Below are positions 1 through 64,000 of a stretch of 64,000 nt of DNA, piece by piece. The translations under genes were made by a program, and so were the position numbers. How positions within the stretch are numbered: the stretch's first letter is position 1; the number at the start of each line of letters is the position of its first letter. The notes beneath the pieces are model-generated. The model did not search any database and was not told where the DNA came from. It saw only the letters and a program-made list of their open reading frames with translations. The DNA lies in assembly GCF_055900595.2 (NCBI RefSeq), contig NZ_CM148325.1; one strand, written 5' to 3'.

Positions 1-586
1 TGGTTCTTGATTCCTTTAATGGCGAGATCCCCTTAAACGGATTATCTGGCAGGTAACCGTTATCAACACCAAACTGGAACACGGCGTTAAGATTTGTCAT
101 GTAATTATTTACAGTTACAGCCGATCTCCCTGGTTGTGTAACAATATAGTTACTTTTGGGGATCTGGTATCCAGTCAGTAGCTCTTTACGAACCTCCAGT
201 AATTTTTCTTTATTAATCGATGAGGCAAGATTTTTTTCACCGATTATGCTCAGGATATTTTTGATGACGGCACGGTATGTGTTGAGTGATGTTTTGGCGA
301 CTTCAGTTTCTTTCAGTGCCAGAAATTTTTCAGCCAGTTCTTTTATGGTTAAATCTTGTCGGGCCTCACCAAATTTTTCCAGATTGCGTGAGGAGGGAAA
401 CTGTTTTGCATAGTCGAAAACACCAGTTTTTATTGCGTAACAAACAGAGGCGCGTAGTTCACCTGCAACGCGCCTGTTTTTTGCTGTGTCAGGAACCCCC
501 AGATTTTCCCTGACTCTTACGCCTTTATAAACAAACCAGATACGTAATTTCCCTCCATGGTTTTCCACGCCTGTCGGATATTTCAT
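1..586 (-). CDS. Phage integrase, N-terminal part (gene continues past the window start)
   Basis: Minus-strand frame open from ATG at 584-586 to the window edge; translation MKYPTGVENHGGKLRIWFVYKGVRVRENLG... resembles the arm-binding N-domain of lambdoid tyrosine integrases; adjacent to xis. Confidence 0.8.
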   Translation of the reverse strand, partial: MKYPTGVENHGGKLRIWFVYKGVRVRENLGVPDTAKNRRVAGELRASVCYAIKTGVFDYAKQFPSSRNLEKFGEARQDLTIKELAEKFLALKETEVAKTSLNTYRAVIKNILSIIGEKNLASSINKEKLLEVRKELLTGYQIPKSNYIVTQPGRSAVTVNNYMTNLNAVFQFGVDNGYLPDNPFKGISPLKESRT

Positions 587-620
587 TTCAACCTCTCTCA
601 TTAGTTAGTGTGGCTTTTAG

Positions 621-872
621 TCAAGTAAGATGACGTCTTGGTCTCGCTGATGCCTGGCGCTCAATCCAGCGATCAATTTCTTCCAGGTTGTAAAAGCATG
701 GACTGTTATCCCATGGCATACCGTCATGAGCGACATGCTTATATTCCCTTCCTTCCATAAACGATTTTTCCCGGGCCTTTTTTAACGTACCTTTTTTTAT
801 TCCTTTCAGCGCAATTAACTGCTCTTCGGATACCCATTTGCCGGGAGAGACAATCATGATTACTTCGCTCAT
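621..872 (-). CDS. Excisionase-like protein
   Basis: 83-aa ORF directly upstream of int on the same strand; small basic protein typical of prophage Xis. Confidence 0.7.
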   Translation of the reverse strand: MSEVIMIVSPGKWVSEEQLIALKGIKKGTLKKAREKSFMEGREYKHVAHDGMPWDNSPCFYNLEEIDRWIERQASARPRRHLT

Positions 873-944
873 CGATTTCTTTATCTCTTACATCAGACGA
901 GCGCCGGTTGCAGAATACCAGTCACAACCGGCGACAGTTGAACA

Positions 945-3416
945 TTAAGAATCAGCCTGACTCGGGATCAGTTTTTGCCAGATAACTGAAACGTATTTTG
1001 CCTGGTAACGGGCGTCATCAAGTGCATTATGCCGCTCACCTTCGAATGGAATAGCCGTTCTGGCATCGAAGTCTATGGCTTTCCCCAGCTCAACGATTGT
1101 GCGTACATCGCGATCGTTGTAGTAACGCCACGGGCAGGGGATCCCCTGCCGTTCGTATGAACGGCGCAAAATCGTGTTGTCGAAGTTGGCTCCATTTCCC
1201 CAGACCTGAACAAAAAATTCACCGGAGTTTTCGTCGATAAATTCCCGCAATTGTAACAGTGCATCATCTAACGGGATTTCATCGGTCATAATGGCAGACT
1301 GCGCTTCACGTGATTGCTTCAGCCACCATTTAATGACGTCACGATCAATGACTCCGCCAGCAGTATTCAGATCTATGGTCTTGCTAAATTCCGGTCCCAT
1401 ATCTCCGGTTTGTGGATCGAAAAATATTGCGCCTATTGAGATAATCGGGGCATCAGGATTTTTTCCCATGGTTTCAAGGTCGATCATTAGATGGTCACAC
1501 GTCCTGCTGGTGGATGTGATAACGTGATGACCGTTCACCGTAATTAAGGGATCTGCCGTCTCGCCAGTTTCACTATCGCTGGCGTGATCCTGAGCGCTGC
1601 CAGCATTCTCCTTGTGTGGATGTTCAGCGCCTTCCATTTTCTCCGAATCGTCTTCCTGAACTTCAACCTGGTTCTTGTCATCGAATGTTTCCTGGTATGT
1701 TGCGTCGCCCATCACCGCACCACATTCAGGGCAGTTGCCGCCGCCGGTCTGACCGTAGGCGGTGCAGATTTTTTCCGCTTCCTGTTGCGCTACTGGCTCA
1801 GGTTGTTTCGTTTCTGGCTCGTTTTGTAACGCATTTGGGCTGTTTTGTTCCGCTTTCTGGTCGTTCTGTTCCGTTTCTTGCTGGTTCTGGTTCACTGAAT
1901 CGCGGGTTTCAATCCCCTTCACCCATTTCGGATCATTCGGATCGCTAATCCCTGCAACAAATTCACCACGTGATACAGCAAGCAACTGATTGGCGTCAGG
2001 CTGGCTGATATTGGCTGCCTGCATAATTTTGTTTACTTCGTCAGCGGTAATTTTTACCGGCTCTGGTTGTGCGGTCGTGTCAGATGCACCAGTATTTTGT
2101 TGTGAACCTGAGTATGTACCGTTTTTGCGGGCGAAATATTCTTCTTTCGTGATTTCAGTAGCCCCGGCAGCCAGCGCCTTATCCAGACCAGAAAGTTTGT
2201 TTGCGCGACCGTATTTTTCGCCATCCTTGTCGGTAAAGAGGAAGTAGAACGGCCCCTCACGCTCTACAGATGGTTCGACTTCCACTTTGCATTCAGTTTT
2301 TTCGTTGCCCGGAATTGCCGTTTCCACTGCATCAGTTTCTGGTACTGGCGACGAGAGAGTATCAGTTGCGCTCTGATTTGTTCCTTCATCTTCAAACACG
2401 CCCTTTGTAGTCAGGTATTTAGTAATGTATTTGTTCAGTGCCACAGGGTCTTTGTGAATGTCGATCGGACGTTCACGGACAAGGCCAAAAATAGTCTGGC
2501 GGTCGTAGCGAAGGGCATCAGGCTGTTTGCGCATTGATGCCGAGATACGCTTCCAGTCTTCGCGGTCGTTGTCGATAACTTCATTTTTTGCCCAGCGATG
2601 GATGCTGCCGTCAATGTTTCCGGCATCCACATCACCAGGCCAGAGAGCGTAGGCCAGTTCGTCATCCAGTGTTTTCCATGTCTGCTTGTATTCGCGATGA
2701 GTGGCAGCAATGACCGGGTTGATTTTTCCTGTTGAATTTTCAGTGTGCTGTTGATTGGCTCTGGCGCGGGCGAGATCAACAACAGACGTGTATTTTCCGG
2801 TTTCCTTGCGTTCATTTTCGCGACGTTTTTTCCAGATGCGCATCTCTGCCTGAATTTCGGGCCATTTAGCTCCAGGATTACATTTATGTTTAACCCACCC
2901 GATGGCATGCAGCTTAAGCTCCGGATACATGGCGTTAACTTCTGGCATTTTCATCAACGCTTCAACGATATGTCCGTCGAATGTTGCCATGTCTTCCTGC
3001 AACAATTCCTGCGCGCTAATCACCATATCAACGGTGATGTTTTCACATGTGTCGAACTTAACCATGACAGCGTTCTGTACTTCAGGGGCCAGCTTGTCAA
3101 AAGTGACGTTCATCGGATCTGATTCAGTCTCAACCGGGACAAAGGAAGCAGACTCCTCATCCCAGCGGTTTTCCTGCATATATTCAGCATCCCAGGAATC
3201 GAGGGCAGGGCGGGGTATACCGGGTTTATCCTCGCAAACAAGAAATTTATAAGCGCAGTCCTGAGCAACCGGATAATGTTCCAGGAATTGCCAGTGAAAT
3301 TTTGCGCGGGCGCGACGTTCATCACCGGCTTCAATGGCAGTGGCTACAGCGATTGCACCTTCTTCCTTTATTGCCTGTTCGTCCGGAATGGCGGCGCAAA
3401 TAAAGACTTTACTCAT
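945..3416 (-). CDS. Exonuclease-like early protein (823 aa) with C-terminal DnaQ/DEDDh-type 3'-5' exonuclease domain
   Basis: C-terminal motifs HLMIDLETMG, GANFDNTIL and HNALDDARYQAKY; central CPECG zinc-ribbon-like motif; Q/E-rich linker; position equivalent to lambda exo region. Confidence 0.75.
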   Translation of the reverse strand: MSKVFICAAIPDEQAIKEEGAIAVATAIEAGDERRARAKFHWQFLEHYPVAQDCAYKFLVCEDKPGIPRPALDSWDAEYMQENRWDEESASFVPVETESDPMNVTFDKLAPEVQNAVMVKFDTCENITVDMVISAQELLQEDMATFDGHIVEALMKMPEVNAMYPELKLHAIGWVKHKCNPGAKWPEIQAEMRIWKKRRENERKETGKYTSVVDLARARANQQHTENSTGKINPVIAATHREYKQTWKTLDDELAYALWPGDVDAGNIDGSIHRWAKNEVIDNDREDWKRISASMRKQPDALRYDRQTIFGLVRERPIDIHKDPVALNKYITKYLTTKGVFEDEGTNQSATDTLSSPVPETDAVETAIPGNEKTECKVEVEPSVEREGPFYFLFTDKDGEKYGRANKLSGLDKALAAGATEITKEEYFARKNGTYSGSQQNTGASDTTAQPEPVKITADEVNKIMQAANISQPDANQLLAVSRGEFVAGISDPNDPKWVKGIETRDSVNQNQQETEQNDQKAEQNSPNALQNEPETKQPEPVAQQEAEKICTAYGQTGGGNCPECGAVMGDATYQETFDDKNQVEVQEDDSEKMEGAEHPHKENAGSAQDHASDSETGETADPLITVNGHHVITSTSRTCDHLMIDLETMGKNPDAPIISIGAIFFDPQTGDMGPEFSKTIDLNTAGGVIDRDVIKWWLKQSREAQSAIMTDEIPLDDALLQLREFIDENSGEFFVQVWGNGANFDNTILRRSYERQGIPCPWRYYNDRDVRTIVELGKAIDFDARTAIPFEGERHNALDDARYQAKYVSVIWQKLIPSQADS

Positions 3417-3509
3417 TTTGTTTTAACCTCATGACAGATTTAAGGGTGAACAAATCCCTGCCATTGCTGGCATATAAGAATGAAATCGGATGTTTATTAC
3501 GGAACTGTT

Positions 3510-3701
3510 TTAAAGACCTGCCGGGATTTCGTTATTATCCTGGTGAATAACTTTATCGACAGGGTAACAGTTACCGGGAATTTTCTGTTCGGTTGCTGCA
3601 GTCACACACTCCTGCATTGTCCTGTGAACACTGACTGCAATATCAACTGGTTCTCCGGAAACAAGAAAAACTGTCAGAACAAGTGCAAATGCTGTATTCA
3701 T
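3510..3701 (-). CDS. ydfD: YdfD-like small protein (Qin-type)
   Basis: 63 aa from the internal start MNTAFALVLTVFLVSGEPVD...; hydrophobic N-terminus; directly downstream of dicB. Confidence 0.6.
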   Translation of the reverse strand: MNTAFALVLTVFLVSGEPVDIAVSVHRTMQECVTAATEQKIPGNCYPVDKVIHQDNNEIPAGL

Positions 3702-3886
3702 TGCCAGCATCCTTTTTGTATCGGACGTAAACGGGCCAGCATTGAAAGAATGCATACTTTATTTAATAGCTCCCGTTCTTGTTTTCTCTTGTTAATGGCA
3801 TCTTCAGTAAATACTGGGTTACTGATAGTGACACCAATTTCAAAACAACCTTCAGACGTATTAACGTTTGGTAATAACGTTTTCAT
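3698..3886 (-). CDS. dicB: Cell division inhibitor DicB
   Basis: 62 aa MKTLLPNVNTSEGCFEIGVTISNPVFTEDAINKRKQERELL... closely matches DicB as I recall it; GAGGA RBS 7 nt upstream; downstream of DicF. Confidence 0.8.
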   Translation of the reverse strand: MKTLLPNVNTSEGCFEIGVTISNPVFTEDAINKRKQERELLNKVCILSMLARLRPIQKGCWQ

Positions 3887-4057
3887 TATCGCGTCCTCAA
3901 CAATGAATTTTGTGATGCAGTGCCTGGTGCCTCCAGGTGACGTTAACCAGTTAACAATTAACGTCGGATACAGAGAATCCACCCATAACACTGTTTTTGG
4001 TTTTAACTGTTCCGCGTGCGCTCAGCCGCATTCACCGCATCACAAAATTCACTTTAA

Positions 4058-4113
4058 AAACGGCGGCAGAGCAGTCACGGAGTAAAACTGATACCGCTAA
4101 ACGTCACCAGAAA
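4058..4113 (-). ncRNA. dicF: DicF small RNA (ftsZ-targeting sRNA of Qin-type prophages)
   Basis: Minus-strand sequence ttttctggtgacgtttagcggtatcagttttactccgtgactgctctgccgccg followed by a T-run; near-identical to DicF as I recall it. Confidence 0.8.
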
Positions 4114-4372
4114 ATTGATAACAGAGGGCGTTGCAGCGGGGTTGTCACTTAAGCGTATGGTCAACCTGACAACCCGGTGTCCTCAACGGGGAAGGAATAA
4201 CCCCGCCATACTTACCGCCGCGCCATTTCGCGGGTTGCCACAACCGGAAGCGCACGGTCGAATTAAATTTAACGACACCGTACAGTGAGACGAACTTCGC
4301 CGTGCGCTTTCGTGTTGTGTGCCTGCTTTTAACCACGTCAGGCGAGGTGGTATCCTTAAAATCACCACAGTT

Positions 4373-4948
4373 TTAAGGATTCATTAAGCAATGTCGCAAC
4401 CACCAATAAATCCGCTTAAGAACATGAAAATTGATTACTGGTATAAAGCGCTTACAGTTGTTGGCGCTGCGTTGTTTGTCTTTAATGGAACGTCTTTTTT
4501 TGACAGATATTCCGTTGTTCCATTGGGTTTTTTGTCCTCCGGCATCTTTTTTATTGGTTTGGGGGAGTGGATTAATCACCCTCTCAAAGTGAGATTTATT
4601 GGTCCTGGAGTTTGGACTCGTGGATATAATCGTTCTTCGTGCGCACTCGGTATCATCTTCGACATACTTGGTTGTTTCCTGATTGTTACAGGAGTCGTCA
4701 AGTTCTTCTGATGTAAAACCGCAAATGGGGCACGTAACGGGAATTTTGAAAAGCGTTTCTCCGGGTTCCAGAACAAAATTTTCTGCGGTCTGATTTTGCT
4801 TCTCATATTTGTGCTCCGCGTCATTGTGAGAGCACATTCTTATTCTGAGGGCCTGTTTAAACTCACTGAAGCTGAGAGCTTCTTCGCCTTCGGCAAGGCC
4901 TTCGAAGTATTCTTCGTAAGCCTTTTCCATGATTGTGTCGAAATCCAT
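4373..4948 (-). CDS. Early-left ORF, YdfB/YdfC-like region (3' boundary uncertain)
   Basis: Acidic N-terminal part MDFDTIMEKAYEEYFEGLAEGEE... looks protein-like; C-terminal half is low-complexity and overlaps the plus-strand membrane ORF. Confidence 0.35.
   Translation of the reverse strand: MDFDTIMEKAYEEYFEGLAEGEEALSFSEFKQALRIRMCSHNDAEHKYEKQNQTAENFVLEPGETLFKIPVTCPICGFTSEELDDSCNNQETTKYVEDDTECARRTIISTSPNSRTNKSHFERVINPLPQTNKKDAGGQKTQWNNGISVKKRRSIKDKQRSANNCKRFIPVINFHVLKRIYWWLRHCLMNP
4391..4711 (+). CDS. Putative small membrane protein (3 predicted TM helices), opposite strand to the early-left operon
   Basis: 106-aa ORF with AAGGA RBS about 8 nt upstream of the ATG; hydrophobic segments ALTVVGAALFVF, VVPLGFLSSGIFFIGLGEWI, ALGIIFDILGCFLIVTGVV. 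Confidence 0.45.
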   Translation: MSQPPINPLKNMKIDYWYKALTVVGAALFVFNGTSFFDRYSVVPLGFLSSGIFFIGLGEWINHPLKVRFIGPGVWTRGYNRSSCALGIIFDILGCFLIVTGVVKFF

Positions 4949-4949
4949 A

Positions 4950-5105
4950 TCACTCACCTGAGTTTCTTTCCAGCCAGCGACGGGCACCATTTTCGGTTTT
5001 AAACGTTTTGCTTTTGGTATACGTCATCGCGGTGAACGTGCCGTCCTGGTTGGGAAACACGCCGTACACCAGAGATTCGCTGTTGCCAAGATCGATAGTA
5101 TCCAT
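4950..5105 (-). CDS. ydfA: YdfA-like small protein (first gene of early-left operon)
   Basis: 51 aa MDTIDLGNSESLVYGVFPNQDGTFTAMTYTKSKTFKTENGARRWLERNSGE with GAGG RBS; size and position match Qin ydfA. Confidence 0.55.
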   Translation of the reverse strand: MDTIDLGNSESLVYGVFPNQDGTFTAMTYTKSKTFKTENGARRWLERNSGE

Positions 5106-5311
5106 GCTGACCTCATTTCCCCTTAACGCCGGGGTAGCGGAACAAAAACCTGCTGCATAGTTATTAAAGTTGAACCCTGCCGTCATGTTCTTACGCCTCG
5201 GGCTGGCTACTTAACCCCTGACCACTGCCTGGTAACTCGACGTATTGCCCTGCATTCTGTGGGGCGGGGTGAGGGAATGAATGAAGTTTAGAAAAATGAA
5301 CATTTAAGGTC

Positions 5312-5333
5312 AATGTTTTTTTATCAAAACATT
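5312..5333. promoter_or_regulatory. Candidate left operator: palindrome AATGTTTT-N6-AAAACATT
   Basis: Inverted repeat in the cI-distal intergenic region; same half-site recurs next to the cI start; an extra AACATT half-site lies at 5299-5304. Confidence 0.35.
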
Positions 5334-5397
5334 TTAAGCAGGCAGCTGTTACGCCATCACTACGATGGCATACAGTTAATCAAATAGATGAGGTTGG

Positions 5398-6036
5398 TTA
5401 AATATCTTTTTGAATTTTAAAGCATACTCCCAATATGCAAGATAGATCATCCAGCATAATTGAAGGGTAGCGAGGATTCGTGGGGACTAAAAGAATATCC
5501 GGCCCTTCTATCTCCAGTTTGCGAATGACAGGCGTTGTGGTCCCTTTGGGTAAGGCAAGGACAATATTTCCTGGTTGTACGATTCGATCGGGATCAACAA
5601 AAACTGTTGAACCATTTGGGATGGAAACTCCACCACCAGATGTCGACATACTGTCACTCTCTAGAACAACAGCAAAGGTATTGGCCGGGATTTCTCCGAC
5701 AAGCTGCACACAAGAGGTTATTGAGGAATTTTTCATATAATCACTCCAGCTTGCTGCCTGCTGAAGTGATAGTAGCGGAACCGTTTTTATCGGCGGTAAA
5801 GATAGATCAAGCGAATCACCTGTATTTAACTCTCCTCCATTAAGAAGCCAATTTTCGTTTACTTTCAATATCTTTGCCAGTGAGCTTATGTAACGCGAGG
5901 ACGGCGCTCCTCCACCGTTCATCCATTGACTTACGGAGCCTTTTGATGCGCCAGTGGCATTGACAAGGTCTTTGCCTTTCAAGTTTAGCGCATGCATACG
6001 TTGGGTTATGCGTTCAGATATTGTTTGCTTGTTCAT
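5398..6036 (-). CDS. CI-like prophage repressor (HTH plus S24 LexA-like autopeptidase domain)
   Basis: 212 aa; N-terminal HTH region (LKGKDLVNATGASKGSVSQWMNG), C-terminal S24-like region; divergent from the cro-like gene. Confidence 0.85.
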   Translation of the reverse strand: MNKQTISERITQRMHALNLKGKDLVNATGASKGSVSQWMNGGGAPSSRYISSLAKILKVNENWLLNGGELNTGDSLDLSLPPIKTVPLLSLQQAASWSDYMKNSSITSCVQLVGEIPANTFAVVLESDSMSTSGGGVSIPNGSTVFVDPDRIVQPGNIVLALPKGTTTPVIRKLEIEGPDILLVPTNPRYPSIMLDDLSCILGVCFKIQKDI

Positions 6037-6054
6037 GTTTTGATTTTAAAACAC
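6034..6054. promoter_or_regulatory. Candidate right operator: ATGTTTT-N6-AAAACA palindrome
   Basis: Same half-sites as 5312-5333, located between cI and cro. Confidence 0.3.
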
Positions 6055-6069
6055 AGATGGTTTTGTTTC

Positions 6070-6099
6070 TTGACTTTCTTTGGTTTTGATTATTAAACT
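6070..6099 (+). promoter_or_regulatory. Candidate PR promoter (-35 TTGACT, -10 TAAACT, 18-bp spacer)
   Basis: Sigma70-like hexamers upstream of the cro-like gene with GGAG RBS at 6118-6121. Confidence 0.4.
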
Positions 6100-6128
6100 T
6101 TTGGCGTTCAGTTTTATGGAGCGAATCA

Positions 6129-6370
6129 TGAAAAAATCAGAAGTATTAGGCTATTTTGGCGGAGTTGTTAAAACAGCCGCCGCTCTAGGAACGTCAAAAA
6201 CCACAGTCAGCATGTGGGGGGAAGACGTTCCGTGGAAATGGGCGTTGCTAATTCAGGCAGTCACTGCCGGGGCGCTCAAATATGAGTTACACATACCGAC
6301 GGTTGTCATTCCCGGTTCTGATCATAATCCGCCTTCTAACCAAGGGGGGATTCATGAAAATCAAGCATGA
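6129..6370 (+). CDS. Cro-like HTH regulator
   Basis: MKKSEVLGYFGGVVKTAAALGTSKTTVSMWGEDVPW... small HTH protein divergent from cI. Confidence 0.75.
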
Positions 6371-6779
6371 ACACATCCGCATGGCGATGAATGCCTGGGC
6401 ACGTCCTGATGGCGAAAAAGTTCCGGCAGCTGGAATAACCCAGGCTTATTTTGAGTTGGGTATGACGTTTCCTAAACTGTACGACGACAGCCATCCGGAA
6501 GCCCTGGCTCGCAATACCCAGAAAATTTTCCGCTGGATAGAGAAAGACACCCCTGATGCAGTTGAAAAAATTCAGGCGTTGTTACCAGCGATCGAAAAGG
6601 CAATGCCACCTTTGCTGGTGGCCAGAATGCGCAGCCACAGTTCAGCTTATTTTCGGGAGCTGGTGGAGACGCGGGAGCGACTGGTGAGAGACGCTGATGA
6701 TTTTGTCGCAGTGGCAATCGCCGGTTTCAATCAGATGAACCGTGGTGGCCCGGCTGGAAATGCTGTGGCAGTACATTGA
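6354..6779 (+). CDS. CII-like / YdaT-family regulatory protein
   Basis: 141 aa starting MKIKHEHIRMAMNAWARPDGEK with a G-rich RBS; overlaps the end of cro. Confidence 0.6.
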   Translation: MKIKHEHIRMAMNAWARPDGEKVPAAGITQAYFELGMTFPKLYDDSHPEALARNTQKIFRWIEKDTPDAVEKIQALLPAIEKAMPPLLVARMRSHSSAYFRELVETRERLVRDADDFVAVAIAGFNQMNRGGPAGNAVAVH

Positions 6780-6850
6780 CTGACAATAGCCATATCGAAT
6801 CGCTTCCGGCAACTCGTGAGTAAAAAGATTCGGTATCAGAAGAGGTGAGT

Positions 6851-7921
6851 ATGGCTAACGCCTGGCTCAGATTATGGCATGACATGCCAAATGACCCTAA
6901 GTGGCGAACAATTGCCAGGGTGTCAGGGCAGCCAATTGCAACAGTGATGGCAGTGTATATCCACCTCCTGGTGAGCGCGTCACGAAATGTCACGCGAGGT
7001 CACATTGATGTCACGACAGAAGATTTGGCAAGTGCGCTCGACGTGACAGAAGAGGTAATTGATTCAATTTTGCAGACGATGCAGGGGCGGGTACTTGATG
7101 GTGATTTAATCACTGGATGGGAAAAACGCCAGGTGCTGAAAGAGGACAACGGTAATATTTCGCAAACCGCAAAATCTCCGGCAGAGCGCAAGAGGGCGCA
7201 GCGAGAGAGGGAAAGAAAGCGGGAACAAAATGGCGATTGTCACGGCGAGTCACGAAATGTCACGCACATGTCACGACGAGTCACGACAGATAAAGATACA
7301 GATAAAGATACAGATCAAGAAGATCAAAACACTATGGTCCATGGCGTAAAAAACGCCGCGAACCAGGCAGGGGATGTTCAGACCGTCAATCTTGGTCAGC
7401 CAGCAGGCACGACACCGGAAGCCGATTCAGCGTATGCGCTGAAAGCCGATTCGGGCGCTGTGCAGCAGGTGATGACCGCAAGGCAGGAGCAATCACACCA
7501 ACTTCAGCAGCCTGAAGCCGATTCCGCCATTCAGCGGGAAGCCGATCGGGTAGTCCCGGAAAACACCGGGCAGCCTGTGGGACGAGTGGATTATCCTGAT
7601 GTGTTCGAACAGGTCTGGCGGGAATACCCGTTGCGTGCCGGGGCAAACCCGAAGAAATCCGCTTTCAGTGCCTGGAAGGCCAGATTACGCGAGGGGGTGC
7701 CACCAGAGGCCATGCTGGATGGCGTGAGGCGTTACGCAAGATACCTGGCGGCTACCGGGAAAACGGGAACGGAATTTGTTCAGCGAGCGACGACGTTTTT
7801 TGGACCGGACCGGAATTTTGAAAACCCCTGGTTGCTCCCGGTAAGCGGTACGAACAACCAGCGTTGTGTGAATCATATTTCTGAACCGGATACCGAAATT
7901 CCACCGGGCTTCAGGGGGTAA
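6851..7921 (+). CDS. Replication initiation protein (O-like, DUF1376/YdaU-type N-terminus) containing origin iterons
   Basis: N-terminal MANAWLRLWHDMPNDPKWRTIARVSG...; GAGG RBS; two clusters of GTCACG repeats inside the gene. Confidence 0.7.
   Translation: MANAWLRLWHDMPNDPKWRTIARVSGQPIATVMAVYIHLLVSASRNVTRGHIDVTTEDLASALDVTEEVIDSILQTMQGRVLDGDLITGWEKRQVLKEDNGNISQTAKSPAERKRAQRERERKREQNGDCHGESRNVTHMSRRVTTDKDTDKDTDQEDQNTMVHGVKNAANQAGDVQTVNLGQPAGTTPEADSAYALKADSGAVQQVMTARQEQSHQLQQPEADSAIQREADRVVPENTGQPVGRVDYPDVFEQVWREYPLRAGANPKKSAFSAWKARLREGVPPEAMLDGVRRYARYLAATGKTGTEFVQRATTFFGPDRNFENPWLLPVSGTNNQRCVNHISEPDTEIPPGFRG
6979..7019. repeat. Iteron cluster 1 (GTCACG-type repeats at about 10-bp phasing)
   Basis: gtcacgaaatgtcacgcgaggtcacattgatgtcacgacag. 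Confidence 0.7.
7239..7315. repeat. Iteron cluster 2 plus adjacent tandem repeat gataaagataca x2
   Basis: gtcacggcgagtcacgaaatgtcacgcacatgtcacgacgagtcacgacag, then ataaagatacagataaagatacagat; the 16-mer tcacgaaatgtcacgc is shared exactly with cluster 1. Confidence 0.7.
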
Positions 7922-7961
7922 GTGTGTATTTCAGGTCATGAGGTAATTTTCAGGAGGACTT

Positions 7962-8387
7962 GTGGCAAAAGTTTTTACACAAGAAGAGCGAGAAAAAATT
8001 AAGGGGCAGGTTGTTGAACTTGTACGTCTGAGTGGTCGCGAGACGTTACGGGCTCTGGAGGCTAAAACCGGTGCATCAAGGTATTACATAAGCACTCTCG
8101 CCAGAGAGCTGGTTGCCAGCGGCGATGTATACAACTCTGGTTACGGATTATTCCCGTCTGAACAGGCTCGTAAGGACTGGCAAAATGCCCGCAAAAAACT
8201 CTCAAGGGCAAAGCTGAAGAAAAAAACATCTGTGGTTGATCCGGACCTTATCTGGTCATTACCTGACGGAGAAATACGTCGCTACGACAGTCGTCTAAAC
8301 ATAATCTGTCGCGAGTGCCGGAAGAGCGAAGTTATGCAGCGCATACTGGCATTTTATCAGGGAAATGTTTGGTATTTATTGAAATGA
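7962..8387 (+). CDS. Hypothetical phage protein (possible HTH), replication-module position
   Basis: 141-aa ORF with GTG start 4 nt after AGGAGG; no recognisable catalytic motif. Confidence 0.5.
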   Translation: MAKVFTQEEREKIKGQVVELVRLSGRETLRALEAKTGASRYYISTLARELVASGDVYNSGYGLFPSEQARKDWQNARKKLSRAKLKKKTSVVDPDLIWSLPDGEIRRYDSRLNIICRECRKSEVMQRILAFYQGNVWYLLK

Positions 8388-8595
8388 CGAGATTAAAGAG
8401 CATTAGTTCAGATATTAATTGACACTTCGGTTGCATAAGACTAGAACTAGTGTGATTGGCATCTTTGTACCAAAAACGGACATTACAGTGTATGGTTAAT
8501 TCTGCCTGTCAAATAACTTACATTCATCAAATGATCGAAATTATGACTTAGCTCAACAATTAGGTTTAGCATGGGTCATATGACTAGAGTGTAGC

Positions 8596-8612
8596 AACTT
8601 TCTGCTATAATT
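8596..8612 (+). promoter_or_regulatory. Candidate extended -10 promoter (TGcTATAAT)
   Basis: ctgctataat upstream of the KTSC-like gene with AAGGA RBS. Confidence 0.4.
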
Positions 8613-8627
8613 TAATAAGGATAAAAA

Positions 8628-8855
8628 ATGCCAGCTTATGCTAATAAAGGCGGTAATTCGGGTATAGTGTTTTATGAGATTACTCCAGATGCTATCACAG
8701 TACAGTTTAAAGATGGATGGAAATACGTTTACGATTCTACAAAACCAGGGGCTTCAACGGTCTCTAGGATGAAAGAGTTAGCCCAGGCTGGGCATGGGCT
8801 AAATAGTTTTATTAGTAGTGTGGTTAAGAAAAATTTCTCACGTAAATACCTTTAA
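8628..8855 (+). CDS. KTSC-domain-like small protein
   Basis: 75 aa with VFYEITPDAITVQFKDGWKYVY motif; good RBS. Confidence 0.55.
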   Translation: MPAYANKGGNSGIVFYEITPDAITVQFKDGWKYVYDSTKPGASTVSRMKELAQAGHGLNSFISSVVKKNFSRKYL

Positions 8856-9008
8856 TTTTAATTGAGGGTGGGAAGGACTATCACCCTCATAATTCTTCAC
8901 CATTCAATCAAGAGCAATTCAAGGTGATTTGCTCTGTACATAGTCGGTTAGTTAGCACTTCGTAATTTATTGAATAGAAGGCTTTTGGAACAGTATCTTC
9001 ACTCGTGC

Positions 9009-9257
9009 TTATCGCCCAGCAGATTTAGCAAGAATAGTCTCGAGCATTTCTGGTACGTTGCCTTTAGCATTGATAGTTGCTGTTCGGTAAGCTAGTTGAT
9101 TTTTTGAGAGATTGATTCCTGTAAGTGCTTCAATTTCGTTGCAGGCCTTACCCCATTCTACCCAGTTTTCAGACAAAAAAGATTCAAGATGATCCGCAAA
9201 TATAGCAATATCATTAGTAACTGTTGCAGCTGGAATATAGACTATGCGAAAAGCCAT
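9009..9257 (-). CDS. Hypothetical protein (82 aa), possibly Rem-like
   Basis: Clean 82-aa ORF convergent with the KTSC gene; size and position near hok recall Qin rem; no motif recognised. Confidence 0.4.
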   Translation of the reverse strand: MAFRIVYIPAATVTNDIAIFADHLESFLSENWVEWGKACNEIEALTGINLSKNQLAYRTATINAKGNVPEMLETILAKSAGR

Positions 9258-9579
9258 TGGTTGACTACTTCAATGTATCCTGTATCAACAATGAAAATGT
9301 CCGTTCTTCGCTCACAGAATTAGTGCGACAGCTTCGCACCAAGAGCTGACATTGTAATATCCGACAGGCTATTGCCTGTCAGTTAACAGTTACGTGTTAT
9401 AAAAGGTCAGGCGGGATCCTGACTAGGTGTGTTTAAAGAAGTGCTGGTGGTGAGCGGGTGTTGTGTCCAATTTCCACAGAAAAAAATCTGAGAAACTATA
9501 CCCAATAGTTGTATTGAATCACTGACGAGACAGCCTCATATTTATCAGGACTGGTGTACTTCCAATTCAGGAGGTTGTC

Positions 9580-9669
9580 GTGCTGGTTCTCAAATGTGCG
9601 CTAGCTATTGCGGCTGTAATGGCAATTTATTGTCTTGCTGTTGTTCTTACGGATCGCCTTTCTGATTGA
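9580..9669 (+). CDS. Candidate small hydrophobic peptide (29 aa, GTG start)
   Basis: AGGAGG at 9569-9574, 5 nt before GTG; encodes VLVLKCALAIAAVMAIYCLAVVLTDRLSD; absent from the ORF track because of size and GTG start. Confidence 0.35.
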   Translation: MLVLKCALAIAAVMAIYCLAVVLTDRLSD

Positions 9670-9823
9670 TTTTATATTGGCGAGGTGACGTGAGTTAAGT
9701 AGAATTGCTGCGGGTGCTTGAGGCTATCTGCCTCAGGCATGAACACCAACGGCAGATAGAGAAAAGCCCCAGTTAACATTACGCGTCCTGCAAGACGCTT
9801 AACATTAATCTGAGGCCAATTTC

Positions 9824-10036
9824 ATGCTAGACACATGTAGGTTAGCCTCTTACGTGCCGGAAGGCAAGGAGAAGCAGGCTATGAAGCAGCAAAAGGCGAT
9901 GTTAATCGCCCTGATCGTCATCTGTTTAACCGTCATAGTGACGGCACTGGTAACGAGGAAAGACCTCTGCGAGGTACGAATCCGAACCGGCCAGACGGAG
10001 GTCGCTGTCTTCACAGCTTACGAACCTGAGGAGTAA
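9824..10036 (+). CDS. mok: mok-like reading frame overlapping hok
   Basis: 70-aa frame that starts upstream of and reads through hok, as in hok/sok loci. Confidence 0.5.
   Translation: MLDTCRLASYVPEGKEKQAMKQQKAMLIALIVICLTVIVTALVTRKDLCEVRIRTGQTEVAVFTAYEPEE
9881..10036 (+). CDS. hok: Hok/Gef-family type I toxin
   Basis: 51 aa MKQQKAMLIALIVICLTVIVTALVTRKDLCEVRIRTGQTEVAVFTAYEPEE, Hok family (HokD/RelF-like as I recall it). Confidence 0.85.
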   Translation: MKQQKAMLIALIVICLTVIVTALVTRKDLCEVRIRTGQTEVAVFTAYEPEE

Positions 10037-10106
10037 GAGACTAAGCGGGGGAGAAATCCCTCGCCACCTCTGATGAGTCAGGCATCCTCAATGCACCCGC
10101 GCTTAA

Positions 10107-10125
10107 CCCGCTTCGGCGGGTTTTT
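10107..10125 (+). terminator. Rho-independent terminator after hok
   Basis: cccgcttcggcgggttttt. Confidence 0.7.
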
Positions 10126-10140
10126 CTAGCATCTACCTGG

Positions 10141-10170
10141 TTGACAAAGTCGATGTTAAATGGAAATATG
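10141..10170 (+). promoter_or_regulatory. Candidate promoter of the 10203-11959 cassette (TTGACA-N17-AAATAT)
   Basis: Perfect -35 hexamer at 10141-10146, weak -10; a second TTGACA at 10172-10177. Confidence 0.3.
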
Positions 10171-10202
10171 GTTGACACCAAAACAACAAGGATATTACGG
10201 TC

Positions 10203-10817
10203 ATGCAGAATTTATCTCAACAGTTGTTAGAAGCATATGACAAGGAGTGCCGCAAAGAGCTTTCGATCGCGTTAGCACAGGCTTATCTTCATTCGCATAT
10301 GAAGGCAAAAGAGTTTGGTTCTTTTTGGGCTCAAGCACAGTCATATTTGCGCTGGTTTTATGCCGATGCATTGCTTGAGAATGCGGCTAAGCGTGTGGGG
10401 CTGGATTTTGAAGTCGGTAGCAATGCTGCTAAAAATTGTAAACACATTGCGATTCACTCGAACAACTGGAAAATGACGGCACATCATTTATCGGGTAATG
10501 CGCCACTTCCTAAGCAGGCATTGTATAGAGCTGTTTACGCTAATCAAAATTATGAATTGAATTTTGGGGATGAAAATGCCGACTCCCTGGATGGGAGAGC
10601 GTCTGGTGGACATGTTTATATGTTACATGATGGCAGTAATCAGCACTTGTCCAAACTGAATTTAACTGTTCCTTCTTCGGATAATTACGGGATTCTTTAT
10701 ACTGAGTCTTTACCAATTATGACGATGGTAGAAGTTGAAGCAGAAAATGTGGATTCTGAGATTGAAGATAAAATCAAGATTCTTACCGAACAAATAATTA
10801 AATCACAGCAATCATGA
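10203..10817 (+). CDS. Hypothetical protein (204 aa), first gene of a two-gene accessory cassette
   Basis: ORF with AAGGA RBS; no recognisable domain; stop overlaps the start of the next gene (ATGA). Confidence 0.6.
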   Translation: MQNLSQQLLEAYDKECRKELSIALAQAYLHSHMKAKEFGSFWAQAQSYLRWFYADALLENAAKRVGLDFEVGSNAAKNCKHIAIHSNNWKMTAHHLSGNAPLPKQALYRAVYANQNYELNFGDENADSLDGRASGGHVYMLHDGSNQHLSKLNLTVPSSDNYGILYTESLPIMTMVEVEAENVDSEIEDKIKILTEQIIKSQQS

Positions 10818-11959
10818 GCATGAATATCGCACAAACACCATTTACTGATAAATCGTTTAATCCTCGTCGCCTTGAGGAGGCAAGAGAGGCAAAAGGGTTG
10901 ACGATGGCTGAACTTGCCAGAGTGCTCAATATTTCAAGACAAGCTATTTCGTCATTTGAGAAGGGGTTGAAGTCTCCCTCTGCTGATACACTTTCTGCAA
11001 TAGCCAAGGTGTTAGGATTTCCAGAACGATTTTTCTTAGCCTCCAGTGCTTCTCCATCTCTGGAGGGGGCGATTCATTTTAGAAGTCGTTCAACTGCGAC
11101 CAAAAAGGCTCGAGTTACAGGGAAAACACGTGGGCGTTGGGCGGCATTAATATTGGATGAATGTCTAAAATATGCTCAATTACCAGATGTGGTTCTGCCT
11201 GAATTCGATATTATTGATTTTGAGGTTCTGTCTCTATCTGATATTGAGGATATGTCCACCCAATTAAGGCGTTTTTGGGGGTTAGGTGATGGTCCAATAC
11301 TCAATTTAACTAGACTTGTTGAAAATAAAGGAATCGTGGTTTCTCATTTACCTTCTGGTGAGAAAGTTGATGCCTTTTCGTTCTGGCATAATGGGCGGCC
11401 TTTAATTATGTTAGATAGCTCGAAGACGGCTGTTCGCATGCGATTTAGTCTTGCTCATGAACTTGGCCATTTAATTATGCATAGGGCAGTGGAGGATGAC
11501 TACCTGAATGATAAAGAATTATTCGACCTGGTGGAGTTGCAGGCCGATTATTTTGCCTCCAGCTTTTTAATGCCAGCCACCACTTTCGGGCGTGAATTTT
11601 ATAGTCCAAATTTATCAGCGTTAGAACGATTAAAACTACGTTGGATTACATCTATCGGTAGTATTGCCATGAGGAGTCATAGCCTTAAGTTAATCAGCGA
11701 TAATCAGAAAAGCTATATATTTAAGCAATTAGCGCCATTCCATCGTAGGGAGCCGTTAGATGATGCAATCCCAAAAGAAGAGCCTGAGTTACTTAATAAG
11801 TTACTTTTACTTCTTGATAAGCATTCAATCATAAAGGTAACTGAGTTAACTGATATCTTTGCTCTTCCCTTAAATGAGTTATCTGCAATTACACGATTTA
11901 AAGAATCAGATATGATTCATTCTGACAATGTTATTTCATTTACCATAAAACAAAAATAA
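10814..11959 (+). CDS. HTH_XRE - ImmA/IrrE (COG2856, M78-like) zinc metallopeptidase fusion protein
   Basis: N-terminal XRE HTH (LTMAELARVLNISRQAISSFEKG); HEXXH motif HELGHLIMH at 11456-11470 followed by ELQADYFASSFLMP, typical of ImmA/IrrE. Confidence 0.8.
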   Translation: MSMNIAQTPFTDKSFNPRRLEEAREAKGLTMAELARVLNISRQAISSFEKGLKSPSADTLSAIAKVLGFPERFFLASSASPSLEGAIHFRSRSTATKKARVTGKTRGRWAALILDECLKYAQLPDVVLPEFDIIDFEVLSLSDIEDMSTQLRRFWGLGDGPILNLTRLVENKGIVVSHLPSGEKVDAFSFWHNGRPLIMLDSSKTAVRMRFSLAHELGHLIMHRAVEDDYLNDKELFDLVELQADYFASSFLMPATTFGREFYSPNLSALERLKLRWITSIGSIAMRSHSLKLISDNQKSYIFKQLAPFHRREPLDDAIPKEEPELLNKLLLLLDKHSIIKVTELTDIFALPLNELSAITRFKESDMIHSDNVISFTIKQK

Positions 11960-11971
11960 TTCTCATTCATA

Positions 11972-11994
11972 CCCGCCTCGGCGGGTTTTTGTTT
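11972..11994 (+). terminator. Rho-independent terminator after the cassette
   Basis: cccgcctcggcgggtttttgtttt. Confidence 0.7.
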
Positions 11995-12065
11995 TACGTA
12001 TTCTGGTTTACAATCCACAGGCCAGCCTGAACAACTGGCACCTGCTGCGCCAGCAGAGACAACCG

Positions 12066-12344
12066 ATGGCGCACGATACCAAATTACACAATTCTGATGA
12101 TTCTGCCGTCTTTGCCAGCAGGCACGGGCGGCGCTCTCACGCATTTAAATCTGATTGGTACCAGCATCCCCCATGCACTGAAGAACAGGCCGAATGGCTG
12201 ATTCATTCTTACCGCAGGCGCGGGTTCGAGGTTAAGAAAGCTCTCAGTCTCGACTATCGGCACTGGATAATCTCTGTCAGGCTGCCTTATTCCGAACGCC
12301 CACCACGTGCGTCCCGCACTTTCCAGCAACGGATCTGGAGGTAA
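12066..12344 (+). CDS. Hypothetical protein (92 aa), possibly a frame-separated N-terminal piece of the DUF968 gene
   Basis: Protein-like ORF whose 3' end overlaps the DUF968 ORF in another frame. Confidence 0.35.
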   Translation: MAHDTKLHNSDDSAVFASRHGRRSHAFKSDWYQHPPCTEEQAEWLIHSYRRRGFEVKKALSLDYRHWIISVRLPYSERPPRASRTFQQRIWR

Positions 12345-13395
12345 CGTGCGGGTATTACTTAGACCTGTTCTGGTGCCAGAGCTTGGGCTGGTGGTCCTTA
12401 AACTAGGCCGTGAATCCATGCCGGTATTCCACAATACCCGGGTACTGGTGGAGCCGGAACCGAAAAGCATGCGTAATCTGCCGTCCGGGGTCGTTCCTGC
12501 CGTTCGCCAGCCGCTGGTGGAAGACAAAACATTGCTGCCGTTTTTCAGTAACGCACGGGTGATTCGTGCTGCTGGTGGTGCTGGTGCATTGTCTGACTGG
12601 CTGTTGCGCCATATTAAATCCTGCCAGTGGCCGCACGGCGATTATCATCACAGCGAAACCGTCATTCACCGTTATGGTACCGGCGCAATGGTGTTGTGCT
12701 GGCACTGCGACAACCAACTGCGTGACCAGACATCCGAATCACTCGAGCAACTTGCTCATCAAAACCTGTCAGCATGGATGATTGACGTCATCGGTCACGC
12801 AATAAGCGGTACGCAGGAGCGTGAATTATCTCTGGCTGAATTATCCTGGTGGGCGCTCCGCAATCAGGTGGCGGACGCGCTACCGGAAGCGGTATTACGT
12901 CGTTCGCTGGGATTACCAGCGGAAAAAATCTGCTCGGTGTACCGCGAGAGCGACATCGTACCGGGAGAGCAGACCGCCACCAGCATATTGAAACAACGCA
13001 CAAAAAATCTTGCACCGTTGCCTTACGCCCACCAGCAACAAAAACCACCACAGGAAAAGACGGTGGTAAGCATCACCGTTGATCCAGAGTCTCCGGAATC
13101 TTTCATGAAGCTGCCTAAACGTCACCGTTGGGTTAAGGAGAAATACACACGCTGGGTTAAGACACAGCCGTGTGCTTGCTGCGGGATGCCAGCCGACGAT
13201 CCGCATCATCTGATTGGTCACGGGCAGGGCGGAATGGGAACCAAAGCACATGATCTCTTTGTGTTGCCTTTGTGCAGAAAGCATCACGACGAGTTGCATA
13301 CGGATACCGTGGTATTTGAAGAGAAGTATGGCTCCCAACTGGAGCTGATTTTTCGATTTATCGATCGCGCGCTGGCAATTGGTGTGCTGGCCTAA
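12307..13395 (+). CDS. DUF968-family protein with C-terminal HNH-like motif (YdfU-like); start uncertain
   Basis: C-terminal [17 protein letters not shown]...HHDELH zinc-finger/HNH-like motif; located just upstream of Q. Confidence 0.65.
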
Positions 13396-13412
13396 TTTTG
13401 TGGAGTAAGTTG

Positions 13413-13790
13413 ATGCGTGATATTCAGATGGTTCTTGAGCGTTGGGGGGCATGGGCGGCTAATAATCATGAAGATGTGACCTGGTCGTCCATTGCCGCTG
13501 GTTTTAAGGGATTAATTCCTTCAAAAGTAAGATCTCGTCCGCAATGCTGTGACGATGACGCGATGATCATTTGTGAATGTATGGCTCGCCTGAGAAAAAA
13601 CAACAGCGATTTACATGGTTTATTGGTGGACTATTATGTCGGCGGCATGACTTTTATGGCGCTTGCACGTAAGCATGGGCGATCTGATTGTTGGGTTGGC
13701 AGGATGCTCCAGAAAGCTGAGGGCGTAGTGGAGGGCATGCTGATGGTATTGGATCTCCGATTGGAGATGGATGCTGATTGTTCGAAATAA
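13413..13790 (+). CDS. Late antiterminator Q (phage 82/21 QuuD type)
   Basis: [31 protein letters not shown]...[16 protein letters not shown] matches the QuuD-like Q family. Confidence 0.85.
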
Positions 13791-13889
13791 TTAAAGGAAA
13801 AGTTGCTGTCTGATTGTCATTAGTCTAACATTTTAAATGTTGGAATCGCAACGTAGTTATTATCATATAACAGCTTGTTTCCTGATTTA

Positions 13890-13918
13890 GCCAGCCTCCC
13901 CAAAGGCTGGTTTTTTTC
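13890..13918 (+). terminator. Candidate tR' terminator downstream of Q
   Basis: agccagcctccccaaaggctggttttttt. Confidence 0.6.
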
Positions 13919-13945
13919 TAATAAGTATCATTTCGGGTAGGGATT

Positions 13946-14476
13946 TTATTGTTTAACCCATAATAATTCATTGACATTGAATCCCAACTTTTGAGCGGTT
14001 CGCACATAGTCTGCTTTTACTTTATCTGGAATAGTTGGGGTCCTTGCCAGAATCCATAGGTATTCTCTGTTCGAACCACTAACAAGAGCATACTTATACT
14101 CATCATCCAGTTTGATTACATTATAGCCACCATAGAAGGGGCCAAAAAACGAAACCTTCAACGCTGCAGTTTTAGTATCTCCAGTAAAGTATGCTTTACC
14201 TTCGCTCTCGCTCCATTTATTTTTCGTTGGATCGTATCCACGGTTAAGTACACGAATCCCTCCGTCGTTCCGTTTTCCATAAGTAGCGCTGACCTGCTCC
14301 AGACCACGTTCGAACCGGTTCTCGAGGCGAGCTATTTCATACCATTTTCCGAGGTAGCGGTTGGCGTCAAAATTTGTAATCGGCTGCACACCTTTAGGTG
14401 GTGTCGGGGCCTTACATGCTATAAGAGTGAAAGAGAGTGCAATGCCAGTCAACACAGGCCATAACTTCATAATCAA
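13946..14476 (-). CDS. blc: Bacterial lipocalin Blc-like outer-membrane lipoprotein (moron)
   Basis: Lipobox LIAC; KWYEIARLENRFERGLEQV and FFGPFYGGYNVI motifs match Blc. Confidence 0.85.
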   Translation of the reverse strand: MIMKLWPVLTGIALSFTLIACKAPTPPKGVQPITNFDANRYLGKWYEIARLENRFERGLEQVSATYGKRNDGGIRVLNRGYDPTKNKWSESEGKAYFTGDTKTAALKVSFFGPFYGGYNVIKLDDEYKYALVSGSNREYLWILARTPTIPDKVKADYVRTAQKLGFNVNELLWVKQ

Positions 14477-14662
14477 TCCTGTACTTTTGATAGTTGAGAG
14501 TAAGTATGAAAGATAGATGATTACGACCGATCACTTAAAGAACTTTCATACTATATTAGGAATAGTCCATAACAGAAAAATTGTCAGTGATGACGTCAGA
14601 AAGGCAATTTATTCCGTGCACTACACAGTTTATGTGTTAATGAATTAGTCAAGGGGGAGGAT

Positions 14663-15622
14663 ATGATAAAAAAACCTGTGATTGGAATCAGCGGTTGTTT
14701 GGCCGGTTCTGCTGTTCGTTTTGATGGTGGTCACAAAAGAGCTGACTTTTTAATGGACAAATTAGTGGAATGGGTAACATTCAGACCAGTATGTCCGGAA
14801 ATGGCTATAGGGCTGCCAGTTCCGCGTCCTGCTCTACGTCTTGTGCGCTCGAAGCAAGGAAATATACGGATGTGTTTCAGCCACGACCAGAATGAGGATG
14901 TGACAGAGAGAATGACAGAGTTTAGTCGTTCTTATATGCACAAATTAAAGGATGTATCGGGGTTTGTGGTTTGTGCTAAATCTCCCAGCTGTGGCATGGA
15001 GCGCGTGCGTGTCTATGATGAAAATGGTAATCGAGGTCGTAAAGATGGAGTGGGACTATTTACGAGCACTTTGATGGAAAAGTTTTCCTGGCTACCGGTT
15101 GAAGAGGATGGGCGATTACATGATCCAGTGCTTCGTGAGAATTTTGTTGAAAGAGTTTTTGCTTTGCATGAGCTCAATCACCTTTACAAGGAGAAATTAT
15201 CAAGAAGAGAGTTATTAGCTTTTCATAGTCGTTATAAGCTTCAGTTGTTGGCGCATAGTCAGGCAGGCTATAAAGATATGGGACCATTTGTGGCTGCAAT
15301 ACACGAGTGGGCGGACCTTGAATCATACTTTGAGGTGTATCGTGATAAGCTGATGGCGATTCTCAGAAAACCTGCATCACGTAAAAATCACACGAATGTG
15401 CTGATGCATATACAGGGGTATTTTAGTAATTACTTAAGTACACGCCAGCGTAAAGAGTTGACCGAGGTTATACTTAACTATCGCTTTGGCACATTGCCTC
15501 TTCTTGCGCCGTTGACTCTGCTGAAGCATTATCTGGGTGAGTATCCTAATGATTACTTGCTTACACAGAATTACTTCGATCCCTATCCGGAAGAACTGGC
15601 TCTAAGACTGATGGTGAATTAA
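14663..15622 (+). CDS. DUF523 (TudS-like) / DUF1722 two-domain protein (YbgA family)
   Basis: N-terminal GISGCLAG with further conserved Cys; C-terminal DUF1722-like half. Confidence 0.65.
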   Translation: MIKKPVIGISGCLAGSAVRFDGGHKRADFLMDKLVEWVTFRPVCPEMAIGLPVPRPALRLVRSKQGNIRMCFSHDQNEDVTERMTEFSRSYMHKLKDVSGFVVCAKSPSCGMERVRVYDENGNRGRKDGVGLFTSTLMEKFSWLPVEEDGRLHDPVLRENFVERVFALHELNHLYKEKLSRRELLAFHSRYKLQLLAHSQAGYKDMGPFVAAIHEWADLESYFEVYRDKLMAILRKPASRKNHTNVLMHIQGYFSNYLSTRQRKELTEVILNYRFGTLPLLAPLTLLKHYLGEYPNDYLLTQNYFDPYPEELALRLMVN

Positions 15623-16019
15623 CTGTATGCGATATCATCTGAAAGTGATGAGTTCCTGTATGCAGGATATTTACAATCGTAAAAACTACACTATGATACC
15701 CATAGTGTCAGTTTGTATAAAAATCCTGTTCACGCTGAAGAAAACATTGAGATGCAATTTAATGTTGGTAAACATACCAGCCCCAAAAGATTTTATTCAA
15801 TCTGTTTTTATATGAAGATATTTCAAGTGAATATTAAGAGTATATAATATTATTATTGCACGCAGCTATTATAATATAACAGATTAGTTTAATGATTTGT
15901 TTTTTGTGAGTTAAACACATGGTTTTATAGTTGTGATGCAATGAGATTTTCCTTATTGTTGAACTGGCGAATATTGATTTTCCACCTATACTTACCTGGT
16001 GTAACCCCAGTGATATCAG

Positions 16020-16742
16020 GTGGATAATATGCCATACATATGTTCTGTCATTTTGGTGTTGAACTCGTTTGGTGTCCGAATTGGTAAAGAAGATATTTTG
16101 TTTAAAAAAGGAAGTGCTGTCCTCATCGAATACAATTTAAAAGATCTTTTTTCGTCAAATACAGATCATCTAATGATCGTAGATGTTGAGGAGAAAACAG
16201 TTAATGATTTCTTTAAAAACTACACACTCTCACCTTTTTCTGTAAGAAGGTTTTATCCGTCATACTTGATAGTAGAATGTGAAGATTTTTCATTGTTAAG
16301 GAACTTGGTTGCATGCTTGAATTGTGATAGCAAAACCGTGGATGTAGTTAGAAATCAAATATCACTTGCATGTCTTGCTGTCTTATCTTCAGAGAAAATA
16401 GTGCAAAGTTTTTTGTTCGGAAGTCTTAATAGCTTAGGTTGTAAAGTTAAGGCTATTATTCACTCGGATATCTCAGCGTCATGGAGACTTTGTGATATAT
16501 CTTCAAGATTATATATGAGCGAGAGTTTGTTAAAAAGAAAATTAAAAGACGAAGGATTATCGTTTAGTAAATTAATTCTTGAAGAACGAATGATGATGGC
16601 GCAAAGATTATTGATCTACAGTAACCATACTGTCGGCAAGGTGGCGGGAATATGCGGGTATGACAATGCATCATATTTTGTAAGTGTTTTTAGAGGATAT
16701 TTTGGTGTGCCTCCGCACCAATATTTATCAAGATTTTCTTAG
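16020..16742 (+). CDS. AraC-family transcriptional regulator (AppY/YbcM-like moron)
   Basis: C-terminal AraC HTH (ICGYDNASYFVSVFRGYFGVPPHQY); AT-rich flanks. Confidence 0.8.
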   Translation: MDNMPYICSVILVLNSFGVRIGKEDILFKKGSAVLIEYNLKDLFSSNTDHLMIVDVEEKTVNDFFKNYTLSPFSVRRFYPSYLIVECEDFSLLRNLVACLNCDSKTVDVVRNQISLACLAVLSSEKIVQSFLFGSLNSLGCKVKAIIHSDISASWRLCDISSRLYMSESLLKRKLKDEGLSFSKLILEERMMMAQRLLIYSNHTVGKVAGICGYDNASYFVSVFRGYFGVPPHQYLSRFS

Positions 16743-16932
16743 AAGATATGATGTGATGGCATTTTATAAAGTTATTTTTTGAAGTGTAAGATTATACGAT
16801 ATTTTTAGCTACGCCAGAATAATTGCTGGCGTTTTTCTTTTTGAATAGATGTTCGGGCCTTACGCTAATGTAACTTCTTTCCTTCTTCGAACCAAACCGT
16901 GTACACCATCCGTTATCTGCGGAGGTGAGGCT

Positions 16933-17148
16933 ATGAAATCCATGGATAAGTTAACAACGGGCATCGCCTACAGCACCTCTGCAGGCAGTGCTGGCTACTG
17001 GTTTTTACAGTTGCTCGATAAAGTCACGCCCTCACAGTGGGCGGCAATAGGTGTATTGGGTAGTCTGGTATTTGGCATGCTGACGTATCTGACAAACCTT
17101 TATTTCAAGATTAAAGAAGACAGGCGTAAGGTTGCGAGAAGAGAGTAA
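16933..17148 (+). CDS. Phage 21 S21-type pinholin with dual-start motif
   Basis: [31 protein letters not shown]...IKEDRRK close to S21/EssD; strong RBS GGAGGTGAGG; second ATG at 16942. Confidence 0.85.
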
Positions 17149-17152
17149 TCCA

Positions 17153-17704
17153 ATGACTCAAGACTATGAACTGGTTGTGAAAGGAGTTCGCAATTTTGAG
17201 AATAAAGTGGCGGTAACTGTAGCCTTACGGGACAAAAAACACTTTGACGGTGAAATTTTTGACCTGGACATCTCGCTGGACCGTGTTGAAGGTGCCGCGC
17301 TGGAGTTTTATGAGGCAGCAGCCAGAAGGAGCATCAGACAGGTCTTCCTGGATGTTGCTGCCGGGTTATGTGAAGGGGATGAGCAGTCGCCGGAAAAGCG
17401 CCCCATAATTTTAGAGGCGCAGAATGTGTGGATAACCTACAAAGGAAAGCTACCGGGAAGAATTACTGGTTCTCTGAAGACGCCACCGACGGCATTGCGG
17501 TCAGAAAAAGATGATATTGAATCGCCCATTGAAAAACTGGAGGGCAGCGTCGCTGATCTGAATAAAAAATTGTCGGTGCTGATTCCTTCTGAAGATGAAA
17601 AAAAACGCCGCGATGAGCAGTTTGCGGCGTTTTACGATTATTGCATTGAAGTTACTCGCAGGAATTTTGTGAAGATTTTTGAGGAGGGTAAATCTCTTCA
17701 GTAA
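17153..17704 (+). CDS. YdfR-like (DUF1327) protein with long C-terminal extension
   Basis: MTQDYELVVKGVRNFENKV... matches the YdfR N-terminus as I recall it; about 183 aa here. Confidence 0.6.
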   Translation: MTQDYELVVKGVRNFENKVAVTVALRDKKHFDGEIFDLDISLDRVEGAALEFYEAAARRSIRQVFLDVAAGLCEGDEQSPEKRPIILEAQNVWITYKGKLPGRITGSLKTPPTALRSEKDDIESPIEKLEGSVADLNKKLSVLIPSEDEKKRRDEQFAAFYDYCIEVTRRNFVKIFEEGKSLQ

Positions 17705-17912
17705 GCTTATTGGCGGACGCTGCAATTAATTCAGGAAGGTCCGCAAGGTCATCTGTCAGTGGATATGATGAAAAATCGGCGGCAGTTCTGTTAAGAAGCG
17801 CTTTAACTAATTCCTTTTCCTTCTCCGGCAACAAGTTGATTAGAGCTACGACTGCTTGCCTGAGTGCGATTAAATCAGCAAAAGTTTGTTTAGGTAGATT
17901 TGTGTAATCCAT
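17652..17912 (-). CDS. Hypothetical protein (86 aa) antisense inside the lysis cassette
   Basis: ORF with GAGG RBS 6 nt upstream of its ATG; non-repetitive sequence; 3' end overlaps the ydfR-like gene convergently. Confidence 0.45.
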   Translation of the reverse strand: MDYTNLPKQTFADLIALRQAVVALINLLPEKEKELVKALLNRTAADFSSYPLTDDLADLPELIAASANKLTEEIYPPQKSSQNSCE

Positions 17913-18025
17913 AGTCGCCTCTGTGTTTATCAGATTGACATCCTCCTCCCGCCAGTGCCCATCACTGGTGAGGTAAGATTTAACATATCCGGGGATTTGA
18001 AGCCGATAAATCCTGATAAATATCC

Positions 18026-19053
<1,028 letters not shown>

Positions 19054-19416
19054 ATTAATATTAAATCGGATTATTTTTAGCGCTGAATGTGAAATTTAAA
19101 TAAAAAGGACTCTTCCATGAGTCAAAATCCTTGAAATCTTAAGGGTAAGATAAAAGGTCATTAGACAGAATGACACGTTTTATTAATAAATAAAGCTATT
19201 GTTTCATTCGTGTGTTTTTCTTTACAAAAGTAATCCTTGCTATGGTTGGTTAATCATGCGTTAATGGTGTTCTGGTTTGTTACAAAATTATCTGAAGCAG
19301 TCATTGTTATAATTTTATTATTTGTACCTCTTGAGATTTCCTTGTTGGTTTTTCTCTCTGATATTTTTTTTCGGACCATTCTGCCCAAGGGCTAACTTCT
19401 TCAAAAGGTAATAATG

Positions 19417-19629
19417 ATGTCTAACAAAATGACTGGTTTAGTGAAATGGTTTAACCCTGAAAAAGGTTTTGGTTTCATCACGCCGAAAGATGGTAGCAAA
19501 GATGTGTTTGTCCATTTCTCAGCTATTCAGAGCAACGATTTCAAAACGTTAACTGAGAATCAGGAAGTCGAATTTGGTATTGAGAACGGACCTAAAGGCC
19601 CCGCGGCTGTTCATGTTGTGGCACTTTGA
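19417..19629 (+). CDS. cspI: Cold shock protein (CspI-like)
   Basis: [38 protein letters not shown]... cold-shock domain. Confidence 0.9.
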
Positions 19630-19828
19630 GGTAGATAATATTACAAACCATATTCACTTTAGATGCCCGTGTTGCCATGGTTCTCAGTATAGAACATCAT
19701 CTTTTGATGTTTCTGACAGGAATCCTTTCGGGGCAAAATGTATCTTTTGTAAATCAATGATGATTACATTTGATAATATTTCACAATACTTAAATGTTAG
19801 CCGTCTATCGTTAGATTTAAGAAAGTGA
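19613..19828 (+). CDS. Possible small Cys4 zinc-ribbon protein
   Basis: [10 protein letters not shown]...CIFCKS motif; weak RBS; start overlaps the csp stop. Confidence 0.3.
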
Positions 19829-19900
19829 AAATGAAGGCTCCTTCGGGAGCTTTTTTTCTTAGTGTCTAGTCGATGGATACTCACATAATACGGTAACATT

Positions 19901-20131
19901 ATGAAAAAAATAATAGTTTTTTTTAACTCTGAACCAGCAATGGTAGTGCCAGTGATGACCGGAGTTAACACCATCATGCGTGAATATCCAAATGGCGAAA
20001 CAACACACCTCACTGTAATGGCTGCAGGGTTTCCATCTCTGACCGGAGATCATAAAATCATTTATGTAGCAGCGGATCGACATGTAACTTCAGAAGAAAT
20101 TCTGGAAGCAGCAATGAGACTCTTGAATTGA
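19901..20131 (+). CDS. Hypothetical protein (76 aa)
   Basis: Clean ORF in the cold-shock moron cluster. Confidence 0.45.
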   Translation: MKKIIVFFNSEPAMVVPVMTGVNTIMREYPNGETTHLTVMAAGFPSLTGDHKIIYVAADRHVTSEEILEAAMRLLN

Positions 20132-20303
20132 TTTGATTCTAATGCATTGATAATAAATGATAATCATCTTTATCTGTTTGTGTGAAATTTAGACCGTCGT
20201 ATGTTGATTATTGCGATGTTTCATCTTATCTTTTATACGTTTGCTCCATATAATTGACACTACTGTGTACCAGGAAAGTCATAACAGACTAAAAGAGGAA
20301 ATG

Positions 20304-20477
20304 ATGAACATTGAAGAGTTAAAAACAAAAACAGAAGCAGATATTTCTGAATATATAACAAAAAAAATCATTGAGCTTAAGAAAAAGACCGGGAAAGAAG
20401 TTACCAGTATCCAGTTTACTGCACGGGAAAAAATGACTGGTCTTGAAAGCTATGATATCAAGATTGATTTAATCTAG
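20304..20477 (+). CDS. gnsB: GnsA/GnsB-family protein
   Basis: MNIEELKTKTEADISEYITKKIIELKKKTGKEVTSIQFTAREKMTGLESYDIKIDLI; AGAGGAA RBS. Confidence 0.8.
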   Translation: MNIEELKTKTEADISEYITKKIIELKKKTGKEVTSIQFTAREKMTGLESYDIKIDLI

Positions 20478-20770
20478 TCTGTTTAGTATTAGCATCAATT
20501 TCTCATCAGATGCTATTCAACAATACAAATTACCCATAAACCTCGTTTTTACGGGGTTTTGTTATATTTAAACATTACCGAATAGGTATAAATCTCGATT
20601 GTCGATGGTATTGGTTGTGTGACAATACCTAGTCTTTCCGGTATGCCTGATGAGAATACAAACGACAGATTATGTAAGGGAAACGCGCTGAATCTTTAAC
20701 TCTTTCATGCTGAGTGATTTGACGTTATATTTTTAGCCGTAAGTGAAGAGCAAACGCATGGAGCGACAAA

Positions 20771-20977
20771 ATGCATAAAGATCAATACACTGATGCCCCC
20801 TCCCAGGAGCAGGTTCGTGTAAAAACTATGCTTAATAGCACCATTTCGATGGGTTACCCGGATGTTGTAATTGCATGTATAGAACATCAAGTGTCTCTGG
20901 AAGCATTCAGGGCAATTGAGGCCGCGTTAGTAAAGCACGATAAGAATACGAAGGATTATTCCCTGGTGGTTGACTGA
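20771..20977 (+). CDS. Hypothetical protein (68 aa)
   Basis: ORF upstream of the terminase region. Confidence 0.4.
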
Positions 20978-21299
20978 TCACCATAACTGCTAACCATTCT
21001 GACCATTTCACAAGTGACAGAGTCAATATCGTATTCTGTCACTGTCAGGCTAATACAGCAATGCAATTCAACTACAGCAATGCCTCGTATTTAGGTGAAT
21101 TTACAATATCGTCCAGTTCGGATGCCGGCTGCATTTCTGAAGATAAGGCATTTCGGTTCTCGTATTTTCCCCTCATGCTCGTCAGTCCTGCGCGTAGTAA
21201 GAAACAGGACACTCACACTAATTTGTGTGGGCATGCTGTGATGTCCTTCTGAATTATCCCCATGCCATTATGTAAAGCTCTGTTACAGATGCTCGTCAC

Positions 21300-21400
21300 G
21301 GTTGTCAGGCTGTCGGGTCCTCCCAGTGGGGGGCCCTGCCACGGGGCGGGAGCGTCGCGGAAAAAGGCTAGTTTTTGCATTTCCATGGCGGCGGCAGCAT
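21300..21400. other. Candidate cos / packaging-site region
   Basis: GC-rich island (cacggggcgggagcgtcgcgg, ggcggcggcagc) in an AT-rich intergenic region just upstream of the small terminase gene. Confidence 0.3.
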
Positions 21401-21527
21401 GTTTGGTAATTTATTGATAATTAAAAGTTATTTCCCTTTTCACCTGTACAATATTTTTTTCTTCCTGTCATTAGACCAGTTTGCAATTAATTGAAATATA
21501 TAAATAAACCTGATTTTCACCTGCCAG

Positions 21528-22067
21528 ATGGAGTTGCTTATGTCAAATGTGAGCGGGATCGGTGATGCTTATTACTGGAGTGTTTTTAAAATCGCCGAGG
21601 CCTTTGGGCTTCACCGGGACACAGTAAAAAAACGGCTCCTCGCGGCCAACACTCCTGTGGCTGCGACTGTCAGGGGGAACCCCGTTTACGCCCTGCAGCA
21701 TGTCGGGCCCGCCCTGTTTAGTGTGAAGCATGAGGCAGCAGACTCTGTTCATGATCCATCCCGTATGGAGCCGAAAGAGAGAAAGGACTGGTACCAGTCT
21801 GAAAATGAAAGGATCAAGCTGGAAAAGGAGCAGCGAAAACTCATCCCAGTTGATGAAGTAGTCATCGTCTATTCGTCCATGAGAAAGGCTGTCGTCCAGG
21901 TTCTGGAGACAATTCCGGATGTTCTTGAACGCGATTGCGCTCTGACTCCTCAGGCCGTCGGCGTTGTACAGCAGGCCATTGATGACCTGCGATACACTCT
22001 TCAGGAAAAATCCTACGAGGCTTGTGCTGCTGAATTAATTCCTGATGAGGAAGGAGAGAGTCTCTAG
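21528..22067 (+). CDS. Terminase small subunit (Nu1-like); start may be 21540
   Basis: Position and size; immediately upstream of the large terminase. Confidence 0.75.
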   Translation: MELLMSNVSGIGDAYYWSVFKIAEAFGLHRDTVKKRLLAANTPVAATVRGNPVYALQHVGPALFSVKHEAADSVHDPSRMEPKERKDWYQSENERIKLEKEQRKLIPVDEVVIVYSSMRKAVVQVLETIPDVLERDCALTPQAVGVVQQAIDDLRYTLQEKSYEACAAELIPDEEGESL

Positions 22068-22075
22068 GAGGAATA

Positions 22076-24175
22076 ATGGGTTTTTCATCAGCCCGAAATT
22101 TGGGAAGGGACATATCGGCAGGATTTTCCCCACCACGTCGCATGCCGATTTCGGAGGCTGTTAAAAAATTCATGCGTGTTCCCAAGGGGGCTGGTAACTC
22201 GGTGCCATGGGATCCTGAACTGACACCCTACATCATTGAGCCCATGAACTGCCTGGCATCGCGTGAATACGATGCGGTGATTTTTGTTGGTCCTGCGCGA
22301 ACAGGGAAGACCATTGGTCTGATCGATGGATGGATTGTCTATACCATCGTTTGCGATCCTTCGGACATGCTCGTTGTGCAGATGACCGAAGATAAGGCCC
22401 GCGAGCATTCTAAAAAGCGCCTCGACAGAACGTTCAGAAGCAGTGCGGCGGTAAAGAAAAGAATGAGTCCACGTCGTAACGACAATAATGTCCATGATAA
22501 GACGTTCAGGGATGGCTCGTTCCTTAAAATTGGTTGGCCCTCGGTCAACATTATGTCGTCGTCGGATTACCGGTTTGTCGCCTTAACCGATTACGACCGT
22601 TTTCCGGAGAATATCGACAGCGAGGGTGATGGTTTCTCCCTGGCCTCAAAACGTACCACCACATTTATGTCCGCCGGGATGACTCTGGTGGAGAGCTCGC
22701 CGGGACGTGACATCTGCGACAGCAAATGGCGACGTAAGTCGCCTCATGAAGCGCCACCGACGACTGGTATTCTTTCCCTTTACAATCGTGGTGACCGCCG
22801 CCGCTGGTACTGGCCATGTCCGCACTGCGGTGAATATTTTCAGCCAGCTATGGATGCCATGACCGGCTACCGTAATGAACCGGATCCCTTTAAAGCCAGT
22901 GAGGCGGCGTATCTACTTTGCCCGCACTGCAGCGGCATTATCACTGCGGAGAAAAAGCGTGAGCTCAATAGTGCAGGAGTCTGGTTGCGTGAAGGTCAGG
23001 TCATTGATCGTAACGGCAACGTTTCCGGTGAACCGCGCCGCTCCCGTATCGCCAGTTTCTGGATGGAAGGGCCAGCTGCTGCGTATCAGACCTGGGCGCA
23101 ACTGGTTTACAAATTACTGACTGCAGAACAGGAGTATGAAGCGACAGGAAGCGAAGAAACACTCAGGGCGGTTATCAACACCGACTGGGGATTGCCTTAT
23201 CTTCCTCGTGCCAGCATGGAGCAACGAAAAAGTGAACTGCTTGAGCAGCGGGCAGAGCCAGTTCCTTCCTGCAGTGTGCCGGATGGCGTTAATTTCCTTG
23301 TGGCGACAGTGGATGTGCAGGCGGGACGTCATCGCCGTTTTGTGGTTCAGGTAACTGGCTATGGCAGTCGTGGCGAACGCTGGATTATTGATCGTTACAA
23401 TATCACGCAGTCATTGCGCAGTGACTGCGACGGGGAGAGCCAGCGAATTGATCCGGCCAGCTATCCGGAAGACTGGGATGTCCTGCTGACGGATGTTTTT
23501 CATAAAAGCTGGCCGCTGGCCTCCGATCCTTCTCAACAAATGCGACTGATGGCAATGGCGGTGGACTCCGGCGGTGAAGACGGGGTCACTGATAATGCCT
23601 ATAAATTCTGGCGTCGTTGCCGTCGTGATGGCCTTGGTAAACGTATTTACCTGTTTAAGGGCGACAGCATCCGGCGCGCAAAACTGATCACCCGTACATT
23701 CCCTGATAACACCGGACGAACGGGCCGACGGGCGCAGGCCGCAGGTGATGTGCCGCTCTGGCTTCTTCAGACGGATGCACTGAAAGACCGGGTGAATAAC
23801 GCGTTATGGCGTGACTCGCCAGGTCCCGGCTATGTGCATTTCCCTGACTGGCTGGGGAGCTGGTTTTACGACGAACTGACGTATGAAGAGCGGAGCAGTG
23901 ACGGGAAATGGAGTAAGCCGGGTCGCGGTGCCAACGAAGCTTTTGACCTGATGGTGTATGCCGAGGCTCTGGTCATTCTGCATGGATACGAAAAGATCCG
24001 CTGGCCGGATGCACCGGAGTGGGCGAGCCGGGAAACCTGGCTGGAGTGTGTCCCGGACAGTACCGAACCGTCACCCTCACCGGAACCGGTATCCACGCCT
24101 GTTAAAAAACAAAAACGGAAGAAAACAGTAACTGACGATGTTAACCCCTGGCTGACTTCCGGAGGATGGTTATGA
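22076..24175 (+). CDS. Terminase large subunit (lambda gpA-like)
   Basis: 699 aa with Walker A (GPARTGKT) and C-terminal nuclease-type regions. Confidence 0.9.
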   Translation: MGFSSARNLGRDISAGFSPPRRMPISEAVKKFMRVPKGAGNSVPWDPELTPYIIEPMNCLASREYDAVIFVGPARTGKTIGLIDGWIVYTIVCDPSDMLVVQMTEDKAREHSKKRLDRTFRSSAAVKKRMSPRRNDNNVHDKTFRDGSFLKIGWPSVNIMSSSDYRFVALTDYDRFPENIDSEGDGFSLASKRTTTFMSAGMTLVESSPGRDICDSKWRRKSPHEAPPTTGILSLYNRGDRRRWYWPCPHCGEYFQPAMDAMTGYRNEPDPFKASEAAYLLCPHCSGIITAEKKRELNSAGVWLREGQVIDRNGNVSGEPRRSRIASFWMEGPAAAYQTWAQLVYKLLTAEQEYEATGSEETLRAVINTDWGLPYLPRASMEQRKSELLEQRAEPVPSCSVPDGVNFLVATVDVQAGRHRRFVVQVTGYGSRGERWIIDRYNITQSLRSDCDGESQRIDPASYPEDWDVLLTDVFHKSWPLASDPSQQMRLMAMAVDSGGEDGVTDNAYKFWRRCRRDGLGKRIYLFKGDSIRRAKLITRTFPDNTGRTGRRAQAAGDVPLWLLQTDALKDRVNNALWRDSPGPGYVHFPDWLGSWFYDELTYEERSSDGKWSKPGRGANEAFDLMVYAEALVILHGYEKIRWPDAPEWASRETWLECVPDSTEPSPSPEPVSTPVKKQKRKKTVTDDVNPWLTSGGWL

Positions 24176-24384
24176 ACCAGAATGATATCGAAGCCATGAT
24201 TCAGCGTTATACGGAAGCTGAAATGGCGGTGCTGGACGGAAAATCCGTCACCTTTAATGGTCAGCAGATGACCATGGAAAACTTATCTGAGATCCGGCAG
24301 GGACGGCAGGAGTGGGAGCGCCGCCTTGCGGCTCTGATTACACGACGACGGGGGCATCCCGGGTACCGGCTGGCGAGGTTCTGA
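24166..24384 (+). CDS. Head-tail joining protein (gpW-like)
   Basis: Small ORF between terminase and portal, overlapping both. Confidence 0.7.
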   Translation: MVMNQNDIEAMIQRYTEAEMAVLDGKSVTFNGQQMTMENLSEIRQGRQEWERRLAALITRRRGHPGYRLARF

Positions 24385-25892
24385 TGGCAATTCTTGATGA
24401 TGTGATTGGCGTTTTTTCACCAGGATGGAAAGCGGCAAGGCTGCGTTCCCGGGCGGTGATCCAGGCTTATGAGGCCGTAAAAACGACGCGGACACACAAA
24501 GCCCGGCGGGAAAACCGAACTGCCGACCAGTTAAGCCTCTACGGGGCCGTGTCGTTACGTGAGCAGGCCCGTTACCTTGATAACAACCACGATCTGGTCA
24601 TTGGTGTATTTGACAAGCTGGAAGAACGGGTGGTGGGGAAAAACGGGATTATTGTCGAGCCACATCCGGTATTACGCAATGGGGCCATTGCCCGTGATCT
24701 GGCAGCGGAGATACGCACCCGATGGAGTGAATGGTCTGTCAGTCCGGAAGTTACCGGGCAGTTTACCCGTCCGATGCTGGAACGTCTGATGCTGCGTACC
24801 TGGCTGCGCGATGGTGAGGTGTTTGCCCAGATGGTTTCCGGGCGCATAAACAGCCTGACGCCTTCTGCCGGTGTTCATTTCTGGCTGGAGGCACTCGAGC
24901 CAGACTTTATTCCCATGACCAGTGATGAGAGCAACAGGCTGAATCAGGGCGTGTTTGTTGATGACTGGGGGCGTCCCGAAAAATATCTGGTGTATAAAAG
25001 TCGTCCTGTATCCGGACGGCAGATGGAAACCAAAGAAGTGGATGCAGAGCGAATGCTGCATCTTAAATTTGTTCGCCGTCTGCACCAGATGCGCGGGACG
25101 TCTTTATTGTCCGGTGTGCTGATCCGCCTCAGTGCCCTGAAAGAATATGAAGATTCTGAGCTGACTGCAGCAAGGATCGCTGCTGCTCTGGGGATGTACA
25201 TCCGCAAAGGCGACGGACAGAGCTATGAAACGGATGGTAATGACAGCAAGGAGAATGAACGCGAGCTTACCATTCAGCCAGGCATTATTTACGACGATCT
25301 GAAACCCGGCGAAGAAATCGGAATGGTGAAGTCGGATCGCCCCAATCCTAACCTTGAAACTTTTCGTAATGGTCAGTTGCGTGCCGTGGCGGCGGGCAGT
25401 CGTCTGAGTTTTTCCAGTACAGCGCGCAACTATAACGGCACTTACAGCGCCCAGCGTCAGGAGCTGGTTGAATCCACTGATGGCTACCTGATCCTGCAGG
25501 ACTGGTTTATTGGTGCCGTCACCCGCCCGATGTATCGTGCCTGGCTGAAACAGGCTGTGGCATCCGGTGTTATCAGGCTACCCCGCGATCTTGACCGTTC
25601 TTCACTGTATACCGCGGTGTATTCCGGACCGGTGATGCCGTGGATTGACCCTGTTAAGGAGGCTGAGGCCTGGAAAATTCAGATTCGTGGTGGAGCGGCG
25701 ACAGAATCAGACTGGGTACGTGCAGGTGGTCGTAATCCGGATGATGTCAAACGTCGGCGCAAGGCAGAAATTGATGAAAACCGCAAGCTGGATCTGGTAT
25801 TTGATACCGATCCGGCCAGTGATAAAGGAGGCAGCAGTGCCGCAACGAAACGACAGGAGCCGCAGCACACCGACGACCAGTCCGAAGAATAA
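24384..25892 (+). CDS. Portal protein (lambda gpB-like)
   Basis: About 500 aa starting MAILDDVIG; ATG overlaps the W stop (TGATG). Confidence 0.85.
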   Translation: MAILDDVIGVFSPGWKAARLRSRAVIQAYEAVKTTRTHKARRENRTADQLSLYGAVSLREQARYLDNNHDLVIGVFDKLEERVVGKNGIIVEPHPVLRNGAIARDLAAEIRTRWSEWSVSPEVTGQFTRPMLERLMLRTWLRDGEVFAQMVSGRINSLTPSAGVHFWLEALEPDFIPMTSDESNRLNQGVFVDDWGRPEKYLVYKSRPVSGRQMETKEVDAERMLHLKFVRRLHQMRGTSLLSGVLIRLSALKEYEDSELTAARIAAALGMYIRKGDGQSYETDGNDSKENERELTIQPGIIYDDLKPGEEIGMVKSDRPNPNLETFRNGQLRAVAAGSRLSFSSTARNYNGTYSAQRQELVESTDGYLILQDWFIGAVTRPMYRAWLKQAVASGVIRLPRDLDRSSLYTAVYSGPVMPWIDPVKEAEAWKIQIRGGAATESDWVRAGGRNPDDVKRRRKAEIDENRKLDLVFDTDPASDKGGSSAATKRQEPQHTDDQSEE

Positions 25893-25905
25893 TTCCTGGT
25901 TCAGG

Positions 25906-27864
25906 ATGCAGGCTGGTCACCAGAGTGACGCGGATATTTATATTTATGACGAGATTGGTTTCTGGGGTGTTACAGCGAAGCAGTTTATCAGTGATCTGAA
26001 TGCACTGGGCGATATCACCCACATTAATCTCCATATCAATTCACCGGGTGGCGATGTCTTTGAAGGCATCGCCATTTTTAATGCGCTGAAAACACATGGT
26101 GCGTCCATTACCGTTTATGTCGACGGTGTGGCGGCGTCAATGGCGTCGGTCATTGCGATGGTGGGAAACCCGGTCATTATGCCGGAAAACACCTTCATGA
26201 TGATTCATAAACCATTTGGCTTTACGGGCGGTGATGCGGAGGACATGCGCACCTATGCCGACCTGCTCGATAAGGTTGAGGCGGTTCTGTTACCCGCTTA
26301 TGCACAGAAAACCGGGAAAACCACCGATGAAATTGCTGCCATGCTGGCGGATGAGACCTGGATGTCCGGTGCCGAATGTCTGGCACATGGATTTGCTGAT
26401 CAGGTGACGCCAGCCGTTAAGGCAATGGCATGTATTCAGTCAAAACGTACAGAGGAATTTAAAAAGATGCCGGAATCCATTCGAAACATGATTACTCCGC
26501 CACGCAACAGTGCTCCACGCGTACAGGATGATGAACCTGCAGCCTCCCGGACGCCAGTGCAGGCAGCAGCACCCGTGGTGGATGAAAACAGTATCCGTGC
26601 GCAGGTACTGGCAGAGCAAAAAGCGCGTGTAAACGGTATTAATGATCTGTTTGCCATGTTTGGCGGGCGTTATCAGACGCTGCAGGCTCAGTGTCTTGCC
26701 GATCCTGAGTGTTCGCTGGAGCAGGCCCGCGAAAAGCTGTTGAACGAGATGGGGCGCGAGTCCACGCCATCCAATAAAAATACACCGGCTCATATTTATG
26801 CTGGTAACGGTAATTTTGTGGGGGACGGGATCCGCCAGGCGCTGATGGCGCGTGCCGGATTTGAAAAAACCGAACGTGATAATGTCTACAACGGGATGAC
26901 CCTGCGTGAATATGCCCGTATGTCACTGACTGAACGGGGTATTGGGGTTTCCGGTTATAACCCGATGCAGATGGTCGGTGCGGCGTTCACCCACAGTACG
27001 TCTGACTTCGGTAATATTCTGCTGGATGTTGCGAACAAAGCCATTCTGCAGGGCTGGGAAGATGCTCCTGAAACCTATGAACAATGGACGCGGAAAGGTC
27101 AGTTGTCTGATTTTAAAATTGCCCATCGTGTGGGTATGGGGGGCTTCAGTGCTCTGCGTCAGGTGCGTGAAGGGGCGGAATATAAATACGTCACCACCGG
27201 AGATAAACAGGCCACTATTGCACTGGCGACCTATGGCGAGCTGTTCAGTATCACCCGTCAGGCCATTATCAATGATGATCTGAATATGCTGACCGATGTC
27301 CCGATGAAACTGGGCCGTGCGGCGAAATCCACTATTGCCGATCTGGTTTATGCCATTCTGACGTCTAACCCGAAAATCTCCACAGATAATGTAAGTCTGT
27401 TCGATAAAGCGAAACATGCAAACGTACTGGAGAGCGCTGCAATGGACGTGGCATCGCTGGATAAAGCCCGCCAGTTGATGCGCGTTCAGAAAGAGGGGGA
27501 GCGTCATCTGAATATTCGTCCTGCGTTCGTACTGGTACCGACGGCGATGGAGTCTGTTGCTAACCAGGTCATTCGCTCCTCAAGTGTCAAGGGGGCTGAC
27601 ATTAACGCCGGTATTATTAACCCGGTGAAAGATTTTGCGACCGTTATTGCAGAGCCTCGTCTTGATGATAACAGCCAGACCACCTTCTACCTGGCTGCGT
27701 CAAAAGGCTCCGATACGATTGAAGTGGCTTATCTCAACGGTGTGGATACGCCATATATTGATCAGATGGAGGGCTTCAGTGTGGATGGCGTGACAACGAA
27801 AGTGCGTATTGACGCCGGTGTCGCGCCAGTTGATCACCGCGGTCTGGTGAAATGTACGGCGTAA
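25906..27864 (+). CDS. Head maturation protease (ClpP/S49-like) fused to major capsid domain; start uncertain
   Basis: N-terminal ClpP-like region (DEIGFWGV...HINSPGGDVFEG...MIHKP); C-terminal capsid-like domain. Confidence 0.75.
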   Translation: MQAGHQSDADIYIYDEIGFWGVTAKQFISDLNALGDITHINLHINSPGGDVFEGIAIFNALKTHGASITVYVDGVAASMASVIAMVGNPVIMPENTFMMIHKPFGFTGGDAEDMRTYADLLDKVEAVLLPAYAQKTGKTTDEIAAMLADETWMSGAECLAHGFADQVTPAVKAMACIQSKRTEEFKKMPESIRNMITPPRNSAPRVQDDEPAASRTPVQAAAPVVDENSIRAQVLAEQKARVNGINDLFAMFGGRYQTLQAQCLADPECSLEQAREKLLNEMGRESTPSNKNTPAHIYAGNGNFVGDGIRQALMARAGFEKTERDNVYNGMTLREYARMSLTERGIGVSGYNPMQMVGAAFTHSTSDFGNILLDVANKAILQGWEDAPETYEQWTRKGQLSDFKIAHRVGMGGFSALRQVREGAEYKYVTTGDKQATIALATYGELFSITRQAIINDDLNMLTDVPMKLGRAAKSTIADLVYAILTSNPKISTDNVSLFDKAKHANVLESAAMDVASLDKARQLMRVQKEGERHLNIRPAFVLVPTAMESVANQVIRSSSVKGADINAGIINPVKDFATVIAEPRLDDNSQTTFYLAASKGSDTIEVAYLNGVDTPYIDQMEGFSVDGVTTKVRIDAGVAPVDHRGLVKCTA

Positions 27865-27950
27865 ACGTCGCAGACAACAACTCTGATGGCCCGTAAGGGC
27901 TTTTTTTGTACCTGAAATCAGCCCCTGAACGGGGCTGTGCGGAGACAGTT

Positions 27951-28274
27951 ATGGCAAAGAATTTTGTAGAAGAAGGAAAAACGGTGGCGATTGTTGCCAG
28001 TGCAGCCATCAGCAGCGGAGAGCTGGTGCAGGTGGGTGATGTTTTTGCGGTGGCGCTGACCGATATTCCACAGGGTGAAACAGGCGACGGCATGACCGAA
28101 GGTGTGTTTATGCTGCCTAAGCTGAAAACGGATGACATGAAAACGGGTAAGAAGGTTTATCTGAAGTCCGGAAAAGTTCAGCTGACTAACAGCGGCTCTG
28201 ATCCGCTGGTCGGGGTTGTCTGGGCAGATGCCGGAACCAGTGCAGAAGAAGTGCCGGTAAAACTCAATGTCTGA
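27951..28274 (+). CDS. Head protein (lambda Fi position)
   Basis: 107 aa with GGAG RBS between the capsid and FII-like genes. Confidence 0.5.
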   Translation: MAKNFVEEGKTVAIVASAAISSGELVQVGDVFAVALTDIPQGETGDGMTEGVFMLPKLKTDDMKTGKKVYLKSGKVQLTNSGSDPLVGVVWADAGTSAEEVPVKLNV

Positions 28275-28542
28275 TCCCTTTTCCCGGCTGGCAGCGCGTA
28301 TGGATGCGATCACGGTCAGAAAGATGGGAAAGACAGCCTCGATTAATGATGTCGATATGACTGTGATCCCGGGAGAAACACTGGCAGAGCTGAATGCTCT
28401 GTCCGGACCTGCGGTCTCTCTGGTGGTGTTTTCTTCGGGATACCGCCCACGGCGCGGGGATCGCGTTGTTTATGACGGACAACAATGGACGGTCACACGG
28501 CATGAACGCTTTAACGGTAAGCCAATGATCTTTATTGAGTAA
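28267..28542 (+). CDS. Head-tail joining protein (FII-like)
   Basis: RRGDRVVYDGQQWTVTRHERF resembles the lambda FII C-terminus. Confidence 0.65.
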   Translation: MSDPFSRLAARMDAITVRKMGKTASINDVDMTVIPGETLAELNALSGPAVSLVVFSSGYRPRRGDRVVYDGQQWTVTRHERFNGKPMIFIE

Positions 28543-28553
28543 AGAGGTGTGGG

Positions 28554-29144
28554 ATGAAGGGGCTTGAGAATGCCATCCGCAATCTGAACAGCCTTGATAC
28601 CCGTATGGTGCCACAGGCCAGCGCATGGGCGATAAACCGTGTGGCACAGAAAGCGGTCTCGGTTGCCACCCGGCAGGTTGCCGGGAATACCGTTGCGGGA
28701 GATAACCAGGTGAAAGGGATCCCCCTGAAACTGGTACGTCAGCGTGTCCGGGTGTTTAAAGCCAGTCCGTCAGGAAAAATGACGGCCAGGATCCGCGTTA
28801 ACCGGGGCAATCTGCCCGCCATCAAACTGAACACAACACGGCGGCGTGCTGGTGAAGGACTGAGAGTGGGAAAATACTTTTTCCGGGGGGCATTTGTTCA
28901 GCAACTGGCGAATGGCCGCTGGCATGTTCTGAGGCGTCTTCCTGAAGCGCGTTTTGCAACAGGGCATGACCATCAGGGCAGGCCAAGAAAAAATCGTCTT
29001 CCTGTGGAGGTAGTGAAAATCCCGCTGTCCGGACCGCTGACACAGGCATTTGAAGATGCCCGCGACCACATCATTGCTGCGGAAATGCCGAAACAGCTGG
29101 GGTATGCACTGAAACAACAACTGAGGTTATGGCTGACCCGATGA
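28554..29144 (+). CDS. Tail completion protein (Z-like)
   Basis: Position between FII and U. Confidence 0.65.
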   Translation: MKGLENAIRNLNSLDTRMVPQASAWAINRVAQKAVSVATRQVAGNTVAGDNQVKGIPLKLVRQRVRVFKASPSGKMTARIRVNRGNLPAIKLNTTRRRAGEGLRVGKYFFRGAFVQQLANGRWHVLRRLPEARFATGHDHQGRPRKNRLPVEVVKIPLSGPLTQAFEDARDHIIAAEMPKQLGYALKQQLRLWLTR

Positions 29145-29542
29145 ACCGACATACACAAATCCGCCAGGTCGTACTGGCACGCCTTCGGGAACAGTGTGGA
29201 GACAGCGCCACGTTTTTTGACGGGCTTCCGGCATTTATTGATGCGCAGGAACTGCCTGCCGTGGCGGTGTGGCTGAGTGATGCTCAGTACACCGGAAAAA
29301 TGACGGATGAAGATGACTGGCAGGCTGTTCTGCATATTGCCGTCTTCATCCGGGCACAGGCACCGGATTCAGAGCTGGATATGTGGATGGAGAGCACCAT
29401 TTTCCCGGCCCTGAATGATGTACCGGCACTTTCCGGACTCATCGACACCCTGAACCCACTCGGTTTTAACTATCAACGTGATAATGAGATGGCCACCTGG
29501 GCGATGGCGGAAATCACGTACCAGATCACGTACACGAATTAA
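29129..29542 (+). CDS. Tail terminator protein (gpU-like)
   Basis: ATFFDGLPAFIDAQELPAVAVWLSDAQYTG...DSELDMWMES matches lambda U. Confidence 0.9.
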   Translation: MADPMNRHTQIRQVVLARLREQCGDSATFFDGLPAFIDAQELPAVAVWLSDAQYTGKMTDEDDWQAVLHIAVFIRAQAPDSELDMWMESTIFPALNDVPALSGLIDTLNPLGFNYQRDNEMATWAMAEITYQITYTN

Positions 29543-29552
29543 GGAGGTGGTA

Positions 29553-30296
29553 ATGACCACACCAAATCCACTGGCAAAGACGAAAGGTGCGGGGACGACG
29601 TTCTGGATGTATACCGGCAACGGCGATGCGTTTGCGAACCCTTTGTCGGACACTGACTGGCTGCGTCTTGCGATGGTGAAGGATCTGCAACCTGGCGAAA
29701 TGACCGCTGATGCAGAAGATGACACTTATCTCGATGATGAAGATGCAGACTGGAAAACGACAACCCAGGGGCAGAAATCCGTTGGTGATACTTCGGCGAC
29801 GCTGGCCTGGCGTCCGGGTGACAGCGGGCAGAAAAAACTGGTTCAGTTGTTCGACTCCGGTGAAGTCTGCGCGTTTCGTATCAAATATCCCAACGGCACT
29901 GTTGATGTTTTCCGTGGCTGGCTGAGCTCACTGGGTAAAACCATTGCCTCAAAAGACGTGATGACCCGCACTGTGAAAATCAGCGGTGTGGGGCGTCCGT
30001 ATCTGGCAGAGGAAGGCACTGAAACCGTGAGCGTTACCGGGCTGACAGTATCACCGGCGTCTGCCAGTGTAAAAGTGGGAGCAACCACCACGCTGACCTT
30101 TACAGTAAAACCTGACGGAGCCAGTGACAAAGCGATCAGTGTGCATTCGTCAGATCCACAGACTGCCACGGTTACCCTGAACGGACTTGTGGCCACGGTA
30201 AAAGGCGTGAAGCAGGGCAGTGTCAGCATTGTGGGCATGACCGCTGACGGGAATTTTGTGGCTGTGACTGCGGTGACTGTCAGCGCAGCAGGTTAA
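29553..30296 (+). CDS. Major tail protein (gpV-like) with C-terminal Ig-like domain
   Basis: MTTPNPLAKTKGAGTTFWMYTG...LDDEDADWKTT matches lambda V. Confidence 0.9.
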   Translation: MTTPNPLAKTKGAGTTFWMYTGNGDAFANPLSDTDWLRLAMVKDLQPGEMTADAEDDTYLDDEDADWKTTTQGQKSVGDTSATLAWRPGDSGQKKLVQLFDSGEVCAFRIKYPNGTVDVFRGWLSSLGKTIASKDVMTRTVKISGVGRPYLAEEGTETVSVTGLTVSPASASVKVGATTTLTFTVKPDGASDKAISVHSSDPQTATVTLNGLVATVKGVKQGSVSIVGMTADGNFVAVTAVTVSAAG

Positions 30297-30316
30297 CAGG
30301 ACGATACTCATCATTT

Positions 30317-30340
30317 GCCCCGGTTATGCGGGGCTTTTTT
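30317..30340 (+). terminator. Intrinsic terminator-like hairpin between V and G
   Basis: gccccggttatgcggggc followed by tttttt. Confidence 0.55.
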
Positions 30341-30356
30341 GCAGGTGGAGAACATG

Positions 30357-30743
30357 ATGTTTCTGAAACAGGACACGTTTAATTATGAAAAACAGTCCGT
30401 GGTGCTCAGTGAGCTGTCCGGGCTGCAGAGAATTGAATATCTGACGTTTGTTCAGCAGCGAACGGCAAAGTTTGATGCCGTGGAGGGAGAACTGCCGGAG
30501 GCTGAACGACAGATTGCTTTTCTGCGGATGGGGATGGATATCAATGCCTGGCTGGTTTCCCGCTCACTGTGGAATGCGGATCAGTCTAAGGATGTAGAGA
30601 CGCTTTGCGCATCCGTTATTACAACATGGTCGTATGATGCCCTGGGTGCGGGGGCGGAGATGGTTCTGTCGCTGAGCGGTATGGGGGCCATTGATAATGC
30701 CGTGGATGATGAGCATGAGGCGCTGACGCCGGAAAAGTCCTGA
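30357..30743 (+). CDS. Tail assembly chaperone G
   Basis: MFLKQDTFNYEKQSVVLSELSGLQRIEYL matches lambda G. Confidence 0.85.
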   Translation: MFLKQDTFNYEKQSVVLSELSGLQRIEYLTFVQQRTAKFDAVEGELPEAERQIAFLRMGMDINAWLVSRSLWNADQSKDVETLCASVITTWSYDALGAGAEMVLSLSGMGAIDNAVDDEHEALTPEKS

Positions 30744-31081
30744 CGCGGGAAATGCAGTTTGTCATGCGGCTTGCCCGGGAGTTCCGGCGGGCAGACTGGC
30801 GGCGGATGCTGTCGGAAATGTCGGCCACTGAGCTTGGTGAGTGGGGCGATTATTTCCGGATGCAGAGCTTCAGTGATGTGTGGATGGATGCGCAGTTTGC
30901 CTCGCTGAAGGCATTGATCGTGAGAATGGTGTCCGGCAGCAGTGATGCTGCGGTGGCTGATTTCAGCCTTTTACCGGAAGAGAACGGGATACCGGAGCGA
31001 ACGGACGAAGAACTGATGCATCTTGGGGAAGGTATTTCCGGAGGTGTGCGTTATGGACCAGATAGCCAACCTGGTCATTGA
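30677..31081 (+). CDS. Tail assembly protein T segment (expected as G-T fusion via -1 frameshift)
   Basis: -1 frame is open from 30677 across the G stop into the T-like ORF. Confidence 0.7.
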
Positions 31082-34000
31082 TTTGGGGATTGATGCGGCA
31101 GAGTTTAAAAATGAAATTCCCCGTATCAAAAACCTTCTGAATGGTGCAGCCAGCGATGCAGAACGGTCTTCTGCCCGTATGCAGCGTTTTATGGAGCGTC
31201 AGACTCAGGCCGCCCGGCAGACAACGCAGGCAGCTTCTTCGGCTGCAACAGCCGCATCCGTCCATGCGCAGACGGTGGAGAAGAACGCACAGGCTCATGA
31301 ACGCATGGCCCGCGAGGTGGAGAAAACCCGCCAGCGCATGGAGGCACTGAGCCAGAAAATGCGCGAGGAACAGGCGCAGGCCATCGCTCTGGCGGAGGCT
31401 CAGGATAAAGCGGCTGCTGCGTTTTATCGTCAGATTGACAGTGTGAAACAGGCCAGTGCGGGGCTGCAGGAATTACAGCGTATTCAGCAGCAGATCCGAC
31501 AGGCCAGAAACAGTGGCGGGATTGGTCAGCAGGATTATCTGGCGCTGATTTCTGAGGTTACGGCGAAAACCCGTGTTCTTACGCAGGCTGAGGCAGAGGC
31601 TACCCGACAGAAAGTGGCGTTTATCCGTCAGCTTAAAGAGCAGGCAACCCGCCAGAATCTTTCTTCTTCTGAGTTGCTTCGTGCCAGGGCTGCCCAGCTG
31701 GGGGTAAGCAGTGCTGCAGAAGTGTATATCCGCAAAATGGAGCGGGCAGGAAAAGCCACGCATTCGCTGGGTCTGAAAAGTGCAGCGGCCCGCCAGGAGA
31801 TAGGCGTTCTGATAGGTGAACTGGCCCGCGGCAATTTAGGGGCGCTGAGGGGATCCGGGATAACGCTGGCTAACCGTGCCGGATGGATAGACACACTGAT
31901 GTCACCGAAAGGCATGATGCTGGGCGGGGTTATTGGCGGTATTACCGCGGCCGTCTATGGTCTGGGTAAAGCCTGGTATGACGGTCAGAAGGAGGGGGAA
32001 GAATTTAACCGCCAGCTGTCGCTGACGGGGCATTATGCCGGAGTCACTGCCGGGCAGCTGTGGACGCTCAGTCGTGCTATTTCCGGGAATGGTATCACGC
32101 AACATGCTGCAGCCGGTGCGCTGGCTCAGGTGGTGGGGAGTGGTGCATTTCGTGGAAACGATATCGGTATGGTGGCGAGAGCTGCCGCACAGATGGAGCG
32201 ATCGGTTGGCCAGTCGGTCAGCGATACCATAAATCAGTTTAAGCGGCTGAAGGATGATCCTGTAAATGCCGCGAAGTCTCTGGACAATGAGCTGCATTTT
32301 CTTACTGCCACTCAGCTTGAGCAGATACGCGTCCTTGGAGAGCAGGGGCGGTCCAGTGATGCGGCACGGATAGCCATGTCTGCACTGGCAGAGGAAACCG
32401 GTCGGCGTACTGCGGATATTGATAATAACCTCAATGCGCTGGGCAGTACGCTGCAAACTTTGTCTGACTGGTGGAAGCAGTTCTGGGATGCGGCCATGAA
32501 TATTGGTCGTGAAGATTCGCTGGATGCGCAGATTGCCACTTTGCAGGAGAAAGTGTCGCGGGCGAAAAGACTCCCCTGGACGGCATCATCTTCTCAGGTT
32601 GAATACGATCAGCAGCGTCTTAACGATCTTCAGGAGAAAAAACGCCAGAAGGATTTGCAGGATGCAAAAGAGCAGGCAGAGCGGAATTATCAGGAGCAAC
32701 AGAAACGCCGTAATGCTGAAAATGCTGCACTGAACCGGATGAATGAAACGGAAGCTGCACGACATCAGCGTGAAATTGCGCGTATTAATGCCATGCAGTA
32801 CGCCGATCAGGCTGTCAGGGATGCGGCGATACAACGTGAAAATGAACGTTACGAGAAAGCCCTGGCATCCGGTAAGAAAAAAACACGCGAAACCCGTAAT
32901 GATGAGGCCACCCGGTTATTGCTGCAGTACAGTCAGCAACAGGCACAGGTGGAAGGACAGATTGCTGCTGCCAGACAGTCAGCAGGCATTGCCACGGAAA
33001 GGATGACAGAAGCGCATAAACAGCTCCTGGCTCTGCAGCAGCGCATCAGCGACCTGGACGGGAAAAAACTGACGGCAGATGAAAAGAGTGTGCTGGCCCG
33101 TAAAGATGAACTGATTCAGGCACTGACGCTGCTGGATGTAAAACAGCAGGAGCTTCAGAAACAGACGGCACTCAACGAGCTGAAGAAAAAACAATTCAGC
33201 TGACCAGTCAACTGGCTGAAGAAGAGCGCGCTCAGCGTCAGCAACATGACCTGGATATCGCCACGGTGGGTATGGGTGATCAGCAGCGACAGCGATATCA
33301 GGTACAACTGAGTCTTCGCCAGAAATACCAGCAACAGCTGGAGCAGTTGAGGCGGGATAGTGAGCAGAAAGGGACATATAACACGGATGACTACAGAAAG
33401 GCCGAGCAGGCGCTGACGGAGAGCCTGAACCGACAACTGAATGAGAATCGCCGTTACTGGCAACAGCTTGAAGTTGTGCAGGGTAACTGGAAAAACGGAG
33501 TCCTGCGTGCATTTCAGGATTTTACCGTGGATGCAGATAATACGGCAGAAACAGCAGAACAGGTGTTCTCGTCAGCCTTCAGCAACATGGGAAATGGCCT
33601 GGCAACTTTTGTCACTACCGGCAAACTCAATTTCAAATCCTTCACCTCTTCTGTGCTGTCAGATATGGCGAAAATCCTGGCGCAGGCAACCATGATGAAA
33701 TCGATAAAAGGGATTGGCAGTGTACTGGGATTTGATCTCAGCAGCCTTTCCCTGAATGCCAATGGGGGGATTTATCAGTCTGCTGATTTGAGTCGTTACA
33801 GTGGCACGGTGGTTAACCGTCCGACGTTTTTTGCTTTTGCAAAAGGCGCGGGTGTGATGGGGGAAGCGGGACCTGAAGCCATTCTGCCATTGCGTCGTGG
33901 TGCTGACGGTAAGCTGGGGGTTGTGGCGGATATTGGGGGTTCAGGTATGGCGATGTTTTCCCCGCAGTACAACATCGAGATCAATAACGATGGCACGAAC

Positions 34001-34117
34001 GGGCAGATAGGTCCGGCTGCCCTGAAGGCGGTTTATGACCTCGGGAAAAAAGCGGCAGCGGACTTTATGCAACAGCAGGCCCGTGATGGTGGTCGGTTAA
34101 GTGGAGCATATCGGTAA
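31053..34117 (+). CDS. Tail tape measure protein (gpH-like), interrupted by an apparent frameshift near 33186-33203
   Basis: Two consecutive ORFs (frame 0 to 33203, -1 frame open from 33110) both with tape-measure character; GGAGGTG RBS before ATG 31053. Confidence 0.8.
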
Positions 34118-34446
34118 TGGAGACGTTTCACTGGAAAGTGCGCCCGGATATGAATGTGGTATCAGAGCCGAAAGTGGTGACAGTGAAGCTGGGCGATGGT
34201 TATGAACAGCGTCGTGCGGCGGGACTGAATAACCAGTTGTCGACTTACAGCGTGACGATACGTGTTCGTAAATGTGAACACCCATCTTTAAAAGCCTTTC
34301 TGGAACGGCACGGTGGCGTCCGTGCATTTCAGTGGACGCCACCTTATGACTGGAAACCGATCAGGGTGGTTTGTCGTAAATGGTCGGCAAGCGTGGGGGC
34401 GCTGTGGGTAACCATAACGGCAGATTTTGAACAGGTCGTGGCATAG
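34117..34446 (+). CDS. Minor tail protein M
   Basis: METFHWKVRPDMNVVSEP... matches lambda M. Confidence 0.9.
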   Translation: METFHWKVRPDMNVVSEPKVVTVKLGDGYEQRRAAGLNNQLSTYSVTIRVRKCEHPSLKAFLERHGGVRAFQWTPPYDWKPIRVVCRKWSASVGALWVTITADFEQVVA

Positions 34447-34455
34447 GAGGCTCTG

Positions 34456-35154
34456 ATGCAGGATATTCCACAGGAAACACATCATGAGACGACACGCCTC
34501 ACTCAGTCAGCCCAGGTGGTGCTCTGGGAAATCGATCTGACAGAGGTCGGTGGTGAACGTTATTTTTTCTGTAATGAGCAGAACGAAAAAGGTGAGCCGG
34601 TTACCTGGCAGGGGCGGCAGTATCAGGCATACCCCATTCAGGGGACGGGATTTGAACTGAACGGCAAGGGCAGTGCTGCCCGTCCGACACTGACGGTTTC
34701 TAACCTGCACGGAATGGTCACCGGGATGGCGGAAGACCTGCAGAGTCTGGTCGGCGGAACGGTGGTCAGGCGTAAGGTTTACGCCCGTTTTCTGGATGCG
34801 GTGAACTTCGTCAACGGAAACAGTGACGCCGATCCGGAGCAGGAGGTGATCAGCCGCTGGCGCATCGAGCAGTGCAGCGAACTGAGCGCGGTCAGTGCCT
34901 CTTTTGTACTGTCCACGCCGACGGAAACGGACGGTGCTGTTTTTCCGGGACGTATTATGCTGGCCAACACCTGCACCTGGACCTATCGCGGCGATGAGTG
35001 CGGTTATAGCGGTCCGGCGGTCGCGGATGAATATGATCAGCCGACGTCCGATATCACGAAGGATAAATGCAGCAAATGCCTGAGCGGCTGTAAGTTCCGC
35101 AATAACGTCGGCAACTTTGGCGGTTTTCTTTCCATTCACAAACTTTCGCAGTAA
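34456..35154 (+). CDS. Minor tail protein L
   Basis: Lambda L-like, conserved Cys cluster at the C-terminus. Confidence 0.9.
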   Translation: MQDIPQETHHETTRLTQSAQVVLWEIDLTEVGGERYFFCNEQNEKGEPVTWQGRQYQAYPIQGTGFELNGKGSAARPTLTVSNLHGMVTGMAEDLQSLVGGTVVRRKVYARFLDAVNFVNGNSDADPEQEVISRWRIEQCSELSAVSASFVLSTPTETDGAVFPGRIMLANTCTWTYRGDECGYSGPAVADEYDQPTSDITKDKCSKCLSGCKFRNNVGNFGGFLSIHKLSQ

Positions 35155-35158
35155 TTCC

Positions 35159-35902
35159 ATGACAGAGACAGAATCAGCGATTCTGGCGCACGCCCGGCGA
35201 TGTGCGCCAGCGGAGTCGTGCGGCTTCGTGGTGAGAGCGCCGGAGGGGGAAAGATATTTCCCCTGCGTGAATATCTCCGGTGAGCCGGAGGCGTATTTCC
35301 GGATGTCGCCGGAGGACTGGCTGCAGGCAGAGATGCAGGGTGAGATTGTGGCACTGGTCCACAGTCACCCCGGTGGTCTGCCCTGGCTGAGTGAGGCCGA
35401 CCGGCGGCTGCAGGTGCAGAGTGATTTGCCGTGGTGGCTGGTTTGCCGGGGAGCGATTCACAAGTTCCGCTGTGTGCCACATCTTTCCGGGCGGCGCTTT
35501 GAGCACGGGGTGACGGACTGTTACACGCTGTTCCGGGATGCTTACCATCTGGCGGGGATTGAGATGCCGGATTTTCATCGCGAGGATGACTGGTGGCGTA
35601 ACGGTCAGAATCTCTATCTGGATAATCTGGAGGCCACAGGGCTGTATCAGGTGCCGTTGTCAGCGGCGCAGCCGGGCGATGTGCTGCTGTGCTGTTTTGG
35701 TTCATCGGTGCCGAATCATGCCGCCATTTACTGTGGTGACAGCGAGCTGCTGCACCATATTCCTGAACAACTGAGCAAACGAGAGAGGTACACCGACAAA
35801 TGGCAGCGACGCACACACTCCCTCTGGCGTCACCGGGCATGGCACGCATCTGCCTTTACGGGGATTTACAACGATTTGGCCGCCGCATCGACCTTCGAGT
35901 GA
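35159..35902 (+). CDS. Tail assembly protein K (MPN/JAB plus NlpC/P60-like)
   Basis: VALVHSHPGG motif; lambda K-like. Confidence 0.9.
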   Translation: MTETESAILAHARRCAPAESCGFVVRAPEGERYFPCVNISGEPEAYFRMSPEDWLQAEMQGEIVALVHSHPGGLPWLSEADRRLQVQSDLPWWLVCRGAIHKFRCVPHLSGRRFEHGVTDCYTLFRDAYHLAGIEMPDFHREDDWWRNGQNLYLDNLEATGLYQVPLSAAQPGDVLLCCFGSSVPNHAAIYCGDSELLHHIPEQLSKRERYTDKWQRRTHSLWRHRAWHASAFTGIYNDLAAASTFE

Positions 35903-36447
35903 AAACGGGGTCCGAAGCCATCCGGGCGCTGGCCATGCAGATCCCGGCGTTTCGTCAGAAACTGAGCGACGGCTGGTACCAGGTACGCATTGCCGGGCGT
36001 GATGCCGGTGAAACCGAATTGTCTGCCCGTCTTAATGAGCCGCTGGCAAATGGTGCCGTGATCCACATCGTGCCGCGTCTGGCGGGAGCTAAAAGTGGCG
36101 GTGTGTTTCAGGTGGTGCTGGGGGCGGCGCTGATTGCGGTGGCATGGTGGAACCCTGTGGGCTGGCTGGGAGCCGCGGCTGTATCGGGTATGTATGCGGC
36201 AGGGGCCAGTATGATCCTGGGCGGAGTGGCGCAGATGCTGGCACCGAAAGCCAGGACGCCCACGGCAGCAAGTACAGATAACGGCAAACAGAACACCTAT
36301 TTCTCCTCACTGGATAACATGGTTGCCCAGGGCAATGTTCTGCCCGTTCTGTACGGTGAAATGCGCGTGGGGTCGCGGGTGGTCTCTCAGGAGATCAGCA
36401 CGGCAGACGAAGGGGATGGTGGTCAGGTTGTGGTGATTGGTCGCTGA
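35800..36447 (+). CDS. Tail assembly protein I
   Basis: MAATHTLPLASPGMARICLYGDLQRFG... matches lambda I; overlaps K. Confidence 0.9.
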   Translation: MAATHTLPLASPGMARICLYGDLQRFGRRIDLRVKTGSEAIRALAMQIPAFRQKLSDGWYQVRIAGRDAGETELSARLNEPLANGAVIHIVPRLAGAKSGGVFQVVLGAALIAVAWWNPVGWLGAAAVSGMYAAGASMILGGVAQMLAPKARTPTAASTDNGKQNTYFSSLDNMVAQGNVLPVLYGEMRVGSRVVSQEISTADEGDGGQVVVIGR

Positions 36448-36507
36448 TGAAAAACGTTTTATGTGAAACCGCCTCCGGGCGGTTTTGTCGTTTATGGAGC
36501 GTTAGGA

Positions 36508-39500
36508 ATGGGTAAAGGCAGCAGTAAGGGGCATACTCCGCGCGAAGCGAAGGACAACCTGAAGTCCACGCAGTTGCTGAGTGTGATCGATGCCATCAGC
36601 GAAGGGCCGGTTGAAGGTCCGGTAGATGGATTAAAAAGCGTGCTGCTGAACAGTACGCCAGTGCTGGACATTGAGGGGAATACCAACATCTCCGGCGTCA
36701 CGGTGGTGTTCCGGGCCGGTGAGCAGGAGCAAACACCGCCGGAGGGATTTGAATCCTCCGGCTCCGAGACGGTGCTGGGTACGGAAGTGAAATACGACAC
36801 GCCGATCACCCGGACCATCACGTCGGCAAACATTGACCGACTGCGTTTTACCTTCGGCGTGCAGGCACTGGTGGAAACCACCTCAAAGGGGGACAGGAAT
36901 CCGTCGGAAGTCCGCCTGCTGGTTCAGATACAACGTAACGGTGGCTGGGTGACGGAAAAAGACATCACCATTAAAGGCAAAACCACCTCACAGTATCTGG
37001 CCTCGGTGGTGGTGGGTAACCTGCCGCCGCGCCCGTTCAATATCCGGATGCGCAGGATGACGCCGGACAGCACCACAGACCAACTGCAGAACAAAACGCT
37101 CTGGTCGTCATACACCGAAATCATCGATGTGAAACAGTGCTACCCGAACACGGCACTGGTTGGCGTGCAGGTGGACTCGGAGCAGTTCGGCAGCCAGCAG
37201 GTGAGCCGTAATTATCATCTTCGCGGGCGCATTCTGCAGGTGCCGTCGAACTATAACCCGCAGACGCGGCAATACAGCGGTATCTGGGACGGAACGTTAA
37301 AACCGGCATACAGCAACAACATGGCCTGGTGTCTGTGGGATATGCTGACCCACCCGCGCTACGGCATGGGGAAACGTCTTGGTGCGGCAGATGTGGATAA
37401 ATGGGCGCTGTATGTCATCGGCCAGAATTGCGACCAGTCGGTGCCGGACGGCTTTGGCGGTACGGAGCCGCGCATCACCTGTAACGCTTACCTGACCACA
37501 CAACGTAAGGCGTGGGATGTGCTCAGTGATTTCTGCTCGGCGATGCGCTGTATGCCGGTATGGAGCGGGCAGACGCTGACGTTCGTGCAGGACCGACCGT
37601 CGGATAAGGTGTGGACCTATAACCGCAGTAATGTGGTGATGCCGGATGATGGCGCGCCGTTCCGCTACAGCTTCAGCGCCCTGAAAGACCGCCATAATGC
37701 CGTTGAGGTGAACTGGATTGACCCGGATAACGGCTGGGAGACGGCAACAGAGCTTGTGGAGGACTCGCAGGCCATTGCCCGTTACGGTCGTAACGTCACG
37801 AAGATGGATGCCTTTGGCTGTACCAGCCGGGGGCAGGCACACCGCGCCGGGCTGTGGCTGATTAAAACGGAGCTGCTGGAAACGCAGACGGTGGACTTCA
37901 GCGTGGGTGCCGAAGGGCTTCGCCATGTGCCGGGCGATGTTATTGAAATCTGCGATGATGACTATGCCGGTATCAGCATCGGTGGTCGCGTGCTGGCGGT
38001 GAACAGCCAGACCCGGACGCTGACGCTCGACCGTGAAATCACGCTGCCATCCTCCGGCACCACGCTGATAAGCCTGGTTGACGGTGAGGGTAATCCGGTC
38101 AGCGTGGAGGTCCAGTCCGTCACCGACGGCGTGAAGGTGAAAGTGAGCCGTGTTCCTGACGGCGTTGCTGAATACAGCGTGTGGGGGCTGAAGTTGCCGA
38201 CGTTGCGCCAGCGCCTGTTCCGCTGCGTGAGTATCCGTGAGAACGACGACGGCACGTATGCCATCACTGCCGTGCAGCATGTACCGGAGAAAGAGGCCAT
38301 CGTGGATAACGGGGCGCACTTTGACGGTGACCAGAGCGGCACGGTGAATGGTGTCACGCCGCCAGCAGTGCAGCACCTGACCGCAGAAGTCACTGCAGAC
38401 AGCGGGGAATATCAGGTGCTGGCGCGATGGGACACACCGAAGGTGGTGAAGGGCGTGAGCTTCCTGCTTCGCCTGACCGTGGCAGCGGATGACGGCAGTG
38501 AGCGGCTGGTCAGCACGGCCCGGACGACGGAAACCACTTACCGCTTCACACAACTGGCTCTGGGGAACTACAGGCTGACAGTCCGGGCAGTAAATGCGTG
38601 GGGGCAGCAGGGCGATCCGGCGTCGGTATCGTTCCGGATTGCCGCACCGGCAGCGCCGTCGCGGATTGAGCTGACGCCGGGCTATTTTCAGATAACCGCC
38701 ACGCCGCATCTTGCGGTTTATGATCCGACGGTACAGTTTGAGGTCTGGTTCTCGGAAAAACGGATTGCTGATATCAGGCAGGTTGAAACCAGCGCGCGTT
38801 ATCTTGGTACGGCGCTGTACTGGATAGCCGCCAGTATCAATATCAAACCGGGTCGTGATTATTACTTTTATATCCGCAGTGTGAACACCGTCGGCAAATC
38901 GGCATTCGTGGAGGCTGTTGGTCGGGCGAGCGATGATGCGGAAGGTTACCTGGATTTTTTCAAAGGCCAGATAACCGAATCCCATCTCGGCAAGGAGCTG
39001 CTGGAAAAAGTCGAGCTGACGGAGGATAACGCCAGCAGACTGGAGGAGTTTTCGAAAGAGTGGAAGGACGCCAGTGATAAGTGGAATGCCATGTGGGGCG
39101 TCAAAATTGAGCAGACCAAAGACGGCAAACATTATGTCGCGGGTATTGGCCTCAGTATGGAGGATACAGAGGAAGGCAAACTGAGTCAGTTTCTGGTTGC
39201 CGCCAATCGTATCGCGTTTATTGACCCGGCAAACGGGAATGAAACGCCGATGTTTGTGGCGCAGGGCAACCAGATATTCATGAACGACGTGTTCCTGAAA
39301 CGCCTGACGGCCCCCACCATTACCAGCGGCGGTAATCCTCCGGCATTTTCCCTGACACCGGATGGGCGGCTGACGGCGAAAAATGCCGATATCAGCGGTA
39401 ACGTGAATGCGAACTCCGGGACGCTCAACAACGTCACGATTAACGAGAACTGTCGGGTTCTGGGAAAACTGTCCGCGAACCAGATTGAAGGCGATCTCGT

Positions 39501-39903
39501 TAAAACAGTGGGCAAAGCTTTCCCCCGGGACTCCCGTGCACCGGAGCGGTGGCCATCAGGGACCATTACCGTCAGGGTTTATGACGATCAGCCGTTTGAC
39601 CGGCAGATTGTTATTCCGGCGGTGGCATTCAGCGGCGCTAAACATGAGAGAGAGCATACTGATATTTACTCCTCATGCCGTCTGATAGTGCGGAAAAACG
39701 GTGCTGAAATTTATAACCGTACCGCGCTGGATAATACGCTGATTTACAGTGGCGTTATTGATATGCCTGCCGGTCACGGTCACATGACGCTGGAGTTTTC
39801 GGTGTCAGCATGGCTGGTAAATGACTGGTATCCCACAGCAAGTATCAGCGATTTGCTGGTTGTGGTGATGAAGAAAGCCACCGCAGGCATCAGTATCAGC
39901 TGA
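36508..39903 (+). CDS. Host specificity protein J (central tail fibre)
   Basis: Near-identical to lambda J over most of its length as I recall it; C-terminal about 150 aa diverge. Confidence 0.9.
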
Positions 39904-39922
39904 ATTTTATAACCCATATACG

Positions 39923-39946
39923 GGCGCCAGAAATGGCGCCTTTTTT
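39923..39946 (+). terminator. Rho-independent terminator after J
   Basis: gggcgccagaaatggcgcctttttt. Confidence 0.7.
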
Positions 39947-39970
39947 ATTGCAGAAAAGCGAGAGGTAATT

Positions 39971-40570
39971 ATGCGTAAAGTTTGTGCAGCCATTTTGTCC
40001 GCAGCCATCTGTCTGTCCGTATCCGGTGCGCCTGCATGGGCATCTGAACATCAGTCCACGCTGAGCGCGGGGTATCTTCATGCCTCGACGAACGTTCCCG
40101 GCAGCGATGATCTTAACGGGATTAACATGAAATACCGTTATGAGTTTACGGACACACTGGGGCTGGTGACGTCATTCAGCTATGCAGGAGACAAGAATCG
40201 CCAGCTTACCCGTTACAGCAATACCCGCTGGCATGAAGATTCCGTGCGTAACCGCTGGTTCAGCGTGATGGTGGGGCCGTCTGTGCGCGTGAATGAATGG
40301 TTCAGCGCGTATGCGATGGCGGGTATGGCTTACAGCCGTGTGTCGACTTTTTCCGGGGATTATCTCCGCGTAACTGACAATAAGGGGAAAACGCACGATG
40401 TGCTGACCGGAAGTGATGACGGTCGCCACAGCAACACGTCTCTGGCGTGGGGAGCTGGCGTGCAGTTTAACCCGACCGAATCCGTGGCCATTGATATTGC
40501 TTATGAAGGCTCCGGCAGTGGTGACTGGCGCACTGACGGTTTCATCGTGGGTGTCGGTTATAAATTCTGA
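39971..40570 (+). CDS. lom: Lom-like outer-membrane protein (Ail/Lom family)
   Basis: Signal peptide plus beta-barrel, ends with aromatic residue; lambda Lom-like. Confidence 0.85.
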
Positions 40571-40596
40571 TTAGCCAGGTAACACAGTGTTATGAC

Positions 40597-40623
40597 AGCC
40601 CGCCGGTTCAGGCGGGCTTTTTG
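40597..40623 (+). terminator. Rho-independent terminator after lom
   Basis: agcccgccggttcaggcgggcttttt. Confidence 0.7.
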
Positions 40624-41330
40624 TGCACAGAAAACCCCCAGCTAGGCTGGGGGTTCCGGAAAGCTTTCAGCTTTGAGCCAGTTATTAAAACCCCTTTTGA
40701 TTTGTTAAAACACCTTGCGGTCTGGCAACTGCAAGTGTCAAACAAGAAATCAAAAGGGGGTCCCAATGGGGGACGAAAAGAGCTTAGCGCACACCCGCTG
40801 GAACTGTAAATATCACATAGTTTTTGCGCCGAAATACCGAAGACTGGCGTTTTACGGAGAGAAGCGTAGGGCGATAGGCAGTATTTTGAGAAAGCTGTGT
40901 GAGTGGAAAAGCGTACGGATTCTGGAAGCAGAGTGCTGCGCAGATCATATCCATATGCTTGTGGAAATCCCACCCAAAATGAGCGTATCCGGCTTTATGG
41001 GATATCTGAAAGGGAAAAGCAGTCTGATGCTTTACGAGCAGTTTGGGGATTTGAAATTCAAATACAGAAACAGGGAGTTCTGGTGCCGAGGGTACTATGT
41101 CGATACGGTGGGTAAGAACACGGCGAAGATACAGGACTACATAAAGCACCAGCTTGAAGAGGATAAAATGGGGGAGCAGTTATCGATTCCATATCCGGGC
41201 AGCCCGTTTACGGGCCGTAAGTAACGAAGTTGAATGCAAATGTCAGATCGTATGCGCCTGTTAGGGCGCGGCTGGTAACAGAGCCTTACAGGCGCATTTG
41301 AAAAACCTCCGGCTATGCCGGAGGATATTT
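40621..41330 (+). mobile_element. IS200-family insertion sequence (about 710 bp, boundaries approximate)
   Basis: Left-end hairpin cccccagctaggctggggg, second stem-loop over the RBS, tnpA, right-end hairpin cctccggctatgccggagg. Confidence 0.8.
40766..41224 (+). CDS. tnpA: IS200 transposase TnpA (HUH Y1 transposase)
   Basis: MGDEKSLAHTRWNCKYHIVFAPKYRR...HIHMLVEIPPKMSVS matches IS200 TnpA. Confidence 0.9.
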   Translation: MGDEKSLAHTRWNCKYHIVFAPKYRRLAFYGEKRRAIGSILRKLCEWKSVRILEAECCADHIHMLVEIPPKMSVSGFMGYLKGKSSLMLYEQFGDLKFKYRNREFWCRGYYVDTVGKNTAKIQDYIKHQLEEDKMGEQLSIPYPGSPFTGRK

Positions 41331-41345
41331 ATTTGTGGAGTGGAT

Positions 41346-43751
41346 ATGGCAGCAGTAAAAATCTCAGGTGTGCTGAAAGATGGTGCGGGAAAACCAATAC
41401 AGAACTGCACTATTCAACTGAAGGCAAAGCGTAACAGCACCACGGTACTGGTGAACACGGTGGCTTCTGAAAATCCGGATGAAGCCGGACGTTACAGCAT
41501 GGATGTTGAGTATGGCCAGTACAGCGTCACCCTGCTGGTTGAAGGTTTTCCGCCTTCACATGCCGGGACCATTACCGTCTATGAAGGCTCCAGACCAGGT
41601 ACGCTGAATGATTTTCTCGGTGCCATGACGGAAGATGATGTCATGCCGGAGGCATTGCGTCGTTTTGAGGCAATGGTGGAAGAAGTGGCACGCAACGCCG
41701 AAGCCGCCTCTCAGAGCGCAGCGGCGGCAAAGAAATCCGAAACTGCAGCGGCATCATCAAAGAACGCGGCGAAAACCTCAGAAACGAATGCAGCTAATAG
41801 TGCACAGGCGGCAGCGACCTCAAAGACTGCATCGGCAAACTCCGCGACAGCAGCCAAAAAATCAGAAACCAACGCGAAAAATAGCGAGACAGCCGCAAAG
41901 ACGAGCGAAACCAACGCAAAGTCCAGCCAGACGGCAGCGAAAACCAGCGAAACGAATGCCAAAGCCAGTGAAACTGCGGCAAAAAACAGCCAGGTTGCAG
42001 CAGCCCAAAGCGAGAGCGCGGCAGCCGGTTCTGCGACTTCAGCAGCTGGATCAGCAACTGCTGCGGCTAACAGCCAGAAAGCTGCGAAGACGAGTGAAAC
42101 TAACGCAAAGTCCAGCCAGACGGCAGCGAAGACCAGCGAAACGAATGCCAAAACCAGCGAAACTGCGGCGAAAAACAGTCAGGATGCAGCAGCCCAAAGC
42201 GAGAGTGCTGCAGCTGGTTCTGCAAGCGCGGCGGCTGCTTCTGCCACTGCATCAGCTAACAGTCAAAAAGCAGCAAAAACCAGTGAAACCAACGCAAAGG
42301 CGAGCGAGACTGCGGCGGCGAACTCGGCGCAAGCATCGGCAGCAAGCCAGACAGCAGCTAAAGCAAGTGAAGACGCAGCCAGAGAGTATGCAAGCCAGGC
42401 AGCGGAGCCGTATAAACAAGTTTTGCAGCCGTTGCCCGATGTGTGGATACCGTTTAATGATTCACTGGATATGATTACGGGCTTTTCGCCATCATATAAA
42501 AAAATTGTTATTGGCGACGATGAAATAACAATGCCTGGCGACAAGATTGTAAAGTTTAAACGCGCATCGAAAGCAACTTACATTAATAAATCTGGTGTGC
42601 TGACAGAGGCTGCCATTGACGAGCCACGATTTGAACGTGATGGCCTGCTTATTGAGGGGCAAAGAACTAACCTGCTAATCAATTCAACAAATCCGACTAA
42701 ATGGAACAAGTCGTCAAATATGATCTTAAGTGCATCAGGTGTAGATGATTTCGGATTCCAGTACGCAAAATTTACATTAAAACCAGAAATGGTAGGGCAA
42801 ATTTCAGCGATTAACATAGTAACCGTTTCCGGCAGTAAAGGTTTTGATGTAACAGGCGGAGAAAAGTATGTAACCATATCATGCAGGGTGCAAAGTGGCA
42901 CTCCAAATTTAAGATGCCGATTACGATTTGAAAACTATGATGGTTCTACCTACACATTCTTAGGTGACGCTTACTTAAATACGACAGATTTATCTATTGA
43001 TAAGACGGGTGGTGCCGCTAATCGCATTACTGCAAGGGCTGTTAAAGATGAAGCAAGCAAATGGATCTTTTTTGAGGCGACAATTAAGGCACTTGATACA
43101 GAAAATATGATAGGTGGAATGGTTCAGTATGCCCCGGCAAAAGGAGTGGGCACTGGCGCGGATGATTATATTTATATTGCGACCCCTCAAGTTGAAGGTG
43201 GGGCGTGCGCTTCATCGTTTATTATAACAGGCGCATCCCCTGTAACACGCGCCAGCGATATTGTGACGGTCCCCATTTCTCTAAATTGGTGCAATCCCGC
43301 TATTAGTTCATTAGCAGAAGTTAATACCAATTGGGATGAATCGCCAAACAAAGAAGGTAGCGCACGTATTCTTAATATTTCCACTACGGGAGATACAACT
43401 GAAATTGCAGATGAAAGTTATATGTATTTGGGGTATACATCTTTGGGAGCACGCGCAATCATTACAAATGGTAAAGGCACTAAAATAGAATATAAAAGCG
43501 TTATAGAACGACCAGAGAGAAAAAGCATTATCGGCTTTAGATTCACAGAAAGTCGAGAATTGTGTGTTGTGGTTAACGGTAATATTGGTGCTAAGGTAGT
43601 TTCTCCTTATAAAAAACACAAATATACAGGAGGCTTCATTAATATTGGTGGTCAATCATCATCCGGCAACCGTCACCTATTTGGACACGTTCGAAATCTG
43701 CGTATTTGGCACAAGGCATTGACTGATGCTCAGATGGGGGAGTCAATCTAA
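41346..43751 (+). CDS. Side tail fibre protein (Stf-like)
   Basis: N-terminus MAAVKISGVLKDGAGKPIQNCTIQLKAKRNSTTV matches Stf; Ala/Ser/Thr-rich repeats; divergent C-terminal domain. Confidence 0.85.
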   Translation: MAAVKISGVLKDGAGKPIQNCTIQLKAKRNSTTVLVNTVASENPDEAGRYSMDVEYGQYSVTLLVEGFPPSHAGTITVYEGSRPGTLNDFLGAMTEDDVMPEALRRFEAMVEEVARNAEAASQSAAAAKKSETAAASSKNAAKTSETNAANSAQAAATSKTASANSATAAKKSETNAKNSETAAKTSETNAKSSQTAAKTSETNAKASETAAKNSQVAAAQSESAAAGSATSAAGSATAAANSQKAAKTSETNAKSSQTAAKTSETNAKTSETAAKNSQDAAAQSESAAAGSASAAAASATASANSQKAAKTSETNAKASETAAANSAQASAASQTAAKASEDAAREYASQAAEPYKQVLQPLPDVWIPFNDSLDMITGFSPSYKKIVIGDDEITMPGDKIVKFKRASKATYINKSGVLTEAAIDEPRFERDGLLIEGQRTNLLINSTNPTKWNKSSNMILSASGVDDFGFQYAKFTLKPEMVGQISAINIVTVSGSKGFDVTGGEKYVTISCRVQSGTPNLRCRLRFENYDGSTYTFLGDAYLNTTDLSIDKTGGAANRITARAVKDEASKWIFFEATIKALDTENMIGGMVQYAPAKGVGTGADDYIYIATPQVEGGACASSFIITGASPVTRASDIVTVPISLNWCNPAISSLAEVNTNWDESPNKEGSARILNISTTGDTTEIADESYMYLGYTSLGARAIITNGKGTKIEYKSVIERPERKSIIGFRFTESRELCVVVNGNIGAKVVSPYKKHKYTGGFINIGGQSSSGNRHLFGHVRNLRIWHKALTDAQMGESI
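41901..42278 (+). repeat. Tandem direct repeat (about 189 bp x2) inside stf
   Basis: acgagcgaaaccaacgcaaagtccagccagacggcagcgaaaaccagcgaaacgaatgcc... repeated with few substitutions. Confidence 0.75.
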
Positions 43752-44032
43752 TGAAAGATTTAACACTCAAATTTGCCGACAGGGCCGACTTTTCGGCTTT
43801 TATGGGAAGTATTGGCTATTATAATGACGAGTCGATGCAGGATGATATTCTGATTGATGTGATAGGTAACGTGTACAAAGAAACCGGAGAGCTGACTGAA
43901 GATGGCGAACCGGTATGTGTTAAGGAAGATGGATATTTTGTAAACGTGCGCATCATTAAGGATACGCAAATATCGTCATTATTCGATGAATACGCGGTTG
44001 CTGTTGAGCATCAACTTCGTGGCTGGATGTGA
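43751..44032 (+). CDS. Hypothetical tail-fibre-associated protein (93 aa)
   Basis: ORF starting at the stf stop. Confidence 0.5.
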   Translation: MKDLTLKFADRADFSAFMGSIGYYNDESMQDDILIDVIGNVYKETGELTEDGEPVCVKEDGYFVNVRIIKDTQISSLFDEYAVAVEHQLRGWM

Positions 44033-44041
44033 GGTAGAGAA

Positions 44042-44746
44042 ATGGCTACATCAACAGTAATTCCGGGAGACATCACCACGCTGAAGGGAGATGTTAGTAA
44101 AGCAAAGGAAGATATTTCCTCTATTAACGGAAAAGTATCAACGCTTCAGACTGATATGGCCAGTGCAAAGCAGGATATCAGCACCAGATACACAAAAACT
44201 GAAGTTGATAATAAGCTGAAAAACAAAGTGGAAGTGAACGATCTGGAAAGTGGTCGTTATGGCGGAGATTTTTACCCGCTGACTGGCCGTGAAGCGTTTT
44301 ATTTATGGGGATTGGGCACAACTACAGCGGCGGCAAATCTTTATCTTAATCCTGACCCTGCAATTTCGTCTGTGCTGCGGTCAACATCGTCTATCCGCTA
44401 TAAACATTCAGTAGAGACGATAGATTCAGAGCACGCCGATCTCATTTTCAGGATGCGCCCTGTGTGGTACAGGTCGCAATGCGAAAATGACAGGCGTGAC
44501 TGGGGATTCTATGGATTGATTGCCGAGGAAGTTGGAGAAATTGCCCCTCAGTTTGTTCACTGGCGACCAGCCAACGAAGATGATGCACCGGAAACCATTT
44601 CCAGCAATGGCCTTGTTGCCGAAGGTGTAATGTACGAACGTCTGGTTGTTCCACTGATTCACCATATCCAGAAGCTGACTGAAAGAGTTGATGAACTTGA
44701 GTCAGAATTAAAGTTGTTATCCGTTTCCCGAAGCGATATCGGATAA
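44042..44746 (+). CDS. Tail-fibre-related protein with C-terminal chaperone-like (S74-type) domain
   Basis: N-terminal coiled-coil; C-terminal GFYGLIAEEVGEIAPQFVHWRP resembles the intramolecular chaperone domain of fibre/spike proteins. Confidence 0.5.
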   Translation: MATSTVIPGDITTLKGDVSKAKEDISSINGKVSTLQTDMASAKQDISTRYTKTEVDNKLKNKVEVNDLESGRYGGDFYPLTGREAFYLWGLGTTTAAANLYLNPDPAISSVLRSTSSIRYKHSVETIDSEHADLIFRMRPVWYRSQCENDRRDWGFYGLIAEEVGEIAPQFVHWRPANEDDAPETISSNGLVAEGVMYERLVVPLIHHIQKLTERVDELESELKLLSVSRSDIG

Positions 44747-44756
44747 AGGAGGCGTA

Positions 44757-45050
44757 ATGGATATAACACCTTTCCTTCATGCACTTTGTGCTGTGGCTGC
44801 GCAGGTACTGGTTGGTCTTTTTACCGGAAACTGGGCTTACGGGGCGATAGCTGGTTGTACGTTCTTCATTGCGCGTGAACATACCCAGGCAGAATATCGC
44901 TGGATTGAAATGTTCGGGCATGGCAAGCGTATGAATATGCCGTGGTGGGGCGGTTTTGATCCGCGTGCGTGGGATGTGGCAAGCCTGATGGATTTTGCTG
45001 TGCCGGTGGTGGCGTGTCTGCTGGTCTGGCTGTTGGTTAATCGTGGGTGA
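44757..45050 (+). CDS. Small membrane protein (97 aa, 2 TM)
   Basis: RBS AAGGAGG before the ATG; two hydrophobic helices. Confidence 0.5.
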   Translation: MDITPFLHALCAVAAQVLVGLFTGNWAYGAIAGCTFFIAREHTQAEYRWIEMFGHGKRMNMPWWGGFDPRAWDVASLMDFAVPVVACLLVWLLVNRG

Positions 45051-45064
45051 AAAAAGGTGAGCTG

Positions 45065-45178
45065 TATATGCAACGGAGGAAGAAACCTCGTTGCGGGAAG
45101 CCTTGAAGAAGTATCGGGTGTTGCTGAACCGTGTTGATACGTCAACTGCACAGGATATTGAATGGCCAGCACTGCCGT
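45065..45178 (+). pseudogene. Remnant of a tail fibre assembly gene (Tfa C-terminus only)
   Basis: Translation [34 protein letters not shown] matches the conserved Tfa C-terminus; no N-terminal part. Confidence 0.65.
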
Positions 45179-45277
45179 AGGGTAAAACATATAAATTCTA
45201 TAATTAGATGTATCTTTCCATTTACGGCAAGGAAGGGGGCTTGGAAGACGTAAGGCATCTCACACCGAGATTATTTT

Positions 45278-45868
45278 TTATATGTCAGGTGTCTGAAGTT
45301 TTGCTTTGGCTCTTAAAATGGTTTGCCGCGAGGTTTTGAATTCCCGGGCAATGGCACTTATACTTACACCTGACTTAATCCGTTCGAATACCACCTGTTT
45401 CTGTTCTTCATTTAACACAGGTGGTCGACCAAAACGTTTCCCTGCGCCCCGGGCTCTTACTATCCCGGAATGAGTGCGTTCAAGTAAAAGGTCTCGTTCA
45501 AATTCAGCGACTGCTGAAATTACTTGCATCATCATTTTTCCTGTTGGACTGGTCAGGTCAATGCCCCCCAATGCTAAGCAATGCACTCTGATACCTGTTT
45601 CGGTCAGTTGTTCCACTGTTTTCCTGATATCCATTGCATTACAACCAAGGCGATCCAGTTTTGTCACAATCAATTGATCACCACATTTCAGGCGAGCAAG
45701 CAACCGGTTAAAACCAGGACGCTCACTGGTTGCTGCTGAGCCGCTAATGTGTTCTTCGATTATTTGCTGAGGTTTGATTTTAAAACCTGCACTTTCGATT
45801 TCCCGGCGTTGATTTTCGGTGGTCTGATCCAGCGTTGATATCCGACAGTAAGCAAAAATTCGAGACAT
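45278..45868 (-). CDS. pin: Pin-type serine DNA invertase
   Basis: [29 protein letters not shown]... matches PinQ/PinR as I recall them. Confidence 0.9.
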
Positions 45869-46184
45869 AGTGAGACTCTATACGAAATTGGTGTTCATAT
45901 CATAATGCATCTCAGAAAATAATTTTGATTATTTTTGTGCATGTTTGTATGTACACGTTCGAAAATAAACGAATGCGTATGCAACCCCGTAATTTTGGTG
46001 AGACCCAAAATCGATTTTGTGAAAAATGGCTTTAACTCGGTTTGTTTTTCGAGTTCCGGGCGGACTCAAGGAAGAAGAATAGTGTTGCGTGTTATTTTAA
46101 CCAGATTTCAAGTTGTTTGGTCGTGGAAAAGTGGAGCAAAATGTTGTTAAAGTGGAAAAATGATAAAAAAGTAAGTTTATTATA

Positions 46185-46418
46185 TTACATTTTACCATTT
46201 AAATTTTGGTTGTCTTTAAGAACTGATATCGCTGTTTGTAATAATTCTTTGTTATCCAGCCATGATTTTTTCTTTATGTTTCCTTCAATGTAATCAAGCA
46301 ATGTTCTGGTATTGATAGGTCTTCCCTGTTTTGCTACTTCCACTACAGCATCCCCTAGGATAATTCTGACTTCAGGAAGCTGCGCAGGGAACCACTTTAG
46401 GGTGTCTTTTGATTTCAT
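46185..46418 (-). CDS. ydfK: YdfK-like cold-shock-associated protein
   Basis: 77 aa MKSKDTLKWFPAQLPEVRIILGDAVVEVAKQGRPINTRTLLDYIEG... matches YdfK/YnaE. Confidence 0.8.
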   Translation of the reverse strand: MKSKDTLKWFPAQLPEVRIILGDAVVEVAKQGRPINTRTLLDYIEGNIKKKSWLDNKELLQTAISVLKDNQNLNGKM

Positions 46419-47203
46419 GAATATATTCCTTAAAATATTATTGATTTTCATTGCGATATTGTATGTCTGATTCAGGATATGTTGACTTATACATCGGTTT
46501 TGTCTGGGTTATTGGATATGCCAATCCCTAATTTTATTAGAGCATGACTAAAAATGCTGAATATGATAAGGAGCGAAGTGATTATCAGTATGCTGTTCAT
46601 ATAGCCTCGAATTATTAATGTGTTATATATGATATAGTTGACAATTTTTATCCTGGGTGTTCTTAAAGTTCGTAGATAAACATTGTCGTTTCAGGTATAC
46701 AGGAATGCTAACAGATGGCGGCAAAAATCAGGCGGTTTATGGCGCAAGCTGAAGTGGCAACTGCAAACTATCTTATGCAGAGACTCTACACGGATTGGGT
46801 TTAAAAGTATACATAGATAACAGTTTTTATCTGAAGAAGAAAAATATCAAGGTGATATAGCCTATATGCCTTTGATGCGGAGGAATGAATGTGATGGGAG
46901 TGATGTATCTGAATAGTTGAAAAACCGCAGACACGCCTTATGCAAGAACGTGCTGCGGTTGGCTGGTAAATTTTTCGATAGTGCGAGTATTGAATGATTT
47001 CCAGCCGTTATTGATTTTACGCGTAACTCCATGAAAAAACTACTTATCTGTTGAGGAGTTTTTTTGGGGCATATATGGGACAGAAATAGGCCCCAGATAG
47101 ACACTGAGATCGAACTTAGGATGCTTTTTAAAAAATGCAACTATCTGAAAAAACCTAGAAAACGCCAAGGAAACCACAGGATGGGAAAAAACACCTGTGA
47201 ATC

Positions 47204-48487
47204 ATGGATTTCCAGTTATATTCGCTCGGCGCAGCGTTAGTGTTTCATGAAATATTTTTTCCTGAATCATCAACGGCAATGGCGTTAATTCTGGCAATGG
47301 GAACCTACGGTGCAGGTTATGTGGCGCGTATTGTCGGAGCATTTATTTTCGGCAAAATGGGCGACAGAATCGGGCGTAAAAAAGTGCTCTTTATTACCAT
47401 CACTATGATGGGGATCTGTACCACCTTAATTGGTGTGCTGCCGACCTATGCACAAATTGGTGTGTTTGCGCCAATTTTGCTGGTGACGCTGCGTATTATT
47501 CAGGGGCTGGGGGCAGGCGCGGAAATTTCCGGTGCCGGTACGATGCTGGCGGAATATGCGCCAAAAGGTAAGCGCGGAATTATCTCCTCATTTGTTGCTA
47601 TGGGGACTAACTGCGGAACCTTGAGCGCAACGGCAATCTGGGCCTTTATGTTCTTCATTCTCAGTAAAGAGGAACTGTTGGCGTGGGGATGGCGTATACC
47701 GTTCCTGGCGAGCGTTGTCGTGATGGTCTTTGCTATCTGGTTGCGTATGAATCTGAAAGAAAGCCCGGTCTTTGAGAAGGTTAACGACAGCAACCAACCG
47801 ACAGCAAAACCTGCACCTGCTGGTAGCATGTTCCAGAGCAAATCCTTCTGGCTGGCAACAGGGCTGCGTTTTGGTCAGGCTGGTAACTCAGGTTTAATTC
47901 AGACTTTCCTTGCAGGCTATTTAGTGCAGACGTTATTGTTTAACAAAGCAATTCCAACAGATGCATTGATGATCAGTTCGATTCTCGGCTTTATGACCAT
48001 TCCGTTCCTTGGTTGGTTATCCGATAAAATTGGTCGCCGGATCCCGTATATTATTATGAATACCTCTGCGATTGTGCTGGCGTGGCCAATGCTTTCTATC
48101 ATCGTAGATAAAAGCTATGCCCCGAGCACCATTATGGTTGCACTGATTGTGATTCATAACTGTGCGGTGCTGGGATTATTTGCTCTGGAAAACATTACCA
48201 TGGCAGAAATGTTCGGCTGTAAAAACCGCTTTACCCGGATGGCCATTTCTAAAGAAATTGGTGGTCTTATCGCTTCCGGTTTTGGTCCTATCCTGGCGGG
48301 TATTTTCTGCACCATGACGGAATCCTGGTATCCGATCGCCATTATGATCATGGCATATTCAGTGATTGGTTTAATCTCTGCGCTGAAAATGCCAGAAGTG
48401 AAAGACCGTGATTTAAGTGCACTGGAAGATGCCGCGGAAGATCAACCGCGTGTTGTAACAGCTGCGCAACCTTCAAGAAGTCTGTAA
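47204..48487 (+). CDS. ydfJ: MFS transporter YdfJ, 5'-truncated by the prophage insertion
   Basis: 427-aa MFS ORF starting at the prophage/host junction; matches the ydfJ C-terminal fragment. Confidence 0.8.
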   Translation: MDFQLYSLGAALVFHEIFFPESSTAMALILAMGTYGAGYVARIVGAFIFGKMGDRIGRKKVLFITITMMGICTTLIGVLPTYAQIGVFAPILLVTLRIIQGLGAGAEISGAGTMLAEYAPKGKRGIISSFVAMGTNCGTLSATAIWAFMFFILSKEELLAWGWRIPFLASVVVMVFAIWLRMNLKESPVFEKVNDSNQPTAKPAPAGSMFQSKSFWLATGLRFGQAGNSGLIQTFLAGYLVQTLLFNKAIPTDALMISSILGFMTIPFLGWLSDKIGRRIPYIIMNTSAIVLAWPMLSIIVDKSYAPSTIMVALIVIHNCAVLGLFALENITMAEMFGCKNRFTRMAISKEIGGLIASGFGPILAGIFCTMTESWYPIAIMIMAYSVIGLISALKMPEVKDRDLSALEDAAEDQPRVVTAAQPSRSL

Positions 48488-48576
48488 ATCCTCCATCCCT
48501 TCTCTTACCGGAGAGGGGATTTTTTATTCATATAACAAAACATGCAGCTTGCCATATTTAAATTTAAGGAATTGTT

Positions 48577-50037
48577 ATGGGAAATAATTTGTTATCAGCA
48601 AAAGCGACGCTCCCTGTTTATGATCGTAATAACCTGGCCCCAAGAATTGTTCATTTAGGCTTTGGTGCATTTCACCGTGCGCATCAGGGCGTGTATGCCG
48701 ATATTCTTGCTACGGAACATTTCAGTGACTGGGGATATTATGAGGTCAATTTAATCGGCGGCGAACAGCAAATTGCCGATTTACAACAGCAAGATAATCT
48801 TTATACCGTTGCGGAAATGTCGGCCGATGCGTGGACGGCTCGCGTCGTTGGCGTCGTTAAAAAAGCCTTGCACATACAAATAGATGGCTTAGAAACCGTG
48901 CTGGCTGCGATGTGTGAACCGCAAATCGCGATTGTCTCTCTGACAATCACCGAAAAAGGGTATTTCCACTCTCCGGCGACCGGACAGTTAATGCTCGATC
49001 ACCCGATGGTCGTTGCCGACGTGCAAAATCCCCACCAGCCGAAAACTGCAACAGGGGTGATTGTTGAGGCGCTGGCTCGCCGTAAAGCGGCAGGACTTCC
49101 CGCATTTACCGTCATGTCATGTGACAACATGCCAGAAAACGGTCATGTTATGCGTGACGTTGTCACTTCCTACGCGCAAGCTGTTGATGTAAAACTGGCA
49201 CAATGGATCGAAGAAAACGTGACTTTCCCATCAACAATGGTGGACCGTATTGTGCCCGCAGTGACGGAGGATACGCTGGCGAAAATCGAACAACTTACCG
49301 GTGTGCGCGATCCTGCTGGCGTTGCCTGTGAACCTTTCCGCCAGTGGGTAATAGAAGATAACTTTGTTGCCGGACGTCCGGAATGGGAAAAAGCGGGAGC
49401 CGAACTGGTTAGTGATGTGCTGCCTTATGAAGAGATGAAGTTGCGCATGCTCAACGGCAGTCATTCATTCCTGGCGTATCTGGGGTATCTTGCCGGATAT
49501 CAGCACATTAATGACTGCATGGAAGATGAACATTATCATCATGCAGCGTATGCCTTGATGTTGCAGGAACAAGCGCCCACGCTGAAAGTGCAGGGCGTTG
49601 ATTTGCAAGATTACGCTAACCGATTAATTGAACGCTATAGCAACCCGGCGCTACGTCATCGAACCTGGCAGATTGCGATGGATGGCAGCCAGAAATTGCC
49701 ACAGCGGATGTTGGATTCTGTTCGCTGGCATCTGGCGCATGACAGCAAGTTCGATCTGCTGGCGCTGGGCGTCGCGGGTTGGATGCGTTATGTCGGTGGT
49801 GTTGATGAACAGGGAAATCAGATAGAAATCAGTGACCCACTGTTACCTGTTATTCAGAAGGCAGTACAAAGTAGTGCTGAAGGGAAAGCGCGCGTCCAGT
49901 CATTGCTGGCGATTAAGGCGATCTTTGGTGATGATTTACCGGGCAATAGCTTGTTTACTGCAAAAGTGACGGAAGCGTACTTGTCTTTATTAGCGCATGG
50001 CGCAAAAGCGACCGTGGCGAAATATTCCGTGAAGTAA
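48577..50037 (+). CDS. ydfI: Mannitol/mannonate dehydrogenase family oxidoreductase
   Basis: 486 aa with N-terminal Rossmann motif [11 protein letters not shown]. Confidence 0.85.
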
Positions 50038-50072
50038 AAAAAGCAATGCCGCCATCGGCGGCATTCACACGC

Positions 50073-50276
50073 TTAGTTCATGCCGAGACGAATCAGGTCC
50101 AGAGGTGCCAGTTTCTCTTCACAACCTTCAACAACTACGGTTTTTCCGCGGCGGATTTGCTCAGCGGTCAGACCTTCAGTATCAATCGACAGGATCTTGC
50201 CAGTGTGACCGGTGCCGCTAACCATAACACGGCTGCCAGTGGTGATTGCGTTACGGTTACGATCGTAGGTCGTCAT
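50073..50276 (-). CDS. ydfZ: Small protein YdfZ
   Basis: 67-aa [32 protein letters not shown]... Confidence 0.75.
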
Positions 50277-50452
50277 AGGTGTTTTCTCCTTTCTGATTTA
50301 CAGTCGAAGCCCACGTAACGGGCGCAATATAAATACTCCTGTCGAGTGAAATATTTTTTGTTTTTGATCAAGCTCACATCTTTTTTGATGCATGCATGAG
50401 CCATATGACGGAGGGAAAAACTCTCACCCCGGATGGGATGAGAGGAAATGAA

Positions 50453-51139
50453 TTACTCTTCGCTAAACCAGTCGCTGTTTTCCTGGCGGATCTGGCGCAC
50501 GGATTCGCTGATTTCCTGCAAATGTTGCGTCATTGCACGTTCTACCGCATCGCCATCACGTTTTTGCAGGGCAGAGAAAATATCAAGATGCTGGCGTAAC
50601 AGCATTTCTGGTGGAGAAACGTGGTCGAAACTCATATAGCGCACGCGATCAACGGTCGCTTTCAGGTTCTCAATGGTATCCCACGCCAGTTGACAGTCGG
50701 CAATCTGCGTCAGGAGTTGATGGAAGTTGTCATCAAGTTCAAAAAAATCATCCAGTTGCTTGCGCTCAATGGCAATGCGTTGCTGGTGAAGATTTTGTTC
50801 CAGTTGGTAGCACTGGCTTTCGGTAATCATGCTCGCCGCCCGACGCGCCACCGCGCACTCAATGGCCTGACGGATAAAACTGCAGTTGCGCACCTGGGCC
50901 ATGGAAATTTTGTTGACGTAGCTGCCACGCTGCGGACGAATTTGAATCAGGCCGTTTTCCGCCAGTTTAATAAAGGCTTCACGAACCGGCTGGCGTGACA
51001 CATTGAAACGAACAGAAACTTCTTTTTCCGACAACGGTGTGCCTGGTGCAATCAGGCAATGGACAATGTCGCGGCGAAGAATACGATAAATCTGCTGATT
51101 GACAGGCTGTGTGGGATTAAGTTGCGTTTCGACGGTCAT
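50453..51139 (-). CDS. rspR: GntR/FadR-family transcriptional regulator
   Basis: N-terminal GntR HTH, FadR-like C-domain; ydfH/rspR position. Confidence 0.8.
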
Positions 51140-51227
51140 TCGTTCTTGCTTGTGAGTGAGTTAACTGCATGAGTCTACCACTTTTTTGTGACAAGCAATA
51201 ACCCGGCAGTTACGCCGGGTATAAAAA

Positions 51228-51974
51228 TTACTGACGGTGGACATTCAGTCCGGCATAGCTTTGGGTAACCGGCATCATTTCCAGGGTATTGATATTGACG
51301 TGAGCAGGCAGCGTTGACACCCACCAGACGGCTTCGCTGACATCTTCTGGCGTCAATGCAACTGTGTTTTGATAGGTTTTTTCCGCTTTACCGTCATCAC
51401 CTTTAAAGCGGACATTGGAAAACTCGGTGCCACCCACCAGTCCCGGTTCGATGTCTGTGACACGTACTGCCGTACCGTGCAGATCTGTGCGTAGATTAAG
51501 GCTGAACTGACGAACAAACGCTTTCGTCGCACCATAAACGTTACCACCAGCATACGGCCAGCTGCCTGCCGTGGAGCCAATGTTAATGATATGACCATGA
51601 TTACGTTCAACCATACCCGGTAAGACGGCCCGCGTCATATATACCAGGCCTTTGTTGTTGGTATCAATCATCGTTTCCCAGTCTTCAACGCTGGCTTTAT
51701 GCGCAGGCTCCATGCCCAGCGCCAGACCGGCATTGTTTACCAGGATATCAATATTGCACCACTCGGCAGGAAGCGATGCCAGCATCTCTTCAATAGCGGC
51801 GCGATTACGAACGTCCAGTTGGGCGATATACAGATTATCACCCAGTTCGTCTTTTAACTCCTGCAACCGCTCCTGGCGACGGCCAGTGGCGATAACTTTA
51901 TGCCCTTGTTGAATAAAACGACGAGTAATGCATTCACCAAAACCTGCCGTTGCTCCAGTTACTAAAACGATCAT
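51228..51974 (-). CDS. ydfG: NADP-dependent short-chain dehydrogenase (3-hydroxy acid dehydrogenase)
   Basis: MIVLVTGATAGFG Rossmann motif; SDR family. Confidence 0.85.
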   Translation of the reverse strand: MIVLVTGATAGFGECITRRFIQQGHKVIATGRRQERLQELKDELGDNLYIAQLDVRNRAAIEEMLASLPAEWCNIDILVNNAGLALGMEPAHKASVEDWETMIDTNNKGLVYMTRAVLPGMVERNHGHIINIGSTAGSWPYAGGNVYGATKAFVRQFSLNLRTDLHGTAVRVTDIEPGLVGGTEFSNVRFKGDDGKAEKTYQNTVALTPEDVSEAVWWVSTLPAHVNINTLEMMPVTQSYAGLNVHRQ

Positions 51975-52110
51975 CTCACTGTTCCTCAACGCTTTTGTGT
52001 GTCAATAACATAGCACGTGATGCTTAAGAGCGGGTAATACTGGTTTGCAAGATTGCACTCCGTTATCAGTAAGCCTACGCTATGGAACACCTCGCGTTCA
52101 GGAGAAGAAA

Positions 52111-54156
52111 ATGACAACAATGAATCCTTTCCTTGTGCAAAGCACACTGCCGTATCTGGCTCCCCATTTTGATCAAATTGCCAATCATCACTATCGACCG
52201 GCATTTGATGAGGGAATGCAGCAAAAGCGGGCCGAAATTGCCGCCATTGAGCTCAACCCGCAAACACCTGATTTCAACAATACTATTCTGGCACTGGAGC
52301 AGAGTGGGGAACTGCTGACCCGCGTCACCAGCGTTTTTTTTGCGATGACTGCGGCGCATACCAATGATGAATTACAGCGTCTTGATGAGCAGTTTTCCGC
52401 TGAACTGGCAGAACTGGCTAATGATATCTATCTGAACGGTGAATTATTCGCGCGAGTAGATGCTGTCTGGCAGCGCCGTGAATCCGAGGGGCTTGATAGT
52501 GAATCCATTCGCCTGGTGGAGGTTATTCATCAACGTTTTGTCCTTGCCGGAGCCAAACTTGCACAAGCTGATAAAGCAAAATTAAAAGTTCTTAATACAG
52601 AAGCTGCGACCCTGACCAGCCAGTTTAACCAGCGGTTACTTGCGGCAAATAAATCCGGCGGTCTGGTTCTGGACGATATTGCGCAACTGGCTGGGATGAG
52701 CGAGCAGGAGATTGCGCTGGCGGCAGAGGCGGCTCGCGAGAAAGGTCTGGATAACAAATGGCTTATTCCGCTGCTGAATACCACCCAGCAACCGGCGCTT
52801 GCTGAACTGCGCGATCGCGCGACGCGTGAAAAACTATTCACTGCGGGCTGGACTCGGGCAGAAAAAAATGACGCTAACGATACCCGTGCCATTATTCAAC
52901 GGCTGGTGGAGATCCGCGCGCAGCAGGCAAAACTGCTTGGTTTCCCTCATTATGCTGCATGGAAAATCGCCGATCAGATGGCAAAAACGCCTGAAGCAGC
53001 ACTCAACTTTATGCGGGAAATTGTCCCGGCCGCGCGTAAGCGAGCAGACGATGAACTTGCGTCTATTCAGACGGTTATTGAAAAGCAGCAAGGCGGATTT
53101 ATCGCCCAGCCTTGGGACTGGGCATTTTATGCCGAACAGGTACGGCGAGAGAAATTTGATCTTGATGAGGCGCAGCTCAAGCCATATTTTGAATTAAACA
53201 CGGTATTGAATGAAGGTGTATTCTGGACCGCGAATCAGCTCTTCGGTATTAAGTTTGTCGAACGTTTTGATATTCCTGTCTACCATCCTGACGTTCGTGT
53301 GTGGGAAATTTTTGATCATAATGGCGTGGGGCTGGCGTTATTTTACGGTGATTTCTTCGCCCGTGATTCAAAAAGCGGCGGTGCATGGATGGGCAATTTT
53401 GTTGAGCAATCAACGCTGAATGAAACGCATCCGGTAATTTATAACGTCTGCAATTATCAGAAACCCGCTGCCGGTGAACCTGCGTTGTTACTCTGGGATG
53501 ATGTGATAACCTTATTCCATGAATTTGGTCATACGCTGCACGGCCTTTTTGCCCGCCAGCGTTATACCACGCTTTCCGGTACCAACACGCCGCGTGATTT
53601 TGTCGAATTTCCATCGCAAATCAACGAACACTGGGCAACGTATCCGCAGGTATTCGCTCGCTACGCCCGGCATTATCAGAGCGGGGCAGCAATGCCTGAC
53701 GAACTGCAACAGAAAATGCGTAAAGCCAGCCTGTTCAACAAAGGGTATGAGATGAGCGAACTGCTTAGCGCCGCACTTCTCGATATGCGCTGGCATTGCC
53801 TGGAAGAAAACGAAGCAATACAGGATGTCGATGATTTCGAATTGCGGGCGCTGGTGGCGGAAAATATGGATCTTCCTGCTATACCGCCACGCTATCGCAG
53901 CAGTTATTTCGCCCATATTTTTGGTGGCGGATATGCCGCAGGTTATTACGCTTATCTGTGGACGCAAATGTTGGCCGATGATGGTTACCAGTGGTTTGTT
54001 GAGCAGGGCGGATTAACGCGTGAAAATGGGAGGCGTTTTCGCGAGGCGATCCTTTCCAGAGGTAACAGCGAAGATCTGGAACGCCTGTATCGACAATGGC
54101 GCGGTAAGGCTCCTCAGATTATGCCGATGCTGCAACATCGTGGCTTGAACGTATAA
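52111..54156 (+). CDS. dcp: Dipeptidyl carboxypeptidase Dcp (M3 metallopeptidase)
   Basis: MTTMNPFLVQSTLPYLAPHFDQIANHHYRP...; HEFGHTLH zinc motif. Confidence 0.9.
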   Translation: MTTMNPFLVQSTLPYLAPHFDQIANHHYRPAFDEGMQQKRAEIAAIELNPQTPDFNNTILALEQSGELLTRVTSVFFAMTAAHTNDELQRLDEQFSAELAELANDIYLNGELFARVDAVWQRRESEGLDSESIRLVEVIHQRFVLAGAKLAQADKAKLKVLNTEAATLTSQFNQRLLAANKSGGLVLDDIAQLAGMSEQEIALAAEAAREKGLDNKWLIPLLNTTQQPALAELRDRATREKLFTAGWTRAEKNDANDTRAIIQRLVEIRAQQAKLLGFPHYAAWKIADQMAKTPEAALNFMREIVPAARKRADDELASIQTVIEKQQGGFIAQPWDWAFYAEQVRREKFDLDEAQLKPYFELNTVLNEGVFWTANQLFGIKFVERFDIPVYHPDVRVWEIFDHNGVGLALFYGDFFARDSKSGGAWMGNFVEQSTLNETHPVIYNVCNYQKPAAGEPALLLWDDVITLFHEFGHTLHGLFARQRYTTLSGTNTPRDFVEFPSQINEHWATYPQVFARYARHYQSGAAMPDELQQKMRKASLFNKGYEMSELLSAALLDMRWHCLEENEAIQDVDDFELRALVAENMDLPAIPPRYRSSYFAHIFGGGYAAGYYAYLWTQMLADDGYQWFVEQGGLTRENGRRFREAILSRGNSEDLERLYRQWRGKAPQIMPMLQHRGLNV

Positions 54157-54200
54157 ACACAACCAATGGCTGTCCTGGAGATATCGCCAGGCCAGCCTGG

Positions 54201-54719
54201 TTATAGCAGTAATTGCAGCAGCTGGGCGAGGGCAAACCTCACCGCTAAAGCTAATACCGTTTCGCAGTCGCCAGCAAAATGCATAACCGCAGTGTAGTTC
54301 TGGCCTTTAATATGCCACGCGAACCAGACGGTACCCGCTGGCGTACCATCTTCACCGCCCTCCGGTCCGCCGTAGCCGGTAATGGCAATACTGACATCAG
54401 CATCCGCACGCTCTATGGCACCGGTTGCCATTTCTGCTGCCACTTTCTCACTCACCGCAGAATATCGTTCAAGAGATTGCTGGCTTACGCTGAGGATTTT
54501 CATCTTTGCCTGATCGGTGAAAGTAACAAAGCCTGCACCGTAAAATTTGGGTGTATCTTCAGCTGCACACAGGGCGCTAGCCAACTTACCGCCGGTGCAT
54601 GATTCGGCGGTAGTTAAGCGTAATTGATCCGCGATAAGTCTTTGACTCAACGCGGATGTCAGGTTTTCAATAGTGTCGGTATCTGCGAGTTGTACAATTT
54701 TATCTTTATTAATGTTCAC
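54201..54719 (-). CDS. ydeJ: CinA-like C-terminal domain protein
   Basis: 172-aa ORF matching YdeJ. Confidence 0.8.
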   Translation of the reverse strand: MNINKDKIVQLADTDTIENLTSALSQRLIADQLRLTTAESCTGGKLASALCAAEDTPKFYGAGFVTFTDQAKMKILSVSQQSLERYSAVSEKVAAEMATGAIERADADVSIAITGYGGPEGGEDGTPAGTVWFAWHIKGQNYTAVMHFAGDCETVLALAVRFALAQLLQLLL

Positions 54720-54994
54720 TGTTTTTTGTCCACGCTATTATATGTAAAGGTGATTTGCTTTTTCTGTATGCTCGTCCAATATAATAATTTTCAAACATAT
54801 AAATCCGATTATTCTGAAAATATGTTTAAGACTCTTCAATCTTCTTAACTTTAGTGAGTTAAATTCTCTGAATATTTGACAGCTAGTTGGCTGATTTTAA
54901 ATGCCTTATAACAATTGGCAGTATTCTTATTTGGCAATTATAAAAATAGCAACCAGACTTAATAAGTCAAACCAAACGCAATTAAGGAGTTAGT

Positions 54995-55387
54995 ATGAAA
55001 TTTCAGGCCATTGTATTAGCAAGTTTTCTTGTCATGCCTTATGCGTTGGCAGATGACCAGGGCGGTTTAAAACAGGATGCAGCGCCACCACCGCCTCATG
55101 CAATAGAAGATGGCTATCGCGGAACCGATGATGCAAAAAAAATGACCGTTGATTTCGCAAAAACCATGCACGATGGCGCTTCGGTTTCACTACGCGGTAA
55201 TTTGATTTCTCACAAAGGAGAGGACCGTTACGTTTTTCGCGATAAGAGCGGTGAAATTAATGTTGTTATTCCTGCGGCAGTCTTTGATGGACGAGAAGTT
55301 CAGCCGGACCAGATGATCAACATTAGCGGCAGTCTGGATAAGAAAAGCGCGCCGGCCGTCGTTCGGGTCACTCATTTGCAGAAATAA
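54995..55387 (+). CDS. ydeI: Periplasmic OB-fold (BOF) protein YdeI
   Basis: Signal peptide plus YdeI-like sequence. Confidence 0.85.
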
Positions 55388-55641
55388 AAATAAATTAGCC
55401 TGATGGCCTGAACTACTGGGCCATTAGGGTATTGGGTTATGCTATTTGTCATCCTTTTAATTGCGATAATGCAGAGTTAATTTATAGAATTAAACACTTT
55501 TTTATCTGCTGATTTTGTTTTAAATCACAATGTTATCTCAGAGATGGCTCATAACTTCGGATTTCTATGAAAATATTGACGTAATTTTGCTTTTCTCTCG
55601 TTAGAATAGCGCGCACAAGGAACTGTGAAAAAGGAGTGGCA

Positions 55642-56532
55642 ATGATCAAGAAGACAACGGAAATTGATGCCATCTTGTTAAATCTCAATAAGGCTATCGA
55701 TGCCCACTACCAGTGGCTGGTAAGTATGTTTCACAGCGTGGTCGCGAGAGATGCCAGTAAGCCAGAAATAACGGATAACCATTCTTATGGACTGTGCCAG
55801 TTTGGTCGGTGGATTGATCATCTGGGGCCACTCGATAACGATGAATTACCTTACGTTCGGCTAATGGATTCTGCCCATCAACATATGCATAACTGTGGTC
55901 GGGAATTAATGCTGGCTATTGTTGAAAATCACTGGCAGGACGCGCATTTCGACGCCTTTCAGGAAGGGTTGCTTTCTTTTACTGCGGCATTAACCGATTA
56001 CAAAATTTATTTGCTGACGATCCGTAGCAATATGGATGTTTTGACGGGTTTGCCGGGTCGTCGGGTTCTTGATGAATCCTTTGATCATCAGTTACGCAAC
56101 GCTGAACCTCTGAATCTTTATTTAATGTTGTTGGATATTGACCGATTTAAATTGGTTAATGATACCTACGGGCATTTAATCGGCGATGTAGTATTACGCA
56201 CCCTGGCAACTTACTTAGCCAGTTGGACGCGCGATTACGAAACGGTTTATCGCTACGGTGGCGAAGAATTTATCATTATTGTGAAAGCGGCTAATGATGA
56301 AGAAGCATGTCGTGCAGGTGTCAGAATTTGCCAGTTAGTCGATAACCATGCCATCACACATTCTGAAGGGCATATCAACATTACCGTGACTGCTGGTGTG
56401 AGTCGTGCATTTCCTGAAGAGCCTCTGGATGTGGTCATTGGAAAAGCGGACCGGGCAATGTATGAGGGTAAGCAAACCGGAAGAAATCGCTGTATGTTTA
56501 TTGACGAACAAAACGTGATTAACCGAGTTTAA
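55642..56532 (+). CDS. dgcZ: Diguanylate cyclase DgcZ (zinc-sensing domain plus GGDEF)
   Basis: MIKKTTEIDAILLNLNKAIDAHYQWL...; RYGGEEF GGDEF motif. Confidence 0.9.
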   Translation: MIKKTTEIDAILLNLNKAIDAHYQWLVSMFHSVVARDASKPEITDNHSYGLCQFGRWIDHLGPLDNDELPYVRLMDSAHQHMHNCGRELMLAIVENHWQDAHFDAFQEGLLSFTAALTDYKIYLLTIRSNMDVLTGLPGRRVLDESFDHQLRNAEPLNLYLMLLDIDRFKLVNDTYGHLIGDVVLRTLATYLASWTRDYETVYRYGGEEFIIIVKAANDEEACRAGVRICQLVDNHAITHSEGHINITVTAGVSRAFPEEPLDVVIGKADRAMYEGKQTGRNRCMFIDEQNVINRV

Positions 56533-56577
56533 GCTCCGTTTAACATTCATTGAGAAAACTGATGCTACTGTGTCAAC

Positions 56578-56677
56578 GATCCGTTATCAGTGCAGGAAAA
56601 TGCCTGTTAGCGTAAAAGCAAAACACAAATCTATCCATGCAAGCATTCACCGCCGGTTTACTGGCGGTTTTTTTTCG
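56578..56677 (+). ncRNA. mgrR: Candidate MgrR small RNA (boundaries approximate)
   Basis: Intergenic position between dgcZ and mgtS; ends at intrinsic terminator ccgccggtttactggcggtttttttt. Confidence 0.45.
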
Positions 56678-56750
56678 CCGTCATAAAAATCAGGCCCCTT
56701 GTACACAGTTGTAACAAGGGGCCGGTTAGGTGAGGGATTATCTCCGTTCA

Positions 56751-56846
56751 TTAGTCATCCCATTTGTGGCTGAAATACGCGGCCAGAAAACCAGAAAATA
56801 AAATTATTCCCAGTACGGCCATAAAAACATTCATATTACCCAGCAT
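56751..56846 (-). CDS. mgtS: Small membrane protein MgtS (YneM), 31 aa
   Basis: Minus-strand MLGNMNVFMAVLGIILFSGFLAAYFSHKWDD; not in the ORF track because of size. Confidence 0.8.
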   Translation of the reverse strand: MLGNMNVFMAVLGIILFSGFLAAYFSHKWDD

Positions 56847-56972
56847 TATTTGCCTCCGTTTATGGTGTGGTGTGTTTCCTCGCTTACCTTAATTTTCATC
56901 TCAATGAGAAAGATATTAGCAGAGGTAACCTAAACGAAGGCTGAATTAAATTTTTATTGTGTTCGACTTAAA

Positions 56973-58160
56973 TCAACAAAGCGCGGGCTGCCCCCACGGT
57001 CTTGCACGAATCCCTTTTAACATCAGCACCCACGCAGCAATGATCACCAACGCTAAGATGATAAACAGCGAGGAAGGCGGCAGGCTGGTTAGCACTACGC
57101 CACTCACTAATGGGTTAATCGCCGCACCAAGCCAGCCTAAAGACTGAGCGGAAAAATAGCTGGCTTTCATTCCTGCCGGCGCAATATGGTCAATCAACAT
57201 ATACTCGCCCGGCGCATAAATGATTTCACCGACAGTAAATACCGCAGCTGACATACCCCACAATAGCAGGCTGTTGCCGGAAAAAATAAAACCGACCAGC
57301 CCAATGACGAAACAGAGGGTGCCTGCTGTCATCAGCGCGCGGATGTTAGCCGGGTTAAGGCGGCGGCCCACGGAATATTGCAACGTAACCACCATGGCAG
57401 CATTCACCGGAAGAACAACCGCGACCACCTTTTCGGCAAAATCCCCATCAGCAATCACCATCACATATTGTGAAATGCATGAAGCAAATGCGCCGCTAAC
57501 AAAAGAAGCCAGAAAACCAGAGCAGGTAAACCACAACAGTGCTTTATCTTGTAATAAAACTTTCGGCGACCAGACACTGCCTGTTTCCGTGGCGATGATT
57601 TTCTCGCTGCGCTTTACCCAAATTTGAATGAAAAGCATGGGAAACGCGGAACAGATAGCTGCCAGCCAAAAGGGCAGATTGATGCTCTGCATCACCAACA
57701 GCGTGCCGAGCGGCGGACCGATGGTCCAGCCAATGTTGAGCATGGTGTAGTTGATTGAGAAGATTTTCGTTTTGCTGGTGGACGAAAGATTGTCGGCAAA
57801 CCAGGCTTTCAACACGGTAGCAAAAACGGAATAGGCGCAGTTAATAAGGGCAAAAAAGAGCACCACCAGCGTCACGTTATTCACTAAAGGAATGGCAATA
57901 AAACCGCTAGCGAAGGCGGTAATTGCCAGTAACATATAGCGTTTCTTGTCGAACTTATCCGCCAGGATACCAAAACCGAGGCTAAAAACGACGCCAATAG
58001 TGAGCGCAATTGTCATCGCATAACCGATTAGATCGACACTCAGGCTGTACTGGCGACTCAAGTAAATGGTCATAAATGGCAGCGTAGCGCCGCGTCCGAT
58101 GGTTAATAACAACGACGAGGCAAGAAGGGCGCTGGTAGAGCGTCGTAGGGATAAGTTCAT
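56973..58160 (-). CDS. ydeE: MFS transporter YdeE
   Basis: 395 aa, 12-TM MFS. Confidence 0.85.
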   Translation of the reverse strand: MNLSLRRSTSALLASSLLLTIGRGATLPFMTIYLSRQYSLSVDLIGYAMTIALTIGVVFSLGFGILADKFDKKRYMLLAITAFASGFIAIPLVNNVTLVVLFFALINCAYSVFATVLKAWFADNLSSTSKTKIFSINYTMLNIGWTIGPPLGTLLVMQSINLPFWLAAICSAFPMLFIQIWVKRSEKIIATETGSVWSPKVLLQDKALLWFTCSGFLASFVSGAFASCISQYVMVIADGDFAEKVVAVVLPVNAAMVVTLQYSVGRRLNPANIRALMTAGTLCFVIGLVGFIFSGNSLLLWGMSAAVFTVGEIIYAPGEYMLIDHIAPAGMKASYFSAQSLGWLGAAINPLVSGVVLTSLPPSSLFIILALVIIAAWVLMLKGIRARPWGQPALC

Positions 58161-58354
58161 TTGTCTGTCCGGCAGTGCGTTTCGTTATGTTTTGTTTTAG
58201 AGATGTAAAGAAATAGCATGGCAAAAATCCGAAGTATAGCGACTTATTTGCGCATTAATGCCGTCGTAACCGGCGACTAACGAATCAACTGTTAAAGAAA
58301 AGTAAATTCAGCTAAGTTGATTGCTTACAAAAGATGAAATTCAGAGGCGGTAGA

Positions 58355-59254
58355 ATGTCGCGAAAAGATGGGGTGTTGGCGCTACTGGTAGTGGTCGTAT
58401 GGGGGCTAAATTTTGTGGTCATCAAAGTGGGGCTTCATAACATGCCACCGCTGATGCTGGCCGGTTTGCGCTTTATGCTAGTCGCTTTTCCGGCCATCTT
58501 TTTTGTCGCACGACCGAAAGTACCACTGAATTTGCTGCTGGGGTATGGATTAACCATCAGTTTTGCGCAGTTTGCCTTTCTGTTCTGTGCCATAAATTTT
58601 GGTATGCCTGCTGGGCTGGCCTCACTGGTATTACAGGCTCAGGCGTTTTTTACTATTGTGCTCGGTGCGTTTACTTTTGGCGAACGGCTGCACGGTAAGC
58701 AACTGGCGGGGATCGCGTTAGCGATTTTTGGCGTACTGGTGTTAATCGAAGATAGTTTTAACGGTCAGCATGTGGCGATGCTCGGCTTTATGTTGACCCT
58801 GGCGGCAGCATTTAGTTGGGCGTGCGGCAATATCTTCAATAAAAAAATAATGTCACACTCAACGCGTCCGGCAGTGATGTCGCTGGTCATCTGGAGCGCA
58901 TTAATCCCGATCATTCCTTTCTTTGTTGCCTCGCTGATTCTCGATGGTTCCGCAACCATGATTCACAGCCTGGTCACTATCGATATGACCACCATCTTGT
59001 CTCTGATGTATCTGGCGTTTGTGGCGACAATTGTTGGTTATGGGATCTGGGGGACGTTACTGGGACGCTATGAAACCTGGCGGGTTGCACCGTTATCGTT
59101 ACTGGTGCCCGTAGTAGGACTGGCAAGTGCAGCACTATTATTGGATGAACGCTTAACGGGTCTGCAATTCTTTGGTGCGGTGCTCATTATGACCGGGCTA
59201 TATATCAATGTGTTTGGTATGCGGTGGCGTAAAACCGTGAAAGTGAGAGGCTAA
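58355..59254 (+). CDS. eamA: Cysteine/O-acetylserine exporter EamA
   Basis: MSRKDGVLALLVVVVWGLNFVVIKVGL...; EamA/DMT family. Confidence 0.85.
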   Translation: MSRKDGVLALLVVVVWGLNFVVIKVGLHNMPPLMLAGLRFMLVAFPAIFFVARPKVPLNLLLGYGLTISFAQFAFLFCAINFGMPAGLASLVLQAQAFFTIVLGAFTFGERLHGKQLAGIALAIFGVLVLIEDSFNGQHVAMLGFMLTLAAAFSWACGNIFNKKIMSHSTRPAVMSLVIWSALIPIIPFFVASLILDGSATMIHSLVTIDMTTILSLMYLAFVATIVGYGIWGTLLGRYETWRVAPLSLLVPVVGLASAALLLDERLTGLQFFGAVLIMTGLYINVFGMRWRKTVKVRG

Positions 59255-59284
59255 AAGGCCCCGAGATGTCGGGGCCAGAATAAA

Positions 59285-59503
59285 TTACATAGCGTGTTGA
59301 TTATAATAGGGCACGCCGAGCGCATCCGACTTATCACTGCCAGTACCCATGTGATTTAAATCAAACGGTGGTTGTTCCTGCGATGGGGGAACAACCACCA
59401 CATTGCCACAGGAAGTAACAACCGGCTGCGTGGTTTGTTCCGCAAAGCTCTGCGCAGAGAAGAGAATAAGCGCAGTTACCATTGCGGATAAAAGTGGTTT
59501 CAT
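59285..59503 (-). CDS. marB: MarB periplasmic protein
   Basis: 72 aa with signal peptide; downstream of marA. Confidence 0.85.
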   Translation of the reverse strand: MKPLLSAMVTALILFSAQSFAEQTTQPVVTSCGNVVVVPPSQEQPPFDLNHMGTGSDKSDALGVPYYNQHAM

Positions 59504-59534
59504 GATTGCCTCAGTGACGTTGTCACGTTATCAA

Positions 59535-59918
59535 CTAGCTGTTGTAATGATTTAATGGATGTAAAAAGCGCGATTCGCCCTGCATATTGGTCATCCGGTA
59601 TTTATGTGGCGGAACATCAAAGTAATTTTTGAAGGTTCGGGTCAGAGTTTGTTGCGACTCGAAGCCATATCGTTCTGCCAGATAGAGTATCGGCTCGTTA
59701 CTTTCCTTCAGCTTTTGCGCGATTTCCGTCATCTTACGGCTGCGGATGTATTGGCCTAATGAATGACCGGTTTCTTTTTTAAACATCCGTTGCAGGTGCC
59801 ATTTGGAGTAACCCGAACGCTCTGACACTTTCTCCAGTGACAGTGGCGATTCCAGGTTATCCTCGATCCAGTCCAAAATGCTATGAATGGTAATAGCGTC
59901 AGTATTGCGTCTGGACAT
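59535..59918 (-). CDS. marA: Multiple antibiotic resistance activator MarA (AraC family)
   Basis: [52 protein letters not shown]... Confidence 0.9.
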
Positions 59919-59937
59919 CGTCATACCTCTTTTTTGT

Positions 59938-60372
59938 TTACGGCAGGACTTTCTTAAGCAAATGCTCAAGTGTTGCCACTTCGTCCGCCGTCAGGTTTTT
60001 TGTTAATTCTTGATGCAGGTCCTGGCCAACTAATTGATGGCATTGTTCACATATTGCCGCGCCGCTGGTGGTAAGTTTTACCAGTACGCCGCGCTTATCA
60101 TTCGGGTTCGGCAACCTTTCCACCCAGCCTTTACAAACCAGGCGATCCAGCATACGGGTCAGCGCTCCCAGGTCGACCGACAACACTTTTTTCAGTTCAA
60201 CCGGAGTAATACACGACGCGCAGCGGATAGAGCAGAGCACCTTAAACTGTGCCGCGGTAATATCCAGCGGAGACAGATACTCGTTAAGCAGGCGATCTTT
60301 CTTCTGATTAACCATATGGATTAAGCGACCCAATGGAATAATTTCATTGAACAGATCGCTGGTACTTTTCAC
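59938..60372 (-). CDS. marR: Repressor MarR
   Basis: [51 protein letters not shown]... Confidence 0.9.
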
Positions 60373-60377
60373 ATTAG

Positions 60378-60424
60378 TTGCCCTGGCAAGTAATTAGTTG
60401 CAGGGGATAATATTGCCCAGGCAA
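60378..60424. promoter_or_regulatory. marO operator region with two MarR-type palindromes
   Basis: TTGCCCTGGCAA at 60378-60389 and TTGCCCAGGCAA at 60413-60424, directly upstream of marR. Confidence 0.7.
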
Positions 60425-60583
60425 GTATAAGTCAAATGAATGAATTGACCGATGCCACGTTTTGCTAAATCGGTTCAAGTTTTGGTCAATGCGATTCAAG
60501 GCTAGCTAAAGAGTGACACTTTATCGTTGTTTACCCCTTATACTTTTCGCTGATAACCCAGATACACAGGATAACAACCACTA

Positions 60584-61249
60584 ATGTTAGATTTGTTTAA
60601 AGCAATAGGCCTGGGGCTGGTGGTGTTACTGCCGTTAGCTAACCCATTAACAACTGTCGCGTTATTTCTTGGTCTGGCAGGCAACATGAACAGTGCCGAA
60701 CGTAATCGTCAGTCGTTGATGGCCTCGGTGTACGTCTTTGCCATCATGATGGTGGCGTATTACGCCGGGCAACTGGTGATGGATACATTTGGCATTTCGA
60801 TTCCCGGTCTGCGAATTGCAGGCGGCTTAATCGTCGCGTTTATCGGTTTTCGGATGCTCTTTCCGCAACAGAAAGCGATTGATTCACCGGAAGCGAAAAG
60901 CAAGTCGGAAGAGCTGGAAGATGAACCCAGCGCCAATATTGCCTTTGTACCTCTGGCAATGCCTAGTACCGCCGGTCCGGGAACCATTGCGATGATTATT
61001 AGCTCGGCGTCCACTGTGCGTCAGAGTTCAACCTTCGCTGATTGGGTACTGATGGCTGCGCCGCCGCTGATCTTTTTCCTGGTGGCGGTTATTTTGTGGG
61101 GAAGCCTACGCAGCTCTGGCGCAATTATGCGGCTGGTGGGCAAGGGGGGAATTGAAGCGATCTCCCGTCTGATGGGATTCCTGCTGGTATGTATGGGTGT
61201 GCAGTTTATTATTAACGGCATCCTGGAAATCATTAAAACGTATCATTAA
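60584..61249 (+). CDS. marC: MarC-family inner membrane protein
   Basis: 221-aa membrane protein divergent from marRAB. Confidence 0.85.
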
Positions 61250-61273
61250 AAAAGGCCCGAATGGGCCTTTCAA

Positions 61274-62464
61274 CTATTGCGTCTGTTCTTCGAGTGTCAC
61301 TGGCCAGCGGCGAAAAATGATGATTGACCATATTAACGCGGCAAAAGCAGGCACCGCGCCCACATAACCAATCATCGACATTGACCAGTGCAGACTGACC
61401 TGATTACCTACCAACGCGCCAGCGCCGATTCCAATATTAAATATTCCCGAGAATAGCGCCATCGCGACGTCGGTGGCATCTGGTGCCAGCGCCAGCACTT
61501 TAACCTGCATACCAAGCCCGATGATCATCATCGCGATCCCCCAGAAAATACTCAGCACCCCGAGGTGTATTTCACTGTTCGCCGCAGGTAGCAGCAGTGC
61601 GAGGCACACCAGCAACAACGCAATCGCCGTACTCACCAACGCAGACGCATACTGATTACCCAGTTTACCGAAAATCACGCTGCCAATAATGCCCGCACCA
61701 CCGAGTAATAACAGTAATGCCGTGGCAAAGTTGGCGCTGAATCCCGCAATGTTTTGCACAAAAGGCTCGATATAGCTGTATGCCGTGTAATGGGCGGTGA
61801 CAACCACCACAGTTAACAAATAAATGCTCATCAATGCCGGGCGGCGGAACAATAGCGGAAGGCTTTTCAACGACCCTGAATGCTCGCTGGGGAGTAAGGG
61901 AAGTAACTTAATCAGGCACAGAAGGGTGATAAATGCCCCGATACCGATCGCGAAGAAGGTCATACGCCAACCGAAATACTGCCCCACAATGCGCCCGAGA
62001 GGTAAACCTAATACCATCGCCAGAGCTGTACCGGTGGCAATTAAACTCAATGCCTGTGCTCGCTTTCCGGCCGGAGCCATACGGATCGCCAGAGACGCCG
62101 TAATCGACCAGAAAATCGCATGTGCAAAAGCTACACCAATGCGACTGATCACCAGAACGGTAAAGCTCCACGACAAAAAAGACAGTACATGGCTGGCAAT
62201 AAACACCACAAACAGGCAGATCAGTAATTTGCGGCGTTCAACCTGGCTTGTCATTAGCATAAAAGGCAATGACATTAGCGCCACTACCCATGCATAAATG
62301 GTTAACATGATACCGACTTGAGCGGTTTGCATATGGAAACTTTGTGCGATGTCAGAAAGCAGGCCAACAGGGACAAATTCGGTAGTATTGAAGATGAAAG
62401 CGGCGACTGCCAGCGTAACGACCCGTAGCCACGCCACTTTGCGGGAAACAGTGTTTGTTGTCAT
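61274..62464 (-). CDS. sotB: MFS sugar efflux transporter (SotB/YdeA)
   Basis: 396-aa MFS protein. Confidence 0.85.
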
Positions 62465-62611
62465 AACAGATTATCGGGTGAGTTGCGAAAAGTAATGAAA
62501 TGATCTTAAAACGGTTAATGATGTGAATACAATGCATTTGTGATCTGGATCGCATTTCCATCTCTCTGACGGTTGTTCTGTCACGCGTCAGAGAGTTGTT
62601 AACATCACATT

Positions 62612-63727
62612 TTAATGACGATCAGGAAGGTCTGGCGTTTTGGTGGCTGATGGTAAAGGTGGCCTCACAGGGGAACGAGGCCTGTTGTCCAGTAGTTCTT
62701 CGTTACTAATTTTGGGCGGAATTTCATTTTTTACAAAAAGTTTTAAAATCTTGCGTGCCATACGATGGATACTTTTATCTTCACTTAATAATGCCGGTAT
62801 CAACACATCATTCAGGTCATTTTCATTAGGTTTCATAAAAATTTGAAAGTGCAATAACATATTTGTAAAAAATAAGAATAGACTCTGAAAGTGAGGTATT
62901 TCTTTGTTTGATAAAAGCGATAAAAAGCAGATACAAACTTCAGGTAGTACTTGTTTGTTAGAACCTAATGAATCCATGAGGTTTTGTAATAACTCCTCTT
63001 TTAATGGGTTATCCTTTATGTCGTAGATGGCGGTGATTAAGTTTGGGTTTTTATTCGCGAACCACCTGTGGACCTGCGGCTTATTCCATAGTCGTGGGAG
63101 TATGACAAAATTACCACGAGAGATAAAGTTCAGTACGAATAAATCAAACTGACGTAAGTAATCTGCAGCGGTATGATGCTCAGGAGGAAGAGGTTCAATA
63201 TGTGGAGTATGAGACCTTTTGATGGGGACGCCGGGGCTGATCATTGGAAATTGTTCAATAAAGTCATTAAGAAACAGAAAGAGCACACGCTCGACGCCGG
63301 TCTGAAAGGCCCGACCCATAGTGACAGGCTTTGGGTCGGGAGCACAATAAATATTAATTTCCCCATCGTGGCGAAAATTATCTAAATAAATAGGGCTTAA
63401 ATTTATTACTACCTGAAATTCAATGTTTTCTTTATGTCTTCCATTCTTAACAGGATAAGTGAGTTTAAATTGAACCTTTTCATTGTATAGCGTGTCGTTA
63501 TCTCGGAAAGTTGTCCTCTGTATATAAGATAGGTTATCAAGATTATTGAATATCTTTTTGGTGTTTGAATTGATGTTTAAAGACGTACGCCACTCCTCAT
63601 CACATATTATAATGCTGAGCGCATCAATAAAATCCTTCAAAACTTCTTTTACCTGAGGTGCAATATTGCGAACGGGAAAATCATCAGGAAGTGAGATGAA
63701 ATTGCTGATGCTTACTGGCGTAACCAT
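62612..63727 (-). CDS. yneK: Uncharacterised protein (YneK-like)
   Basis: 371-aa ORF in AT-rich DNA; position next to ydeA matches yneK. Confidence 0.7.
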   Translation of the reverse strand: MVTPVSISNFISLPDDFPVRNIAPQVKEVLKDFIDALSIIICDEEWRTSLNINSNTKKIFNNLDNLSYIQRTTFRDNDTLYNEKVQFKLTYPVKNGRHKENIEFQVVINLSPIYLDNFRHDGEINIYCAPDPKPVTMGRAFQTGVERVLFLFLNDFIEQFPMISPGVPIKRSHTPHIEPLPPEHHTAADYLRQFDLFVLNFISRGNFVILPRLWNKPQVHRWFANKNPNLITAIYDIKDNPLKEELLQNLMDSLGSNKQVLPEVCICFLSLLSNKEIPHFQSLFLFFTNMLLHFQIFMKPNENDLNDVLIPALLSEDKSIHRMARKILKLFVKNEIPPKISNEELLDNRPRSPVRPPLPSATKTPDLPDRH

Positions 63728-63804
63728 ATTTGCCCCATATAGTCATAAGTCATCGGAACATCACTATATAGAGCATATGAGCTGCAAGAACTATCAAAAA
63801 TAGC

Positions 63805-64000
63805 TCATTGGGAAGACTGTTTTGCTGAGTCAGGCACATCGAGCAGTTGAATAAACGCTTCAAGAGGACGCGTTTTCGCACCGCGACGCCAGACCAGCCA
63901 GGTTGTTAACCAACGCCATTGCTCAGCCAACGGCCACGCTTCAACCTGGTGATGCCCCGGCATACTTTCCAGCATTGAGCGTGGGATAAGTGCAATGCCC
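63805..64000 (-). CDS. yneJ: LysR-family regulator, C-terminal part (gene starts beyond the window end)
   Basis: Minus-strand frame open to the window edge, ending ...[27 protein letters not shown]. Confidence 0.6.

Follow-up and report, generated by a model that had tools for sequence, protein, structure and literature searches.

The dicF-dicB-ydfD module of a Qin-family Escherichia coli prophage with a cI-type immunity cassette

The dicF-dicB-ydfD module and its operon

Three features lie in tandem on the minus strand between positions 3510 and 4114 of the window (the whole stretch of DNA analysed, 64,000 nt long): the small RNA gene dicF (4061..4113), dicB (3698..3886), encoding a 62-aa cell-division inhibitor, and ydfD (3510..3701), encoding a 63-aa DUF1482 protein. 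An earlier note on this DNA had reported an intact module at exactly these coordinates, and all three features were confirmed, with the DicF covariance model and the DicB and DUF1482 HMMs passed at full length. The annotation of E. coli K-12 MG1655 was the reference for comparison of the three genes.

The 53 nt DicF was identified by Rfam, by alignment to K-12 and by its fold. The match to RF00039 (4112-4061, minus strand) covers model positions 1-52 of 52 and scores 64.8 bits against a gathering threshold of 48, with E-values of 6e-12 for the whole window and 4.8e-14 locally. The RNA is a near-exact copy, as had been claimed, sharing 51 of its 53 bases with K-12; it departs from K-12 at window 4098 (G16A) and at window 4061 (C53G), and the second change is common to Escherichia phage HannyBb. 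The terminator hairpin is present, and a T5 tract (4060-4056) follows directly 3′ of the gene. With G16A, the pair at the base of the terminator stem (G16-C52) becomes A.C, which Rfam flags as non-standard, and the minimum free energy becomes −14.1 compared with −15.9 kcal/mol in K-12 (1.8 kcal/mol weaker). The altered RNA retains 6 + 5 stem pairs and the U tract, and can also adopt an alternative fold in which G9-G12 are paired with C52-U55. The predicted duplex with ftsZ is in the same register as that of K-12 DicF and of nearly equal energy (−38.6 versus −38.5 kcal/mol by RNAduplex), as computed in silico against K-12 ftsZ (−80..+40), the host's own ftsZ lying outside the window. The exact 71 nt dicF stretch occurs in 25 of the 3925 E. 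coli records holding dicF, so the allele is rare. Nothing indicates loss of function, and Hfq binding and processing to 53 nt and 190 nt species may well be as in K-12.

Upstream of dicF is a non-coding precursor leader (4114..4261, minus strand), delimited by aligning the window with K-12 and HannyBb. It is identical to that of K-12, includes 137 nt belonging to the known 190 nt RNase III product, and is predicted to pair with the 3′ half of DicF. Processing by RNase III/E gives rise to the 190 nt and 53 nt DicF species (bioRxiv 10.1101/2023.04.14.536235, section 6). The invariant leader of ~150 nt was considered as an unknown structured RNA, and this was ruled out, as it is the known 190 nt RNase III-generated DicF precursor and its fold is unexceptional (z = −1.6). 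Genes repressed by DicF are ftsZ, xylR, pykA and manX (bioRxiv 10.1101/2023.04.14.536235; PMC5069750), and pairing of DicF with ftsZ, xylR and pykA has been described in the literature.

The dicF-dicB spacer (3887..4055, minus strand) carries a GAGGA ribosome-binding site ahead of the dicB ATG. From the 3′ end of dicF (4061) to this ATG (3886) is a distance of 174 nt including the T5 tract, the same as in K-12. A match to Rfam STnc100 within the spacer (3909-4049) is sub-threshold (34.4 bits, gathering threshold 47).

DicB matches NCBIfam NF049927 over residues 1-62 of 62 (131.6 bits, cut-off 100) and PHROG 1251 at full length. Six residues differ from K-12 (I44V, V47L, L55P, M56I, P57Q and A61W), four of them within the last 8 residues. 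The start of ydfD overlaps the dicB stop codon in an ATGA, just as in K-12, and its product matches Pfam PF07358 over model positions 1-57 of 57 (E 4e-25) as well as PHROG 1092, is annotated in K-12 as a lysis protein, and shows 4 residue changes relative to K-12. Public contigs with the exact protein number at least 1000 in each case (under the name DicB for the former), so both alleles are common. With the family models matched at full length, the predicted ftsZ pairing unchanged and the DicB and YdfD alleles this widespread, disabling changes in dicF, dicB or ydfD were ruled out; the alignment to K-12 that the earlier note had proposed as a check gave two base changes in dicF and six residue changes in DicB, none of which was found to be disabling. 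DicB brings MinC to the septum, and YdfD acts as a small lysis protein of the membrane. Inhibition of the FtsZ ring through MinC is most likely the action of DicB here as well, presuming that it behaves like its K-12 counterpart, which acts with MinC on FtsZ and also on ManXYZ (bioRxiv 10.1101/2023.04.14.536235; PMC5069750).

The module is followed on the same strand by genes for an exonuclease, an excisionase and an integrase. Their assignment draws on the open reading frames of the window and on E. coli Ecol_316 (NZ_CP018957), which is 99.96% identical over the initial 16.4 kb of the window. The exonuclease gene (945..3416) is open over 823 aa, has a partial match to exodeoxyribonuclease VIII and is annotated as 'exonuclease' in Ecol_316; in K-12 it survives only in part, as the ydfE pseudogene. 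The xis gene (621..872) is likewise open over 83 aa, and its Ecol_316 counterpart is annotated as an excisionase family protein. The int gene (1..586), mapped to Ecol_316, is cut by the start of the window, leaving its first 195 codons visible; these form an open frame up to the window edge (586-2), and positions 465-1 align with the intQ pseudogene of K-12. The claim that int, xis and exonuclease are all intact therefore held for the last two, while for int, which runs off the window start, it rests on the near-identical Ecol_316 gene (1281 nt, 426 aa). The view that this locus is less decayed than K-12 Qin proved correct, since the exonuclease and xis genes are open where K-12 has the ydfE pseudogene, IS2E and the intQ pseudogene.

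The first gene of the operon is ydfA (4950..5105, minus strand; 51 aa), identified by PHROG 751 and by alignment to K-12, which is 98.6% identical over window 5143-4851. The adjoining ydfB starts at 4948 and is YdfB-like for only ~34 codons; PGAP calls ydfB of Ecol_316 incomplete. A 520 bp segment (4331-4850), found in 805 E. coli genomes, stands in place of the end of ydfB and the whole of ydfC. It carries an antisense gene (4391..4711, plus strand) for a small hydrophobic (membrane-like) protein of 106 aa, with distant full-length homologues (40-57% identity) in Yersinia, Herminiimonas, Reinekea and metagenomes. The Yersinia homologue adjoins a prophage repressor/Cro pair, lying just beyond it. 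Searches of PADLOC and NCBIfam with the 106-aa protein gave no match. On the minus strand, a 205-aa ORF (4373-4990) matches phrog_35040 and is annotated in HannyBb, and is unlikely to be the real gene of the segment: only about its first 34 codons are YdfB-like, and the 106-aa ORF opposite has distant homologues (to 40% identity). Being convergent with the operon between ydfB′ and dicF, the 106-aa gene could hinder read-through.

The immunity region upstream of ydfA

A gene for an immunity repressor of 212 aa lies upstream of ydfA on the minus strand (5398..6036). It was assigned by Pfam, NCBIfam, PDB and PHROG searches (PHROG 4, transcriptional repressor), and has an HTH_3 domain at residues 17-64 and a full-length Peptidase_S24 domain at residues 113-197. 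Among solved structures its closest relative is full-length lambda cI (3bdn), matched over residues 13-204 with an E-value of 5e-10. The Ser/Lys dyad is kept, the Ser of ESDSM corresponding to that of lambda GNSM and the Lys of IRKL to that of lambda FKKL. In a single pairwise alignment the linker LQQAASW is aligned with lambda HVQAGMF, which places Ala-Ala at the scissile bond of lambda (Ala111-Gly112), and neither adjacent register of the linker alignment has a Gly at P1′. Because Ala-Ala replaces the Ala-Gly of lambda, cleavability of this repressor in the SOS response is putative. Similarity to the DicA family NF007257 is confined to the HTH (residues 1-71) and scores 41.4 bits, compared with a cut-off of 101. 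A DicA variant would be ~135 aa long and have no peptidase, so this identity was ruled out by the score, the S24 domain and the length of 212 aa. From its sequence the repressor is thus of cI type and not of DicA type, in agreement with the earlier note.

Divergent from the repressor gene are a Cro-like gene (6128..6370, plus strand; 80 aa), with weak similarity to DicC, and after it a CII-like/YdaT gene (6354-6779), both assigned by profile searches and by the Ecol_316 annotation. An N-like antiterminator was not identified here.

The 64 kb contain just two copies of a perfect palindrome, TGTTTT-N6-AAAACA, at 5314-5331 and 6036-6053, both upstream of promoter-like sites. By chance 0.3 matches would be expected, and two or more copies were seen in 4 of 100 shuffles. 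The first copy (TGTTTTTTTATCAAAACA) abuts the −35 element of a candidate leftward early promoter (TTGACC-17-TAAACT; 5285-5313, minus strand) located upstream of ydfA, the two together spanning 5285..5331. The second is part of the putative rightward operator/promoter region between cI and cro (6036..6099), where a promoter-like site (TTGACT-18-TAAACT) occupies 6070-6099 on the plus strand and a degenerate copy of the palindrome (6083-6098) lies over its −10 element. From the leftward promoter to dicF, prediction of terminator-like sites gave none on the minus strand. Homology to K-12 begins only at 5143, so the leftward promoter and the operators belong to a swapped immunity cassette. The presence of the same palindrome at cI/cro and at the leftward −35 element is consistent with the lambda-like immunity control that had been suggested for the module. 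Control of the dicBF operon by the repressor has good support at the level of sequence, from which binding to these sites, an active leftward promoter and SOS cleavability of the repressor would be inferred.

Relationship to Qin and related phages

The counterpart of this region in Ecol_316 is a prophage situated between a truncated ydfJ and rspB, and both the site and its flanks are the same as those of Qin in K-12. K-12 Qin is 95.1% identical to window 4330-2650, up to the IS2E insertion that truncates its ydfE, and homology restarts at window 5143, 38 nt upstream of ydfA. The element is very probably a Qin-family lambdoid prophage of E. coli with a standard dicBF early-left operon and a swapped immunity cassette, in which the operon is proposed to be controlled by the repressor.

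The closest known system is the dicBF operon of K-12 Qin (ydfABC-dicF-dicB-ydfDE), which shares with the window the chromosomal site, the gene order from dicF to the exonuclease with 95% DNA identity, the dicF-dicB spacing, the precursor leader, and a ydfA of 98.6% DNA identity. Apart from the changes in DicF, DicB and YdfD, it differs in three respects. K-12 has dicA, dicC and dicBp, where DicA represses dicBp and DicC is Cro-like (bioRxiv 10.1101/2023.04.14.536235; PMC5069750), whereas the window has an S24-type cI with its own Cro, operators and promoter. K-12 keeps the end of ydfB and ydfC in place of the 520 bp segment with the antisense gene. Finally, K-12 has ydfE′, IS2E and intQ′, while the exonuclease and xis genes of the window are intact and int is open within the window.

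The gene order dicF-dicB-ydfD-exonuclease-xis-int recurs in phages mEp460_ev081, HannyBb and Tritos, with 95-98% identity. HannyBb and mEp460_ev081 also have the 520 bp segment upstream of dicF, and Tritos has DicF annotated. Their repressors are short and DicA-like (152 aa in HannyBb) or another CI, and their immunity regions are unlike that of the window. The same cI-S24/Cro/CII-like cassette (~98% identical), joined to ydfA, is present in vB_EcoS-640R1, vB_EcoS-813R8 and phage 204576. In vB_EcoS-640R1 and 813R8 the cI of the window is combined with dicB, ydfD, exonuclease, xis and int; vB_EcoS-640R1, in which these genes are joined to the cassette, keeps ydfC and not the antisense-gene segment. 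Use of these two prophages as proof that this immunity type is inducible was dropped, their records coming from genome mining of clinical isolates and not from plaques.

Another parallel is lambda, in which a cI-type repressor with HTH and S24 domains is likewise transcribed leftward, cro diverges from it, each of the two early promoters has operators, and the early-left operon encodes a cell-division inhibitor (kil) ahead of its recombination and int/xis genes. Lambda Kil is unrelated to the inhibitors of the window, which are an sRNA and DicB, and lambda cI is distant from the repressor described here (E 5e-10), which is without the Ala-Gly site.

Prevalence was surveyed in 5426 complete E. 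coli genomes. The 1 kb module gave a match in 4748 and was at least 80% covered in 3774. The contiguous stretch from dicF to the start of int (at least 80% of 4120 nt) was found in 2247 genomes, the cI-S24/cro cassette joined to ydfA in 1041, and the whole 2.9 kb configuration (3500-6400) in 381. Identity over the 1 kb module was 100% in 24 RefSeq chromosomes, with dicB and ydfD annotated. According to the literature, dicBF is present in many prophage contexts and in the functional phage mEp460_ev081. Given that the arrangement is widespread in genomes, in isolated phages and in the literature, and is already annotated, there is nothing novel in it, and the novelty implied by the earlier note did not hold up: the module is ordinary, a well-known cassette with existing annotation that belongs to an E. 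coli prophage family of very frequent occurrence. It illustrates that dicBF, a toxic cassette studied chiefly in the decayed Qin of K-12, is carried also by a far less decayed Qin-family prophage with an S24-type repressor.

Apart from the tape-measure gene, every structural, lysis, replication and recombination gene set against its Ecol_316 counterpart is open, and lom is intact in the window. Relative to the near-identical Ecol_316 prophage, the tape-measure gene has a 1 nt deletion at window 33185 (A7 to A6), and the resulting frameshift splits it into two ORFs of 726 aa and 283 aa. This may be either a genuine defect or a homopolymer sequencing error; as a consequence of the frameshift, the prophage may be unable to make virions. 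The RmrT/RmrA (RosmerTA) defence pair is encoded at 10203-11959, in the interval from hokD to ydfU, which is the location of rem in K-12; a rem homologue was not seen in the window.

Proposed control of the operon

All of the cis elements are conserved, so the operon most likely works as in K-12, with the S24 repressor replacing DicA. In the lysogen, the 212-aa cI-type repressor would occupy TGTTTT-N6-AAAACA operators in the cI/cro region and at the leftward promoter, and so silence ydfA-ydfB′-dicF-dicB-ydfD-exo-xis-int. The leftward promoter would fire once the repressor is lost, whether through RecA-stimulated self-cleavage or through spontaneous switching to Cro. DicF would then pair with the ribosome-binding region of ftsZ and block FtsZ synthesis, and read-through transcripts would yield DicB and YdfD. 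DicB would take MinC to the septum and block phage entry dependent on ManXYZ, YdfD would contribute a small membrane lysis protein, and the net outcome of induction would be filamentation. The molecular actions assigned to DicF and DicB in this scheme are those of the K-12 literature.

Control might depart from the lambda SOS model even if the module is as described: an S24 repressor that is non-cleavable or poorly cleavable would leave derepression to spontaneous CI/Cro switching, to an antirepressor or to a different signal. The Ala-Ala at the position of the lambda Ala-Gly bond, with no Gly at P1′ in neighbouring registers, would fit such a repressor, and an antirepressor (DicA/Rem) together with a spontaneous switch is what K-12 Qin relies on according to the literature. 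This reading is nevertheless unlikely, as the S24 domain is full length with its Ser/Lys dyad kept, the same cassette has been retained in 1041 complete genomes, and rem, the source of the K-12 precedent, has no homologue seen in the window. Somewhat better placed, though still on the doubtful side, is the suggestion that the prophage is defective and that dicBF has been retained chiefly in a domesticated role that benefits the host, and less for a functioning lytic programme; DicB would exclude phages that depend on ManXYZ, and DicF would act as a regulator in stationary phase. The split tape-measure gene points in this direction, and host-level roles for DicB and DicF of a cryptic prophage are known from the literature; however, the homopolymer deletion is possibly a sequencing error, the other genes compared with Ecol_316 are open with lom intact, and isolated phages carry the same module.

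The rare DicF allele raises the question of whether the RNA itself is impaired. If G16A weakened the terminator/Hfq-binding hairpin, less of the 53 nt DicF would be made and the locus would act mostly via DicB, which would be in keeping with the lost stem pair, the hairpin weaker by 1.8 kcal/mol, the alternative G9-G12/C52-U55 fold and the rarity of the allele. Such impairment is very unlikely, since the Rfam score is well over the gathering threshold, the RNA still has 6 + 5 stem pairs and its U tract, the predicted ftsZ pairing is the same, and HannyBb, an isolated phage, likewise has C53G. Most speculative of all is a scenario in which the antisense 106-aa gene is real, perhaps a moron expressed in the lysogen, and its transcription gates read-through into the module, alongside the G16A DicF and the Ala-Ala repressor. 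Were this highly improbable combination true, the control logic of dicBF would be unlike that of both lambda and K-12 Qin.

The locus has little significance beyond its correct annotation, and the practical value of the comparison lies there, in a dicF left unannotated, a repressor called truncated, and a conserved antisense gene missed or put on the wrong strand. In the RefSeq genomes matched, no feature is annotated under the dicF match. The 106-aa ORF is unannotated by PGAP in Ecol_316, and phage annotators call the 205-aa ORF on the opposite strand. The Ecol_316 repressor is annotated by PGAP as a truncated 112-aa 'LexA family protein', and the 212-codon ORF is open in that genome too.

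An antisense gene within the dicBF operon

The dicBF operon, which occupies the minus strand in the early-left region of the prophage, contains an antisense gene (4391–4711, plus strand) for a small hydrophobic, membrane-like protein of 106 aa. This ORF lies in a 520 bp segment (4331–4850) that replaces ydfC; 805 of the 5426 E. coli genomes searched carry the segment. Full-length homologues of the protein, at 40–57% identity, occur in Yersinia, Herminiimonas, Reinekea and metagenomes, and the Yersinia homologue also adjoins a prophage repressor/Cro pair. Searches of Pfam, PADLOC, NCBIfam and PHROG gave no family match for the protein. The gene is missing from the PGAP annotation of Ecol_316 (NZ_CP018957), an E. 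coli genome that is 99.96% identical over the first 16.4 kb of the window, and in phage records a 205-aa ORF of the opposite strand (phrog_35040) is annotated in its place.

The 3′ half of dicF and the dicF–dicB spacer (3902–4097, minus strand) show 82–89% conservation in Stx and Rac-type phages (POCJ13, 75/02 Stx, Rac-SA53 and phiSTEC1589-Stx1c). This conservation does not extend to dicB; the phage records carry no annotated feature on the matching sequence. The spacer gave a sub-threshold match to the Rfam family STnc100 (34 vs 47 bits).

Immunity repressor and a RosmerTA-like cassette

Alignment of the S24 repressor (5398–6036, minus strand) with lambda cI showed that the Ser/Lys dyad is retained, while the canonical Ala-Gly self-cleavage site is changed to Ala-Ala (LQQAASW at residues ~91–97, equivalent to HVQAGMF in lambda cI). 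The 212-codon ORF is open in Ecol_316 too, but the PGAP annotation of that genome covers just a C-terminal part of it, as a 112-aa 'LexA family protein'.

Between hokD and the ydfU/Q genes, where the K-12 Qin prophage carries rem and relBE, the window has a two-gene cassette (10203–10817 and 10814–11959, both plus strand) matching the anti-phage defence system RosmerTA. The RmrA match (HTH and HEXXH peptidase) scored 339 bits and the RmrT match was weaker, at 37 bits.

Late genes and other RNA matches

The tape-measure gene (31023–34117, plus strand) has a 1 nt deletion at 33185, where the A7 homopolymer of the near-identical Ecol_316 prophage is shortened by one base, dividing the 1021-aa protein into ORFs of 726 and 283 aa. 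This is either a true inactivating mutation or a sequencing error.

In the region 39971–41330, lom is intact, whereas that of Ecol_316 is broken by the IS21-family element ISEc10. Between lom and the tail-fibre gene, approximately 700 bp (40626–41327) are found in the window and not in Ecol_316, and include an Rfam match to STnc490 (40633–40756). Other Rfam matches were to the sok antitoxin RNA accompanying a hokD-type toxin ORF (9712–10036), a cspA-type thermoregulator leader 5′ of a prophage cold-shock gene (19259–19675), and STnc560 in the chromosomal flank (56544–56757).

Follow-up and report, generated by a model that had tools for sequence, protein, structure and literature searches.

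Among the characterised switches of prophages, the closest relatives of the locus described here are those of RacR/YdaS in the Rac prophage, PaaR2/YdaS in CP-933P, and DicA/DicC in Qin. RacR binds three inverted-repeat operators, O1 to O3, which were footprinted with DNase I in the repressor-cro region; O1 lies on the ydaS promoter and O3 over the racR ATG, and the main racR promoter, mapped by primer extension, gives a leaderless transcript (PMC9638921). In CP-933P of E. coli O157:H7, equally spaced 18-bp palindromes cover PRM and PR and recur at PL (PMC8630535), and YdaT, which is the CII equivalent of this prophage, has TTGATT-N6-AATCAA as its known site (PMC9986795). In Qin, DicA controls two promoters, the PR-like dicCp and the PL-like dicBp (PMC10448788).

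The window (the whole stretch of DNA that was analysed, 64,000 nucleotides) contains a locus that resembles each of these switches in part. RacR/YdaS is an allelic cassette, inserted at the same two junctions (L011 in our comparison), and its architecture is the one that we propose for the window, with related RacR sites flanking the leftward promoter at equivalent positions of the cassette. The motifs differ, however, being (T/A)TAGGC-N3-GCCTA(T/A) for RacR and TGTTTT-N6-AAAACA in the window. In its annotation, RacR is also the smaller of the two proteins (about 158 aa in L011, against 212 aa) and, to our knowledge, has no S24 cleavage domain. Operator binding has been demonstrated for RacR and is predicted for the repressor of the window. 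With CP-933P, the locus shares a Cro of the YdaS/P22-Cro-like type and a YdaT as CII equivalent; in contrast, the CP-933P switch has the half-site consensus GTTTAGTAA, four repeats, and a PaaR2 that is co-transcribed with a toxin-antitoxin pair (PMC8630535). Qin DicA/DicC has the same leftward operon (ydfABC-dicF-dicB-ydfD), and K-12 DNA is 92.5% identical to positions 5166-5271 of the window, ending at the left junction of the cassette. DicA, however, is a protein of 135 aa without a cleavage domain and with different operators (PMC10448788), as compared with the 212-aa S24 repressor of the window.

The likeness to lambda and P22 lies in an HTH repressor with a LexA-like domain, a divergent cro, and a second set of operators at pL. 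Candidate sites in the right region are spaced by 23 bp, as compared with 23-24 bp in lambda, and their length of 18 bp is that of the P22 sites; lambda cI is leaderless, as that of the window is likely to be. On the other hand, the half-site of the window is unrelated to the operators of lambda and P22, its sites are nearer to the cI start than those of lambda, by about 11 bp, and the left region has only two sites, 29 bp apart, unlike OL1-3 of lambda. Finally, Ala-Ala is found in the window repressor at the position of the lambda cleavage site, which is Ala-Gly.

Genes of the Locus

The features discussed below are listed in Table 1. In Pfam, the cI-like repressor has an HTH_3 domain (residues 17-64) and a Peptidase_S24 domain (residues 113-197, E=8e-13). 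It matches the lambda repressor (3bdn) over its full length (E=5e-10), and its N-terminal domain aligns with those of the P22 C2 (E=2e-4) and 434 repressors, although its identity to lambda cI and P22 C2 is only about 24-29%. A search for publications on this repressor found none, and the public records carry generic names only. The recognition-helix segment SKGSVSQW is invariant in all of its variants. In the HMMER alignment, residues Ala94-Ala95 (QQAASW) stand opposite the lambda cleavage site Ala111-Gly112; QQAAS is conserved in all variants, and a candidate catalytic dyad (Ser in DSMS, Lys in IRKL) can be picked out by eye.

In public records, the repressor is annotated with differing starts, as a protein of 112, 174, 199 or 212 aa (for example, L001 6249-6587 and L002 5249-5848). 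The 212-aa reading frame is uninterrupted and takes in helix 1 of the HTH. An ATG without a Shine-Dalgarno sequence agrees with a leaderless mRNA and is probably what leads gene callers astray.

Table 1. Features of the candidate immunity region and its surroundings (positions in the window).
Feature	Position	Strand	Description
DicF sRNA	4061-4112	-	Rfam RF00039, 64.8 bits; in the leftward operon under the left candidate operators
Immunity cassette	5272-6348		1,077 bp; OL sites, pL, cI, OR sites, pRM/pR, cro
Predicted pL (dicBp equivalent)	5285-5313	-	Consensus scan: -35 TTGACC 5313-5308, 17-nt spacer, -10 TAAACT 5290-5285
OL1-like degenerate site	5285-5302		Minus strand TGTTCATTTTTCTAAACT; overlaps predicted pL -10
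OL2-like perfect palindrome	5312-5333 (core 5314-5331)		AATGTTTT-N6-AAAACATT; abuts predicted pL -35
cI-like repressor gene	5398-6036	-	212 aa, HTH_3 + Peptidase_S24
OR3-like perfect palindrome	6036-6053		TGTTTTGATTTTAAAACA; overlaps cI start codon and putative pRM -10
Putative pRM -10	6043-6048	-	TAAAAT, read from the sequence; ending 6 nt short of the A in the cI ATG
OR2-like half-site	6059-6076		GGTTTTGTTTCTTGACTT; overlaps predicted pR -35; TGGTTTTG recurs 23 bp downstream
Predicted pR	6070-6099	+	Consensus scan: -35 TTGACT 6070-6075, 18-nt spacer, -10 TAAACT 6094-6099
OR1-like site	6082-6099		GGTTTTGATTATTAAACT; overlaps predicted pR -10; 14/16 bases as in the OR3 core
cro-like gene	6128-6370	+	80 aa, P22_Cro family, Pfam E=1e-15
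ydaT	6354-6779	+	Product almost the same as the YdaT proteins of crystal structures 3c4r and 8bt1 (8bt1, CP-933P: E=1e-78)

The Cro-like protein matches the structure of P22 Cro (1rzs, E=3e-8), and its HTH is invariant in the variants. A ydfA-like DUF1391 gene lies to the left of the cassette, and annotated near-identical records continue leftward with ydfB, ydfC, dicB, ydfD, a RecE-like exonuclease gene, xis, and int. This gene content around the candidate sites identifies the locus as the immunity region of an E. coli lambdoid prophage that is Qin/Rac-like.

A stable hairpin is found just past the cI stop, at 5347-5375 on the minus strand (-16.5 kcal/mol as RNA, z = -2.6). Its stem, GCCATC/GATGGC, is conserved among relatives while its loop is variable, and no U tract comes after it; this hairpin may mark the end of the cI transcript.

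Palindromes on Both Sides of the Repressor Gene

The original prediction, made from the sequence, was that two palindromes with a common half-site, TGTTTT/AAAACA, flank the cI-like gene and are candidates for OL and OR of a CI-type repressor. The left palindrome, AATGTTTT-TTTATC-AAAACATT, was found exactly where it had been placed. The right one, ATGTTTT-GATTTT-AAAACA, has the sequence that was given for it, but it spans 6035-6053, and its start at 6034 was thus off by one. The half-site is indeed common to both, in the form of a core TGTTTT-N6-AAAACA, and the 64-kb window contains exactly two perfect matches to this core, 722 bp apart, with the cI-like gene between them.

In dinucleotide shuffles of the whole window, the mean number of matches to TGTTTT-N6-AAAACA was 0.02, and two or more matches occurred in none of 100 shuffles. 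Because both intergenic regions are rich in AT (66-69%), an additional control was run with local dinucleotide shuffles, which were matched to the local AT content and for which the motif was not fixed beforehand. None of these 20,000 shuffles gave the two intergenic regions a perfect 6-Nx-6 palindrome in common, with identical half-site and spacer. Similarly, in an unbiased repeat search of positions 5150-6200, the palindrome sites ranked top among direct and inverted repeats, and this search found no other repeated motif in the two intergenic regions. A literature search for the exact site sequences found no match, and a paper on DicC in O157:H7 contained nothing on the locus. Degenerate matches, with at least 9 of the 12 motif positions, number 63 in the window, and degenerate sites alone are not statistically unusual.

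Candidate Operators and Promoters

The right intergenic region, between cI and cro, measures 91 bp. Where a single OR site had been predicted, it contains three related sites at steps of 23 bp, so that the first and the third are 46 bp apart; the reading of this region as an operator thus held, and the number of sites did not. The OR3-like site overlaps the cI ATG (6036-6034, minus strand). The OR2-like site fits the motif in its left half only and is tentative, since its right half has no motif match. From the position of the pR hexamers, the second and third right sites would cover the -35 and the -10 of this promoter, respectively. Predicted pR lies upstream of cro, which has a Shine-Dalgarno sequence, GGAG, at 6119-6122.

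On the opposite strand, no Shine-Dalgarno sequence precedes the cI ATG. The putative pRM -10 is invariant in the alignment of relatives, and no convincing -35 hexamer was found upstream of it. From the absence of a Shine-Dalgarno sequence and from a TAAAAT placed so close to the ATG, we infer that the cI transcript is likely to be leaderless, as in lambda.

In the left region, the predicted pL has a -10 identical to that of pR, and each of these two hexamers lies inside a candidate site. Transcription from pL would start at about 5278, and pL is the predicted promoter of the ydfA-ydfB-ydfC-dicF-dicB-ydfD-exonuclease operon. The two left sites are 29 bp apart, as compared with 23 bp in the right region. 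The OL1-like site is 79% complementary to the perfect left site, and its right half is simply the pL -10 hexamer. An extra half-site, AACATT, had been reported at 5299-5304. It is present there, but it does not stand alone: it is the outer end of the degenerate OL1-like site over the pL -10. In most relatives (IMG/VR loci), AACATT reads AACTTT, and it is therefore not conserved as a half-site.

Two other candidates in this region were rejected. The first was a palindrome, AACATT-N7-AATGTT, across the pL -35 (5299-5317), which was dismissed because it is not conserved. The second was a third OL site at 5407-5424, which falls inside the 3' coding end of cI and loses its register in most relatives, where it reads TGCTTTAAAATTCAACAA. 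The operator-like sequence at this place in the window, TTTTTGAATTTTAAAGCA, has 14 of 18 bases in common with the OR3 site; most relatives differ at one key position, and it is probably a coincidence of the coding sequence.

Conservation in Relatives with the Same Repressor

A motif absent from phages with the same repressor would have spoken against the operator reading; in the alignments, it is kept in cI lineages of 83-89% identity. In OR of these lineages, variable columns make up 2 of 53 within the sites and 14 of 38 outside them (Fisher p=5e-5), and in OL, 4 of 36 and 33 of 90 (Fisher p=0.005), with the reservation that conservation of the sites is confounded by the promoter elements that overlap them. 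The variable columns outside the sites include the spacer between the first and second right sites as well as the cro leader. The same lineages show no variation in the recognition helices of cI and Cro.

The individual sites were followed in 69 IMG/VR loci. In the lineage of 98-100% identity, the OR1 to OR3 sites are identical, and in the two loci of 84% identity there is a single change in the OR sites, at 6041. This is an inner T-to-C change in the OR3-like site, which is otherwise kept in all lineages. The OR2-like site is invariant in the variants, and the OR1-like site has one variable outer position (6082) among the lineages. The OL2-like site is invariant in the 98-100% lineage and carries one substitution (TGTTTA) in the 84% lineage, and the IMG/VR relatives differ from one another in the outer half of the OL1-like site.

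A search for distant repressors of the same specificity gave only 12 protein clusters at E<=1e-20, all of them at least 73% identical. One locus that seemed to be a more distant relative, at 71% identity (L079), was set aside as a degraded copy of the same cassette. Because the family is this narrow and L079 is degraded, the conservation footprint rests on about four independent lineages.

An Exchangeable Immunity Cassette

In thousands of E. coli genomes, matches to the 1.25-kb query are confined to its ends, and four of these genomes were retrieved for a comparison of cassettes. In these four genomes, homology runs up to 5271-5273 and resumes from 6349, and different repressor/cro pairs lie between. 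Of these, one is a second pair of the LexA family, two are HTH pairs, and one is RacR together with its partner. All five candidate sites of the window are located inside the 1,077-bp cassette, near its ends.

Three of the four other cassettes have palindromes of their own. Matches at both ends were found for GGTAAC-N4-GTTACC in L008, for ATACC-N4-GGTAT in L009, and for TAGGC-N3-GCCTA in the RacR cassette; in L010, similar repeats can be seen by eye at both ends, and a scan with the guessed motif pattern gave no matches. Between cassettes, the motifs tried exclude one another. The left sites also occupy equivalent positions, starting at positions 14 and 43 of the cassette in the window, 18 and 43 in L009, and 20 and 45 in the RacR cassette. 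A generic comparison of left with right 16-mers across cassettes gave the highest values on the diagonal, with a tie for the window (13 versus at most 13), and points weakly in the same direction. The same ydaT and the same host are common to cassettes with differing palindromes, so that the reader of the motif must be encoded inside the cassette, as cI, Cro, or both. Taken together, the alignments show that the candidate operators are inherited with the repressor and cro as one block.

The two junctions, 5271/5272 and 6348/6349, are sharp and are common to at least four other types of repressor/cro cassette in E. coli. The left one comes after GGGGCGGGGTG, and the right one before GATTCATGAAAATCAAGC at the start of ydaT. 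In addition, an inverted repeat of the YdaT type, GGGATTCATGAAAATCAA, spans the end of cro and the ydaT start codon (6347-6364) and therefore straddles the right junction. This repeat has two mismatches in the window, one in L008 and L003, and none in L009 and L010.

A Proposed Switch and Its Alternatives

The locus has several of the features by which lambdoid CI/Cro operators are recognised. Its HTH and S24 repressor has a divergent cro across a short intergenic region, and related sites about two helical turns apart lie over divergent promoters, the promoters being predicted and the second site a half-site. The same motif is present at the leftward early promoter beyond cI, and the operators are inherited as an immunity-specific block. 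At the sequence level, the analysis establishes that the 18-bp sites form a non-random and conserved family that overlaps promoter-like hexamers on both sides of cI. We consider it highly probable that the palindromes are part of the left and right operators of a lambda-type switch, whose immunity type would be an uncharacterised one among the Qin/Rac-like lambdoid prophages of E. coli. The OL/OR reading of the original prediction is thus supported, although it was incomplete as to the number of OR sites, the nature of the extra half-site, and the placement of the better palindromes. These do not cover the core elements of the lytic promoters: the perfect palindromes are the right site nearest to cI, at an OR3-like position, and the left site farther from pL, just upstream of its -35, and the sites over the lytic -10 and -35 elements are the degenerate ones.

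In the proposed switch, dimers of the 212-aa HTH/S24 repressor would bind the 18-bp TGTTTT-N6-AAAACA sites, and the divergent P22-type Cro very probably recognises the same sites. Repressor at the OR1-like and OR2-like sites would block pR and hence turn off transcription of cro, ydaT and the replication genes. At the OR3-like site, occupation by Cro or by excess repressor would block the cI promoter, which is probably leaderless. On the left, repressor at the OL1-like and OL2-like sites would block pL, so that the ydfABC-dicF-dicB-exonuclease-xis-int operon would be off.

If perfect symmetry corresponds to the highest repressor affinity, the order of the sites differs from that in lambda. A variant of the proposed switch can be built on this point, in which the affinity order is inverted relative to lambda and the perfect pair serves either as the primary targets of Cro or as the feet of an OL-OR repressor loop that silences the leaderless cI; in addition, the Ala-Ala at the cleavage position might make SOS induction of the prophage poor or absent. 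We regard this variant as rather unlikely.

An alternative that we also consider unlikely assigns the perfect palindromes mainly or only to Cro and leaves the CI-type repressor with other sites, or with the degenerate ones only. It draws on the position of the perfect sites, one at the OR3-like place over the cI start, the other on the upstream side of the pL -35 (lambda Cro prefers OR3), and on the fact that cro belongs to the same cassette and has an equally conserved HTH. The two intergenic regions, however, hold no alternative repeated motif that the repressor could use, and in every characterised lambdoid switch CI and Cro use the same operators, including PaaR2/YdaS of CP-933P, whose footprints overlap (PMC8630535).

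It is very unlikely that the left palindrome acts instead as an RNA hairpin that serves to terminate the cI transcript or to mark its end for processing. An 8-bp stem could form here, 65 nt downstream of the cI stop, but nearly all of its pairs are A-U (-5.7 kcal/mol), and it is followed by GACCUUAAAUGU, without a U tract; an intrinsic terminator, with its G+C-rich stem and U tract, was therefore rejected, and positions 5312-5333 are absent from the output of the terminator scan. The much stronger hairpin of -16.5 kcal/mol lies between this palindrome and the cI stop. Moreover, a role in RNA leaves unexplained that the same sequence occurs again over the cI start and the pR -10.

Binding by a factor from outside the cassette, either YdaT or an AT-preferring nucleoid protein of the host, is more improbable still. 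The AT content of the regions and the occurrence of the YdaT half-site TTGATT inside two of the OR sites would agree with it; the TGTTTT sites, however, do not fit TTGATT-N6-AATCAA and were rejected as a YdaT operator, the YdaT-type repeat is located elsewhere, at the cro/ydaT junction, and the same ydaT and host accompany at least three other cassettes with differing palindromes. Lastly, the idea that runs of A/T in the AT-rich intergenic DNA are similar by chance, for which the frequency of degenerate matches might speak, can practically be discarded in view of both shuffle controls and of the conservation of the sites against a variable background.

Prevalence and Implications

Of 5,426 complete E. 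coli genomes, about 1,041 contain the same 1.25 kb at >=98% identity, as do three phage records, and O157:H7 strains are among the carriers of this immunity type. The motif and its repressor are uncharacterised, and the layout of the operators is itself ordinary, of the classical lambda-switch type, so that the general understanding of how such switches work is unchanged by these sites. Knowledge of the operators and of the exact cassette boundaries could be used to predict heteroimmunity among Qin/Rac-like prophages. It could also help to set right the start codon of cI, which is widely mis-called, inform reporter design, and add one more orthogonal repressor/operator pair to the toolbox.

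Two further elements were observed outside the cassette. The leader of the leftward operon, at about 5166-5271 (CACCCCGCCCCACAGAA... on the minus strand), gave no match to an Rfam family; it is 88-99% conserved across thousands of E. coli genomes and is common to different immunity cassettes, including that of K-12 Qin. To the right, at 9712-9886 on the plus strand, lies the sok antitoxin RNA (Rfam RF01794, 115.8 bits) that belongs to a hok/sok-type locus; a near-identical genome has an annotated hokD at the corresponding position.

Follow-up and report, generated by a model that had tools for sequence, protein, structure and literature searches.

Two arrays of GTCACG hexamers and an adjoining AT-rich tract, all located within the gene of the prophage's own initiator, were identified as the probable replication origin of the E. 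coli prophage, at positions 6979-7335 of the 64,000-nucleotide stretch of DNA that was analyzed (the 64-kb window). The second array is proposed to be the core of this origin. As is general for iteron origins, the direct repeats lie about one helical turn apart, are conserved, and change with the DNA-binding domain of the initiator. The arrangement is already known from lambda and SPP1, and the protein family found here is unstudied and unclassified; the result carries the principle seen in lambda and SPP1 over to such a family and does not overturn current understanding. Our searches of the literature on replisome organizers, Eru-type Stx phage replication, oriJ and YdaU found no description of this origin or its repeats. 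The placement provides a testable target for Qin/Rac-like prophages and for inducible phages such as Tritos. Of 5426 complete E. coli genomes, 2534 (~47%) contained a match to the initiator gene, and in 1646 the copy was near full length.

GTCACG arrays and the AT-rich tract

Iteron array 1 (6979-7019, + strand) consists of the units GTCACG, GTCACG, GTCACA and GTCACG with spacings of 10, 10 and 11 bp, and iteron array 2 (7239-7289, + strand), which lies in the segment encoding the inter-domain linker, consists of five GTCACG units with spacings of 10, 10, 11 and 10 bp. Exact GTCACG copies start at 6979, 6989, 7010, 7239, 7249, 7259, 7270 and 7280, and GTCACA starts at 6999. The total of 4 + 5 = 9 units, eight GTCACG and one GTCACA, all on the + strand, bears out the preliminary description of nine GTCACG-type repeats in two clusters at about 10-bp phasing. 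That description also noted an exact 16-mer common to both clusters, which is borne out as well; the full shared stretch is 17 nt long (GTCACGAAATGTCACGC, 6979-6995 = 7249-7265). Tandem Repeats Finder detected a 10-bp period, repeated 4.9 times, at 7239-7288, as well as the short tandem repeat previously noted after the clusters, ACAGATAAAGAT, which has a 12-bp unit repeated 2.9 times at 7286-7320. A tenth, single copy of GTCACG is located in inverted orientation 23 bp downstream of array 1 (7042-7047, - strand). This inverted copy is exact in a ~70% identical, Pseudomonas-type relative, L085 (GACGTGACAG), and is of the GTCACA type in the relatives L002 and L003.

GTCACG occurs 34 times on both strands of the 64-kb window, compared with 25 expected occurrences. 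The local density was assessed by 200 first-order Markov simulations, in which the largest count in any 320-bp stretch was recorded; the simulated maximum averaged 2.1 and never exceeded 4, whereas nine copies are found within 320 bp in the actual sequence. The two arrays are separated by ~260 bp here and by ~220 to 280 bp among homologues; because this distance varies, no argument from helical phase can be made for the pair of arrays.

The AT-rich, purine-rich tract (7286-7335, + strand) comprises the 2.9 copies of ACAGATAAAGAT and the bases that follow, and is proposed to be the DNA-unwinding element. Its GC content is ~30% at 7301-7330. The least stable 40-bp duplex of the 3-kb region 5401-8400 starts at 7289, within the tract (7289-7329), and ranks at the 99th percentile when compared with the whole 64-kb window. 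This easily melted tract directly adjoins the iterons within the initiator gene, and a similar tract, (C)AGATAAAGATAAAGA or CAGATACAGATACAG, was found 3' of the array in most of the 62 distinct homologues surveyed. The tract is also the junction at which N- and C-terminal modules are exchanged; homology with L002-type genes stops at 7308, and homology with L004-type genes starts at 7326.

The arrays might instead be autoregulatory operators only, bound by the initiator or another phage protein, with the origin located elsewhere. Autoregulation through iteron binding is common among plasmid Rep proteins, phased direct repeats in a coding region downstream of an early promoter could act as a roadblock, and the module is compact, with no separate regulator of the initiator being evident. 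This explanation is nevertheless unlikely, as it does not account for the conserved low-stability AT tract directly 3' of the array in nearly all homologues or for the joint movement of N-domain, arrays and AT tract beside different helicase-recruiting modules. Furthermore, the 64-kb window contains no other GTCACG cluster fit to be the real origin. Autoregulation is compatible with origin function and not exclusive of it.

The initiator and its genomic context

The 356-aa product of the open reading frame at 6851-7921 (+ strand) matched PHROG 3729, 'replication initiation protein', with an E-value of 1e-256, and its C-terminal half matched phrog_1701, 'DnaD-like helicase loader'. Seven deposited phage records, including Tritos and Evi, contain initiator genes that are 97.7-98.9% identical; these were labeled replication protein, replisome organiser, protein O or primosomal protein I, and one was unannotated. 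The protein is composed, in order, of a winged-helix-like N-domain, a linker encoded by iterons and the AT tract, a C-terminal adaptor, and a DnaT-like tail. The folded N-terminal domain (aa 1-95, 6851-7135, + strand) is presumed to be the iteron-binding module. An AlphaFold2 model of this domain, based on 22 homologues, gave block-mean pLDDT values of 81-96 over residues 11-90 and contained helices at 4-14, 16-25, 29-45, 56-63 and 67-77 plus a beta hairpin. Array 1 encodes aa 43-57, the helix end and loop of this domain, and the linker encoded by the repeat region was modeled with low confidence and is probably disordered.

The N-domain has a winged-helix-like fold that falls into no known class and resembles replisome organizers only weakly. 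It had been described as a DUF1376/YdaU-type N-terminus, an assignment that found no support, since DUF1376 was not matched in Pfam at E ≤ 10 either by the full protein or by the 22-member alignment. The BLASTP alignment with E. coli K-12 YdaU (annotated as DUF1376) covered only residues 338-356 and low-complexity linker. Neither query gave a significant Pfam match, and no hit was obtained in NCBIfam. The one family hinted at was Phage_rep_org_N (PF09681), which was matched below significance by the full protein (E = 0.24) and by aa 1-160 (E = 0.034); the latter match covers nearly the whole model, and one of the 22 homologues reached 4e-4. Foldseek comparison of the model with the PDB returned generic wHTH regulators only (E > 0.2), and comparison with BFVD returned weak matches named 'replisome organizer' (E = 0.06-0.3), which are only suggestive. 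Some RefSeq and phage records refer to close homologues as 'phage replisome organizer'.

The DnaT-like C-terminal tail, RCVNHISEPDTEIPPGFRG (7856-7918, + strand), is near-identical to the extreme C-terminus of host DnaT, matching residues 159-179 of the DnaT chains 6aep, 2ru8 and 9zbt_D in a phmmer search against the PDB. The tail is a candidate for a peptide on which host replication proteins dock; a 2026 paper on the preprimosome does not give a role for the C-terminal tail of DnaT.

Upstream of the initiator gene, in the immunity and early region, genes for a cI-like repressor (5398-6036, - strand), a Cro-like protein (6128-6370, + strand) and a YdaT/CII-like protein (6354-6779, + strand) were assigned by PHROG matches and by the RefSeq annotation of an identical locus. 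A DUF977/Ren-like gene (7962-8387, + strand; PHROG 142 at 8e-44, RefSeq DUF977) is located downstream of the initiator gene, and no phage helicase loader was found between the two genes or in the rest of the window's module. Phage Tritos has the same layout, the initiator being followed by a DUF977/Ren-like gene. In the identical RefSeq locus both the integrase gene and cro are frameshifted, and therefore the prophage copy in the window may be cryptic and its origin idle. A DnaA-box-like string, TATATCCAC, was noticed by eye at ~6956 and was dropped because it is not conserved in L085.

Plasmid parC-type centromeres and some pac sites also typically consist of helically phased arrays of short repeats. 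A function as a centromere-like partition site or packaging recognition site is, however, extremely improbable. The open reading frames and annotated genes surrounding the arrays included no partition gene, all contexts examined, among them contigs whose neighboring genes are quite different, keep the arrays tied to the initiator N-domain, and the adjoining unwinding-type tract would be left unexplained.

Conservation of the repeats among homologues

The GTCACG repeats are a DNA-level signal under DNA-level selection. Relative to the codons, the hexamers of array 1 begin in phases 2, 0, 1 and 0 and those of array 2 in phases 1, 2, 0, 2 and 0; they are thus read in all three phases, indicating a repeat of the DNA and not of the peptide. 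Strings such as 'SRNVT' and 'VTT' do recur in the translated arrays, as would be expected if the DNA repeat merely reflected a repeated peptide motif, but the codon phases effectively refute this idea, to which almost no probability can be given; synonymous positions are conserved, and the spacers are free to vary at the peptide level. In the comparison with L085, considering only codons for identical residues, 18 of 19 codons overlapping a hexamer were unchanged, compared with 34 of 78 elsewhere (Fisher p = 5e-5).

In L002, L003 and L085 the hexamers are invariant, and the spacers, the number of units and the position of the 11-bp unit vary. Array 1 has six units in L002 and L003, as a result of a 21-bp in-frame insertion, and four in L085. 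Such variation in unit number (4 versus 6 in array 1, and 3-7 in array 2 among relatives), the module junction a few bases away in the AT tract, and the low-confidence, probably disordered linker encoded here are features that slippage-prone or recombinational 'linker' DNA, homogenized by gene conversion, would share. It is very unlikely that the repeats are a functionless by-product of this kind, as the hexamers are fixed while the spacers drift, synonymous sites within the hexamers are conserved, and neutral slippage would duplicate whole units including the spacer. The helical phasing is also kept across homologues, in which at least four motif classes share one architecture.

The repeats are not missing from homologous initiator genes; phased arrays occur at the same positions in the relatives examined. 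A phased hexamer array occupies the same position in the linker in nearly all the 62 distinct N-domain homologues, and in most of them the linker hexamer is also present in 2-4 copies in the loop-coding zone. The same hexamer was found 0-5 times in most flanks of ~3 kb and 8-12 times in three CGAACGC-class flanks of 7-8 kb. The motif differs by subfamily; the aligned positions are occupied by GTCACG, CGAACGC, GTAACGC(A) or GTGACGC(A). With at least four iteron classes on one conserved protein scaffold, the family offers a natural data set for the reading of repeats by winged-helix initiators. The motif mostly changes in both arrays together, and ~50% identical homologues have CGAACGC in both; gene conversion between the arrays could be a partial cause of such matching changes. 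Array 1 is absent in some subfamilies (L145, L162 and L169) and therefore may be dispensable, and it is a matter of speculation whether two separated arrays serve a role.

The first scan of viral contigs returned only copies that were 99-100% identical, which reflect conservation at the population level and not divergence, and a second scan was seeded from distant members of the family. Relatives were found in a Pseudomonas aeruginosa record and in many metagenomic viral contigs. The N-domain, the arrays and the AT tract move together as a single cassette that can be exchanged, and among the relatives examined at least four different replication modules were found downstream of it. L002 and L003 have a P-like loader and a different C-domain, L004 and L090 have a DnaC-like loader, and distant relatives have a small open reading frame and a DnaB-type helicase gene after the N-domain gene. 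Three initiator types without detectable similarity in the N-domain have repeats of their own in the same layout, including AAGGGGCTT in the O157/Stx-phage 75/02 type and GATGTTCAA in Rac YdaU.

The repeats could also be sites for another protein, either the YdaT/CII-like activator or a host factor that drives a promoter within the gene or antisense to it. Within coding regions, lambda CII recognizes directly repeated TTGC at a spacing of 10 bp, a geometry similar to that of the present direct repeats, the YdaT/CII-like gene is located directly upstream, and one weak promoter-like match was found on the - strand at 7263-7236. This possibility is highly improbable. Although the YdaT proteins of the window and L004 are 88% identical, there is no relation between the repeats of the two (GTCACG versus AAGGGGCTT), and L085 retains GTCACG behind different upstream genes, among which no YdaT family was detected. 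As the motif does not follow the regulator, a YdaT/CII site was rejected; the motif instead tracks the initiator N-domain. The 4-6 copies per array also exceed the need of a CII-type site. Promoter and terminator scans of 5900-8500 gave nothing above the expectation from shuffled sequence (three promoter-like matches versus 2.4 expected), and consequently no internal promoter is proposed.

Comparison with known origins and proposed mechanism

The lambda ori lies within gene O. The likeness to lambda put forward in the preliminary description holds in part: origin-like repeats are located inside the gene, relatives have phased arrays, and an AT tract follows array 2, but the units are 6-7-bp cores in two separated arrays and not four contiguous 19-bp dyad-symmetric iterons. 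The lambda origin and the one proposed here are both in the segment coding for the linker between a DNA-binding N-domain and a helicase-recruiting C-domain. In both systems an AT-rich, strand-asymmetric tract comes after direct repeats, and the unit of specificity that is exchanged consists of the N-domain with its iterons. The window's gene is located just after a cII-like gene, as in a lambdoid early right operon, and the relatives L002 and L003 pair the window-type N-domain with a lambda-P-like loader. In contrast to lambda, the units are direct repeats of 10-11 bp in arrays of four and five, the arrays are ~260 bp apart with one of them inside the region coding for the DNA-binding domain, and the module lacks a P gene, the next gene being DUF977/Ren-like. 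Lambda O itself has no sequence relationship to the initiator, as its N-terminal domain (Phage_rep_O) was absent from the Pfam results at E ≤ 10 for both the full protein and the 22-member alignment.

Helically phased short direct repeats that recur in another, distant cluster are also found in iteron-regulated plasmids and in phage P4 (ori/crr), where one initiator binds two separated iteron clusters. These replicons, for which no relationship in sequence or fold is expected, are the nearest analogy for the two-array layout, with the difference that in the window the second cluster is inside the coding sequence of the initiator's DNA-binding domain.

SPP1 gp38 binds direct repeats of oriL, which is located within gene 38 beside an AT-rich unwinding element (PMC6316719). 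The window likewise has direct repeats, together with an unwinding-type element that is AT-rich, inside the organizer's own gene, and the gene order of the distant relatives, a short stand-alone N-domain gene, a small open reading frame and a DnaB-type helicase gene, is that of SPP1 genes 38/39/40, which encode the replisome organizer G38P, the loader G39P and the helicase G40P. Unlike SPP1, which is a Bacillus phage, the prophage in the window has a Gram-negative host, and its organizer continues into a C-terminal adaptor that ends in a DnaT-like tail, as one fused protein, and is not followed by a phage helicase or loader. Homology of SPP1 G38P to the N-domain was not demonstrated, the PF09681 matches being those given above (E = 0.034-0.24) and hhalign comparison with the family profile giving a probability of 0.2%, i.e. 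no similarity.

Rac YdaU occupies the same genomic slot, after ydaS/ydaT-like genes, and carries the same DnaT-like tail, and in mid-gene ydaU has repeats of the GATGTTCAA type followed by AAAGATACAGATAAAGAT. The N-domains are not detectably related, the repeat sequence differs, and YdaU is followed by the DnaC-like ydaV. Rac has been reported to have an active origin, oriJ (PMC3945230), but to equate oriJ with the ydaU repeats would be conjectural.

The sequence of events that we infer, from protein binding to actual firing of the origin, would begin with binding of the hexamers by the winged-helix-like N-terminal domain of the initiator. The 10-11-bp spacing would place the hexamers on one face of the helix and so allow several protomers to assemble side by side, and arrays 1 and 2 may be bridged into one nucleoprotein complex. 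The resulting strain would melt the low-stability purine-rich tract, and the C-terminal domain with the DnaT-like tail would bring in the host helicase machinery. Judging from gene order only, the early transcripts would proceed rightward across the site, as they do at lambda ori.

It is conceivable, although rather unlikely, that the origin is truly bipartite, array 1 being no mere reserve of sites, and that the N-domain loop contacts the iteron, with binding site and binding determinant residing in the same nucleotides. Array 1 is located in the loop codons (aa 45-55), and therefore a change in iteron sequence necessarily alters the loop. Contact between loop and iteron would allow origin specificity to switch in a coordinated way that is built into the gene, and could explain the diversification of the family into at least four specificity classes. 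When 13 sequences of the GTCACG class were compared with 44 of the CGAACGC class, residues that discriminate perfectly between the classes were found within the folded domain only at positions 47, 48 and 51, and an Arg-Gly pair within the loop was nearly invariant.

Repeat arrays within the initiator gene

In this part of the window, a lambdoid E. coli prophage resembling Qin and Rac carries its early-right genes: a cI-like repressor ORF (5398-6036, minus strand, 212 aa), a Cro-like gene (6128-6370), a YdaT/CII-like gene (6354-6779), the 356-aa initiator gene (6851-7921; PHROG 3729, 'replication initiation protein', 1e-256) and a DUF977/Ren-like gene (7962-8387). The initiator gene is 97.7-98.9% identical in DNA over its full length to genes in seven deposited phage records, including Tritos and Evi, and a match is present in 2534 of 5426 complete E. 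coli genomes.

Within this gene, GTCACG starts at 6979, 6989 and 7010, with GTCACA at 6999 (array 1), and at 7239, 7249, 7259, 7270 and 7280 (array 2); an inverted GTCACG lies at 7042-7047. The nine repeats in two clusters at about 10-bp phasing, noted in the preliminary description, were confirmed with a measured spacing of 10-11 bp, the exact 16-mer common to both clusters proved to be 17 bp long, and the short tandem repeat reported after them is ACAGATAAAGAT x2.9 at 7286-7320. Nine hexamer copies in 320 bp compare with a maximum of four in 200 simulated sequences. The least stable 40-bp duplex within 5401-8400, calculated from nearest-neighbour stacking energies, starts at 7289 (99th percentile of instability for the whole window), in the AT- and purine-rich tract (7286-7335) that follows array 2.

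The best-supported reading is that the repeats and the AT-rich tract very likely form an origin of replication resembling those of lambda and SPP1, inside the initiator gene. The initiator N-domain would bind the iterons, the adjacent unwinding element would melt, and the C-terminal part would recruit the helicase; the origin, which early transcription would cross, would presumably fire from within the gene. The location corresponds to that of the lambda ori, which lies within the initiator gene O. In SPP1, gp38 binds the oriL direct repeats within gene 38, beside an AT-rich unwinding element (PMC6316719), and the window likewise combines repeats and an AT-rich element within its own initiator gene. 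No published description of the origin proposed here was found in the searchable literature.

Two GATC (Dam) sites, 7313-7316 and 7322-7325, 9 bp apart, also lie in the proposed unwinding tract; the pair is probably incidental, because it is missing from the corresponding tract of L002 and L003, E. coli relatives with the same N-domain.

Conservation and switching of the hexamers

A peptide repeat cannot explain the arrays, since the hexamers start in all codon phases (2, 0, 1, 0 in array 1 and 1, 2, 0, 2, 0 in array 2). Where residues are identical between the window and a Pseudomonas-type homologue (L085, about 70% protein identity), the codon is unchanged at 18 of 19 positions overlapping a hexamer versus 34 of 78 elsewhere (Fisher p = 5e-5), and this homologue keeps 4 + 4 GTCACG, the inverted copy and AGATAAAGATACAGAAGAAGAG. 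In L002 and L003 (85-88% DNA identity), all array 2 hexamers are intact, with changed spacers and a shifted 11-bp unit, and array 1 has two extra units through a 21-bp in-frame insertion. Nearly all variation among 76 near-identical copies sits in the spacers; neutral slippage or linker DNA is considered an improbable source of the arrays.

Homologues were gathered with the N-terminal 130 residues and aligned, and their DNA was retrieved. The preliminary description had named absence of the repeats from homologous initiator genes as part of what would refute its reading; a phased linker-zone array was found in nearly all of the 62 distinct homologues, most of which also carry 2-4 copies of the matching hexamer in the loop zone; array 1 is missing in a few subfamilies (L145, L162, L169). 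In the 40 bp past the array, A+T typically makes up 60-80% and the sequence is rich in purines. Flanks of about 3 kb mostly contain 0-5 hexamer copies on both strands, with 8-12 copies in three longer flanks of the CGAACGC class. There is little likelihood that the arrays are a centromere or pac site.

In homologues of about 50% identity (L086, L087, L088, L094 and many viral contigs), CGAACGC takes both alignment positions at a phasing of 10-11 bp, with AGATAAAGATAAAGA after it, and further subfamilies have GTAACGC(A) or GTGACGC(A). Two features are noteworthy: iteron classes, at least four of them, switch across the family, and one of the two arrays (array 1) is embedded in the codons of the presumed DNA-binding domain. 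It is improbable that the arrays are YdaT/CII sites, as the window's YdaT shares 88% identity with that of an O157 prophage (L004), yet the repeats are unrelated. The motif goes with the initiator N-domain and not with the neighbouring regulator; a purely autoregulatory operator is likewise assigned a low probability.

Microsatellites often form the post-iteron tract (L105 at about 1980-2040; also L104, L120, L121 and L161). These are long and perfect, such as CAGATT x9 or CAGATA x5-6, which suggests that linkers and unwinding elements are length-variable in this initiator family. In some metagenomic N-domain homologues (P0043, P0061, P0062, P0074, P0101, P0103 and P0113), an HNH endonuclease domain (PF01844/PF14279) replaces the replication adaptor domain, and L087 has an HNH gene directly upstream of its organizer gene.

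Module junction and initiators with other N-domains

Genes of the L002 type, which share the N-domain but have a different C-domain, are similar to the window's gene up to 7308, and those of the L004 type, which share the C-domain but have a different N-domain, from 7326 on. The module boundary (7309-7325) thus falls within the AT tract, and the N-domain, arrays and AT tract therefore move as a single cassette, which was found in four contexts: with the window's C-domain and no loader (window, Tritos), with a DnaT-like C-domain and a lambda-P-like loader (L002, L003), with a small O-C-terminal-like protein and a primase-helicase, and with a small ORF and a DnaB-like helicase. A phage helicase loader is absent from the window's replication module, where the DUF977/Ren-like gene directly follows the initiator (7921-7962), and phage Tritos has the same junction (L089 5071-5112). 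In relatives with the window's C-domain (L004 and the Stx phage 75/02, L090), a DnaC-like ATPase gene comes next. A near-identical AAAGATACAGATAAAGAT string, common to otherwise unrelated initiator genes including ydaU, may act as a recombination linker.

The layout recurs, with repeats other than GTCACG, in three initiator types whose N-domains have no detectable similarity to the window's. The O157 prophage initiator has AAGGGGCTT x3 + x3 (L004 2660-2701 and 2916-2968) and that of Stx phage 75/02 has AAGGGGCTT clusters at L090 3078-3105 and 3331-3352, the second inverted; both combine the window's C-domain with a different N-domain, and in both the clusters stand at positions equivalent to the window's, ahead of a purine tract rich in GAACAG. 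In Rac ydaU of E. coli K-12 (L091 2761-3120), two GATGTTCAA-type repeats stand in the N-terminal half and four or more in the middle of the gene. Downstream of these come AATAAAGATACAGATAAAGATC and the AAAGATACAGATAAAGAT string, and the repeats are a candidate position of the Rac origin oriJ.

Initiator protein and state of the prophage

While the lambda-like origin reading of the preliminary description was upheld, its assignment of a DUF1376/YdaU-type N-terminus was incorrect. Pfam gave no significant match for the initiator, and DUF1376 was wholly absent from the results for the full protein and 22 homologues. With K-12 YdaU, the annotated DUF1376 protein, the BLASTP alignment was confined to a low-complexity linker and the 19 C-terminal residues. 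The alignment to Phage_rep_org_N extended over nearly the entire model but stayed sub-significant (E = 0.24 with the full protein, 0.034 with the isolated N-domain), with one of the 22 homologues at 4e-4, and hhalign detected no similarity to SPP1 G38P.

An AlphaFold2 model built with 22 homologues was confident for residues 11-90 (block-mean pLDDT 81-96), with five helices and a beta hairpin in a predicted winged-helix-like arrangement; its weak structural neighbours were generic wHTH regulators (PDB) and phage proteins named replisome organizer (BFVD). Residues 43-57, encoded by array 1, form a helix end and the next loop in the model, and the 7-residue insertion of L002 and L003 maps there. 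The C-terminal end, RCVNHISEPDTEIPPGFRG (7856-7918, aa 336-356), is nearly identical to the extreme C-terminus of host DnaT, RDVNTVSEPDSQIPPGFRG (PDB 9zbt_D residues 159-179; also 6aep and 2ru8). The same tail occurs in Rac YdaU and the O157-type initiator; it may, by mimicry, dock the phage initiator onto proteins of the host primosome or of helicase loading.

The prophage copy in the window may be cryptic or defective, because RefSeq marks frameshifts in the integrase and the cro-like gene of the identical locus (L001 1-737 and 6279-6520; subtracting 150 gives window coordinates); the RefSeq annotation of the 212-aa cI-like ORF covers the C-terminal 113 aa only. Five Rfam matches above gathering score, ordinary for a Qin-like prophage and flanking chromosome, were DicF sRNA (4061-4112, minus strand) and, on the plus strand, sok antitoxin RNA adjoining hokD (9712-9886), the cspA thermoregulator (19259-19675), STnc490 (40633-40756) and STnc560 (56544-56757).

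Follow-up and report, generated by a model that had tools for sequence, protein, structure and literature searches.

Morons, in the concept of Hendrix and Juhala, are autonomous promoter-gene-terminator units carried by prophages, with bor and lom of lambda and units of HK97 as examples. The old-type exclusion genes of P2 prophages are another known system, as are the defence hotspots of phages and their satellites, a concept reportedly set out by Rousset et al. in 2022. At the protein level, the closest described relative of the gene analysed here is the KTSC domain (PF13619), a stand-alone domain of ~70 residues with a crystal structure from Methanolobus vulcani (7x8c) and with a central YxY motif that is conserved in the Pfam family. 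The 7x8c protein is reported to bind single-stranded DNA, which we treat as a lead only. KTSC domains have been proposed, as opinion only, to be RNA-binding (PMC7824862) or DNA-binding (PMC9503650), and our literature searches found neither an established biochemical function nor functional studies of KTSC.

We analysed a stretch of 64,000 nucleotides (the window) in which a 75-aa ORF lies within a Rac/Qin-like lambdoid prophage of E. coli. The initial annotation had described this ORF as a KTSC-like moron with an extended -10 promoter of its own, transcribed separately from the replication genes. The overall explanation that we consider probable is a mobile single-gene cassette of KTSC fold that was orphaned by the deletion of an OLD nuclease and that would be transcribed on its own in the lysogen and act by binding nucleic acid.

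The 75-aa gene family and its fold

The gene occupies 8628-8855 on the plus strand and encodes a protein of 8.3 kDa and pI 9.65 (WP_001557863.1; MPAYANKGGNSGIVFYEITPDAITVQFK). The elements described in the initial annotation, namely TGcTATAAT at 8603-8611, the ribosome-binding site AAGGA at 8617-8621, the ATG at 8628 and the 75-codon frame to 8855, are all present at the sites claimed for them. The Shine-Dalgarno sequence lies 6 nt before the ATG, and its AGG core is shared by nearly all of the 12 upstream regions aligned; only Pseudomonas parafulva departs from it (AAGCA). A word-index search retrieved 29 homologues from Enterobacterales with 65-95% identity, almost all exactly 75 aa long, and an exhaustive profile search retrieved 1,676 clusters (50% identity) at E<=1e-3, most of them stand-alone proteins of ~75 aa, with 707 clusters at E<=1e-10. 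Length and motifs (Y4, F27, Y33xY35, A52 and G55xGL58) are conserved in the family. Pairwise comparison with six genera gives dN/dS values of 0.09-0.2, and the small gene is under strong purifying selection across genera. Within E. coli, the near identity of the copies leaves too little variation for selection to be measured. The frame at 8628-8855 is clearly not a chance ORF but a real gene.

A genome scan that used the closer-family alignment as query placed the family at 53 genome loci in Proteobacteria, Bacteroidota, Chloroflexota, Nitrospirota, Elusimicrobiota, Patescibacteria and other groups. The family is also found on plasmids of Thermus, Legionella, Arcobacter and Rhizobium. In the literature searched, neither WP_001557863.1 nor the related accessions of the locus are mentioned in any paper.

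The label "KTSC-like" holds at the level of the fold only. By sequence it finds no support, as the 75-aa protein has no Pfam match even at E<=10 (and so misses the gathering threshold of PF13619) and zero matches in NCBIfam and PADLOC, while 11 of 73 diverse relatives touch PF13619 weakly, with a best E of 0.0099. The AlphaFold model is confident (pLDDT 90.9) and runs through three strands and two helices to a short C-terminal strand, and Foldseek agrees with a KTSC fold for this model (TM 0.55/0.58). Y33-V-Y35 is invariant in the 73 diverse members and, in the diverse profile, is in register with Y-Q-Y of 7x8c, which that profile reaches in a PDB search at E 0.26, non-significant by itself; the close-family profile returned only noise against PDB sequences. 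Both the small protein and the KTSC domain of PF13619 and 7x8c are thus ~70-residue stand-alone domains with a central YxY, but the small protein is only 11% identical to 7x8c. Its family differs further from PF13619 in an invariant G-x-G-L-N-S-[YF]-I and an N-terminal M-P-x-Y-A-N extension of its own, and is a separate, large family outside the models of Pfam, NCBIfam and PADLOC. We therefore treat the 75-aa protein, on the strength of its predicted structure, as a distant and unmodelled branch of the KTSC fold, outside PF13619. As the Pfam threshold is missed, any transfer of KTSC properties to this branch is a long extrapolation. The protein's pI is compatible with nucleic-acid binding, and a putative binding of nucleic acid, as proposed for KTSC domains, is the activity that the cassette may contribute.

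Among viral structures, the top matches of the model in BFVD are four proteins of phiKZ-like jumbo phages that contain the same domain (TM 0.91-0.94, 34-41% identity), followed by annotated phage KTSC-domain proteins at probabilities of 0.98-1.0. In phiKZ gp303 and 201phi2-1 gp455, the domain lies at approximately residues 69-136 of virion proteins of 627-768 aa, whose presence in the virion is verified by mass spectrometry. These proteins are head-associated and proteolytically processed like inner-body proteins (PMC10449902). The jumbo phages thus use the domain as an N-terminal module of a large head protein, whereas in the window it is a free-standing protein of 75 aa. Inner-body-like processing is compatible with an association of the jumbo-phage protein with DNA, and is no proof of it.

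These comparisons bear on annotation: WP_001557863.1 can be described as a KTSC-fold small protein. The family of ~1,700 clusters (50% identity) extends over many phyla, plasmids, prophages and virion proteins of jumbo phages and has no family model; the small gene is a prophage accessory gene whose large family merits one.

The cargo slot and the lost OLD nuclease

The prophage gene order around the small gene runs from a LexA/cI-like repressor (5398-6036, minus strand), followed by Cro-like and YdaT-like genes, through a replication initiator (6845-7921; phrog_3729) to a DUF977 replication-region gene (7962-8387) on the same strand as the 75-aa ORF. To the right lie a hok/sok locus (sok RNA at 9712-9886, hok ORF to 10036) and an RmrT/RmrA-like pair (10203-11959), with DUF968 next. 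Between the DUF977 gene and hok/sok (hokD) is a variable cargo slot at 8468-9626. Its boundaries are defined by alignment to E. coli AR_0089, in which homology to the backbone ends at 8467 and restarts at 9627, the same flanks there enclosing different cargo, a 2.8-kb SEC-C-domain gene. An empty slot, with its flanks directly joined, is found in none of 5,426 E. coli genomes, which indicates a permanently occupied, variable hotspot; some part of the small-gene cassette is present in only 49 of these 5,426 genomes. The slot has a GC content of 35-41% versus ~50% in the flanking phage genes (0.35-0.40 at 8300-9200, 0.47-0.60 at 6200-8300 and 0.54 at 12050-13100), so that its base composition, as in morons, is distinct from that of the surrounding phage genes.

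The slot contains more than the small gene. A block at 8464-9317 combines the KTSC-like gene with the remains of an OLD-nuclease module and carries a 1.72-kb internal deletion at 9237/9238. In blastn, window positions 8464-9238 align to positions 5836-6616 of a Yersinia enterocolitica island (L004) at 89.6% identity, and positions 9237-9317 align to 8340-8420, after a gap of 1,723 bp in the island. On the minus strand, ORF 9009-9257 (WP_001557861.1, annotated elsewhere as a hypothetical protein) is the remnant of an OLD-family (ATPase and TOPRIM) nuclease. Only its last 75 codons (9012-9236) are OLD-derived; tblastn aligns them at 95% identity with the end of the 626-aa Yersinia protein (residues 552-626). 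The adjoining segment at 9238-9317, also read on the minus strand, is the former promoter-side region of the deleted gene and corresponds to the sequence 73-153 nt upstream of the OLD start in the Yersinia island. The intact 626-aa protein matches PADLOC Old (7e-56) and the Pfam families AAA_15, AAA_21 and OLD-like_TOPRIM; ORF 9009-9257 lacks this OLD-family architecture of an N-terminal ATPase and a C-terminal TOPRIM domain and is a pseudogene fragment. WP_001557861.1 is accordingly better annotated as an OLD nuclease fragment than as a gene.

The intact form of this arrangement still exists in E. coli. Strains SCU-113 and N61 carry, in the same DUF977-to-hokD slot, an intact convergent gene for an "ATP-dependent nuclease" (WP_044866928.1), and the small protein of SCU-113 is identical to that of the window. 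These slots show that the window is a deletion derivative, and the deleted form is the commoner state (~30 of 33 full-length matches). We also considered the arrangement without OLD as the ancestral one; this is contradicted by the OLD 3' end and 5' flank that the window has kept. The alignments demonstrate the slot boundaries and the OLD deletion, and the small gene probably entered the slot as part of one AT-rich block with a convergent OLD nuclease gene. After the arrival of this block in the Rac/Qin-like slot, the 1.7-kb deletion took OLD and left the small gene behind as an intact orphan. With the OLD gene of the window destroyed, the active cargo of the slot is now hok/sok together with the RmrT/RmrA-like pair further right. 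More generally, the DUF977-hokD interval of Rac/Qin-like prophages can be regarded as a hotspot for cargo and defence genes.

Transcription signals around the small gene

The extended -10 motif TGcTATAAT (TGCTATAAT; 8603-8611, plus strand), read directly in the sequence, ends 16 nt before the ATG. Extended -10 promoters can function without a -35 element in E. coli, and the absence of a -35 element is the reason why our promoter scan did not list this site. Its score of 9.0 is the second-best total within 260 nt upstream of the ATG. Compared with the best sites of random 263-nt segments of this DNA, it ranks near the 90th percentile, on a sigma-70 position weight matrix (PWM) that is approximate, with frequencies based on the Harley-Reynolds compilation. 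The motif TGNTATAAT occurs three times in the window against 2.07 expected, which is chance frequency. Since the -10 element ends at 8611, transcription would start at approximately 8618, inside the Shine-Dalgarno sequence, and leave a leader of ~10 nt, which is possible but atypical. A small inverted repeat that is itself conserved, GCAGC-N-GCTGC, overlaps the motif with its 3' arm.

The distribution of the motif is narrow. TGCTATAAT is found in every E. coli copy in the lambdoid slot, with OLD intact or deleted alike (~33 copies examined). The intact, 95%-identical gene of Yersinia has TGCAGTAAT in its place, the copy of E. coli MS15052 has TGCAATAAT, and nothing like TGcTATAAT is found at the same site in Pectobacterium, Buttiauxella, Kosakonia, Erwinia, Enterobacter, Lelliottia and Citrobacter. 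The -10 series AGTAAT (Yersinia), AATAAT and TATAAT is a natural example of the gain of promoter-like sequence by point mutation.

That TGcTATAAT drives the expression of a lone moron in the lysogen is a reading that we regard as possible but doubtful. It can draw on a perfect TGnTATAAT shared by all of the E. coli lambdoid-slot copies and on the rank of this site among upstream sequences. It conflicts with the chance frequency of the motif, with a start that falls inside the Shine-Dalgarno sequence, with the lack of conservation beside an intact gene in Yersinia and the other genera, and with the origin of the small gene in a two-gene block with OLD rather than as a lone insertion. Of the promoter proposed in the initial annotation, the motif itself stands; its restriction to the E. 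coli lineage and its start inside the Shine-Dalgarno sequence make it at best a recently gained second promoter, and not that of the family.

For the orphaned cassette, conservation points instead to a region further upstream. The PWM scan places a candidate sigma-70 promoter, A, at 8496-8524 on the plus strand (TTAATT at 8496-8501, a 17-nt spacer and TACATT at 8519-8524). This predicted promoter lies 103 nt before the ATG, and its -10-like hexamer recurs upstream of the gene at a distance of 99-104 nt from the ATG in six loci and of 110 nt in Lelliottia. The hexamer reads TACATT in the window, Yersinia and Pectobacterium, TATATT in Kosakonia, TACAAT in P. versatile and TAAATT in Enterobacter ENT03; promoter A scores at approximately the 85-90th percentile of background and is poorly kept in Citrobacter. 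Immediately downstream, at 8541-8584 on the plus strand, is the most conserved non-coding block, composed of TTATGAyyTnGCTCAAnAA (8541-8559) and CATATaAC (8577-8584), with a 10-bp palindrome, GTCATATGAC, at 8575-8584 inside it. A second candidate promoter, B, overlaps this block at 8543-8572 on the plus strand (ATGACT at 8543-8548, an 18-nt spacer and TAGCAT at 8567-8572) and would start transcription at the conserved CAT.

The block at 8541-8584 is invariant or nearly so in 8-9 orthologous loci of different genera, despite a coding identity of 65-80%. This conservation suggests a candidate promoter, operator or 5' UTR element. All three candidate promoters (8496-8524, 8543-8572 and 8603-8611) score at or below roughly the 90th percentile of background, and for each there are orthologues in which it is not conserved. 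We conclude from the alignments that the control region of the family probably lies at 8496-8584. RNAalifold found only a 5-bp stem with negligible covariation in the 5' region, and we therefore do not claim an RNA element; an Rfam search over 8200-10300 likewise returned nothing in the conserved 5' region, its only matches being sok and a sub-threshold isrK-like match.

A hairpin follows the stop codon. At 8863-8889 on the plus strand, a GC-rich 9-bp stem with a 9-nt loop is followed by AUAAUUCUU, a weak U-tract, and has a folding energy of -13.9 kcal/mol (z -1.9). Our terminator scan missed this hairpin because its loop exceeds 8 nt. When orthologues were folded individually, hairpins with other stem sequences were found at the same position in 6 of 8 (z -1.8 to -4.5), and in Citrobacter a post-stop hairpin is recognised by eye. 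The hairpin at 8863-8889 may be taken as a weak intrinsic-terminator-like element. Read in order, the cassette consists of the conserved and probably regulatory 5' region, the Shine-Dalgarno sequence, the coding frame and the post-stop hairpin, and it is a horizontally mobile and probably functional unit.

The separation from the replication genes proposed in the initial annotation finds no support on the upstream side. The ORF is on the same strand as the DUF977 gene, and no terminator-like site is predicted in the interval that follows the stop codon of that gene (8387); read-through from the early-right operon is therefore expected during lytic growth. The cassette would have its own transcription in the lysogen from the region at 8496-8584, with the newly acquired TGcTATAAT as an additional predicted source in E. 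coli only, and lytic growth would add the predicted read-through.

Mobility, neighbours and comparison with morons and defence hotspots

Relatives of the cassette recur in other hotspots and unrelated elements. E. coli MS15052 carries a 93%-identical cassette behind the tail-fibre genes of another prophage, adjoining a 592-aa dCTP-deaminase defence gene (PADLOC 5e-127). Intact relatives are found in a CP4-57-like island of Yersinia, convergent with OLD; in a P4-like integrase-primase element of Pectobacterium; upstream of PDC-S06 and Ogr/Delta in Kosakonia; between gpV and gpS of a P2-like prophage in Erwinia, adjoining EcoRII/Dcm; and in Buttiauxella as part of an islet of two genes flanked by roxA and pepT. 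In Citrobacter, the relative is convergent to an OLD-DUF2130 operon, with identities of 79% for OLD and 80% for the KTSC-like protein, and the two genes have co-diverged. In more distant taxa, a dCTP deaminase gene follows the small gene on the same strand after a 187-nt gap in Pseudomonas parafulva (PADLOC 5e-142), and an Old homologue follows it on the same strand after a 108-nt gap in Desulfacinum (3.5e-56).

The copy in MS15052 is dead, with codon 7 turned into a stop, a frameshift from a 1-bp deletion, and a damaged -10 and Shine-Dalgarno sequence. As this copy is a pseudogene, the small gene is dispensable. A functionless hitch-hiker, the relic of a degraded defence module whose decay is pending, would fit the broken MS15052 copy and the deletion of the neighbouring OLD gene, and the near identity of the E. 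coli copies leaves room for it by making selection within the species unmeasurable. We nonetheless think such a relic unlikely, given the strong purifying selection on the small gene across genera, the identity of the protein in the deleted lineage to that of the OLD-bearing SCU-113, and the direction of change in the E. coli lineage, where promoter-like sequence was gained rather than lost.

The neighbours raise another possibility, that the small protein is a partner (a regulator, an antitoxin-like brake or a sensor) of an adjacent single-gene defence effector and, in the window, the leftover of such a two-component system. Old is its direct neighbour, convergent in Yersinia and E. coli and on the same strand in Desulfacinum; the gene also lies beside dCTP deaminase in MS15052 and P. 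parafulva, beside PDC-S06 in Kosakonia and beside EcoRII/Dcm in Erwinia. The 101 neighbours at 43 loci include further defence matches (PDC-S32, CARF-HEPN, ThsB, PDC-S60, a cyclase and LmuB/mad3-type ATPases), and the co-divergence in Citrobacter points the same way. Ordinary neighbours are also many, among them HSP70, aconitase, transporters and two-component systems. All-vs-all clustering of the neighbours found no shared partner family outside a syntenic Paraburkholderia group, which rules out a universal partner gene. An obligatory presence of the small gene with OLD was likewise rejected, most members of the OLD clade (77-79% identity) being found in SNF2-DUF4391-OLD-DUF2130-methylase operons without it.

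On this evidence, we give little credence to a dedicated partner. The defence partners are structurally unrelated, which makes a single direct mechanism unlikely, and many loci have housekeeping or otherwise unrelated neighbours. In the slot lineage of the window, in Yersinia and in Citrobacter the two genes are convergent and not co-transcribed. The small gene has stayed intact after the loss of OLD in ~30 E. coli genomes and has decayed beside an intact deaminase gene, and it is included in no PADLOC model. The gene's link to mobile elements and defence islands seems genuine, if loose, and in our preferred reading of an orphaned mobile cassette the small protein would be an accessory factor of such elements and islands rather than an obligate subunit of one system. 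As its gene recurs next to Old, dCTP deaminase, PDC-S06 and restriction-modification genes, the protein is a reasonable subject for defence and counter-defence assays. A bolder proposal, improbable as it stands, is that the ~75-aa KTSC-fold family is an unrecognised and widely mobile accessory of anti-phage defence islands, a small nucleic-acid-binding protein that repeatedly accompanies single-gene effectors such as OLD nucleases and dCTP deaminases and in some way tunes or complements them, and that phiKZ-like jumbo phages use the same module in a processed, possibly injected head protein.

Among known systems, the old-type exclusion genes of P2 and the P2/P4 defence hotspots share with this locus an OLD-family nuclease (PADLOC Old), which was the original companion of the small gene in its block. 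The settings of the relatives, between gpV and gpS and beside Ogr/Delta or a P4-like primase-integrase, are also those of P2/P4 hotspots. Unlike the P2 old-type systems, the small gene does not encode a recognised defence protein.

The cassette resembles phage morons in that it is small, AT-rich and inserted in a conserved phage gene order, has its own predicted promoter region and hairpin, is present or absent among related prophages and recurs in unrelated phages. It differs from them in its location within a multi-cargo hotspot rather than as a single insertion between otherwise adjacent genes, in its arrival paired with a defence gene, and in an expression from the lysogen that is here only predicted. 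The moron reading of the initial annotation thus holds for the AT-rich composition, the variable slot, the conserved 5' region with its Shine-Dalgarno sequence and hairpin, and the recurrence at unrelated sites, but not for a lone gene, as the cassette arrived with OLD. "Moron" is a fair structural description of the gene, but it overlooks the origin of the unit as what survives, one half, of an OLD-nuclease cargo block that has degraded within a prophage defence hotspot.

The OLD-family remnant beside the small gene

The minus-strand ORF next to the small KTSC-fold gene (window 9009-9257, 82 aa) has RefSeq relatives annotated as hypothetical protein (WP_001557861.1). Despite this label, the ORF is what is left of the gene for an OLD-family nuclease of 626 aa, namely its 75 C-terminal codons. 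The remainder of the OLD gene was taken out by a clean 1.72-kb internal deletion with its junction at window 9237/9238. E. coli SCU-113 and N61 still have an intact OLD gene in this slot.

Cargo and flanks of the DUF977-hokD slot

In a different prophage, that of E. coli MS15052 (locus L002, 5001-7402), the cassette is present as a decayed copy 3' of the tail-fibre genes, where it adjoins a gene for a 592-aa P-loop and deaminase protein (PADLOC dCTPase, 5e-127). The locus also keeps some 20 codons from the 3' end of OLD, which implies that the deaminase gene took the place of OLD in an older KTSC-OLD block. In the collinear prophage of E. coli AR_0089, the DUF977-hokD slot (locus L003, 4081-7056) holds a 932-aa SEC-C-motif protein with weak PADLOC matches to LmuA and E2-like; this protein may represent another kind of defence cargo.

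On its right the slot is flanked by backbone in the form of a hok/sok type I toxin-antitoxin locus (window 9712-10036), comprising a sok RNA at 9712-9886 (Rfam RF01794, 115.8 bits) and a Hok/Gef ORF ending at 10036. Directly after hok, window 10045-10126 gives a sub-threshold Rfam match to the Hfq-binding sRNA isrK (26.1 bits, where the gathering score is 50; E 0.0046). Just right of hokD, the overlapping RmrT/RmrA-like genes (window 10203-11959; PADLOC 7.5e-10 for RmrT and 5.5e-102 for RmrA, the latter protein combining HTH_3 and Peptidase_M78/ImmA-IrrE domains) are a toxin-antitoxin-type defence pair. This position is taken by a Doc-family toxin or by nothing in other strains (L070 and L071).

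Upstream elements of the small gene

A perfect 10-bp palindrome, GTCATATGAC (window 8575-8584), overlaps the conserved CATATaAC element; in the other genera the sequence is not palindromic. The phage backbone has a perfect TTGACA shortly 3' of the DUF977 stop (window 8419-8424); its -10, TAGAAC, 17 nt downstream, is poor.

Relatives in jumbo phages and in multi-gene loci

Virion proteins of phiKZ-like jumbo phages, verified as such by mass spectrometry, embed the KTSC-fold domain near the N-terminus (34-41% identity, TM 0.91-0.94), and the domain is present in 53 Pseudomonas phage records. One of these proteins is gp455 of Pseudomonas phage 201phi2-1 (L068 2297-4603, domain at 2501-2704), a homologue of phiKZ gp303; gp303 is reported to undergo proteolytic processing, like inner-body proteins (PMC10449902).

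The clade of the deleted OLD gene extends across Proteobacteria at 77-81% identity (loci L072-L082 and L085). Its usual setting there is a conserved operon of SNF2 helicase, DUF4391, OLD, DUF2130 and an N6/N4 methylase, preceded in one locus by BrxR. This operon resembles a defence system of several genes, and the E. coli and Yersinia version appears to have retained OLD alone from it.

Follow-up and report, generated by a model that had tools for sequence, protein, structure and literature searches.

A conserved 29-codon reading frame next to hok in Escherichia lambdoid prophages and its probable product, a single-pass inner-membrane peptide

Results

The hok-proximal region of the prophage

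The window, by which we mean the whole 64,000-nucleotide stretch of contig NZ_CM148325.1 (RefSeq assembly GCF_055900595.2) that was analysed, represents an E. coli lambdoid prophage with 99.9% identity to the chromosome of strain Ch1; the locus described here sits in the stretch that separates the replication genes from the DUF968/Q region. It consists of a small hydrophobic reading frame, termed ORF2 and in the form found here W type, and of a hokD/mok/sok type I toxin-antitoxin locus directly downstream. The individual features are:

9514-9542, plus strand: putative sigma-70 promoter of ORF2 (TTGAAT 9514-9519, 17-nt spacer, CATATT 9537-9542), proposed from consensus and conservation
9569-9574, plus strand: Shine-Dalgarno (SD) sequence AGGAGG, followed by the spacer TTGTC (9575-9579) and then GTG
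9580-9669, plus strand: ORF2 (W type), 29 codons, GTG at 9580 and TGA at 9667-9669; product (f)MLVLKCALAIAAVMAIYCLAVVLTDRLSD, 29 aa, with one predicted transmembrane (TM) helix
9669-9698, minus strand: candidate antisense promoter TTAACT-18-TAAAAT (score 9/12), which would read back through ORF2
9670-9691, plus strand: 3' flank of ORF2, supplying the -35 hexamer of hok
9677-9705, plus strand: hok promoter from the promoter scan (TTGGCG 9677-9682, 17-nt spacer, TAGAAT 9700-9705)
9692-10126, plus strand: hokD/mok/sok type I toxin-antitoxin locus (RefSeq hokD; Rfam sok RF01794, 115.8 bits; Pfam HOK_GEF, 3e-23)
9712-9886, plus strand: 5' region of the hok mRNA with the sok target (RF01794)
9824-10036, plus strand: mok
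9881-10036, plus strand: hok (HOK_GEF)
about 10100-10126, plus strand: terminator-like hairpin of the hok transcript

A weak isrK-like Rfam match at 10045-10126 (26.1 bits; gathering score 50), which covers the 3' end of the hok transcript with its terminator, probably reflects nothing more than this hairpin. Directly after hok, a gene pair on the plus strand (10203-10817 and 10814-11959) matches the RosmerTA anti-phage defence system of PADLOC (RmrT, 7.5e-10; RmrA, 5.5e-102, with an HTH and an ImmA/IrrE-type peptidase); in other prophages, this slot is occupied by rem or other genes. On the other side, the segment from the DUF977 gene to ORF2 (about 8600-9420) and its equivalents in other prophage loci (L004-L009, L205, L206 and L214) form a hotspot of cargo swapping, with DUF2326, DUF4209, a TPR protein, QueH, methyltransferases, HigBA (HigB/HTH) or ORF6N/AntA depending on the prophage, and with ORF2 plus hok as the constant right-hand boundary.

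A 29-codon reading frame behind a strong Shine-Dalgarno sequence

The first-pass annotation, made from the sequence alone, had pointed to an unlisted hydrophobic peptide of 29 aa, encoded immediately upstream of hok/mok by a frame with AGGAGG 5 nt before its GTG start. All of this was borne out: motif, start and stop lie at the coordinates given above, the frame carries no RefSeq annotation, and its stop codon is located 8 nt before the -35 hexamer of the hok promoter. The predicted single TM helix likewise found support, as the peptide (<60 aa) has a best 19-residue Kyte-Doolittle mean of 2.56, and AlphaFold, given a 34-aa homologue (class B, see below) and the family alignment, predicted one helix with a pLDDT of 88.6. 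AGGAGG followed by a start codon after 4-8 nt occurs at seven sites in the whole window, and the six sites other than that of ORF2 open ORFs of 97-699 aa. Shuffled windows contained 0.01 hydrophobic ORFs of 25-60 aa behind such a site, and these two counts together exclude a chance origin of ORF2.

W-type ORF2 is unannotated in every matching RefSeq record; in a few GenBank records it appears as 'membrane protein' or 'conserved hypothetical protein' (e.g., ACT39199.1 of REL606 and ACT43394.1 of BL21(DE3)). PGAP omits it, yet annotates the class-B homologue as hypothetical protein WP_001278450.1. The Pfam, NCBIfam, PHROGs and PADLOC profiles gave no credible match for ORF2, for its class-B relative or for ORF1, a second small frame introduced below, and Rfam gave no match on ORF2 itself. 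Full-text literature searches with peptide strings and accessions returned no match either, and ORF2 is not mentioned in the Hok papers and small-protein surveys that were searched, including a Hok-locus survey from 2025-26. A nested Cys-rich ORF in the +2 frame (9594-9665, MCASYCGCNGNLLSCCCSYGSPF) was rejected as a side effect of GYT-rich codons, since its omega is 1.45 and stop codons interrupt it in further alleles.

Promoter-like element, leader and 3' flank

In all 137 W-type loci, which span at least six unrelated upstream families, the start codon is preceded at -43 (+/-2) by a (C/T)ATATT hexamer, and TTGAA(T/G) precedes this hexamer by 17 nt in about 90 of the loci. The resulting promoter site of ORF2 scores 8/12 consensus matches, under the cut-off of the scan tool. 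Transcription is predicted to start at about 9549, which gives a leader of about 30 nt, and an SD sequence at fixed distance, GGAGG (or GGAG/GGGGG), is found in all W-type loci. Neither the diverged locus L205 nor class B, whose gene is part of an operon, has the promoter-like element. Directly upstream of the putative -35 hexamer and beside an A7 run (9481-9487), there is a perfect inverted repeat, AACTAT-ACCCA-ATAGTT (9494-9510), which is conserved in the main W-type subfamily only and could be an operator or activator site or, on the minus strand, a weak antisense terminator.

The window scan found no terminator-like site between the ORF2 stop codon and the hok promoter, so that read-through from ORF2 into hok is likely. 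Other hok loci become similar to the window sequence only from about 9692 onward, and about 18 nt of the 3' flank stay with ORF2 in loci where hok is absent; in this type of locus, the -35 hexamer of hok is thus provided by the 3' flank of ORF2. The hok promoter is thereby a hybrid, with its -35 from the ORF2 flank, everything from the -10 onward from the common hok module, and the joint in the spacer at 9683-9692.

Conservation and distribution

The ORF region (9540-9692) is present in 1889 of 5426 complete E. coli genomes with 77-100% identity. An IMG/VR search anchored on an invariant 17-mer of the hok mRNA yielded 142 loci, a sample unbiased for ORF2 since the anchor sits in the hok mRNA; ORF2 was found in 47 of them, while 95, including the 933W type, lack the W-type ORF start. 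The 44 loci from this sample that were aligned comprise 32 distinct haplotypes, all with an intact reading frame. A second, ORF-anchored scan provided 125 evaluable loci; the full 90-nt stretch was covered in 123, and the frame was intact in 122 of these, with 21 peptide variants. In a few loci (L041, L048, L081 and L106), ORF2 has been truncated by recombination. The ORF thus proved to be conserved in related prophages, where it evolves under purifying selection (see below). One lineage (L004/L025) uses ATG instead of GTG and carries an in-frame deletion of 3 nt; the family indels seen, this one included, amount to -3, +3 (L205) and +6 nt (L206) and all preserve the frame, unlike the non-coding leader with its 1- and 2-nt indels. 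Further upstream, at least six unrelated sequence families can be distinguished.

At the protein level, a HMMER profile search of 1.84 billion representative proteins gave 22 matches (E = 5.5e-14 to 3e-4), all of them members of the ORF2 family. The family alignment shows invariant columns L, L, V, Y, L and L and near-invariant columns A, A, A, C and L; in the peptide, residues L8, V13, Y17, L23 and L27 are invariant, and C18 and L19 nearly so. The family was found in Escherichia lambdoid prophages only and is therefore young. A scan of a genome collection with a hok 5' motif gave matches that were mostly due to chance; the genuine hok loci that Citrobacter, Pantoea, Erwinia and Mixta do have are devoid of ORF2.

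Directly downstream of ORF2, hok follows in 113 of the 125 ORF-anchored loci. The other 12 (about 10%), which belong to two diverged haplotype groups, have the promoter-like element, the SD sequence and an intact ORF2 in the absence of hok; their peptides end in LMERLSD, and a convergent gene of 114 aa follows. Conversely, many hok loci lack ORF2, including those of the 933W type, the R1 type, Citrobacter, Pantoea and Erwinia. Taken together, the hok-less ORF2 loci and the ORF2-less hok loci indicate that ORF2, although linked to hok, is not an obligatory component of the hok locus.

Selection on the reading frame

A one-ratio codon model (M0) applied to 14 sequences including the diverged members gave an omega of 0.26 (LRT 31.9, p = 1.6e-8 versus omega = 1), where the strong LRT hinges on a few diverged sequences; the analysis used a neighbour-joining topology and F1x4 codon frequencies, covered about 33 codons and ignored recombination. 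Shifting this alignment to frame +1 gave an omega of 1.73 and 22 stop-codon cells, and frame +2 gave 1.45 and 16 such cells, neither omega being significant. In the close W-type set alone, the selection signal is weak: variable sites are distributed 13/11/15 over the three codon positions, and 19 synonymous and 24 non-synonymous variants were observed versus 13.3 and 29.4 expected. Just 0.3 stop-creating variants would be expected among these 43, so that intactness among close W-type relatives says little. W-type sequences are about 92% identical to each other, and the adjacent hok promoter shows 90% identity. In the pairwise comparison of W type with class B, the synonymous excess was marginal (p = 0.085), which made the tree-based codon model necessary.

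Diverged relatives and translation of a family member

In other hok loci, the position of ORF2 is taken by a 34-aa ORF that we refer to as class B, MSDDISLAMEGALAV(V/I)AVVGVYCLVVFLMDRLGN, also written MSDDISLAMEGALAVVAVVGVYCLVVFLMDRLGN. It shares 52-55% identity with the peptide of the window across helix and tail and occurs in 674 of 5426 E. coli genomes (about 12%), O157:H7 included. Its leader (AAAGGAGG followed by ATG) and its 3' flank are unrelated to those of the W type; only the coding part can be aligned. Two of the 22 HMMER matches represent intermediate forms, L205 (MLAALKGFVAILAVVAIYCLVVVLMDRLSD, +3 nt) and L206 (+6 nt), which have different upstream neighbours and likewise lie directly upstream of a HOK_GEF gene.

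The class-B ORF corresponds to XECs145, a novel translated gene from a RIBOseq study of O157:H7 Sakai (Huecker et al. 2017, PMC5597208), in which it was predicted to encode an inner-membrane protein with one TM helix. In LB, this gene, located in a multicopy prophage region, reached an RNA RPKM of 79.1, a ribosome RPKM of 346.1, an RCV of 4.35 and a coverage of 0.99, compared with a mean RCV of 1.55 for short annotated genes in LB; the values in BHI were 121.3, 150.1, 1.14 and 0.84, respectively, and under the stress condition its translation collapsed, as did that of most genes there (PMC5597208). Hence a member of the ORF2 family, 52-55% identical to and distinct from the allele in the window, is transcribed and ribosome-covered in an O157:H7 lysogen in LB. 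Neither the W-type gene nor its association with hok is described in the literature that was searched.

The surroundings of class B hold further elements. Six class-B loci (L064, L065, L073, L076, L115 and L123) carry a perfect 24-bp palindrome, CCGATATGGGAATTCCCATATCGG, between ORF2 and the hok promoter, and the cassette of ORF2 and palindrome is bounded by direct repeats, GGGTAAAAACG. The palindrome is present as well in loci lacking ORF2 (L011, L014 and L032), and the 933W-type locus looks like the outcome of a deletion between the direct repeats. Moreover, the loci of the Stx-phage type contain, upstream of hok, a second unannotated family of TM ORFs, ORF1, with 25-27 aa and the pattern M(T/N)WPEAF...VY(S/V)ICRWG. 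It is found in phage 933W (L203, 1396-1479), in L010, L017, L023, L026 and others, and in the six class-B loci named above, where the gene order is ORF1, ORF2, hok; the ATG start of ORF1 and the stop of the DUF551/L0139 gene in front of it share the overlap ATGA. According to hhalign, ORF1 and ORF2 show no relationship (probability 3.7%).

Discussion

The reading frame of ORF2, its start position, its SD sequence and its amino-acid sequence are conserved, and the frame is under purifying selection. With high probability, ORF2 is a genuine protein-coding gene. Our preferred reading, to which we assign a probability of roughly 65%, is that ORF2 is an independently expressed, single-pass inner-membrane peptide of 29 aa, belonging to an unnamed family of 28-34 aa in Escherichia lambdoid prophages. 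According to this model, the sigma-70-like promoter TTGAAT-17-CATATT would give rise to a transcript with a leader of about 30 nt, from which the strong SD sequence and the GTG start would direct translation, such that ORF2 would constitute an independent unit, with its transcript probably continuing into hok. The peptide would then insert into the inner membrane as one helix, flanked by K5 at one membrane face and by the acidic tail (T/M)DRLSD at the opposite face. It would probably have its effect there, either through a partner in the membrane or on the integrity of the membrane itself, within the phage-host setting to which Hok also belongs. As candidate roles, lysis or release, host killing, and the exclusion of other phages come into question; HokW is reported to assist phage release (PMC8621323). 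Since about 10% of its copies are not followed by hok, ORF2 stands apart from the hok/sok RNA circuit and is not one of its working parts.

The first-pass annotation had likened the peptide to type I toxins or small membrane regulators. A small TM gene next to hok/mok is what we find as well, and the peptide may be a small membrane regulator; the type I toxin part is not supported, given that no conserved antisense promoter was found and that the flanks of the family branches are unrelated. Such a toxin would be a membrane-damaging peptide whose translation is held in check by a cis-antisense RNA, encoded by a module in tandem with hok/sok. Size, hydrophobicity and the single TM helix would fit this scenario, as would the immediate vicinity of a bona fide type I locus. 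In the allele of the window, the minus-strand TTAACT-18-TAAAAT at the ORF2 stop codon, together with the AT-rich palindrome at 9494-9510 and the T7 run at 9481-9487 read on the same strand, could mark the two ends of an antisense RNA about 180 nt long. However, this minus-strand promoter, the single sequence feature that could carry a type I arrangement, is weak and conserved in only 31 of 80 distinct family sequences; in most alleles the -10 hexamer reads TGAAAT, without the crucial A as its second base, and the ORF2 family shares no other antisense promoter. Since no conserved antisense-RNA promoter was found, the type I reading is unproven. In addition, the palindrome contains no G-C pair, most alleles have an interrupted T run, and class B, L205 and the hok-less loci have flanks that bear no relation to those seen here. 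A small hairpin of 6 bp can pair the SD sequence with ACUUCC in the allele of the window, but this pairing is mismatched in most alleles and the overall fold has a z-score of just -1.9. The peptide also lacks similarity to Hok or to other profiles, and the efficient ribosome coverage of the O157 homologue in a healthy LB culture would not be expected for a potent toxin. We therefore regard a type I toxin as unlikely. As a separate matter, pairing of sok with the ORF2 leader was considered and rejected, because it comes down to a mere CCAATT(T)CA resemblance that is lost in most alleles.

Another conceivable scenario is that ORF2 serves as an accessory of hok, with either the peptide or the transcription and translation of ORF2 tuning Hok. 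This could happen via read-through into, or occlusion of, the hok promoter, with formation of a 5'-extended hok mRNA, or via binding of the peptide to Hok in the membrane, where it would act as a modulator or immunity factor; even when both routes are taken jointly, we consider such a role distinctly improbable. The tight arrangement speaks in its favor: hok directly follows in the great majority of loci, diverged members and class B hold the same position, the ORF2 stop codon lies 8 nt from a hok -35 hexamer that the ORF2 flank itself provides, and no terminator was found in between. A further point is an 11-nt complementarity between positions 9528-9538 in the putative promoter spacer (AGACAGCCTCA) and 9719-9729 in the 5' element of the hok mRNA (TGAGGCTATCT), with 10 of 11 positions matching; yet the former segment lies upstream of the predicted transcription start, and the match could be due to chance. 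Against an accessory role stand the 12 loci from two diverged haplotype groups that keep ORF2 intact without hok, the 95 of 142 hok-anchored loci without a W-type ORF start, and the ORF2-less hok loci of the R1 type, Citrobacter, Pantoea and Erwinia. Class B, furthermore, places a spacer of about 60 nt with the 24-bp palindrome between the gene and the hok promoter, and the recent Hok-locus survey names no such partner. To the more specific proposal that ORF2 is a functional Hok partner (a membrane modulator, immunity factor or co-toxin), with class B representing a three-peptide membrane module of the 27-aa ORF1, ORF2 and Hok, we give little credence; if true, it would add a protein layer to a toxin system that is taught as purely RNA-controlled.

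That ORF2 is no gene at all, the DNA being conserved because it serves the hok promoter from upstream or forms the fixed right-hand boundary of a cargo-swapping hotspot, and the frame being open only for lack of time among close relatives, could draw on the similar identities of W-type sequences and hok promoter, on the near-zero expectation of stop-creating variants, on the highly variable cargo upstream, which means that the region does act as a recombination boundary, and on the missing RefSeq call, but appears scarcely credible in view of an omega of 0.26 in frame versus >1 in the control frames, three of three indels in frame, an alignment of W type and class B that is confined to the coding part, a start codon and SD sequence kept despite unrelated leaders, the retention of ORF2 without hok, and ribosome footprints on a homologue.

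About one third of complete E. coli genomes carry the W type and another 12% its 34-aa relative, both nearly always joined to hokD/hokW. Studies on prophage hok genes (deletion, cloning, toxicity, recent Hok surveys) leave ORF2 out of account, so that some hok constructs and phenotypes could unknowingly include or omit a second membrane peptide. With its 29 codons and GTG start, dropped by PGAP and recognized as coding by comparative evidence alone, ORF2 is also a clean test case for the annotation of small genes. Should it modulate Hok, phage release or phage exclusion, prophage-host biology would gain a new player among its small proteins; otherwise, it is one more conserved microprotein without an assigned role.

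Comparison with known systems

Hok/Gef proteins (PF01848) resemble the ORF2 product in being small, with a basic residue near the N-terminus, one TM helix and a polar stretch (LVTRKDL in Hok, VVLTDRL in ORF2), and they are prophage-borne at the same locus. Nevertheless, ORF2 gave no PF01848 match at E <= 10; the idea of a truncated Hok paralogue was dropped, as hhalign against eight Hok sequences returned a probability of 1%. Hok has a periplasmic domain of about 25 residues with LCE...AYE, whereas ORF2 ends 6 residues past the helix. No mok-like frame overlaps ORF2, and the one match of the Rfam sok model, at 9712-9886, falls downstream of it. As to other type I toxins, TisB (29 aa), ZorO (29 aa), ShoB (26 aa) and Ibs (19 aa) share with ORF2 the length, the hydrophobicity and the single predicted helix, and they are controlled by a defined sRNA antitoxin and by long structured 5' UTRs that block translation (see also PMC3919570, PMC8309996). 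ORF2 deviates from them by its leader of about 30 nt, its exposed strong SD sequence, the lack of a conserved antisense promoter among the sequences searched and the translation of its homologue in unstressed cells.

The closest relative is XECs145 (WP_001278450.1), which has the motif ALA..AV...YCL.V.LMDRL and the single-helix design in common with ORF2 and is likewise encoded directly upstream of a hokD-type locus. It differs from the W type by five extra acidic residues at the N-terminus, an ATG start, the absence of its own promoter-like element, an operon context after a DUF551 gene and a second TM ORF of 27 aa, and the 24-bp palindrome that separates the gene from the hok promoter.

Beyond toxins, prophages carry 'moron' genes for small inner-membrane proteins, such as HK97 gp15, which mediates superinfection exclusion, and the host has small membrane regulators such as MgrB, AcrZ and KdpF. 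ORF2 is not known to resemble any of these in sequence, and no terminator of its own was found. It is nonetheless short and has a single TM segment, as do moron proteins and regulators of the MgrB type, and, like a moron, it is carried by a lambdoid prophage as an added unit that has a putative promoter in front of it, expression in the lysogen having been shown for its homologue.
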